DNA of 64,000 nucleotides from Piromyces finnis finn (GCA_002104945.1 MCFH01000002.1:1240001-1304000), one strand, 5' to 3'. Shown: positions 1 through 64,000, counted from the stretch's first letter. Numbers and translations are program-made. The notes: generated from the sequence alone by a model not told the origin.

Positions 1-2242
1 GTAAATGTTGTTGAAGATAAGATTTCTCATTTAACATGGGCGTGTAAAGTAGTTAATAAAACAAAGGGTTCTGTATCAACTTTTGAACAGTTACAACAGG
101 AAATTAATATTATGAAACAGTTGAACCACCCATATATTGTTAAATTACATGAAGTATATGAAACACCAAAAAAAATTTATATAATAATGGATAAGTAAAT
201 ATTAATAAACTGTTAATAGTATAAATGGACTGTAAATTTAATTTAAAAATGTATATATTTTTTTATCATATAAAAGTTATGATGGAGGAGAATTAGTATC
301 AAAGGTTAGAGAAAAAAGTTTTTGTTCCGAAGAGGATGTTAGAATTATAATATCAAGACTAGCAGATGCTGTTGGTATGCTATTATAAAAATATATTATT
401 AAAATAATGAATAAATATTTTTATGGTAATGGATAATAATATATATCAATTATTATTGCAGCGTATCTTCATGAATCAGGTATTGTTCACAGGGATTTAA
501 AGGTATATATAATAAAAACATTAATGATATTAGAATTTATTAGCAGAATAATAAATAGTAATATCAAATGTTTGAATTAATAAAATATAGCCAGAAAATA
601 TTTTATTATCTACTGAAGATCCTGAGGACATATACAATATTAAAGTTATGGATTTCGGATTAGCAACATGTAAAGATTCAAGCACAATGATTGAAAATAT
701 ATGTGGAACGCCATTTTATATGGGTATATATATAATAAACGATAAATTTATTTTTTATCATTAAATTTAAAGAATTATCTTTTTTTATTATTATTATTAA
801 TTATATAATTTATATATAAAATTTTATAGCACCAGAAGTAGTTGATAATTTAGGTTATAGTCAACAATGTGATATATGGAGTATTGGTATTATGATGTAT
901 TTACTGTAAGTTAGCATAAATAATATAAATATTAATCGATTAAAATATTTCTAATTTTATACTAATATAAAATATATTAATTACAAAATATAGACTCGTT
1001 GGTTATAAGAAGGAATGTGAAATTTTATTACATCAAATGATAACCAACAGAAAAATAGAATTTCCAGATGACTATTGGAAAAATATATCTGTTGGAGGTT
1101 AATAATGGTTTATCCAATATTTTGAAAGTTATAGTATTTATTAAAAGTATACTAATAATATAAACCCTATTTGGTATATTTGATTTTATATGTACGTAAT
1201 TTTAGCCAGAAATCTTGTAGAAAATTTATTAAAATTTGATCCAGCTCAAAGAATAACAGCAAAAGAAATTTTGCAACATCCATGGATAAATGTAAATTAT
1301 TTATTCTTTTTTTATTAATATTTAATTTAAGTAATTAATTATAAAATAAAAAAATAAAATATAGGGTGAAAATGGTGTAAGTACAAATACAACTGTTTTT
1401 GACTTAATGAAATCGTATAAAGCTGAAAAAAGATTAAAAGTAATAAGATAATATAATGAAATAACGATTTAGTAGAGTTAAAATAACCTTTTTTTTGTTA
1501 ACTCTTTTTATTTTTTGTATAATTAATATTATATAGAAAATAATCAATGTAGTATTAGCAGCAATTTATTTATGTAATGGAACATTTGAAGTTAATAATG
1601 ATCCAAAGGCAGATTCGAAAATAAGTCTACAAGAAAAAAGGTCAGATGAATCAACACAGTCTCAAGAAAAAAAAATAATAAAACAAAAAACAAATATAAC
1701 TAAATCGAAGATTAATGGTTCAGGTAATTCAACAAATTATTATATAATGTAACTAAATAGCATTAGTAGTTACAATAATAGTAACATAGAAATAAATATA
1801 TTACCATTTTTATACTCAAATATATTATTTATTAATTTTTTTATTTTTAAATTTTTTTTTTGATATATCTTTTTTTTATTTCAATATAGATAAAAATGGT
1901 ATAAGAAGACCCAGTGTAAATGCAAAATCAAAAGTAGCAAATGATTCAGATTTATTACATAGTCCACCTAATAGTCATAAAGGTTCTACTAAACAATTAA
2001 ATGTTACAAAATCATCAGTTAAAAAAAGCACTTTATCACCTGATTTAGCAAATAAAAATTCGATAACTAAAACATCAAATAAGAAGCTATCTCTTTCAGG
2101 AACAACAAATACTCCAACATCAATACCTAATCGTACTGGTAATAATCCAGTAAGTCCATCTCTTATGAAAATAAAAAAAATAATTAAAACCGATACAAAT
2201 GTTAAAACGACAAAAACAACGAAGAAGGTTATTAAGACCTAA
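1..2242 (+). CDS. STK33: Ser/Thr protein kinase, CAMK group, STK33-like; 5'-truncated by window, about 10 exons
   Basis: Spliced translation gives WACKVVNK, HEVYETPKKIY, HRDLKPEN, DFG, CGTPFYMAPE, YSQQCDIWSIG, DPAQRITAKE; YETPKK, YSQQCDIWSIG and RITAKE match my recollection of STK33. Basic Ser/Lys-rich tail ends at TAA 2240-2242. All introns GT-AG. Confidence 0.8.
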
Positions 2243-3441
2243 ATGTATTTTTTAACTTTTTATTTTAAAAATGTAATAAATCAGTATTTGAAATTTGCCT
2301 TTTTTTTTTAAAGTAAATGTGATTTTATATATTTTATTATAATGTATAACTCATGAAGTTAATATTATATTTTTATTTTGATATTCAATAATAATTTAAA
2401 CTTTGTAATGTTATGAAGTCACATGCTTTCACGCTTTTAATAGTGGAATATATATTTAATGTAAATTTATTATAAATAAAACCAATCATCTATTTAAAAT
2501 TTTTTAAAATAATATTTTTTTAAATTTATTTAATTTTATTTTTGATTATAATTATAAAATATTGGTGTTGTTGTGTATGATTTAATTTTATATTTGTTTG
2601 ATTGAATTAACGATAAAATTAAATTGGAGTTCATAGCAATATAATAATAACTTTCTAATAAATAATAAAAATTTGAGAAGTTGTTAAAATTTAAATAAAT
2701 TTTAACAATATAAATATCTATTAATTTCTTGCTTAATATGTGTAAGTAATTATATATGTATTCTTAGTATAGTGGATTAATCATTTAAATCATTGGTTTA
2801 ATTGAAATATCTTAAATTTTAGCAGCTATTATCACATTTTAAAAATAAATTTAAAAAAAAAAAAAAAAGAAAAGATTATTAAACAATTTTATTATTAATA
2901 TTTTTTTATTTAATATAAAAATATTATATATTCTTTATAATTTAAAAAAATAAAAATTCAATATTGATCTTCGATATATGATAAATTCTTATTTTCCAAA
3001 TAAAATAATCTACAATAATTTAGTTAATACAAATAAAAGACAACTAACAGGTATAAATAAGAAATGACATGTTTTTAAATATAACTATTATTCTTTTTAT
3101 AATTATAAAAATATAAAAATATTTGAAAAAATTATAAGAATATGATATATATATTTATTTTTAACATCAAATATAAAATTAATAATATATATATTATTAA
3201 ATGTTATATTAATTATTCTTATTATTTAATAAGTATCATCAAAGTAATATTTATATATCATATGATTATAATAAAGAATATCAGTGGAATTTCTTAGTTA
3301 CTTAAATTATGAAATAACAAATTAATGATATTTATTTTATATTCATTTTTAACTTCATCAATTTTTATGTTCTTCATTATAGATTTTTAATTCACCAATA
3401 AAAAAATAATAATTATAATAAAAAAGATATAAATTTTCATA

Positions 3442-4773
3442 ATGAACAAAGGATTCGGATCTACAACTACTGGATTTAGTTTTGGCCAACAAAATAACCA
3501 AACTAATCAACAAAGTACTGGATTTAATTTTGGACAAAATAACACAACTGCAGCAGGTACTTCAACTGGATTTGGTTTTGGCCAAAATAATCAAAATACC
3601 AATTCTGGATTTAATTTTGGTAATAAGTCAACAACAACAGGAACAAATATGTTTGGTTCCAATAATACTTCAAATACTACAGGTACTGGTTTATTCGGTT
3701 CCAATAATACTTCAAATACTACAGGTACTGGTTTATTCGGTTCCAATAATACTTCAAATACCACAGGTACTGGTTTATTCGGTTCCAATAATACTTCAAA
3801 TACCACAGGTACTGGTTTATTCGGTTCCAACAATACTTCAAATACCACAGGTACTGGTTTATTCGGTTCTAACAATACTACAGGTACTGGTTTATTTGGC
3901 TCTAACAACAATACTGCAAGTACTGGTTTATTTGGCTCTAACAACAATGCTGCCAATACCGGTAATAGTATATTTGGAAATAGAAGTGGTGGAATTTATG
4001 GTTCAAATTCCTTATCTACTGTACAACCACAACAATTTATGGGTAAGTAAATTTTTAAAAAGATAAATTTTTATATATAATCATTTTAAAGTGTAATAAT
4101 GAAAAAACATAATTAACCTTTTTTAAAATAACATAACATTTTCATATTTTGTTTTATTTTATACAATAATCAATGATAAATATAAAATAATCATCATATA
4201 TTCAATTTAAAAAACTTGTACCGATATATTATTAAGGTATTCAACAAGCCCAACAACATACTTCAACTGTTGCAGATGAATTAAGAAAGATTCAAGAATA
4301 CTGGAATCCACAAAGTCCAAATTGTCAATTTAAAGTATGATTTTAATATATTTACTTTATATACGATTGAAGAGTATTTTGAAATTATAAATATTAATTA
4401 TATAATAATATAATATTATAATTTTAAGCACTATTTTTATAATATGGTTCATCCAAGTGAAGTGAATAGATATGTAAAACCACCAAATGATGATGAAGGA
4501 TTATGGAGACAAGCTCAAAAAAATAATCCAGATTCTTCATGGTAATTATATAATAAATTTAATATATATATATATTAATAATAAGTAAAATAATAATTTA
4601 TTTTTTTTATTTTAAAATTTTATAGTATGGTTCCAGCTATTGCTATAGGTTTTGATGGAATTAAAAAACGTATGGCTGAACAAAGTAAGCAAACCTATGC
4701 ACACGAAGTTAAATTAAAAGTAAGTAAATATAATTTAATAAGATTTATTATCAAATAAATATTAATATGTAAT

Positions 4774-4832
<59 letters not shown>

Positions 4833-5558
4833 GAATTAGCTGATAAGGTTGAAAAGTTAAGACAAAAACATTTATTAGAAACTACAGGAAAATTAGAAGA
4901 ATATAGAAGAAGACATTTAAGTTTAGCTCATCGTACCTTAAAAATAATGAAGCAAGTTTACATATTAAGAAACAGAGGATATTCAATAAGACCAGAAGAA
5001 GAAACCTTAAAGGTTCGTTTAGAAAATTTAGCTACCAGTTTAAGAAAATCATCTCAATTTAGAGGCCGTGTTGAAGAGTTATGGGCTCATTTACAAATGA
5101 TTAGAGATCATCCAGGAGCATCATGGTATAATTTAGCTAGTTCAACTACAACAAATATTAATAATAGCAATAGTAATGCCTTAAACAGCAACATCAATAA
5201 TAATCATAATAAATTATCATCATCTAGTAAGGGCAATGGTAATTTGACTCCAGCTAACAATAACAGTAATTTAGGTAGTAACGGAAATAATATAAAGAAT
5301 GGTGAAATGAATTCACAACCTGGTAGATATGTTGTTGATGAAGAAGGTTTACAAACCATTCATAAGATTTTAACTGAACACCAACATGGATTATCAATAC
5401 TTACTGATTATGTTAAAAAGAATTCAAAGGAAATTGAAGACATGTATCGTGGTTATCATGAACCAGGTCCACATTATCTTAATATTCAACAAAATCGTTT
5501 AGATCAACACTATCCTAATTCATTAGCAAGCACTTCTACTTTAACTCCATTAAAGTAA
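3442..5558 (+). CDS. NUP54: FG/GLFG nucleoporin Nup54/Nup57 family, about 5 exons
   Basis: N-terminal FG and GLFG repeats; spliced core ELRKIQEYWNPQSPNCQFKHYFYN...LWRQAQKNNPDSSCMVPAIAIGFDGIKKR...RNRGYSIRPEEETLKVRLE is typical of the Nup54/57 alpha-beta and coiled-coil regions. Confidence 0.9.
3655..3960 (+). repeat. 42-bp coding tandem repeat (GSNNTSNTTGTGLF), 5 near-identical copies plus degenerate copies
   Basis: ggttcc recurs at 3655, 3697, 3739, 3781 and 3823. Confidence 0.95.
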
Positions 5559-5789
5559 TTTCATAAACAACTTAGAAATGATAAAACAAATATATATAAA
5601 TAAAGTTTATTTTTTTATTAGTTGAAAATTTATAATTTTTTAATAATTTCATATTTATAGTTTTATTTATTCATTTTATCTTAAATTATATTAGTATAAA
5701 GTGTAACTTTTTTTATTTAATTTATTAATAAATAAAAGAAATATTTATAACAGTTTTTAAATAAAAATAATGTATAAAACAAAATACAC

Positions 5790-5799
5790 ATCACGTGAT
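5790..5799. promoter_or_regulatory. Palindromic E-box ATCACGTGAT (bHLH site of Cbf1/SREBP type) about 135 bp upstream of the metaxin ATG
   Basis: Perfect 10-bp palindrome containing four G/C bases in very AT-rich intergenic DNA; function not demonstrated. Confidence 0.45.
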
Positions 5800-5934
5800 A
5801 AATTTAAATTTAAATGCGTATCACAAGTATTACAAAGAAAGTTATGATTATATTTAATATTTATTTGCGTTGTGTAATTTTATTTTATTTTTTTTTTTTT
5901 TTTTATTAATAATTCATAGTCTAAAATAATTAAA

Positions 5935-7131
5935 ATGTTTGAATTGTACTCTTGGGGTTCAGCTTATGATTTGCTTTCATTTGATCCAGCTTGTCTTGCA
6001 GCACAAGTAATCATTAATTATTTTATATAATTATATAAATATAACACTTTATTATAATTAATATAAGTAGAACATTATATATAATTCATTGTATTTAATA
6101 TGAAATTAAACATTATAAGGCTTACTTAATATTTTCAAAAGCTGAATGGGAATTACATGAATCTCAATCAACAAAATCTCTTGGTATTCTATTTTTATTA
6201 TTATTTTTTTTTCTTACTTAATAAAACAGTTAAACCAATAATACTTTATATTAAAATAATTTTTATTTTTAAATTTATTATTGGTTGAATAATTAATATT
6301 TCAGGATTACCCATTTTAAAAGATGGAATGACTGAAGTTCAAGAATTATTTAAGATTATTAACTATTTAAAAAAAAGGGGATATAATATTGATGAAAAAG
6401 CAGGTCTTTCAAAAAGCGAATTAGCTGAATCATTAGCGTAATTATACCTTTCCGTTTACTTGTATATTTTATTTTGTACTATAATTTAATTAATAACAAT
6501 GACCTATATATATATATGATGTTAATAATAGTTTTACAGCTTTAATTGAAAATAATCTTTATGATGCATTGGTAAAAAAAAAAAAATAAAACAAAACAAT
6601 ATACCTACCAGATATTTATGTTTTTTTTTAAATAAAATATTTATTTATTCGTTTATATAATATATAATAATATAAATATTAAATTCAATAGTTATATATA
6701 ATGTGGTTGGATAATGAAAATAATACAAAGAAAGCACAACAACAAACCTATAATAAATCTTTATCATTTATCGAGCGTTACTTCTTACAGGGGAAAATTC
6801 AAGAAACTGCTAAGGAACGTCTCAAGGATATGGAACTTGTAAAAGTTAATGATGAATTAGTTCCAGAGGTATTTTTATTCCTTCTTTTTTTTTTTTTTTT
6901 TCAAAATTAAAAGTTGTTTTACAATTATGGAAAAACTAATGTATTTTTCTTTCAAATTTCAATATAAGGTTTATTTAAATGCTCATGATGCTTATGCTTC
7001 ATTATCTACAAAACTTGGAAATAAATCATACTTTTTCGGTGATAAACCTTCAACTTTAGATGCTATTGCTTATGGTCATTTAGCTATACATTGTTATCCA
7101 AATCTTCAAAATCCAAAGCTTTTTAGTAAGT

Positions 7132-7195
<64 letters not shown>

Positions 7196-7858
7196 TTTTC
7201 TTAATAAATATCATTTATTTTCATTTATATTCAAAACTTACTTTCATTTTGTTATTATTTAATTAAAGCAATGATATCTTTTGAATTTCCAAATCTTATT
7301 CAATATTGTCAAAGAATTACTACTCTTTTCAAAGAACAGAAAATAAATATAATACCATTACCAAAACCAATATATAATCAAATTACTGATAAATCCAAAG
7401 AATATATTAAATGTGCTTGTAATACTATTACATCATACGATTACAAAGAGGGAATAAGTCAATGTAAAGAAAATATTATCAATTATAAAGATAATATCAT
7501 GAATTATAATTACAAAGAAAGCTTTGTAAACTGTAAGGATAATATTATGAATTATAATTATAAAGACAGTATAAATCAGAACATTAACCAATGTAAAGAA
7601 TATATATTCAATCATAAAATATCCTTTTCTGATATAAAAGAGAGTTTTAAAAATTTAAAATTTAAGGATATTTCAGACTATTTTAAAAAAGAAGCATCCA
7701 GTATGAATTATTATGAAAGAAATGAACAAAATAAAAAACAAATAATGAATTCCAGAGTACTTAGTGTTGTTGGAGCTCTCTCTTTCTTTACATTTTATAT
7801 TGTTCACAACAAAATAATAAGAGTAGAAGTAAGACCAGAGCCACCAATTAAACAATAA
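5935..7858 (+). CDS. Metaxin (Sam37/metaxin-1-like) organellar outer-membrane SAM complex subunit with C-terminal TM anchor, about 7 exons
   Basis: Spliced MFELYSWGSAYDLLSFDPACLAAQAYL...GLPILKDG...YFFGDKPSTLDAIAYGHLA...FPNLIQYCQRI (GST-like metaxin fold), then hydrophobic VLSVVGALSFFTFYIV near the C-terminus. Confidence 0.85.
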
Positions 7859-8539
7859 TTTAATTATATATAAAAAAACAAATTTTATCAATTAAAGTAT
7901 AATACAAATTATAAAATAAAAAAGATAATCATAATATTAGTATTAATAATATTAATGATAAAAAATATATTGATAATAATAAATTGCATGACTATATAGA
8001 TTCAATTCCCAAAGTTGTACTAAAATAAAATGATTATAATTATAGTGAAAATTAAAACATTAATTATATATCATTAAAGAATAGAAACTTTGTTTCAACA
8101 CATTTTAATAATTTATTTTTGACATTGTAAAAATTGTAAAAATTAAAAAGGTAGTTTTAATAATACTAATAATTACAAAATAATAATAGAAGATAATCTA
8201 TAAACAATTAAATAAATAATGAAAAAACAAAATAACTACTATCAATTAAACTTTAAAGGTTGTGCTTTTAATGATTTAAATAATAAAATGATGTGTTTTA
8301 TACAATTATTTAGGATATAAAATTTACTCTTATACATGATGTGTAATTAGTAAATTTTATTATAATATTAATTATTTCTACAATATAAAAGAATGTAATG
8401 TAAATATATGATAAATGTAAGAACCTGTAAAAGAATAATGCAGATGTATAGTCCATATAGTTTCAGCATTGTAATAAAATATATATTATTTCAAGTTAAA
8501 TTATTTCTACATAAAAATAAATTATATCATACATTTATA

Positions 8540-8546
8540 CACGTGA
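8540..8546. promoter_or_regulatory. E-box CACGTGA upstream of the PIG-L gene
   Basis: Second CACGTG in the window, about 310-340 bp upstream of the start codon. Confidence 0.3.
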
Positions 8547-8850
8547 TCTTATCATAGAACTAGTTAGAATTTCGTTTTATAGATATGGTTATAAAATATT
8601 TGCCAATTTTTCCTTTTATTAATTTAATTTTTATAAATAATTTATTATTTTAAAAATAATTTTGAAATAAAACGATATATATATATATTTTTTTTTTGTA
8701 AAAAAAATAGTATTAATATTATAGAATAAAATAAAAAAAAAAAAAAACGAAAAATAAAAGAAAAAGATAAATTAAAATTATATAAATAATCAAATAAACA
8801 AAAACTTAATAAAGAATAATTAATTAAATAAAGCATAAAATAAAAAAAAA

Positions 8851-10095
8851 ATGTTCATATCTGTAAATATTTTATACCATATGGCTATGGTATCAGCCTT
8901 GATTTACTTTATTATTATTATTTTTAAATTTAAAACTAGACTTATACCACCACCATTACGTCTTAAAACAGAAAAAGAATATAAACAAGACTTAGAAATT
9001 GTTAAGGAACATTTAGGCGAAGAAGCATTCAAGAATCTTGAAAGTGTTAAAGAAAGCACAAATAAGCAATATTTAATCATTACTGCTCACCCAGACGATG
9101 AAATTATGTTTTTTGCACCAACCATTATTGGTTTAAGAAAGCAAGGTTTTAAGGTTAAGATTTTATGTTTATCTACTGGTAATTATGATAAAAAGGGTGA
9201 AATTCGTGAAGTTGAAATTAAAAATTGTGTAAAGTTATTAGGTGTCACAGAAGATAATGTTACTGTTCTCGATCATCCGTAAGACCTTTTTTTTCTTATA
9301 TTTATATTTTTGTAACACTTTTAATATTTTTAAATACATATTGTTTTATTTTATTTTGCTTTTTTTATTATTTGAATAATTATAAAAATCTTATTTTAAT
9401 TCGAAATTTCATTTTCTATGGTATATACATTAATATACAAAAAACACTTTTACAATTAAAAAATAAATAAGAGGCCTTCAAGATAATCCAAATCAATTAT
9501 GGTATCCAACAGCTGTTTGTAAGGTTATTTCAGAATATATCACTCCAGAAATCAGTGCTGTAAGTATTTGATTCGACAATTTTATTTTAAAAAATGATTT
9601 CAAAATTAAAATAAAATTTTTTTCTATATATAAAATAGATTATAACTTTTGATAGAATGGGAATTTCAGGTCACGTTAATCATCGTTCAGTTTATGAAGG
9701 TGTTAAGTAAGTATATAAAAAATAAAGAAAATAATATTTTTACTTTCAATCATGTATAAATTATGTCTTACTAATAAGAAATTATTTTTTTTATAAGATA
9801 TATGATTAATAAAAATGGCAATAAAGCAATGCCAGCAGTTTTCACTTTACAAACTGTTTCTATTATTAGAAAATATAGTTCTTTCTTTGATACCATATTT
9901 TCTTTAAACGCCTTCCTTCTCCCTCATTCATATTCTATTGGTGATAAGGCATTATTTATTTCAGGTTTAGATGAAATTTATTTAGCCCAAAAAGCCATGA
10001 GACAACACAAAAGTCAAATGGTTTGGTTCCGTTGGTTATATATTTTATTCTCAAGATATATGGCTATTAACGAATTAAACCGTATTAACAATTAA
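8851..10095 (+). CDS. GPI12: N-acetylglucosaminyl-phosphatidylinositol de-N-acetylase (PIG-L/Gpi12), 4 exons; start could be ATG 8881
   Basis: N-terminal TM, ITAHPDDEIMFFAPTI, LCLSTGNYD, LQDNPNQLW, ITFDRMGISGHVNH motifs. Confidence 0.93.
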
Positions 10096-10899
10096 AATAA
10101 ATTACAAAAGATAATAAGATAAAAAAAAATAAAAATAAAATAAAGCAATTAAACAAATAAAATTATAGAAATTTAATTATTAAATAATTTAAATACAATT
10201 TATTATATAAGCACAAGTTTCCCATTAATATATAATGAATATTTAAAAGAATGTTAAAAAATTCTAATGGATATATATTTTAATTTCTGATATTATAATA
10301 GAATCATTTTCTGTTAATAATGAAAAAAAAAAATAAATAAACAAGATTATAAAATAAAGAAAATAGAGAAACAAAAATTATAAGTTCTATTAATAAATTT
10401 CTATAAAATATAGTTGTGATAAAAGGTGTTTTTTTTTATAATTTTTCTTATTAAAATAATATATTTTATTAATATTAAATATTAAATATTAAATATTAAA
10501 TATTATATATTATATATTATATATTATTGTTGTTGTTGTTGTTGTTGTTGTTAGGCATCTTTTTTATAACATATTTATTTTAGCAATATATATCAACTGT
10601 AACAGTTGAAGGCAATATATTTTAAAAATTTAATAAAAACAGTTTTAAAAAACTAATTAAAAATTAAAAATTTTTAATTTATCTCTTGCACATAATTTAA
10701 TTTAATTTTTCTGTATTACAAAAAAAGTTTAATTTTCTCAAATAACATTTTAAAGAAAAAAATTATTTTATTAACATAATTTTTAACAAAAAAAAAAAAA
10801 AAAAAAAAAATAAATTATTTTCAAAAATATAGGATTTACTAGTTAAAATAAATTATACCACATAAGATATACCTTTTTTTATTATAAATAAATGTCAAT

Positions 10900-13451
10900 A
10901 TGAATAGTAGATTAAACAAAAATAAATATAAAATAAATTATAATACTAATGACAGATTTAACATGTATTTATTGTTATTAAACTCTATTATGAATAAATA
11001 ATTATAAATTTTCTATGTTATATTATGATATAATTTTAAACCATAGTTTCCTAATTATATTATTCTTTATTACTTTATGTATATAATAGAAGACAAGAAA
11101 AATTTAGTAATAATTTGTATGATATTGATGATGAGTGCTCAAACGAAGGTATATATACCTATATTTCTTTTATAAACGTATTAAATAATAAATATTATTA
11201 TTGTTATAAATAATGGGATATATATATATTAACTATAATGTAAAATACTTTTTTTAAAATTTTTGAAGATGACTCTTACTATAATTTTGAAGTATTAAAA
11301 CAGTTAAATAGAGATTTTTTATATAATGATACAAATATATCAAATCCTTCATATTCGAAGAAAAGTACTGTTAATGATATTTCTTCCACTACAAAAAAAC
11401 AAAATTTACCTAATATGAATAATAAAGTAAAATAATTATATATTATAATATATAATATTTATAATTTAAAATAGTGTTATAAGAAGGGGTGTGTTATTAA
11501 AAATACCTTGTTTTTTTTTGTATAAATACCTTTTTAACAATTATTAGATTTTTTATAATAATTATGAAGAAAAAAGAGCAAAAGAATTAAAGCAATTAAT
11601 ATCAAAAATGAATAATATTATTAATGAAGAATATTCTTACAATAAAATATTAGATGAAGAGGAAGAAATTGAAGAAGAAGAAGAAGAGGAGGAGGAGGAG
11701 GATTATGATGTATATATAAATATAGATTTTTAATAGATATTAAAATTAATAGAATATTGTAAATAATTCATCATGATATAATTACATTATATAATAATTG
11801 TGAAATAAAAGTCTAAATATTACAATGAAAATATTATTAATTATAGAGGAATGGTAATATATTAGAATTTTACACCATTTATTATTAAATTAAGTGTAAA
11901 TAATACATTATTTGCTAACATTATAATTATTTAATATACTTATTTTTTTAAAATTAATATTTATTTAAAGAAAAATATAGATAATATGTAAAATAAAAGT
12001 TATTTCTTATTATTTTTCCAAATATAAAAGTTTAAATTATTTCAAATTTTATGCATATTAATTGATATTACCATGATCATTCCTATTATTTTTTTTTTAT
12101 TAGAAATAAAAATCGCTTAATGGAAAAAGAAAAAATATTAAAACAATTTAATAAAGATTTATTAAATTTATCATCAATGTTAGAGGTAACAACTTTTAGT
12201 TAATTATACATACTTCTTAAAGGTAAAAGCATAATATTAATGATGTAAATTTATATATATATTTATATTATATTGAATATACATCTATATAAAAATAATT
12301 ATTTCATTTAATAGAAGAAAAAAAAACAATTAAATAATAAGGAGAAAATAATAAAACAAAGGGAATCCAAAATAAAAGCTGTATTAACAGAGTTTAATAG
12401 AATGATTAAAGAAGACAAAGAGTGGAAAAAAGTAAATAAAAATAAATGTTAACATGAACTATAGAAATATTGAAAATATGAATAAATATATAACAAATCT
12501 TTTTATAAATAAAATAATAAAAGGATATTGAAAATTTAAGAAGAGACTATCAAACATCCATAAATATATTAAGTAAAGAAAATAAACAATTAATAGAATC
12601 ATTACAAGAATCTTCTAGTATTGAAGAAGAACTAAAATTAGAAGTAATCATCAAATTACGATTTTAATTAATCTTTATTATTATTGATAGTATTGATTTA
12701 ATATTTATAACATTCTTTTTTTTTTTTTTTTTTTTTAAAAAAAATTACTATTATTCATACTTTAAAAGTTAAAAGAAAAAGAAAAGGAAATAAAAGAGCT
12801 TAAAATGAAAAATGAAATTATTTTAGAAGAAAAAAATAAAGTAAAATTGAAATAATAAATGATAATGAAATTTTTCTATAAAAAGTCATTCAATACAATA
12901 TAATAACTATTAATAATTATTGGTTTTTTTTTTCCAATTATTATTTTTTTTAATAATATTATGAATATCAAATTAAAACATTTAGATTCAAAATGTAACG
13001 TCTGAACTAAAAATAGAAATTACACAATTAAAAGAAAAGATAAAAGATATGCAAGATTCTAATACTATTTTACACCAAAATTTTGAAAAGTTATCAAAAA
13101 AAGAAAAAGAAAAAAAAAATAATAAAAATGGTATATATTTTATAAAAAATATATTTTTAAATTTTTAAAAATTGTATTAAGAATACATTATTCATATATA
13201 TATATATATCCAATTGAAAAAAATATTAATAAAGTGGAGATCACAGTTAAACCAGAAACAAATTCCATTGAAGTTCAAACAGAAAATTCAAATTTATTAG
13301 AAAAAATAATTAATCAACAATATATGGTATAAAATAATGAAAATGATATATATATAAATATAAAAAACTTCCAATTCTAATATAATATTTTTTATTTAAT
13401 TTTATGACAATATATTATATTCAAAATATCGATTTCGTACAATTATATTGC

Positions 13452-13498
<47 letters not shown>

Positions 13499-15265
13499 TT
13501 TATTCCCTATATTTTATTTTAAAGGATATAAAAAGATTGTTTACTTTATATCATTATATCTTAACTTTATACAACAAAAATAATATGGAAGAAAATGAAT
13601 ATCGAAAACTATGGAATGATATTCGAGCAAAATTTTTTAAAAATAAAGAATTAAAAGATATTAAAGTAATTCAACATAAAAATTATTTGAAATATTAATC
13701 CAAAATATAAGATTTAATAATTTATTTTTAATATTATATAATAAATTTATATGTTTTTATTTTAAAATACAAAAAGATCTGTAATTATATACCATATATT
13801 TTAAACTATTCGCTAAAAAAAGAGAATATCATTAATCTATTTGAAAACAAACATGATCATTTTATTAAATTATTATTAGAATTTATTATGGATTATATGA
13901 ATGAAAATTCAATAAAAATTGAACAGGTATTAAATATCATAATATATGTGTACATCCAAAAAAAAAAAAAAAAAATGTCTAAATATATTAATATACATAA
14001 ATAATTAAATAATATATTTTACTCGACTTTTAGAAATTAAAAATTGTACACATCATTTTAAAATATGGTACAATTATACCCAATACTAATGCAACACATT
14101 CTTTAATTCAAAATAATTCACCTGTACCATTACCTTCACCATATGAATGTTTGAAAAATTATCCAACTATTTTAGCTATACCGTCACAAATATTAAAAAA
14201 ATTTTATCCACTAACATCATTGGTGAATTTTGATTTAAACTATGATAAAGAAAGTCATATTTATTTATATTTTTATTTAATTTCTTTGTATAGTTATCAA
14301 GAAATTGTTGAAACAAAAGAAAATTTTATTTCAACATTGTCAGAACAAGCCGATACAATAAGTTATTTATTAATATTTATTTTTAATGGACTAATTAATG
14401 AGTTAACAACAAGTGAAGTAAGTATTTCAAATCTAGAATCCTATATTTGTTTTTACTTTTTTATTTATTGATTAACAATTCTATTATTTTTTATAAGAAA
14501 CGAATTATATTTGTAAACAATTATGGTTTATCTATTTTATTAAATTATTTAAATAGTTACAATGAATACTATATATTATTATCATCAATAATTTTAGTGG
14601 AACTTTTTAGTGATAATGGTAATGATAATATAAATAACATATATATATATATGAATGTATAAAAAAAAACGTTGTTATGTTTAAAAAATATATATTAAAT
14701 ATAATAAAATAAATGATGAGCTAACTATTATCCTATCATTATTTTTGTATTTTTTAAATAGAATGCCAAAGTCATTTACTTAAAAAATTTAATAATAACA
14801 CATTTTTTGATCTTTGTAACAAGCTATTAAATTACAATAATATTAATATTTCGGAAAATATATGTATAGCACTACAAAAATTATCTTCTTATAGGTAATT
14901 TAGTAAAAAAAAAAAAAAAAGTTATTAAAAATTAATATATATATATATGAATTTCTTAATAATTCTTTTTTTTTTTTTATACAATATATATACTGTATAT
15001 TTTTAATTTATTTATTATTTTAAATCTTATTTTTTTTTTAAGTGATGATAATTCTATTCTATATAAAAATCAAGAATTAATGAAAACATTGAAAAACTTA
15101 TTAAGTTTTAGTCGTTATAATCCAAATTTTATTCATACCGGTGAAAACAATGTTACACTCTCTAAAAATAATCCTCCCAATTTGGATGAAAATCTATCCA
15201 TACAAACAAATTATGAATTTATGGCATTAAATATATTATCAATATTTAAGAAAAGAAAACAATAA
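10900..15265 (+). CDS. Many-exon coiled-coil plus helical-repeat protein, possibly CCDC138-like (centriolar)
   Basis: About 17-18 exons join in frame: poly-Glu tract, long heptad coiled coil (LKEKEKEIKEL), C-terminal helical region NNTFFDLCNKLL...ISENICIALQKLS...EFMALNILS that resembles my recollection of the CCDC138 C-terminus. Family call is tentative. Confidence 0.6.
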
Positions 15266-15707
15266 AATTAGATTCATATTTTAATTATTTTTGTTAATGC
15301 ATTTTATATATCAAGATAGAATTCAAATCATATATATATGGATATTTATAAATATTATAAGTATAAATATATAAAAAATATTAGAGAAATCCATTATTAT
15401 TAAGTACAAAAAAGAAAAGAAAAAATATTATAACAGTAAAATAAAGTAAAAAAAAAAAAAAAAAAATTAGAATCGATATTATTTTTATTTTATTAATAAT
15501 TTTAATTTTATTTATATTTACTTAAATATTCATTTAGAATTATTATTATTTTTTTAATTGAATTTTCAACTTGTTTATATGTTGACACTTTTATAAATTT
15601 GATAGTTATTTTACACATTATACATAAAATAGTTTTAAAGTTTAATTTATCTGTTATTTTTTATATAATTAATTATAATAATATTTTGTTACAATCATAG
15701 ATATTAT

Positions 15708-17403
15708 TTAATAAAAGTTTTTCCATTTTTGAATGTATGGACGAATTTTTATAAAGTAGAATAGTAATCCAGATAATGCTTTTTATTATCAATTTTTTGA
15801 GAATGTTGAAAATTTAATTAGTATTTATACAAATTTATAAATTAATAATAAGTTTAGTATATTATATCTTTTGCTTTTGTTTTAGTTTTTGATGAAAAAA
15901 GATATATAATTTTTTTTTTCTTGAATACTTACCACCACCAACGTGACCTGCTGTATCAATTCTTCCATTTGTCATGGTTGCTGTACGATAGATATCAGAA
16001 ATTGTATATAAACTCATACCTAACCATGCTGGTAATGGGAAAAACATACCATATTGAATGATACTGTGAGGATAAAGGCATGCAAATAAAACATTTATAC
16101 CCATAATAGAACCAGACGCACCTAAACTTGAAATGCCATCATAAATTGATTTTTGGCGTTGTGGAAGAAAGAAATCAACAATTGTATCTTCCAGTGTATT
16201 ATTTTTATTCATTTTTGGCATAATAAAATGATTAAAGGAGATATGCGATAATGAAGAACATATACCCGAGAATAAATACAAGTATAAAAAGTTTTCTGCA
16301 CCAAGAGCACCAATAACCTATTAATGTTGATATTACAAATACACATTATTATATCAGTTTACAAAAAAAAAAAAAAAAAAAAAACTTTAATATAAATTAA
16401 TTTTAATTTTAATTCTTTTTTTTTCATGTAAGTTATCAATTATAAACCAATATTGTTTTTATTATTATTTATATATATGGATATTAATATGAAACTAATA
16501 TCTTACAGGAGTAGCAAAGGAATTAAAAACCAACATATTCATTATGAAATGTATTTTTTCTTGATGAGAGAAAGATGAGGTTACCAAGGTCCACCAATGT
16601 TTTTTTTTTACAACTTTTTCCCAAGAGACACAAAAGTTGTCTTCCATAAATCGATAGTATTTATAATTATTATAGGTTTGAGCTTGTTCTATTGCATATT
16701 GCCAAGCAGCAAACACCAAAAGGTTTAAAGCAAGAAGAGTATAAAAAACATTTTGATTATTCAATTTAAATTTATTATTTTTTCCTTTTTTGTGGCTATT
16801 TCTAGTGGAATGTCTTTTAGAATTGTGAAAATCATTGTAATTATAGTAATGATTTCGATTTTGTTTACTATTTCTATTATAAATAAAAAATCCATGGAAT
16901 AAATTACTTAATTGTTGAAGAGTTAAATCTTCTTCTCCAAGAAGAATAAATCCATTTTTTGAGTTACCACTCCATTTTGAATGTGTTCCGATAACCTTTT
17001 TTGTCGCATCATCGAAAGATATTTTCCTAGTTAAATTCCGTATTACAGTATTTATAGTTGGTTTAATATTTTTTGCTAATTTACTAAAAGCATTGCTGGT
17101 ATTATTTTGTGAGTTTGAATCATTTAAAAAAAAATTATTACTAGATATTGAATAAGAATTAAAGTAATTACCAATATTAATATTTTTTGTTTTATAATAA
17201 TCATTAGAAAAAGTATTAATTTTTGAATCAATATCGATACGAGATATACAAGTTGATATTGTATTGAAATTTCTATTACATTTTATTTTTGTTTTTTTCA
17301 ATTCAATTAATTTATTAATATTTTTCAAATTCTTTGATATTAGAGTATTATTATTACTACCATAAATGGAAGTATTCGTTATTATGCTAGTAAGCAACAC
17401 CAT
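15708..17403 (-). CDS. PCP1: Rhomboid intramembrane serine protease, PARL/Pcp1 type, with long N-terminal extension; 3 exons
   Basis: WWTLVTSSFSH, HFIMNM, LGASG (catalytic Ser), GHVGG (catalytic His). Introns after ATP (about 16500) and after HVGG. Last exon ALSGLLFYFIKIRPYIQKWKNFY, stop at 15708-15710. N-terminus rich in N/K/S/I, like an organellar presequence. Confidence 0.88.
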
Positions 17404-17774
17404 TTTGTTAACTTTTTTGAATAACTAAACCGTCTATTTTTATTATTTTTTAATTCAAAAAAAAGTTTTTTTTCATTTTAAATACCATTTTGAATTTTTT
17501 AGTTCAAAAATCATAAAAAAATTTTTTAATAAATTTTAATTAAAATAGATAAACTCTAAGTGCTAAAATAACCATTTTTACGATTTTCAAACCTTGCCTA
17601 AAATTTAGAATAGAATTTTTGATTAAATTTTATTTATTATTAAAATAGAGTAGATGGCACAAAAATTTTATATAATAACGACTATTAATGAAATTCTTTT
17701 TCTTTAATTTTCATTAAATATTTATTCATATATACTCTATGCTTTATATACTTTTTTATTTTTTCTTATTTTAC

Positions 17775-17883
<109 letters not shown>

Positions 17884-20800
17884 TCATTTAATTTCTATAA
17901 ATAATAAAAAAAAATCATTTATGAAATAAAGCAATTAATTGAAAACACAAAACAGTAAACATTTTTTTTATTCACCTATAATCTATAAATTAAAAGATGA
18001 TATATAAAATTGAAGGATTAAAGCGTTAGATAAAGAAAAGCATTACAATATTATAATAACATAATACTTGAATTTTTCTTTTATTATTATTTCTAAATTA
18101 AAATAATATAAAGTATTTATTATTTAATTAATAAACAAATATTTAGTATTACTTTTCAAAATCAAAATAAATAAAACTAATAATAGTATAAAAAGAAAAA
18201 AAAAACAACTTAAGAGATAATATGATTAATTATGATAATAGAATAAATGGAATGTACATATGTACATATAAATACAAATAAAAGTATAGTATGTATTAGG
18301 AATTAATGTAGATTTTTTTTTTTATATAATAATCATTACATATTACATAATATGACTAAGTAAAACAATTAATATATTATATTGAATATAGGTGAATAAT
18401 ATAAATACAATATCTTTGTTTGCTCCTATTTATGGTAACTATTTATTTCATGATAAACATAATGAAAAAAATAGGATTATGATAAAATCTTAACCAATTA
18501 AATTAGAGTATAGTTAATTTATTAATTTAAATGAATAAATTAATGTATTCTCCATCAAAAAAGATTATCCGGCTAAAATAAATTTTAATTTTAATAAAAA
18601 TAGAATTTACTAATTTTCCAAAAAAAATGTGGAATAAAAAAAATAATTATCAAAAAAGCCTTTACTTTATTATTATTATTATTATTATTGTTATTATTAT
18701 TATTATAAAGTTAAAACACAAGAATAATTTATTAATAAATTTCTATGCTAATATTTGAAATTTATAGAAAATTTTCGTTTTTTTTATATTTAATATATTG
18801 AAATTAAAATTTTTAAAAAATTATTTATAATAAATTTACTTAAGAAAAATGGCTATTTTACTATATTTATAAAACTTATTTTTATATTAATTTACATTTT
18901 ACATTTTACTATATTTCATATCATTTCTATAACAATTAAAAAACTTTGAAATTAAGACTCTTATATTTTAAAAAATAATTAATTGATATATAAAAAAAAC
19001 TTCTTTAAACTATAAATTCTTAAATTTAATACGCTTTATAATTGAATTTACAAATATTTAATGCAAAATTTTAATAATTTCATAATTTACAATTTCAAAC
19101 TAATATGATAAATAATTTAAATTCTGTATTCATAAACAAAATAACAATCAATTATTTTCATTTTTTCCTTAATAGATATAATTTAATAAAAAAAATTAGA
19201 CTATTTATTATAAATGTAGTATAATTTATTCAAGTTTTTATTATCACAAAATATAAATAGTTTATATATGAAATTTTAATATTTTATTTATAGATATAAA
19301 AATATAAACAAAAGAAATAAAATTAAATTTATTATCCCATGAGTTTTTAAATAAAAGTGAAATGAAAAAAGTAACCCATTTATATCAAATCTAATAATAT
19401 ATATTACAATAATGGAAATAATCTATTCAAAAATAGATTTAGATAATGTAAATTTTGGTATTTTTGATAATTACTAAATAAGAAATATAATATTAATAAA
19501 AAAAAAACTTGTTAAATATATTAAATTTTAATTTTTAATTTTATTGAATATTATTTAATAACCAATTATTCAACTATTTATTGTTAAGTTTTTCAAATTT
19601 TATTTTTAATATTTTTTTAATTATTAAGTGGTATTAATTGTCCTTGAATTTTCCTTTAAAAATAACTTTTTTACATTTAAAATTTAATAAATGGAAAATA
19701 TAAGGAAAAAAAATTATAATTTTTTTTTATTAATATGAATATGCTAACTTGTGGTTATACTGAAATAATAAAGTTTTTTCGAATTATTAGATAATTTATA
19801 TAATGACGAGGAAACATTTGAAAATATTTTAATATTTTTATATATTTAAATAATGGTATTTATTATTTATTATCATTATCATAATTGTTATCAAATGCTA
19901 TTATTATTTTAATCTGTAATATGGAAAATTTAAATTATGGAAAATATTTTTGAATTTTAATTTTATTATCTATGATTAATGTTGATTTACTTATTTTAAA
20001 CTTTATGTATTATTTTGATAGAATAGAGCATAAAAAGAAAAAAAGTTTCATTGCTTTTATTTTTATATAATTTCAATTTTCTCCTTGTTATATAATTTTT
20101 TATTTTTTTTTATTTTCCTTATTATATTATTAATTAATATTTTTTTAAAGTAAATAAAATGGTGATTTATAAATTTTTTATTATATTTATATTTCTTTTT
20201 ATTATTATAATATCAACAAGGTTTAATCTACTATTTTTTCCTATATTTTCTAGAGTGTAATATAATAGATGAGTGTTATATATTTATTTTTTCTTTTCAT
20301 TGAAAGTGACAACCAAATATATTTTGTAAATTCCCTGTTAAATAAACAGGGAATATTTTATTAAATAAGGTTTTTTAATTCATTATCATAAAAATTAATT
20401 AAAAGTAACAAAATAATTCTATATATTAATATAATGGGAAACCATTAAATTGTGTATATTATAGTATATTCTAATATACCTAATCAATAAATAATAGCTA
20501 ATCCAAAGTAATAAATATGAAATAGTAATATTGAATAATTATAATACTAATATTATTGAGTAATAATAATAAGTCAACCACTAATTTCATTTTATCTTTT
20601 TTTTTTTTTTTTTTCAATTTATATAGCTTGTTATAACAAGTAATTAATAATATATTATAAAATAATGAGATTAATAAAGCTTAAATGAAATATTTTTACC
20701 AACGATAAGTTACTTAAAGGAGCTTAGAAATTGTTTTTTTTTTTTTTTGATGGTATATTTATTTTATTAAGATTTTTAAAGTAATAAATGAATTAGAGTT

Positions 20801-23159
20801 CATTTGAATCAAAAAAAAATTTTTTTTCCATATATATATGAAATTCTATATTAATTGCAAGTGTTAAGCTTATTTGAAACATTTTAAAAGTTAAAAAAAA
20901 AAAACTATTAATAAATATTCATGACGTGATAAAGTTTTTCTTTTTTCACTCTCTAATAATTAAATTTGCTTTTTTTTCTTTCTTTAATAACTCTAAATTG
21001 TTTCCTTTTATATTTGTATTATATGTACATATTTAATATAAATATAGATTAAAAATGCAATAATATCATTTATATGTATTTATTTTCCAAATTTTTATGA
21101 AAATGATTTATAGTATTTCTCTTGACGATCAATTACAATAAATACAAATTTAATATATAAATAATTAAAAAATATATTAAATTAATATATCGTAATATTA
21201 AATAATACTAAAAGTTAAATAAATATTAATATTGATAATACTAATAAAATAATAACATTATATCCTTTTTTATTATGAATTATTATTGTAACTAATTTGT
21301 TTTGTAATTCTAAGTGTATATATATAACAAATATAACAAATGATCTCTATAATTTTTGTTAATCTATAAATAACATTATTATATAAAATTTATTATTCAT
21401 CAATTTTTTTAATTATATCCATTTATATTAAAATCATTACTTTTTTTATATTTAGGAAAATAAATTGGAATTAAATAAATATTAATATTAATAATAAATA
21501 TACAATATATTATTAAATAATGTTTTAATTATAAATTTAATTATAATATATAGAATATTTATAAAAAAATAATATAATAAAATTATTTATTACAGTATAT
21601 TATAATATATTATAGTAATTTTATATAATTTCATATATTATTTTACATTTTATATATATAACAACTAATACTAATTGAATTAAAATTAAATTGATTATTG
21701 AATATCAAACTGAAATAATATAATAGAAAGATAATTAATTATAATATTAATAATAATAAAAAAAAATTAATATTATCATTTTACTAAAACACCACAATTT
21801 ATAAAATAATAGTTAAAACTGTTGAAAATAATAATTTATAATGAATAAACATTAATTATAGAATAGAATAAACAATTAGAATATTTAATCTATACCTTAT
21901 TCATTAGTTCATTATACTATTTATTATAATTAAAATTAGTTTTAATGGAATAAATTGTAGTTTTTTAATTTAATCCTATTTATAATTATTTTTATATTTA
22001 TTTAGTAGATGGTGATTTTAATGGGTAATTTACCTATTAATAAATTTTATATATTAAAAAATAAAGAAAAAAATTCACCATCTAAATATAAATTCTAATT
22101 ATTAGTAAAATATCCATCATTTCATATTTTATTATAAAAAAAATTAAAAAAAAAATAAAAAAATAATAAATAAAAAAAAACTACCGTAAATAATAATAAT
22201 AATAATAAAATTGATAATAATAATTTAAATTAATGATATATTAAAATAAGTTAATTCATATAAATATACAAAGAAAGTATCTTTTAAACTATTTTTATAT
22301 AATTTTTTTTTTTTACTAATAATAAAATCAGTGATATTGTTGAAGTGTTATATAAATATACAATTATTTTTTTGTAATTTAAGAAATTAATAAAAGTAAA
22401 GTGAAAACGTTCAACAATATAGTAATTAAAAAAAAAAAAACAATAGAAAATAATTTCACCTATTTAATTTTATATTAACAAAATTTTATTTGAAAAAGAC
22501 GAATTTAAAATATATATCCACATATACATAAATATTTAAAAAAGAATTATATCCTTTGTAAATAAATAAATAAAAAATAAATATTAAAATTAAAATAATA
22601 AAAGAAGAAGATAAAAAGGTTGAATATTTTTTTAATTATAAAATAATAAATATATTGATATTTATTTATTTCAAATATAACAATATAGTAATGTTAAATA
22701 TATAAAATCAAACTTTCATAAAGCATATAGAATTATAAAGGTAAAAAAAAAAAGGAATAACTTTTTAATATGATAATTTTATGACCTGTCATAAATTTAT
22801 TGATATATATATTTTCACAATTCTATAACTATATTAGTATATAATTAAAGTAATTTTTTATATTTAAAATAAAAAAATTTTTAAGTTTAATTAATAATAT
22901 TATTTACTATATAAAAATAGTATTATTAATAATATTATAGAAATACTGCTTTTGAATAGAAACAAATACTAATGTTTTTTATATAATATATTTATATTTA
23001 TTCTTTTTTCATTTAAATAAATTATATATATAAAGGATATTGTTTGTATAATAATAGTAAACCCTTCAACTGGTATATTTTTTTTTTTCTATATATTTAA
23101 ACATTTATAATTTGTGAAATTTATAAATTTTAATAAGAATATAAAAACTAAATAGATAA

Positions 23160-25058
23160 ATGGTTGATACACAAACAAGTCAGGAAAATAGTCAAGAAAG
23201 TGGTAGTATGAGCTATAGTATAAGTTTATTTTCTTCATCTATTAAAGATAATGAAATGAGTAGCATTACTGAAAAATCAAATTCCATGGAAACAGATAAT
23301 AGTAAAACAGAACTAGACAAAAATTCATCGACCAGTGGTATAGAACGTTTAACACATAATAGAGAATCTTCTACATTATCATCTGTATCAATAAATAGTT
23401 CTCTTACAGGCGGAAATGATCGTACGGGTGATGAAAATGAAAGTGAAGAGGTATGTATTAGAAAAAATTTGAAAAAATAATGAAATAGTATTTTTTAACT
23501 TTTATAAAAATAAATAATAAAGTAAATGATATTATGAATTTTATACACCAGATAATATAATATATAATGCAAATAATAATAATAAAATAGAATAAAAATT
23601 AGAATAATGAGATTATAAAATTGAACAAGGAAATAATAATAAAATTAATATAATTATATTTTTATGCTAATATAGTCATTAGAGGCTGAAATTGATAAAT
23701 CCAATACAAAGGTAAAGAAAGAACCAAAAACAGAAACTTCCACAAAGAATCAAAAATTATCTGGAAAGACAGAAAATAATAATCAAGATTCACTAAAACC
23801 AAAAAGAAAAACACATGTTACAAGAGCATGCTCTAATTGTAAAAAGGCACATTTAGCATGTGATGTATCAAGACCGTGTAAACATTGTGTTACCTTTGGT
23901 AGAGCTGATACTTGTGTTGATGCCATAGCAAAGAAAAGAGGTAGACCAAAGTTAAAGAATAGAGGTATGCCATCAACAACAACTACTTCAGCTAATACAA
24001 TGCCTATGGGAAATCAAATGCCAAATATTATGCCAAATGGAATGAATAATAACAATAACATGATGAATGGTATGAATAATGGCATGAACAATATGAATAA
24101 TGGCATGAATAATATGAATAATGACATGAATAATATGAATAATGGAATGAATAATATGAATAATGGCATGAATAATATGAATAATGGAATGAATAATATG
24201 AATAATGGAATGAATAATATGAATAATGGCATGAATAATATGAATAATAATGGAATGAATAATATGAATAATAATGGAATGAATAATATGAGTAATAATG
24301 GAATGAATAATATGAATAATAATGGAATGAATAATATGAGTAATAATGGAATGAATAATATGAATAATAATGGAATGAATAATATGAATAATAACGGTAT
24401 GAATAATATGAATAATGGAATGAATAATAATATGAACAACATGAATAATATGAATAATGGAATGAATAGTAATATGAACGGTATGAATAATATGAATAAC
24501 GGCGGAATGAACAATATGAATAACAATGGAATGAATAATAATATGAATGGTATGAACAATAATTATCAACAACAACAAATGATGAATAATAATAATAATA
24601 TGAATGGTATTCCTAACAATAACAATAATAACATGAATAATATAAATAATGTAAATAATATGAATAATATGAATAATAATAATATGTATAATCAAAATAA
24701 TAATAATAACATGAATTTCAATCAACAAATGCAATATAATAATCAAAATCAAAATAATATGATGGGAAATAATAATAATAATAATAATAATAGCAACAAC
24801 AACAATAATTTTAATAATATGTCATATTCTGGAATGAATAATAATAATAATAATAATAATAATATTAATAATATGCCACAACATCAGCATTCCCAATCTA
24901 GTTCTTCCCTTATAACTAATAACTCAAATACCTCACCAAGATCAATGGCAATGAATTCTAACAATAGATATAATTTAATGCCATTTAACATCAATGGAAC
25001 AAATAATAATAATAGTAATAACAATAATAACAACAATAATAATAACAATAATAATAAC

Positions 25059-25107
<49 letters not shown>

Positions 25108-26551
25108 TGCAAATGGGTGATATATCACCTATTGGTTCACCATTAAATGTATTTAACTTCAATGGAACAAAATCATCTAATAAGCCAATTATATCCAAAG
25201 ATAGTTGTGTTGTTTTTCATTTAACTTTGGACGGTACTTGCTTAAGAATATCAAATGATTCTCAAATATTACTTGGTTATGATCCATTGGAATTATTAAA
25301 TCAACCATTCCATAAATACGTTCATAATGATGATCTATTAAAATTACGTCAATTCATAACTCGTATGGCTTCACAATATCCAAAATTATTACCTGCTGAA
25401 AAGGTTCGTGTTCAACATAAGAATGGTTCCTACAGCATATATATTCTATCTATGTATATTAGTGGGGATATTCCAAAAAATACGGTGATTGATTGGGGTA
25501 CCAATGAAATTAGAGAAAGAGCTTATCTTGTCTGTACCATTTCTCCATATAGTAGTGTTATATTAACGGAGGAACAGCAAATGGAAGCCCAAAATCTTCA
25601 TAAACAAGCACAACAACAAGCTCAATTAGAAGCATATCAAAACTCTAATTTCAACAACAACAACAACATGAATCAAAATCAACCTTTCTTCCAACAATTT
25701 AATAATAATAATAATAATGGTAAAAATATACCATTCGATTTTGGTAATAATATAAATAATAACAATAATAATAATCAAGATGTCTTTAACTTTAGAAGTC
25801 AATCTTATAAAATAAATAGTAACTTTAGAAGATCCTCTGTTAATAATAATAATGGTGTTCCATTCCATCAAAGATCACAATCTACACCACTCTATCCAAT
25901 GCATCATCCCTATGCCAGACAAGATAAGCCTAATAACAATAATAAAATGCAAAATAACAACAATTCATCTCTGTTTAATAATAATGGTAATAATAATAAC
26001 TATAGACAACCACCAATGCATGGTCATTCTAGATCATCCCTCCCACAATTTAATAATAATAACATGAACTTCCAAAATATGTATCCAAATTCCATGAATA
26101 ATCATAATAATAATAATGATAGTAATAACAACAACAATAGTAATGATAATAATAACAATAATAACAACAACAACAATAATAATAATAGTAATAATAACCG
26201 AAACATGATATCAAATAACAGACCAAGAGGTGCATTTATGTCTGATTGGAAATTCCCATTACAAGGAACCAACAACAACAACAACAACAACAATAATAAT
26301 AATAATAATAACAACAACAATAACAATACCAATAATACCAATAACAATAATAATGACAACACTAGTAATAATAATGATAACAATAATAATAATGACAAAG
26401 AAAATAATACTGATTCCAATCCAAATAATGATAATAAGAAGAACAATGAAGAAGAAATGGATACCTCCAATTCTACAACCAATAATAAAATACCCAATAA
26501 TAAATCAAATAATAACAATTCACCTTCAAAGAATACAGAGTCATCCTCCAA

Positions 26552-26593
<42 letters not shown>

Positions 26594-26879
26594 CATGGAT
26601 TGGTCTAATGAAGTCGACAAAAATAATCAAGATGCCAAGGATAGTGATAAGGATAATAGAAAAGAAGAAGATCAAAAGAATATAAATAAGTTTAATGGAA
26701 GATCAGCGCATCATAATTCAAAATCCCAAAATATTAGTGTGGGTACAATTCAACGGTTTAAAAATATAAATATTAATAGTGAAGACAATAATAAGAGTGA
26801 TATTGTACCAACAATAGAAGAACTATCACCGAATTCACAAAATCAAGGACAATTTTCTGTAGAATCTTTATTAAGTTAA
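23160..26879 (+). CDS. Zn(II)2Cys6 transcription factor with PAS domain (Ert1/Rds2/AcuK-like architecture) and very long Asn/Met low-complexity regions; 2 exons
   Basis: Exon 1 23160-23450, exon 2 from about 23676. RACSNCKKAHLACDVSRPCKHCVTFGRADTCVDAIAKKRGRPK (six Cys). PAS-like LTLDGTCLRIS...LLGYDPLELLNQPFHKYVHNDDL...RVQHKNGSY. Confidence 0.88.
24060..24560 (+). repeat. Coding minisatellite of 21/24-bp units (GMNNMNN / GMNNMNNN)
   Basis: atgaataatatgaataat(aat)gga/ggc reiterated through the interval. Confidence 0.9.
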
Positions 26880-27530
26880 AAAAAAAAAAAATTGAATTTA
26901 AAAAACTATACTAGCTTAAAAAAAAAAAAGAAAAATTATAAATATAATTATATTCTTTTTTTTTTTTTAATTAATAATAAAATTAATATTAAAATAATAC
27001 ATTTGTTAGATTGTTTCAAGAAAGAAAGAAAAAAAAAGTATATATATTTTTTGTTTTATATATAAATATAAATAATATAAATAATATAAATAAATAAATA
27101 AATAAATAATTGTAATATGTAATATCTATATAAATACTATATCTTTATATGTTTTTTAAATCGTTTGGTAAATTTTTTTAGAAAAAAAAAAAAAAAAAAA
27201 AATTCAACTTAAAATTTATTATTATAAATTTTAAATCTTTTTTTTTATCCTATTTGTTATTAAACTTTTTATTAAAAAAAAAAAAAAAAAGAAAGAAATT
27301 AAAAGAAGAGATTATATATATATATAATAAATAAATAAATAAAATTAAAATATTACTTTTTATCGAAAATATGTTATATGTTAAATGTTTATTTTTTTTT
27401 TTTTTTAATTCATTTAAAGGTGAATTACAAAGTAATGGGGTATTTTTACTTTTTTTTTTTTTTAAAAAAAAAGATTGATTATTAATATTGCTAATATATT
27501 AATAGTTTATAGTTTACTATGGACCATGAT

Positions 27531-28292
27531 TCAATTTATCCAATTTAATACGGTGGAAAGAAGTTTTTCTTGTTCTTCCTTACTACGATAACCATGAGAA
27601 ACACCTGGTAAAATTTGAAGGGTATGAATGGCTTGACCTTCTTTATTCTTGATTTCACTCAAGGTTTTGTCATGTAAATAACCATTTTCTACAGGAACAA
27701 TTGTATCAGCATCTCCGTGAATGGTTAAAATACGAGTATTTTCTGGATTAATTTGTTTAATAACATTCATATCAATTGCATATCTACGTTCAATATCAAT
27801 TTGTCTAACAACATATTCTCTAAGTGCTTCTCCATCATTATCTAATAAATCCTTTTTAAATTTAAAGAAATAAAAAAGTTGTAAATTTCAATTGAATTAA
27901 ATATTACTTTATATTATCAATAAAATTTAAATTCATTTTTTAAAATGTATTTTTTTTTTTTTTTTTTAAAAAAAAAACAAAAAAAAAACAAGCAAATAAA
28001 CTTATTGTTGAATTAAGAATAAAACATGAATATTAAAGATTAAAAAAAAAAAAAATATTTATAGACTTACATTATTATTTTTAATTTCTTCAGAAATAAT
28101 ACCATCTGGAGTTTGGATTTTCTTTCCGTGTTTACCATAAAGCATCCATATAAATTCACCATTTTCTTTTAATAATTTGTTTTGAGCTGGTGTAAAACGA
28201 TTGGATGGCATTGTGGATAAATCAAAACGTCCACTAACATTAATAACTTGTGGAATATTATATTTAACAGCATATAATAAAACAACACTGCC

Positions 28293-28328
<36 letters not shown>

Positions 28329-28954
28329 AAATAAGAAATATAATAATTGAAGTTTTTATTTATTTCATAATAGGATTAATGGTGATTCGTTTTGTTTTTT
28401 AAATGGTAATTATTTATATTTCCCAAATATAAGTTTTAAAATTATTAAAAAAAATATTGGATTATTTAGTTATAGATTGAAAATAAATATATAAATATAT
28501 ATTAGTCAGATAAATTAAAACAGAAAACTTTTATAAATTCTTTTTTTTTTTTCTCAATTATTATGATTTAATTATTGTTATTTTTATTATCATTACCTTT
28601 ACTGTGACCTAATATAGTAGTAACATTTTTACCAATGGTTTCTAAATGAACAACAACATCTCTTACATCTTCAGCTTCATCATAATAATTACCATAGGCA
28701 GTATCACCACCACTGTTACCATTACCACGAAAATCTAATTGACAAACAGAAAAGTAGTTTTTAAGACCCTCGGCAATGCCACTGATAAGAGGATGTTCCT
28801 TACCACTTAAAAGACCATGACAAAGAATAATGGTGCCATTTTTTATTTCATTTTCTTGACTCGTACATGGATGATAAACACAGGAAATATCAAAACCATT
28901 TCTAGAACGAACCTTGAAATAAGTTTTTTCTAATTTTTCTGATGTAGATGTCAT
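27531..28954 (-). CDS. Alpha/beta-hydrolase (Hydrolase_4/esterase-like), 3 exons
   Basis: ILCHGLLSG (oxyanion region), LDFRGNGNS, ILGHSK(A) nucleophile elbow, INVSGRFD, LTIHGDADTIVP (Asp), PGVSHGY (His). Confidence 0.88.
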
Positions 28955-30534
28955 CTTTTTTTTTTTTTATTACTTTTTAATGGTAAAAAAGAATAAAAAT
29001 TTTTTATATTTTAAAACCATATTTTGTTACACAAAACGTTTAATTAAAAACAACTCATTAAATTTAACAAATACACCGACTAGTTTAATACTAGGAAAAA
29101 TTTTCATTTTTTTACTATCTCTTTTGGGTCAAGTACTATCCAATAATAAAAATTTATATCCAAGAATACTTTATATTTAAATAATCAATAGAATCTTTGG
29201 GTTTATAGAGGAAGAAAACTTTATCTTTTTTTATATTATATTTTTTAAAATGAAAAAACTTCTATACATAAATATATATATTAATAAGCAATTATCCTTT
29301 CACTATCATGAATATATAATATATTAAAACTTTTTTTTTTTTCTTAATAATCTTTATTTATTTATTTTCTTTTACATTTTACAGATATAAAAAATACATG
29401 CTATAATTTTCTTTTTTTTTTTTTTTCGTGGTAATGTATAATTTATACTACTTTAAAGTGTGTAGTTAAATTTATGTAATACTAAAGTTTTTTTTTTTTT
29501 TTGCTGCTTAATTTTTATGTTTTTAAATTTTTTGAAATCAGAAAAAAAAAAAAAGTATTTTTTCTGTTTTAATTTGAATAACTATTAAATTAAATTAATA
29601 TTTTTTTATTATTATTATTTATATTATTATTATTATTTATTTTGTTTTTAGGTTTTTTATTTTTTATTTTTTATTTCTTTTTACTTTTAAAATTATATTA
29701 TAATATAATTTTTCTTTTTTTTTTTTTTTTTTTTTAATTGTATAATTTTTTTTTTTTTAATTACTATTATTTTTGTTATTATATTATTGTATTAGTGTTA
29801 ATAATTCATTGAAAGAATTGTTATTATTGAAATGGTTTTATGAGGAATAATCCTTTAAAAATAATAAATATACAAATATAAAGAGTATTGAAATATAAAT
29901 AAAAATTATTTTTTATATTAATAAAATGAGGTTGTTGATTTAGACTATATATATAATAATATATATTTAAAACAAAAAACAAAAAACAAAAAAAAAAAAA
30001 AAAAGTTGGATATTAATTATTTTCTTATTTTCTACTATTCTAATTTTCTAATTTTTTTTTTTTTTTTTTTCATTTATGATTTATCATGTCTATATAATTT
30101 TTATTTAAACTCTATATTTATATATACCTATTATTAGGGAATTATTTCTTTTTTTTATTAAAGAAAAAATATTAAATAAAAAGTACTTTTTCTACTAATA
30201 CAATTTATGAATATTTATATATATAAATAAAAATACTAAAATGGATTATTATTTTTATTATATATAATGATTATAATTAAATATTTTTTTTTAAAAAAAA
30301 AAAATAAATAAATAAAAACAAAAACTAGATTTTATTAATATTTAATAAATATTAATAATATTTGTTTTACTTCTTTCTTTCTTTCCTTTTTTTTAACAAA
30401 ATAATAAAATATTAATTAAAATATAAAATGTAAAAAGGTTTAAAAAATTATTTTAAATAAAATGAATACTATTTAACTTTTTTTTTCTCCAGAAAAAAAA
30501 TATCTTGGTAAAAATTTTATCTTAAAATTCATTT

Positions 30535-32679
30535 TTATATATAACCCCTATATGAAAATGAACTTCTTACACTTATTCTTTTAGAATTATAGTTCATATC
30601 TTCCTCTTCTGCATCATGATATATAGTTCCTGTAGTACTATCACCATCATTGATATTAATTTCTCTTGAACTAACTTTTTCACTAGAACTATTTGGTTCA
30701 CTATAACAAGCTAATACATCCATGGAATTTCTTTTCAACATATTTAATAGAGATGATCTTTTGCTACTTTTAGTTTCGATAGTATTATTTCCTGTTGATC
30801 TTGGATGAACAAAAAGCATATTGTTGGTGCCATCATTACTATAATTATTAGTATCTATTTATTTTTCACAAATTAATAATCAATTAATTAATATTCATTT
30901 AGTAAAAAAAAAAAAAAAAGGGAATAATGAATATAAAAAAATTATCTTTAGGATTTACTTACCAATAACTTTCGATAATGGTTTTTTATCATTTTTACCA
31001 TTATTTTTATCTGTTGTTTTAGAAGGTAAAGGATTTTTCAATTCTTGATGGTTATCTTTTTTATCATCATTACTTGGTATAATTTCATCCCCTTCCTCTT
31101 CATCATGAGATAAACATTTAATTGGATAGTAACCAAATTTTCTATATTTATGTCCTTTTGTTCTCGATTTTGGATTATTATCATTTTCGTAACTATTATA
31201 TTTTAATAATAGTTCACCATAGGCCCATCCATCTGGTAATAAATTAATGATGGATACAATATCACCATAGTGCAATTTAAGTTCTTCTTTACTATCATCA
31301 CCTTCAAAATTTGATAGTACATAATGTTTTGATGATAATATCTTAGTCTCCGCTTCACTTCCACTATAATTGGATTGGAAAGAGCGTTTCATTGATATTT
31401 TTGATTTTGCTTCCGAAGCCATCGATGTATCTGCAAAAAGATAAGAATTACTAACTTTTTTATCTAAAACTATGGGTGATTCCGAATAAACATTTGGAGA
31501 TTGCGGTAAATTGAAGGTCTTATCATTTTTTTCATTTCTCAGTGACTTCTTTTTATCAGGTATAAAGGGTATAGTGGAAGCCATTGATATTGGTGAAAGA
31601 GAAGTGAAATTAGGTGAATCTGGGTTTGGTACAATGTTTTGTTTATCTTGTGTAGATTTTATAGAAAGAGCTATGGTACCTTTAGATCTGTTACTATTTT
31701 GACTACTATGACTATAACTATCACTTATAGGATGTAATTTAACAGATAAAAGATTATGATCAGCTAATTTAGGAGAATGACAATATCTTGGATTGTCATT
31801 GTTATTTTTATTTTCGCTTAAAAATGATTTTTCCATTGCTGCTGAATTATAAGAGGCGCTACCAAGTGGAGGTGTATTTTTATCATAACAAAAAGAGGAT
31901 TCTTCAACTGTAAATATTGGAATTGGATCATCATCTTTCTTTTTTAGTTTTGAAACATATAATGCCATCACTACAGCAATAGCAAAAAATAATGATATTA
32001 CACCCAATATTATTAAATAAATATAATTACGGCTACCATCTTGTTTTTTACTTTTATTTTCTATAAGATTTGAATTTGGTGGTGGTACAAGTTCTTTTTT
32101 GATGGTTTCCGTTGGCAAATCAGTACTATTTTTATTTACATAATTTGGGCATCCAATTTCAATACAGTTTGAATTCTTACAGTTTAATTCCCTAGGAATA
32201 ATCGTAGAATTAATGGTTAATTTCTGCATTTCATTAATTTGTAAATCTGCCTTTAGGTACCAGTTATCTTGGGATTTATTATTGAAAAAGCAGGTATCAT
32301 TGTTTTTTGCAATTAGCTATACATATTTATTTAATAAAGAATAATATTTAATAAAATTTTTGAAATATTATTAAATATTATTAGTAAAAATAATAAATAG
32401 AATGATTTTTAACATTATAATAAATAAATAAATATTTACAATTTTTTCAGAATTACTTTCCAGGCTTGTTTTAACTTGTGTTAAAAAAATGCAATCGATA
32501 AATTGACATAATGAAAAATCAATAGCATATTCTGTATTGTTAAAATTATCTAATAAATTAAACTGTACATTCATTAAATCTCCAGGAACTATCTTTTCTG
32601 GATAGTTTGTAAAATTAAAGCTAATGCATTGAATGTAATTTATTAAAGATAAAACAATTACTAAGGATATTGTTAACAT
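30535..32679 (-). CDS. Type I membrane protein: signal peptide, Cys-containing ectodomain, TM helix, Ser-rich cytoplasmic region, SH3 domain; at least 3 exons, 3' end uncertain
   Basis: MLTISLVIVLSLINYIQC signal; TM YLIILGVISLFFAIAVVMALYV; SH3 motifs YVLSNFEG...ELKLHYGDIVSI...DGWAYG...GYYP. Confidence 0.75.
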
Positions 32680-35101
32680 TTTTGGATAATATTATTGTAA
32701 AAGAAACTTTTTCTCAATATTGCTTAATTTATATTAAAAAAAGTATTTATACTTTTTCAAATTCAACACTTTTTTTTTTTTCTTTAAGAAATTATTTAAA
32801 ATTAACTTTAAAAAACGTTTAACTTTTTATATATTAAATGCGTATTTTTAAATATAATAAATATGAATAAGAAAAAAATATATATAATAACATAATTATA
32901 TATTTTTTCTTTTAGCTAATTAAATGATTTTACTAAAGATAAAATAAATTCATTACTTTATTATATTGATGATGAGCAAGTTTGTTTTATCTTGTTTTAT
33001 TTTTTATTATTATTGTTGTGGTTGTAGTTGTTGTTGATAAAAGATTTTATTTTTATATTTATTAATTATATTTAATTTTATTATACTTTTTTTTTTTTTT
33101 GTTTATTATTATTATTCTTTATCTTTTAACTTTATTTTTTATTGATCTTTATTTTTTCCCTTTAAACTAAAAAGACTATTTTCATTTTCAATTATTAGTT
33201 TTATAAATTAATCAGAAAAAAAAAAAAAGATGTAATGAATTCTTTTAAAAATTAAAACAAATATATTATTTAGATATAAATAATCAAAATATCTATTATT
33301 AAATATATTTGAAATTATTTCTAGTTTTATATATTAGTTAATAGTTTGTTTTTCTTTTCTTTATAGTTTTAATTTCTATTTATTGTGTAAATAAAATTTA
33401 CTCAATGAATTGAAAATAATCATTTTATTTTAAGGTAAAAAAAAAAAAAAAAGAAAAAAGAAAAAGAATACATTATTAAAATAGAAATTCATTTTTCAAA
33501 ATTAATTAAAATTAAAGTTAAATATATCATCTAGAGGATAAATTAAATTTTTATCATTCACAAAAAAATTTTAATTAAAAATATAATTATATGAATGAAT
33601 AAATAAATAAATAAATAAATATATCTATATTTATGTAATTAATACCACATTAAATAAATGAATAAATAAATAAATTACTAATATTATATGTAAGAGGTTT
33701 AAAATTTAAAACAAAGCATACTATTATCTTTTTTTCATTTATTTCTACCTACAAATTTAAAAGTTTTAATGATTAGTAAGAATTAAAAAAAAAAAATAAA
33801 GAATATAACTATTTTTATCAATGGCATGATTTATTTATAAATATAGTTGTCCTTCTTTTATTTACTAATGATCAATAGCCAGTTTTTATTTTTCGTTACC
33901 GCTTTTATTTTTTTTTGTCATGCTTTTTAGGAATGATTTCTATAAATAATAATAAATGACTTGTTTGAGTATGCTTCAAATGGTTTATTTTTGTTCCTAA
34001 AATTTTTTTCAAGTTACCATTTTTTAATTTATTTTTAATTTATTTTTATTAGAGTAATCTTTATTTTATTATTGATTAAAGTTTGCGTCATCGTAGTACA
34101 AAACACAAAAATAGTTGATTGTTAATATTATGGAAAACGCCAAAAAAGAAAATGATTAATACATTTTGTATAGTTACAACAGGAATAATGATTTGATTGG
34201 ATAAAAGATCAAAATAATTTAGTATTATGTAAATGGATAGAAAAGTTTTAATTTGTAAATTATTAAATAAAAAGGTAACAAAACAAAAAAAAAAAGAGAA
34301 AGCATCATATGAAGAAGAAAAGTAAAAAAAGATTCCTTTAAAAAATATATTTTTCATAATAAAGAAAGAAGTAAAATAAATCATCAATGAAAAAAAAAGG
34401 TATTATAAGCTCAATACATCAAAGTTATATTAACATAAATAATATTAAAAAAAAAAAAAGGATAAATCAATTTATTTTATTTTATTCCTTATATTTATAT
34501 AAAAATAGGTATAATTGTATAATTGTATAATAATAATTTTTAAAAGATTGATCATTGTTTGTAGGAAATAAAGAAAAAAAAAAAAAAGAAAAAAAGAAAT
34601 CCCTTTTTTATTATATAAATACATGTATAATGAATGGTTTGATTCTATAACGGCATTTTTTAAAAAATTAAAAAATTTGCTCCTTTATTCTAAACAAATA
34701 AACAAACCATACCTAAATCATATCAATAATAAAATAGCCCTTTTCTTTTCATTCATTTATTTAATAAAGAAAAAAAAGGATATTTCTTTTTTTTTAAAAA
34801 TATAAAATTGAGAAATTCTTTTAAAAATAATTAAAAAAAAAAAGGTTACACTAAAAATTTATTTTAAAATTTTTAAAAATTAATCTCCATTTTTATTAAA
34901 AAAAATTTTTTTTTTTTTTTTTTTTTTCTGCAAGACATTAAAAACCGAAAACCACCAATTACCCTCATTTTAAATTTGAAAAAGTTTTTTTTTTTTTTTT
35001 ATACAAATTTAAAAAAAAAATATTTTTTTTTGTCAAAAGAATAAATTATAATTTCATTGAATTGATATTTTAGACTTTTCATTATAATAAAAAGAATAAA
35101 A

Positions 35102-36358
35102 ATGCAAGCAGATATTGAAGAATTAAGAGACATAAGAAACTCTTATTTCAAAAATAATACTTATCAAGAAAATAAAAGAAACAATACATATAACTACGAA
35201 AGAAATGGAAGAAATAGCAGATATTCCTATAGCAATAATAGTTACAATGATAACTTTGATGATAATAAAGAAGAAAACATTGAATTTATACCTAAAACTA
35301 TTAGAAAATATAATTTAATATATTGTATCATATTTTTATACTTTATATATTCTATTATATCTAATTCAATGATATGTGGTATCATTGTATTAAATGTAAT
35401 AGTATGTATATTATGGAAAATAGCTATATATAATAAGCAAAAATACTATGATGATGAATTATTAATATTCATGAACAATAATTTTACTGTCTCATGGAAT
35501 AATTTAGTTAATAAAAAAAGATATTGGGTCCTCATTACTTCAGTATTTTCACATGAAAGTATTATTCATTTGGCAAACAATATGATTACATTTTATTATA
35601 TTGCATTTTCAGTAAGTATTAAAAAAAAAGTATAACAATAAAGAATTGAAAAGGAAAAAATAATAAAGTATAGCAATAAGGTGTTAAAAAAATAAAATTT
35701 AAATTACGTTAAACAATTATCCTAATTAACTAATAATAAATTATAATAATTGAACTATTTTATTTTATATTAACGTGCTTTCTAGTTAATAAACCATATT
35801 GGGAAAAAAAGGTTTATAATAGCTTATTTATTATCAGGAATTGGCTCTTCCTATTTTCATGCTCTTTTCTATCATATGATTGTTCCAAAATTAAAGAGAA
35901 ACTACAATAACCTTTATTTGTTTAATTTATTTTATTCCTCATCCTCATCTATTGAAGATTCATATGATGATGTTTCAAGTCTCGGTGCTTCAGGCGCCAT
36001 TACAGGTATTGACACAATATTTTCCTGTCTATTTCCGACAAGTACTGTCATCTATTATGATTTAGAATTACCTTCATGGCTATATATGATAGTATTTATG
36101 GTTGTAGATATTTATCGTTCTATTACACTAACTAACGGTGATATTGATACCATCGGTCATGTTGGAGGAGGTAAATATTCATATAATATACTCTTATTTA
36201 AATATACAATAATTCTTAAATTATAATATTTAATTACTAATTTTTTTTTTTGTTTATATATATCTATATACTTATTATTTCTTTTAGGAATTGTTGGCTA
36301 TATTTATTATTCTTATAATTTAAAAAAAAATAGAAAAAGACGTTTTATCTATAATTAA
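35102..36358 (+). CDS. PARL-derived rhomboid protease, copy B, lacking the long N-terminal extension; 3 exons
   Basis: YWVLITSVFSH, HLANNM, LGASG, GHVGG; same two intron positions as the 15708-17403 gene; last exon GIVGYIYYSYNLKKNRKRRFIYN, stop 36356-36358. Confidence 0.85.
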
Positions 36359-36517
36359 AATAGAATTATATAATTTATAAAAAATACATTGATTTTAAAT
36401 TTTAAACCTATACAAATGATATTATATCTGATCTTTTAAAAATTTTTTTTTTTTTTTTTTTTTGAATTAGTTAATATAGAATTAATATTTAATAAAAACT
36501 ACCTTTTTTAATACCTA

Positions 36518-36658
<141 letters not shown>

Positions 36659-37342
36659 TATTGTACTTCTTTTTTAAAATATATATATATAATATTACGA
36701 AATTAAGAAACTTTAAAGTTAATAAATTACAATATGATATATATAAATTTTAAATATCTTTTATAATTATTATTATCATCCAAAACTTGTTTTGTATTTT
36801 TAAATTATTTATCTATCGAATACATTTAATATAAATAATAATTATAAATATTTCTTATATTGAATATTGATATAAATAATAATAAAAAATAATTGTAAAG
36901 AAAGGCTAAATTAACCCCTAATTATAAATTAGGGCCATGTATGAAATTGAAAAGGCATTTAAATGTTCGGATAATTTAGTTCTTGAATAAGCTGGATCAT
37001 ATATTAAAAAGTCGGAACTCTTTAAAGTTTTATAATCACCGGTATAACCATAAACGGCAACCCAATGCTGATTACCAGATGTGTTTATAGCACCATATGG
37101 AACGATACGACCAGCTCTAAGAGAGTTCAAAACAATTTGTAAAGAAGGTGAATTTACGATTTTAAAACCTAAATCATTGAAACTAGAATGATAAGCACCA
37201 CAATTAGAAAATGCCATTTTTTTAGCGATATCGTAAGGAGTATTTAATTTATTTTGAATTCGATTAAGAGCCATAGTAATTGAAGTTATACAGCATCCAT
37301 ACTTTTTTATCGTACAACCAGGAGTATATTCATTTGAATAAT
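36659..37342. repeat. Near-identical duplicate of 39679-40362 (offset 3020 bp)
   Basis: By-eye alignment shows only 4 substitutions (36678, 36792, 37325, 37337) in about 685 bp. Confidence 0.9.
36918..37342 (-). pseudogene. 5'-truncated copy of the C39-like peptidase domain (no signal peptide, no SH3b domains)
   Basis: Almost identical to the 3' part of 39938-40858. The ORF-track start at 37460 is TTG in low-complexity DNA; the first in-frame ATG lies downstream of the catalytic Cys. Confidence 0.7.
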
Positions 37343-38076
37343 ATTTAGTATGATAAAGAATACTTTTAATAAAGTACAATAATTCTTTTTTATCATATAG
37401 ATTCTTATTATTATTTATTTTTTTAAAAAAAAAAAAAAGAAAAAGAACCTTGGAAAGCAATTCTAACTGATAACTATATTCAATGTAGTGTATAAAGGTA
37501 TTACTATATCATATGAAATATATGAAATAGTTACAAAAAAAAAAAAAAAAAAATAGAATAAACAATAATTATTCTATTTTATTATATAATGAAATTTTTG
37601 ATATTAATTATTATTAATAGTAAAATAAATAAATTTGAATAATTTAATGGCTTATTTATTCATTCTTTTAGTTTTAAAAACATTCTTCTTCTTTTTCTTT
37701 TTTTTTTTTTTTTTTTCTGTTATTTAAAAAATGTAAATGTATAAATGTGGGATTATCTATTTTTCTTTTAAAATTATTTATATAAATTCTATTAAACTTT
37801 TTTCTTTTTGGATATATTATTTTTATCCTCAAATTATTTACATTATAAAATTTTCTTTTTTTTTCTGTCAAGACAATAAAAACAAAAAAATTACCAATAA
37901 CTTTAATTTGAAAAATATTTTTTATAAAAGTCTAAAAAAAAAAAAAATAAAAAATTAAAATTATTTAAATAATTATTTTAAATTTTATGTTGAATTGAAT
38001 ATAAAATAAATAAAAATAATAAATAAATAAATAATAGTAATAACTAAATAAAACAACAATAATAAAAAGAATAAAA

Positions 38077-39232
38077 ATGCAACCAGATATTGAGGAATTA
38101 AGAGGCATAAGAAACTCGTATTTCAAAAATAATACTTATCAAAAAAATAAAAGAAATAATACATATAATTATGAGAAAAATGAAAGAAATAATGAATATT
38201 CCTATGACAATAGTAGGAATAATGATAGCTTTAATAACACTAATAGAAGAGCAACTAATGGTGTAATAGAAAAAATTGAGTTTATAATCAAAATTATTTT
38301 TAAAAAAAATATAAATGTGGTATATGGTATTATTGTATTAAATGTAATAGTACATATATTATGGGAAATTGCGAGCTATAATAAAGAAGAATTTTATGAT
38401 GAAGAATTATTAAGATTCATGAACAATCATTTTACTATTTCATGGAATAATTTAATAAAAAGAAAAAGATATTGGACTCTTATTACTTCAACATTTTCAC
38501 ATAAAAGTATTATTCATTTGACGAGTAATATGTCTACATTTTATTATTTTGCATTACCGGTAAGTATAAAAATAAATAAAAAAATAAAATAAAATAATTT
38601 GAATTATATTAAATAATTATTCCAATTACAATTAACGTAATTAACTAATATATTAATAAATTATAGTAATTGACTAAATTATTTTTTATTTTAACATGCT
38701 TTTAGGTAATAAATCGTATTGGAAAAAAAAGATTTTTAATGGCTTATTTTTTAGCAGGAATTGGTTCTTCCTATTCTCATGTCTTTTTCTATCATATAGT
38801 TGTCCCAAAATTAATTAAAAACTATAATAGAAATTACTTGTTTGATTTATTCTATTCCTCATATATGAAATATTCATATGATAATGTTTCAAGTCTTGGT
38901 GCTTCAGGTGCCATTACAGGTATTAATACAATATTTTCATGCCTATTTCCAACAAGACTTGTCTCCTATAATAATCGTTTAAGATTACCTTCATGGTTAT
39001 ATATGGTATTATTTATGGTTGGTGATTTCTATCGTTCTGTTACATTAACTAACGGTAATATTGATACTATTGGTCATGTTGGAGGAGGTAAATATATTCA
39101 TATAATATATTCTTATTCAAATATACAATAATTTTTAAATTTTAATATTTAATTACTTTAAATTTTTATATATTTTATTATCCCTTAATAGGAATTGTTG
39201 GTTATATTTACTATTTTTATAACCTTATTTAA
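38077..39232 (+). CDS. PARL-derived rhomboid protease, copy C, tandem paralog of copy B; 3 exons
   Basis: YWTLITSTFSH, HLTSNM, LGASG, GHVGG; same intron positions; stop 39230-39232. Confidence 0.87.
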
Positions 39233-39602
39233 TAATCATCATTAAAAGCCTCATTTTTTCCAAGAAGAAAGGAAAAAAAAAATTGTAAAAAAAAATTATA
39301 TATTATTTATAATTAAAATAAAACTAAAATTACTTTATTCATTAAAAATGTATTATTGATTTTAAAGCTATATAAATTATATTATACCAGATTTTAAAAA
39401 AAAATTTTTTTTTTTTCTAAATTAATTCATATAGAACTATTATAGCATGTTCCGATAAAAATCACTTTATTTTTTCTTTAAAAAAAAAAATAACTATCCT
39501 TTTTTTTTTTTTTCTATTTATTGTACTTCCTGAAAAAAAATATGTTATTACAAAATTTTAAAAATAATAAATTACAATAAAATATAAATAAACTTTAAAT
39601 AA

Positions 39603-39678
<76 letters not shown>

Positions 39679-39937
39679 TATTGTACTTCTTTTTTAATAT
39701 ATATATATATAATATTACGAAATTAAGAAACTTTAAAGTTAATAAATTACAATATGATATATATAAATTTTAAATATCTTTTATAATTATTATTATCATC
39801 CAAAACTTGTTCTGTATTTTTAAATTATTTATCTATCGAATACATTTAATATAAATAATAATTATAAATATTTCTTATATTGAATATTGATATAAATAAT
39901 AATAAAAAATAATTGTAAAGAAAGGCTAAATTAACCC

Positions 39938-40858
39938 CTAATTATAAATTAGGGCCATGTATGAAATTGAAAAGGCATTTAAATGTTCGGATAATTTAGT
40001 TCTTGAATAAGCTGGATCATATATTAAAAAGTCGGAACTCTTTAAAGTTTTATAATCACCGGTATAACCATAAACGGCAACCCAATGCTGATTACCAGAT
40101 GTGTTTATAGCACCATATGGAACGATACGACCAGCTCTAAGAGAGTTCAAAACAATTTGTAAAGAAGGTGAATTTACGATTTTAAAACCTAAATCATTGA
40201 AACTAGAATGATAAGCACCACAATTAGAAAATGCCATTTTTTTAGCGATATCGTAAGGAGTATTTAATTTATTTTGAATTCGATTAAGAGCCATAGTAAT
40301 TGAAGTTATACAGCATCCATACTTTTTTATCGTACAACCAGGAGCATATTCATTTGGATAATCATATTGTTTAAGAAGTTGAGTAGTAAGTTCAATTCTA
40401 CCACTATTTTGAGTTGAAGGTATAATAGTAGATGAACCTTTTGGTATCAAGTAGGTCATACTACAATAACCATTTCCGGTGACACCCCAACTACTATTAA
40501 ATGGATCTCTTCCATAGTACGTCACAACAGTACCACTAACTAAAGTAGATATAGCATTATAAGAGGTACTTGGACCAGTTCTAAAGTTAAGAGATGTTGT
40601 GGTTTTATAATTTGGATTAATTGTAACTTTTGTTAAATATTGAGTACTACAATAACCTTTGTAAAATTTGGCCCAACCATTTGATACGCTAGTAACATAA
40701 ATATAATCATTGTTTTTTAAAGAACCTACAATAGATGAACTTGTACTTGCTTTACTTCTAATATTTAATTTAGACTCAACATTTACTTTATATACAGCAC
40801 CAGCAATTGTTACTATTACATTAAACAAAATTAATAATAATATTTTTAATGCATTCAT
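39938..40858 (-). CDS. Secreted, intronless protein: signal peptide + 2 bacterial SH3 (SH3b/SH3_3) domains + papain-fold C39-like peptidase domain
   Basis: MNALKILLLILFNVIVTIAG signal; LNIRSKASTSSSIVGSL...NGWAK...GYCSTQYL and LNFRTGPSTSYNAISTL...W...GYCSMTYL (SH3b); LKQYD (Gln), YGCCITSITM (Cys), QHWVAVYGY (His), LIYDP (Asp). Confidence 0.85.
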   Translation of the reverse strand: MNALKILLLILFNVIVTIAGAVYKVNVESKLNIRSKASTSSSIVGSLKNNDYIYVTSVSNGWAKFYKGYCSTQYLTKVTINPNYKTTTSLNFRTGPSTSYNAISTLVSGTVVTYYGRDPFNSSWGVTGNGYCSMTYLIPKGSSTIIPSTQNSGRIELTTQLLKQYDYPNEYAPGCTIKKYGCCITSITMALNRIQNKLNTPYDIAKKMAFSNCGAYHSSFNDLGFKIVNSPSLQIVLNSLRAGRIVPYGAINTSGNQHWVAVYGYTGDYKTLKSSDFLIYDPAYSRTKLSEHLNAFSISYMALIYN

Positions 40859-42291
40859 TTTCTTTTTATAAATAGATATATATATTGATTATTATAGGTA
40901 TAAATAACTAAATAAAAAAAAATTCAAAAAAAAAAAAGGTTTAAAAAATTGATAAATATATATAAAAAAAAATGAAATGAAATAACAAAATAATAATTAA
41001 TATAAATTAATTAAAAAAAATTAATCTTTATTATAACTAATAAATGAAAATTAAATTATAAAATAATTTGATGGCTGTTTATTGTGTCTAGTAAATATTT
41101 ACAATAGGATTTTAATAGATAGCATTTTAAAATCATATTTCATAATAAATATATATATTCGCTTATCATTTAGTTTAATTAAAATATTAATAAAACTTTA
41201 TAATATAATAATTTGGTTTAATTCATTTCTCAAAAAAAATAAATTTAAAAATCTTATAAAATATTAAAAAAGATAATTTTTATAATTTAAAAAATTATTT
41301 TCTTTTCATAAAAATTCATGATTTTATTTGATTTATTGGTCAATTTTCTAAAAAGAATAAAATTATAATAATTAATACCTGATTTTCTAATACTAATTTT
41401 TAAATTCTTATACCTCTTTTTAATAAAAAGTATAGACTTTATTCTGGTAGTAAATATAATATATATAGTTATTTATACAATTTTATACAATTTTATACAA
41501 ATGTTTTATTTAAAAAAAATTAATTCAATTTAATACAAATATTTTATTTTATTAAATGCTTTATTTAAAAAATTAATTTTAAAGTATATGAAACTAAAGA
41601 CAATTATTTAATTTTAAATAGGTAGTATAGGTTTCATAGACAATTTCATAATAGTTGTATTACAAATTAAAGGATGAATAATTATATATTCTCTAAATAT
41701 TTTGAAATTATTTTTTGTGAATCTTATCATTATCCTTGACATTATTTGCACTAAAAAAATTGAATTCAGTATATTCATAAAAGTAATTAAAGAAAATGAT
41801 CATTTAATCTATTAAAATACCTTTTAAATTATTTTTTTAACACAATTATACTAATATACTAATGTAACCAAATAATAATCCTTATTAAAATGTTAAAAAA
41901 AAAAAGGTAATAATATTAAATATTAAAATTTTAATATTTTTTTTTTAAAGTCATTTTTCCAATTAAAAAAAAAAAAAAAAAAAAAAACTTTTCAAAATTA
42001 AATTAAATTTTTAGAAAAGTCAAGATTTTAAAAAAGTAATTAATAAATGACCAATAAGATTAGTGAATCATCATTAAAACATGGTTATTAAATAGTTGTT
42101 AATTTATGTCAAATTAATCGAACATTTAAAATTTTAATTTACTGTTACACAACTATTTAATTAAATAAAGAAAGGTAAATCATTAAAATGTGACAATTGA
42201 TGATAAATTGATGGTATAAAATATATTATTGGGGATATTGGGGGGTGAAAATAATTCAGAATAATTTTTACGCAATCGACAAAAAATAGTA

Positions 42292-55119: not shown

Positions 55120-57291
55120 TTATGCAATTGATTTAATTATATTGATTTCATCATTTAATAAATAATAGGTTGTTTTTTTCTCACTGATAGAAGAAAAGTT
55201 AAAGTTTTTATTATTATTAAATAATTCTTTAATATTGAAGTTAGAATGAATATTTAACTCTAGTTTTTCAATAAAAGTATTACATAAAAGATTCTTAATT
55301 TCTTTTGGTTCAACTTCATCACTAATAGATATTGTTAATGATTTTAAATGATTAAACTTATTGTTTTTCTCGTTATTAATAAGAGTCTTTATACATTTTT
55401 CATTAAACCATGGACCTGATATTATTAAGGTTTCAATAGTATAACAATCTTTAAAAATATTATGAATATTATAAAAATAATTTGATATTGGTTCTACAAT
55501 AAATAGTTTTAATTCCTTAAGTTCTGGTAACTTTTTTAACCAACCATTGAATTTATCGATATCAAACCAGAGACGATAGGTATATGAACTATGAAGAGTT
55601 AATGATTTCAAATGAGAAAGAACAGGGAAACATTCAAAACATTTTTCTTCCTTTTGTTGTATCATTTTATCCCATTTTGTAGTTGGATTTGATCGTGATT
55701 TTGATTTTATATCTTGAATAACAACTACTTCTAGATATGGATTATTAATGAAAAACATTTTTAGAATGATATGTTTAATTGGAAATGAAAGGGTTAAATG
55801 AGTTAAATTATGACAAGATTTAGAAATATACTTCCAGGTAGAATAACCTGGATTATAAATTAAGTTTAAAAATTTATCTAAATCTATGGATAAATTTTTT
55901 ATTTCATCATAATTGAGGGAATTATCATTTCTTTTTTCAATATAGCCTATTATACTTTGAAATTGAGAATAAAATTTATTTAAAAAAATAGTAAAATTTT
56001 CATCTAAATTGGTATAATTTTGAAGATTATTATTTTCATTATCTAAATCATTGATATCATTATTATTATCATTATTATTATTATTGTTGTTGTTGTTGTT
56101 GTTATCATTATTAGCAATTGTTTCATTTGAAGATGTGTGCAAATTTTTTCTTATATTAAAGTATTCAGTATAGCTTTCAGGTAAATTCGTTAATGAAGCA
56201 AAACTTTCATTATTATAGCGATAGACTAAAAGATCTTTACTACTATTTAAACGTAATGATTTTAATTTAGATAAACAACTAGTATTGTTATTTTTTAATG
56301 AATACAATGCAAATGGAGAGAGAGGCTTATTTAAAGAAAATCCAAAATTCCTTAAATTTTTAAATTGAAATAGATAGCATAATAAAATATATTCATCATA
56401 ATTAACATGTTCTAAATAGAGTGTTGTAATGTTAGGACAATGAATTGGAAGGTAGAGTAAGTCTGGATAAGGAAATTCACAATAAAAAAGATCAATAACT
56501 TTCAAATTATTTGAATATTTAAATAAACTATCTTTAAACTGAACTTTATTTTGATTAGATACATATACATTTTCTACTAGTAATTTCTGAATATTCATTA
56601 TTGGTAATCTTATATTTATTAAGTCATTGTTTGAGTAGTTTGAATTAAAATACTGAGTAAATGGAAGGCTATTAACAATAGATTTTACTTTTTCAAAAAA
56701 TGTACTCTTTGTTTTTAATTTTGGATTTATATTTAATTGAGAATTGCTATACTTTAAAAAGGTAGATAAAGCTGTTAAGGATTGAACTAATTCTATATTT
56801 TCTTTTAATTCATTTCCATTTTCTTTTTCATCAATATTATCAATATAAACATTTTTAATATAACTTAAATATGGATAATATGGAATACATGGTTTTTCTA
56901 CTCGAAGATAATATTTAGTTAAACAATTAAGCTCCTTATTTTCTTTATTATTTAAGTATTTTATATAATCATTATAAAATTTTTCAAGATTTAAATTAAA
57001 CAAAGTATTATGAGAATAATCACTGTTATTATTATTATTGAAAATAAATTCATAATATAGACTATAATATTCTATAAAGGTCAGCAAGAATGGTAAAAAT
57101 GACCGATTTGTTAAAGAAATATCATTCCATAGACATGCTACGGCAACTTTAGATAAATATTTATTAGTAACTAAAACATTGTATAAACTTTTTGTATCAA
57201 GATTAAAAAGAATATTATAAATAATTTCTAATGGAAATTTTGTAATTTTTAATGGGTTTCTTTTCTGTTGAACGTCTTCTGTTCTACTCAT
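55120..57291 (-). CDS. F-box protein with degenerate RNI/LRR-like helical repeats; intronless
   Basis: N-terminal FPLEIIYNILFNLDTKSLYNVLVTNKYLSKVAVACLW; repeats such as CPNITTLYL, LSKLKSLRL, CHNLTHLTL, LSHLKSLTL, LPELKELKL. Confidence 0.8.
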   Translation of the reverse strand: MSRTEDVQQKRNPLKITKFPLEIIYNILFNLDTKSLYNVLVTNKYLSKVAVACLWNDISLTNRSFLPFLLTFIEYYSLYYEFIFNNNNNSDYSHNTLFNLNLEKFYNDYIKYLNNKENKELNCLTKYYLRVEKPCIPYYPYLSYIKNVYIDNIDEKENGNELKENIELVQSLTALSTFLKYSNSQLNINPKLKTKSTFFEKVKSIVNSLPFTQYFNSNYSNNDLINIRLPIMNIQKLLVENVYVSNQNKVQFKDSLFKYSNNLKVIDLFYCEFPYPDLLYLPIHCPNITTLYLEHVNYDEYILLCYLFQFKNLRNFGFSLNKPLSPFALYSLKNNNTSCLSKLKSLRLNSSKDLLVYRYNNESFASLTNLPESYTEYFNIRKNLHTSSNETIANNDNNNNNNNNNNNDNNNDINDLDNENNNLQNYTNLDENFTIFLNKFYSQFQSIIGYIEKRNDNSLNYDEIKNLSIDLDKFLNLIYNPGYSTWKYISKSCHNLTHLTLSFPIKHIILKMFFINNPYLEVVVIQDIKSKSRSNPTTKWDKMIQQKEEKCFECFPVLSHLKSLTLHSSYTYRLWFDIDKFNGWLKKLPELKELKLFIVEPISNYFYNIHNIFKDCYTIETLIISGPWFNEKCIKTLINNEKNNKFNHLKSLTISISDEVEPKEIKNLLCNTFIEKLELNIHSNFNIKELFNNNKNFNFSSISEKKTTYYLLNDEINIIKSIA

Positions 57292-57936
57292 TTGAAGATA
57301 TACTTTTTTATTTTTCTTTTTTAATAAAAATAGTTAAATTTAATATAAATATATATATATCATATGTATAATATGGTAATAATATATATATATTTATAAA
57401 TATATTTATGGTAAATTATACTATCTTGTTTTCCTTAATTCAAAACCTTTGAAAATATAAAAAACAAAAAAAGAAAAAAAGAGAAAAATGAAAATATTTC
57501 ATTAAAAGTAATAATATTTTCACATCATCATATTTTTATTAATATTTTTATTAATTATACTTCAGACATATTAGTAATATAAATAAATAAAATAAATAGT
57601 TATTATCATCAGGCATATTAATAAATTATAAAAAAAACCAAGTTTTTAATTTGCTTTTAAATCAATATTATTTATTATATTTGTTCTAGAAATAGTAATT
57701 CTTATATTAATTTAATATAGAATTGATTTATTAAAATTTAATATTATTTTTAAAATTTTATTTTGAAAAATGATTTGTTAAAAAATAATTATAATGTTAC
57801 ACATACTTGTAATGTTCCAAAAAGTTTTAAACAAGAAAATTATCTAATCCTTTAAATTTAATTATATAAAAATAAAGCAAAATCCTATCTCCTTATATAT
57901 ACTATTTCTTAATAACTAAATAAAATTAAATAATTA

Positions 57937-58165
<229 letters not shown>

Positions 58166-59069
58166 GTATTTGTATAAATAAATTGCTTATATTTAACTTT
58201 ATTTGAGAATTTTGTTTTTAAAGAGCTTTCAATTTTTTAAAACAATATACAATCATTTTTTTATTTAATAATTGATGTAAAGTAATAAAATTAAATGAAT
58301 AAAATACTACACAATATAAAGGTTTAAAAAGATTAACTAGAAAGGTTGAAAACACTTTTATATTGTTATGGAAAATTTATTTATAGTTTTTACTAAACTA
58401 TTTATAGTTAAAAGAAAAAAATAAAAGATAAATTCTAATTCATACTTTTTTTATTTAAAAAAGTAATCTTTTGATGTTAAATAACAACAATTTTTGATAT
58501 AAGTAAACTAAAATATTTAAGCTTATGAATTTATTTAAAAATTTAAAGTTATATAGTAATTTTATAGCTTTATAGAATTAAGTTTTAAGCAAGATTAAAG
58601 TTACATTTATTATTATATAATAAGATTTTAAAGTTTTAATCTTATCAATAAATTTTATATAATTAACTTTTCTATATAAAAAAAAAATTAACTTTAAAAT
58701 TTTTATTATTCAGTAATTTATAGTAATCTATTTAATAACACAAGAGAAATATCAAAAGTAAACAAATAGTTAACAATCTTAAATATTATAAAAAAATAAA
58801 AATAACTATAAAAAATGAAAAAAAAAAGAACAACAAAATAAAAACAAAAACATAAAAAGGATATTAAATATAAACATTATAATTTTATTTTTTGATGGTT
58901 AAATAGTTATATAATTAAATTTTATATATTACATTTTTGAAATCATCATTTAATTATTATTTAAAGTAATTTTGTAATTTTTAAATTATTCCAAATAATT
59001 ATCCTTTTTATTTATATCGTTTAAACTTTTTATATTTTTACATTTTTTATAATTTATATTTTTATTTTC

Positions 59070-59138
59070 CATTTTATTTTCTTTTTATTTTTCATTTTAT
59101 TTTCTTTTTATTTTTCATTTTATTTTCTTTTTATTTTT
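59070..59138. repeat. Three tandem copies of a 23-bp unit (cattttattttctttttattttt) upstream of the LRR gene
   Basis: Direct reading. Confidence 0.75.
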
Positions 59139-59274
59139 TAATTGTAAATTATATATTATTAAATTTTAAAATAATTGAAGACCAACTAATTAAAAAAGTA
59201 GATTGTATATAAAAGATTTTTTTTTTTCAATTAATCAACAACATATAAATATTTATTATCAGGATTTAGAGAAA

Positions 59275-61386
59275 ATGTTTGTTAGTGGAAAGAAATTATG
59301 TATTTTATTATCAGCTATTGGTAGTGCTTTAGCTGCTGCTAGTGATGAATGTGGATTTGTAAATTCTTTATTAGGAAATGATGAAGGATATAATTGCTGT
59401 GCTAAAGGATACCCTTCTATCAAATGTTCTGCCGATCATATTACATATATGTAATTTTATTATAATTTATAATAATAATTTTAATTATGAAGAATAATAT
59501 TATTTAACTGAAAGTTATACACTATATTTTTATTATATATATGTATTAAAAAAAAAAAACATCTTAAATCAATAATCTTAATAAACTTTTTGTTATTATA
59601 CCATTAAATACATTCAATACTATTTTAAATAATAATGATGAATATAAAAAACAACAGTGATTTAAGTAACAAAGATATTGAAATGGCTTTCCCTTCAATT
59701 GATTCCTTACCAGAATTAACTGTTTTGTAAATATTTACCCATTAAATTTATATTTAATAAAAATATATTTTATATACAAATATTAATAAAAATTCTATTA
59801 TTAAATAATTTATTTTAAAATCTATTCTTTTATATTCATTTTTCATTATATATATTAATTCATCACCTAAAAAATATTGAATCATTATTTTGCTTCCGGA
59901 ATTTTTTATATTAAAAAAAAAAAAAAAAAAAAATAGAAATTTGAGTGGTAATAAAATTTCTGGTTCTCTTCCAGATTTATCTGGTTTAGAAAATCTTATT
60001 CAATTGTAAATTTATCATTTTTTTTTCTTTCTCATTTTATTTTTTTTATATTCAACTATTTCATTAATATTCAATATTAATTATAAACAATATTATCTTC
60101 TTTTTTTAATAATAGAGATATAAGTGATAACCAAATTGAAGGTTCTCTACCAGAATCTATTGAAAAATTAACCAATTTAAAGATTCTTAAAGCTGGTGGA
60201 AATAGAATTTCAGATGTATCAGAAAAACTTACTTCTCTTTCTCTCTTAACTGATCTGTAGGCATTTATTATTATTAAATATTTAAATTTCAAATTATATT
60301 CTTATATTAACTTTTATATATATATATACATTTGATTAAATTAAAATAGTGATCTTTCAAATAATGGAATAGAAGGATCACTCCCAACCTTTTTATCAAA
60401 AATTCCTAATCTTAAATATTTGTAAATAGATAACCTTTTTTTATTTTTATTACTGAAATTGTAAAAAAAAAAAAACTTTCATAATTAATTATTCATTCAT
60501 ATTTTTAATTATGTAGAAATTTAAGTAAAAATAGTTTTTCTGGTCCTATCCCAGAAGATATAACTTCTATTTCTAATTTAATTTCTTTGTAAGTAATAAT
60601 GATAATAATAATAGCAATAAACCATAAAAATATTGAATAATATATTTTTTTACTAATATATACATTTTATTTAAACATTAAATAAAGAAATTTATCTAAA
60701 AATTCTCTTGAAGAAGTTATTCCATCCAGTATTAGTAACTTAAAAAATTTAAGATTCCTGTATGTATTTTTATATGAGATTTTTATATCAAGAAAGTTAT
60801 ATATAAAAATGTTTTTACCTTAAAAATAATAACTTATTTTTTTTTATTTATTAAATAGTGATTTAAGTGAAAATAAATTAAGTGGTTATATTCCAACAAC
60901 TGAATTTGAAAAATTAAATAATATTGCTTCAATGTAATATTTTAAAACTTTTTTTTATTCATTTCTATTATATATATTATAATATTAATTTTTTTTTTAA
61001 TTTTAATTTAATATATGTGTATTTATAGTAATTTGGAATCTAATCTTCTTTTAGTTGGTAAGATTCCAAAGATTTCATATGATTCAAATGATTATTCTTG
61101 TAAATTTAGAGACACCAACTTATGTTACCTTGAATCTGAAAAGAGAACTAAATGCAAATACACTAACTATGAATGTTCAAAGTGTGTCGAAAATGCTACT
61201 CTCAAGGATAATATGTGTACATGTAATGATGGATTTATAGGTGTTGGTTATGTCTTATGTACTGATGATTTAGATATTAATCTTAACCAAGGTTCTGAAA
61301 ATGCTTCAAACTTCAGAGCTACCTTCCAATCAATAACTCTTGCTACTATTGTCCTTTTAGCTTCTTATGTTCTTAACTTCATGTAA
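59275..61386 (+). CDS. Secreted/GPI-anchored LRR protein: signal peptide, Cys-rich cap, about 9 plant-type LRRs, EGF-like Cys domain, hydrophobic C-terminal tail; 9 exons
   Basis: Exons 59275-59450, 59658-59726, 59937-60005, 60116-60256, 60350-60421, 60517-60588, 60688-60759, 60859-60933, 61029-61386. Repeats fit LxLSxNxxxGxxPxxxxxLxxL; CVENAT..CTCNDGFIGVGYVLC; ends ITLATIVLLASYVLNFM. Confidence 0.9.
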
Positions 61387-62048
61387 AAATAACTGTAATT
61401 TCATTTTCTTTTTATAAAAAAGTGAAAAATATTATGTTTAAATATTAATGAATAATATATTATATAAATATATATAAAAAAATTAAAAAATGTTTAATTT
61501 TCGAGAATATCAATTTTATTTACAATTGTAAAATTTCAAAATTTCATAATAAATAAATATGTATATAAATAAAATAAAAAATTATTTTATTTTATTAAAC
61601 AAATAAAGCATTATTTGAAATTTAAGAGATAATTAGTAGAATTTCGTATTTTCATTTTACAAAAAAAAAAAAAAAAAAAGTAATATTATTAAACTTATAT
61701 AAAATTATTTTTATATCTATTTATGTTTTTCTAATTATTGACAATAATAGAGAATGAATTATATTTTATATAAACTTTTTATGCCTTTAGCAATGATTTA
61801 TTTATTATTTTTTAATTTATGAAATAAAAATTAATAGATATATTTTTAAAGTAGAAATAAAAATAGAAATATTTTTCAGGTTTTCTATGTTGATTTTTTT
61901 TAAATGAGATGAATTATTATTGATTAATAAAATATAAGCTTTCAGTAGTAAAATTAAATCATATTATTTAATTTCAATTATAGTTTTTGTTTTTTTATTT
62001 ATATTTTATTTATATATATATATTTTTTATTTATCATTGTTTTAACAA

Positions 62049-63475
62049 TTAGCTATTTTTTTTTTTATTTAAAATTTCAATCATTTTTTCAATTAAATTA
62101 CGATGATATTCTTTTTGCTTATTGATTATAGGAAGTGATTTGGTTTCGATCTTTGGTGACAATGATTCAATTGGTGAATTAATGTATTTTTCTCTTTCTG
62201 GATCTGTATTATTGAAAGTGTGATTTATGAGTGGGCTTTCTGATTGAATGATGGAGTAACGGCATTTTGGTAACATAGATATAGTAGAGCGTTTACTTTT
62301 TTTATCAGTTTTATGAGTAGTAATTGATGAAGATGTTGCTAATGAGGAAAGTGTTTCTGAATAAGAAGATATATTACTATTATCAGATTTTTCCTGATCC
62401 TTATTTTTAGAGGCAGAGAAAGAAGAATAGGTTGGTTTTTCTTCTTCATTATTTATTAAGATTTCATCATCATTAAGAATGACATCATCTGCCATTAAAT
62501 CATCGGTATCGACAACATCAAATAAGGCTTCTTGATATGATACTGTTGGTTGAGATGGTTTATAGGATTTGTTCGATGATACATCATTATATGCAATTTG
62601 TTTTCCTTTGCTTTTATTGATTGGCTTCATTTGTGTAATGACACTTCCAAAAGCAGTAGTCGTTGTTGTTTTGACAAAGTTTTGTTCTTTCTGATTCATT
62701 GGTCTTAAGTGAACATCCTCATCTTCACTTATTTCATTTTCTAGGTCATCTTCATTATAATATAATGATGATGAAGATGATGAATCATTTTGGATATTAA
62801 CACAATTTTCAGTACCTAATGAAAAAGCAGATAATCTTTGTTCTATTGATGCTATATCATCTTCTATTATTTTACACTCACAGCTTTTGGTGCTCTTTTT
62901 CTTATCTTTCATTTTATCTTTTAGTTTTTTAACTTCGACTTCCAAGTCAGAATCAATGTTAGATTCCATGTTAGCGGATAATGTATACATTGGAACAACA
63001 CCATTACCTGGGTTTGTAATAGTAATGTGAGGTTGTTGAACTAAGAGCACTGCCGGCATTTTACCATTATTATTGGCATTTAGACTAAGAGAAGGATTAG
63101 AGGATGGTACTACAACTTGAGGTGGTAATGATTGTATCATATTAGTATTATTTATTGGTTGTCTAATTGTTGTGGTTGGCACCATTTTGGGTGATAACAT
63201 AGCAATAGGTTCATTATTGTATTGGCTAAGGCTTGGAGTTGAACGAATAAAGATATATGGATTATTGTTTTGATATTGAATGTTATTTGATGAGCTATTT
63301 AACTTATCTGTCATAATACCTCCTGTATTTTGATTAACAACATTTTCATCTTCAATATAAACCCTATTATACACAATATTTTGGAAGGCTTGCTCTGTAA
63401 CATTATTAATAATTGGACAATTAATATATGAATTTCCATTATGATTTTGTATATTACTGAATTGAATTGGATTGC

Positions 63476-63521
<46 letters not shown>

Positions 63522-64000
63522 GTTATTGATTTGATTTTGGATTGGGGAATTTGTTTGAGGAGTTTCATTGAGAATTACTGGAATTTGGTTTGTCATTGGT
63601 TGTATTGGTACTTGAGCTTGTGTTGTAGTTTGAGGATGAGTTTGACCAGGAACGGTAGCATAAACAGTATAAAGATTATCAGAATCATTATTATTAGGTA
63701 CAGACATATTACTTGCTGAAGAAGTAATAGCTTGTTGTGATGATATCGTAGTTGTTAAGACATTTTGTTGCATTGGCATTGACGACATTTGATAATATTG
63801 TTGAGGTACATTATTTCCAGTTGTTGTAGTAACAATTTGAACTGGAATTGGCTGAATTTCATTACCAGCAATAATTTGACCTGGTATAGGCTGAATTTCG
63901 TTAATTGTAATTGGGTGATTTAGAGGAACTGTGGTTGTTGGAACATTAGTATATATAGAATTTGTAGTGGTAGATGCAAATTGACTATAATGTTGAGTTT
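62049..64000 (-). CDS. Low-complexity Gln/Thr/Asn/Ser-rich protein of unknown function, 5'-truncated by window
   Basis: The 579-aa ORF frame stays open upstream of 63788 to the window edge (TQHYSQF...NEIQPIP...NEIQPIP...); poly-Asn tract and acidic Ser-rich C-terminal half. Confidence 0.7.

Follow-up and report, generated by a model that had tools for sequence, protein, structure and literature searches.

Laterally acquired wall hydrolases are a known kind of protein in eukaryotes, and the case of Trichomonas vaginalis has been confirmed experimentally. Research on anaerobic gut fungi (AGF) has centred on their breakdown of plant fibre, and the genes that they are known to have taken from bacteria mostly encode CAZymes and metabolic functions. 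In Trichomonas the antibacterial toolkit acquired by lateral transfer consists of NlpC/P60 enzymes with two SH3b domains, GH19 and GH25 (PMC12612818); AGF likewise have a multi-enzyme set, of GH24, GH25, amidase and NlpC/P60. The gene analysed here, from a 64,000-nucleotide stretch of the Piromyces finnis genome (the window), adds a candidate member to this kind of hydrolase. Its closest known system is the Trichomonas toolkit, which follows the same logic but differs in catalytic family and host lineage. The fungal protein resembles the Trichomonas enzymes NlpC_A1 and NlpC_A2 (PDB 6bim and 6biq) in being apparently secreted and bacterially acquired, in belonging to an anaerobic eukaryote that lives among a microbiota, and in joining tandem SH3b domains to a cysteine peptidase; 6biq and 6bim are also the top Foldseek matches of our full-length model. 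The catalytic domain, however, is NlpC/P60 in Trichomonas and Peptidase_C39_2, with a papain topology near C47, C10, C39 and C71, in the fungus. The host also differs, being a fungus.

Other described proteins share parts of this design. Gut Bacillota have SH3b-SH3b-Peptidase_C39_2 proteins (MBQ9124310.1 of an Acholeplasmatales MAG, P0039 and P0040) that are colinear with the fungal one, 320-327 aa long and identical in their Gln, Cys, His and Asp, but have bacterial signal peptides and genome contexts and fall outside the AGF clade. The SH3_3 phage endolysins (phiSM101 Psm, 4krt; PHROG 1794) also combine a catalytic domain with tandem SH3_3 domains and match in sequence over the SH3 region; in the fungal protein the order is reversed, with SH3b N-terminal, and the gene is chromosomal and eukaryotic with a eukaryotic signal peptide. 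The MEROPS C39 peptidases of ABC transporters (PCAT1, ComA, LahT) have the papain-like fold and the same Gln/Cys/His/Asp set (VIA Z 10-11), but they are cytoplasmic N-terminal exporter domains cutting double-glycine leaders, whereas the fungal enzyme appears to be secreted and has no transporter.

The ORF list, Pfam and colinear transcript-like contigs define a complete, intronless coding sequence of 306 aa plus stop, starting with ATG, on the minus strand (39938..40858). All the features of this gene lie on the same strand. Residues 1-20 (40799..40858) form a signal-peptide-like N-terminus, in which a short charged start and a hydrophobic core are followed by AGA; by eye and in the model this agrees with the signal peptide described in the initial annotation, although helix 3-16 is modelled at low pLDDT, and a comparable N-terminus is present in all AGF homologs. 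SH3b domain 1 (residues ~21-79; 40622..40798) and SH3b domain 2 (residues ~82-142; 40433..40615) come next, followed by a flexible Ser/Thr/Pro-rich linker (residues 143-152; 40403..40432) and the papain-fold cysteine peptidase domain (Peptidase_C39_2; 39941..40402). The full-length AlphaFold model, made from a 16-sequence alignment with a mean pLDDT of 86.9, has the same layout: after the N-terminal helix it is all-beta at 21-79 and 84-139, disordered at 143-152 (pLDDT <50) and then alpha/beta. In the HMM search that the initial annotation had called for, both SH3_3 and Peptidase_C39_2 scored above the Pfam cutoffs, SH3_3 in two stretches that correspond to the two SH3b-like repeats it had reported. 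Its statement that the protein lacks a dockerin was also borne out, as Pfam found no CBM_10 domain in the peptidase, which leaves it without the mark of the fungal cellulosome.

Bacterial-type domains and the lack of an intron could speak for a bacterial contaminant or a misassembly, but the gene is resident fungal DNA. The window has a GC content of ~18%. The peptidase gene itself has a GC of 0.299 and a GC3 of 0.153, and five neighbouring coding segments have GC3 values of 0.15-0.19. The contig is recorded at 1.96 Mb, with fungal genes bearing introns or dockerins on both sides of the peptidase gene. The C-terminal part of a PL4 rhamnogalacturonan-lyase with three CBM_10 dockerins, which are characteristic of anaerobic gut fungi (Neocallimastigomycota), lies 2.3 kb away, and the convergent neighbour is a rhomboid gene in which a GTAAGT...AG intron (~38561-38705) splits the Pfam Rhomboid domain. 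The peptidase gene, in contrast, is covered by colinear contigs without a gap, and the description of an intronless gene amid intron-rich neighbours is borne out here. An ortholog, P0002 (65% identical), on a 16-kb, 19%-GC metagenome contig, also adjoins a rhomboid gene, with two exons, so the rhomboid-peptidase arrangement is conserved on another AGF contig. Named orthologs occur in Piromyces sp. E2 (two) and Anaeromyces robustus.

The gene is also found in public sequencing runs. Of the words sampled from the gene region, 60-75% are present in each of four runs from three studies, and these runs contain essentially nothing of the flanking intergenic DNA. Contigs of 882-1111 nt from these runs (39813-40894, 39813-40877, 39924-40894 and 39924-40805) have 0-2 differences and no gaps or joints. 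Their layout is as expected of a transcript without splicing whose UTRs measure ~20-36 nt (5') and ~125 nt (3'); the probable 5' UTR is at 40859..40894, from contig ends at 40877-40894, and the probable 3' UTR at 39813..39937, as the contigs of two runs stop at 39813. Transcription is probable rather than proven, because the 'RNA?' label of the runs is a guess.

A word-based search for relatives returned ~18 full-length homologs with AGF-style sequences and two bacterial proteins of the same architecture, P0039 and P0040. The latter are 33-36% identical to the query over ~90% of its length, and their contigs hold housekeeping genes (ProRS and RNase J on one; PNPase, S15 and PheT, with a Dockerin_1 protein, on the other). 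The same search with the catalytic region alone found AGF only, which reflects the sensitivity limit of the method and not an absence of relatives, so a profile search was needed. The catalytic-domain profile, run against 1.84 billion representatives, matched 1398 at E<=1e-3, 328 at E<=1e-10 and 68 at E<=1e-30. P0052 has a high HMM score, but one biased by the presence of P0039 and P0040 in the query profile. A GTDB species scan found relatives in Acholeplasmatales (two MAGs, one from roe-deer caecum), Anaeroplasma, Erysipelotrichaceae, Faecousia and Acutalibacteraceae, all gut Bacillota. The full SH3b-SH3b-C39_2 architecture occurs in MAGs of Acholeplasmatales, Anaeroplasma, Erysipelotrichaceae and Acutalibacteraceae whose contigs also carry housekeeping genes. 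Neighbours of the catalytic domain in the ESM Atlas (TM 0.86-0.92) comprise some tailed-phage clusters and Bacillota clusters in which SH3_3 or choline-binding repeats are fused to the domain.

In a FastTree phylogeny of 180 catalytic domains, every AGF-type sequence fell in one 35-row clade with support 99. IQ-TREE (LG+C20+F+G4 PMSF, 99 rows) recovered the AGF clade at 100/99 (UFBoot/SH-aLRT) and in 200/200 bootstrap trees sampled. Bacterial-type features mark the 80 other rows of that tree, and the contigs of those looked up are bacterial (gut Bacillota). Membership of the AGF clade was checked by names (N. californiae ORY74019.1, P. finnis ORX43661.1), by neighbours bearing CBM_10 and by the GC3 of P0057 (16.5%). 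The clade joins the bacterial rows at an open polytomy, with P0134, an SH3b protein within a Tad/Flp pilus cluster beside an SLH protein, and three larger groups, one of them mostly SH3b-bearing. As the attachment point is a polytomy, the donor is placed no more closely than the Bacillota. The Acholeplasmatales-type SH3b-SH3b-C39_2 group was considered as the donor and rejected on this placement.

Because the tree has no root, the direction of transfer is read from distribution, with diverse bacterial and phage lineages on one side and one fungal phylum on the other. No non-AGF eukaryote was seen among the best 150 of the 1398 profile matches, from a library that carries no taxonomy, or among the Atlas neighbours. 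The homologs in these two sets are not spread across fungi, which argues against vertical inheritance. A bacterial origin of the fungal gene is well supported by these sequence comparisons, and the unrooted tree fits a single old acquisition that gave rise to one AGF clade. The horizontal acquisition proposed in the initial annotation therefore stands, the AGF sequences forming one clade among bacterial-type rows with bacterial or phage clusters as their nearest Atlas neighbours. The nesting in Firmicutes/Ruminococcaceae that it had proposed to test fared less evenly: the relatives are gut Bacillota, but the polytomy does not place the gene in the Ruminococcaceae. Set against host-like GC3, rhomboid synteny in another AGF, recovery from three studies, orthologs in Piromyces and Anaeromyces genomes and this distribution, an explanation by contamination, misassembly or vertical descent is very improbable.

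Horizontal gene transfer into AGF is already well known (bioRxiv 10.1101/487215; PMC6712302). The texts searched, an incomplete set and thus no proof of novelty, name neither the C39_2 family nor SH3b or peptidoglycan hydrolases. The first of these papers names GH24 transcripts only as a difference in CAZyme repertoire between genera (bioRxiv 10.1101/487215). The text of the Murphy et al. supplement does not mention SH3, C39 or lysozyme.

The assignment of the catalytic domain draws on sequence and structure together. Peptidase_C39_2 (PF13529) was matched at E 7.8e-6 and 26.9 bits against a cutoff of 24, over profile positions 4-143 of 143, which is barely above threshold and marginal for a single sequence; the Atlas neighbours also carry PF13529. 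The motifs KQY (Q164), GCC (C182, C183), HWVAV (H258) and IYDP (D281) are all present, and motif mapping puts the codons of Q164, C182, H258 and D281 at 40367-69, 40313-15, 40085-87 and 40016-18 on the minus strand. Q164, G181, C182, H258 and D281 are invariant in 145 bacterial representatives, save one gap at Q164, and the Gln/Cys/His/Asp set is intact, as first described. Profile alignment places the G-C and Q-H-W-V segments, with C182 and H258, onto the segments of the nucleophile Cys and catalytic His of interpain A, the only sequence-level PDB match of the family profile.

Fold alignments of the full-length model span several domains (rmsd 17-21 A), so the catalytic domain was refolded alone with 83 sequences. 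The structure prediction that had been called for at the outset gave an alpha/beta peptidase domain at pLDDT 97 with clan-CA matches. Its VIA-align matches are a block of ties, with Foldseek concordant: staphopain C and B (C47; Z 13.1 and 12.9), the B. anthracis 'C39-like peptidase' 3erv (Z 12.5), the pseudomurein endoisopeptidase PeiR (C71; Z 12.2), interpain and SpeB (C10; Z 11.6 and 11.4) and C39 leader peptidases (Z ~10.5-10.8). Pfam gave no match of the protein to NlpC/P60 (C40) or CHAP (C51), and the 50 best structural matches of the catalytic domain include neither. The full-length model did give Foldseek matches to NlpC1/2 and other SH3b-bearing NlpC/P60 proteins (TM 0.18-0.27, rmsd 17-21 A), but we put these down to the SH3b domains and the two-module layout because they disappear with the catalytic domain alone. 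PHROGs gave no match to the catalytic domain. MEROPS C39 proper was rejected, as there is no PF03412 match and no transporter, and the protein is 306 aa with a signal peptide.

The Pfam match, the folds at Z 10-13 and the conserved centre therefore indicate a C39-like, clan-CA papain-fold peptidase of PF13529 with, as judged from sequence and model, an intact set of catalytic residues. The 'C39 cysteine peptidase' of the initial annotation was right as to a papain-fold cysteine peptidase, but the family is predicted to be C39-like (PF13529) and not C39 proper, NlpC/P60 or CHAP. No biochemical study of this C39_2 subfamily was found in the literature searched.

PeiR was the top Foldseek match of the catalytic domain (E 2.3e-4, TM 0.53), which together with its VIA Z raises the question of a pseudomurein endoisopeptidase-like action on the walls of methanogens attached to anaerobic fungi. 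The PeiR match, however, is tied with four unrelated clan-CA families at 18-19% identity, Pfam assigns the domain to PF13529 and to no other peptidase family, and the relatives are in Bacillota and not in methanogen viruses. Pei enzymes, moreover, use pseudomurein-binding repeats and are not known to use SH3b. Action on methanogens seems hardly likely on this evidence.

The protein has two bacterial SH3 (SH3_3) domains. SH3_3 (PF08239) was matched at E 8.2e-17 and 61.6 bits against a cutoff of 27. Domain 1, with the best stretch at residues 30-75 and pLDDT >90, matches the solved SH3b domains 2kyb, 9ovi and 2krs in PDB sequence searches; domain 2, with the second stretch and a beta-strand model, has weak PDB matches to 8b2g and 6akv. 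The PDB sequence search also matched 2kq8 and the phiSM101 endolysin 4krt, through the SH3b part. The NCBIfam and PDB sequence matches of the full protein arise only through this part and include the EntFM/EntA-D wall-binding proteins. Structural matches to the SH3b structures 2krs and 9ovi reach TM 0.68-0.71, and the SH3b region matches the C-terminal, wall-binding end of the PHROG 1794 phage amidases (lysis). This family membership, together with the partner domains found in AGF, suggests that the pair binds peptidoglycan.

Other AGF proteins have the same AGF-type signal peptide and SH3b pairs 47-61% identical to the query's, but different C-terminal domains. Besides the C39-like peptidase, the catalytic types of this candidate toolkit are NlpC/P60 (P0022), Amidase_2 (P0019), GH24 Phage_lysozyme (P0021, P0029), GH25 (P0032, P0037) and Phage_lysozyme2 (P0030). 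P0030 is located between CBM_10-serpin genes and a GH3 gene, and P0022 and P0029 are on contigs of 17-18% GC. Murein is the only known substrate of the Amidase_2, GH24, GH25, NlpC/P60 and Phage_lysozyme2 domains. The fusion of similar SH3b pairs to these domains in AGF points to peptidoglycan as the likeliest target of the fungal peptidase, on circumstantial evidence, and makes an antibacterial role plausible. Homologs of the same architecture also occur in Anaeroplasma-type Mollicutes, which have no cell wall of their own. Bacteriolytic activity has been reported for rumen mycoplasmas (PMC8941964). Two endolysin surveys count Peptidase_C39_2 among the catalytic domains of lysins of phages that infect Gram-positive hosts, and one of them gives a C39_2 architecture with Phage_lysozyme2 and NlpC/P60 (PMC8223927; bioRxiv 10.64898/2026.04.25.720813).

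The reading we prefer, with moderate confidence, is of a resident, apparently transcribed AGF gene that came from one old Bacillota transfer and encodes a secreted SH3b-SH3b-C39-like peptidase cutting a bacterial wall peptide bond. Guided by its signal peptide, the protein would leave the hypha, and the tandem SH3b domains would dock it on the peptidoglycan of nearby gut bacteria, Gram-positive ones in the main. Cleavage of a wall peptide bond, most likely in the stem peptide or cross-bridge, would follow at the Cys182-His258-Asp281 centre, where Gln164 would be the oxyanion residue. The bacterium would be weakened or lysed, or muropeptides released, serving competition, nutrient scavenging or both. 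We infer the secretion, the peptidoglycan binding, the bond cleaved and the ecological role.

The folds do not all point to the wall. The closest are general protein endopeptidases, a functionally uncharacterised C39-like protein and a pseudomurein isopeptidase, and these count against a peptidoglycan target. The enzyme could instead, with the same origin, be an SH3b-docked protease that degrades bacterial surface or S-layer proteins or other extracellular proteins. Staphopain, interpain and SpeB, among the best folds, are protein endopeptidases; interpain A alone is matched by the profile at sequence level in the PDB; and similarity to NlpC/P60 or CHAP is lacking. The SH3b module of AGF, however, is otherwise joined to peptidoglycan-specific catalytic domains, C39_2 figures among the catalytic domains recorded for endolysins and is found together with Phage_lysozyme2 and NlpC/P60, and the wall isopeptidase PeiR matches equally well. 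We consider such a protease unlikely, but a reading to be taken seriously.

If a secreted, wall-targeted peptidase is the true reading, AGF would have an enzymatic means to attack or feed on rumen bacteria, the more so if the peptidase is one of a whole SH3b-tagged set. Such a toolkit would bear on fungus-bacterium antagonism in the rumen, on behaviour in co-culture and on the search for new lytic enzymes. As the fungal protein is small, with a single catalytic domain, it could also serve to define the activity of the C39_2 family, which is widespread in gut Bacillota and phages.

Repeated exchanges of the N-terminal module have taken place within the AGF clade. In P0057 the same catalytic domain is joined to four Chitin_bind_1 modules in place of SH3b; P0203 (N. 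californiae, 1245 aa), P0063, P0086 and P0095 have Cys-rich N-termini with no Pfam match; and P0051 and P0053 have other N-termini. Because members with SH3b are dispersed across the clade, SH3b-SH3b was probably the ancestral arrangement in most of it. The chitin-binding modules of P0057 indicate that the catalytic domain is not tied to peptidoglycan. They also lend some weight, with the Cys-rich N-terminal repeats of other paralogs and the expansion and diversification of the family within AGF, to domestication for a role inside the fungus, such as remodelling its own wall or processing secreted proteins, with the SH3b domains binding a ligand other than peptidoglycan. Similar SH3b pairs accompany lysozymes and amidases, however, enzymes with no substrate in the fungus, and the bacterial and phage context is wall-binding throughout. 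On balance domestication is quite unlikely.

The nucleophile region also varies. Positions 182-183 are Ser-Cys in 6 of 24 AGF rows (the closest orthologs, P0002 and P0003, are among them), Cys-Cys in the query, P0004, P0005 and P0051, and Cys-Leu in the remaining AGF rows. The G-S-C variants may represent a shift of the nucleophile, a Ser enzyme or a loss of activity, and their presence in close orthologs weighs against the preferred reading. Tentatively, and with rather more doubt than for the wall-cutting peptidase itself, the AGF SH3b pair may be a portable 'bacterial-wall tag', used in the way of dockerins on at least six catalytic types in a secreted bacteriolytic toolkit. The C39-like domain would be re-aimed by swapping the tag, and one subclade may be shifting its nucleophile from G-C-L through G-C-C to G-S-C.

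The window also holds a 5'-truncated second copy of the peptidase gene on the minus strand (36918..37342), found by blastn, tblastn and the Pfam C39_2 match. It encodes residues 167-306 only, without the signal peptide, both SH3b domains and Gln164, and tblastn with residues 1-165 found no upstream exons in 36000-38100. It is 99.3% identical to the gene over 758 nt including the 3' flank (blastn), with 2 nt differing in the coding sequence, and 98.6% identical over 140 aa (tblastn). A repeat search and blastn show that the two copies belong to a tandem duplication of ~3 kb (35084..40362) whose unit is a rhomboid gene on the plus strand and a peptidase gene on the minus strand. The duplicated rhomboid parts are 83-86% identical, as against 99.3% for the 3' part of the peptidase. 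We take the second copy for a probable gene fragment or pseudogene, homogenised with the gene through conversion, or else possibly for an effect of assembly.

The window carries a second copy of the peptidase gene, a 5'-truncated duplicate on the reverse strand (36918-37460) that encodes residues 167-306 only and lacks the signal peptide, the SH3b domains and Gln164. It matches the main peptidase gene at 99.3% identity across 758 nt, 3' flank included, whereas the remainder of the tandem duplication, outside this block, shows only ~84% identity, a difference that could stem from gene conversion or from an assembly effect. Long (TTA)n/(TAT)n microsatellites (36505-36660 and 39609-39680) lie immediately downstream of both copies. 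Two paralogous two-exon rhomboid genes on the forward strand (35102-36226 and 38077-39131), with 83-86% nucleotide identity, are each convergent with one peptidase copy, and the rhomboid-peptidase adjacency recurs on an AGF metagenome contig (L006, 4882-5981).

The SH3b pair is also joined to other catalytic domains in AGF. It is found with Phage_lysozyme2 (contig L004, 8001-8900), NlpC/P60 (L020, 4148-4984) and GH24 (L021, 745-1695), all three contigs being AGF-type with 17-21% GC and L004 having CBM_10 neighbours, and also with GH25 (P0032, P0037) or Amidase_2 (P0019). The catalytic domain has in turn acquired other partners. In the AGF paralog P0057 (loci L024 and L025) four Chitin_bind_1 (CBM18) modules are joined to the C39_2-like domain, which is predicted to be re-aimed at chitin-containing material. 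Four further AGF paralogs, P0203 (N. californiae ORY74019.1, 1245 aa), P0063, P0086 and P0095, have the C39_2-like domain after long Cys-rich N-terminal repeats, for which Pfam gives no match.

At the column of the predicted nucleophile, C182, Cys is retained in 145 of 145 bacterial rows of the alignment. P0002, P0003, P0006, P0008, P0055 and P0203 have G-S-C instead of G-C-(L/C), a pattern that could reflect a shift of the nucleophile or inactivation inside one AGF subclade.

Outside the AGF clade, the bacterial relative P0134/P0221 (SH3b plus C39_2-like domain, 450 aa; L018 3483-4835 and L019 6001-7353) is encoded within a Tad/Flp pilus gene cluster, where the adjoining genes code for an SLH-domain protein and for a prepilin peptidase. 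A possible role for this enzyme is to remodel the wall for pilus assembly.

Elsewhere in the window, a PL4 rhamnogalacturonan lyase gene has a C-terminal exon (43123-44589, reverse strand; fn3_3 and CBM-like domain III) that encodes three CBM_10 fungal dockerins; the upstream exons of this gene are probably at ~45057-45320.
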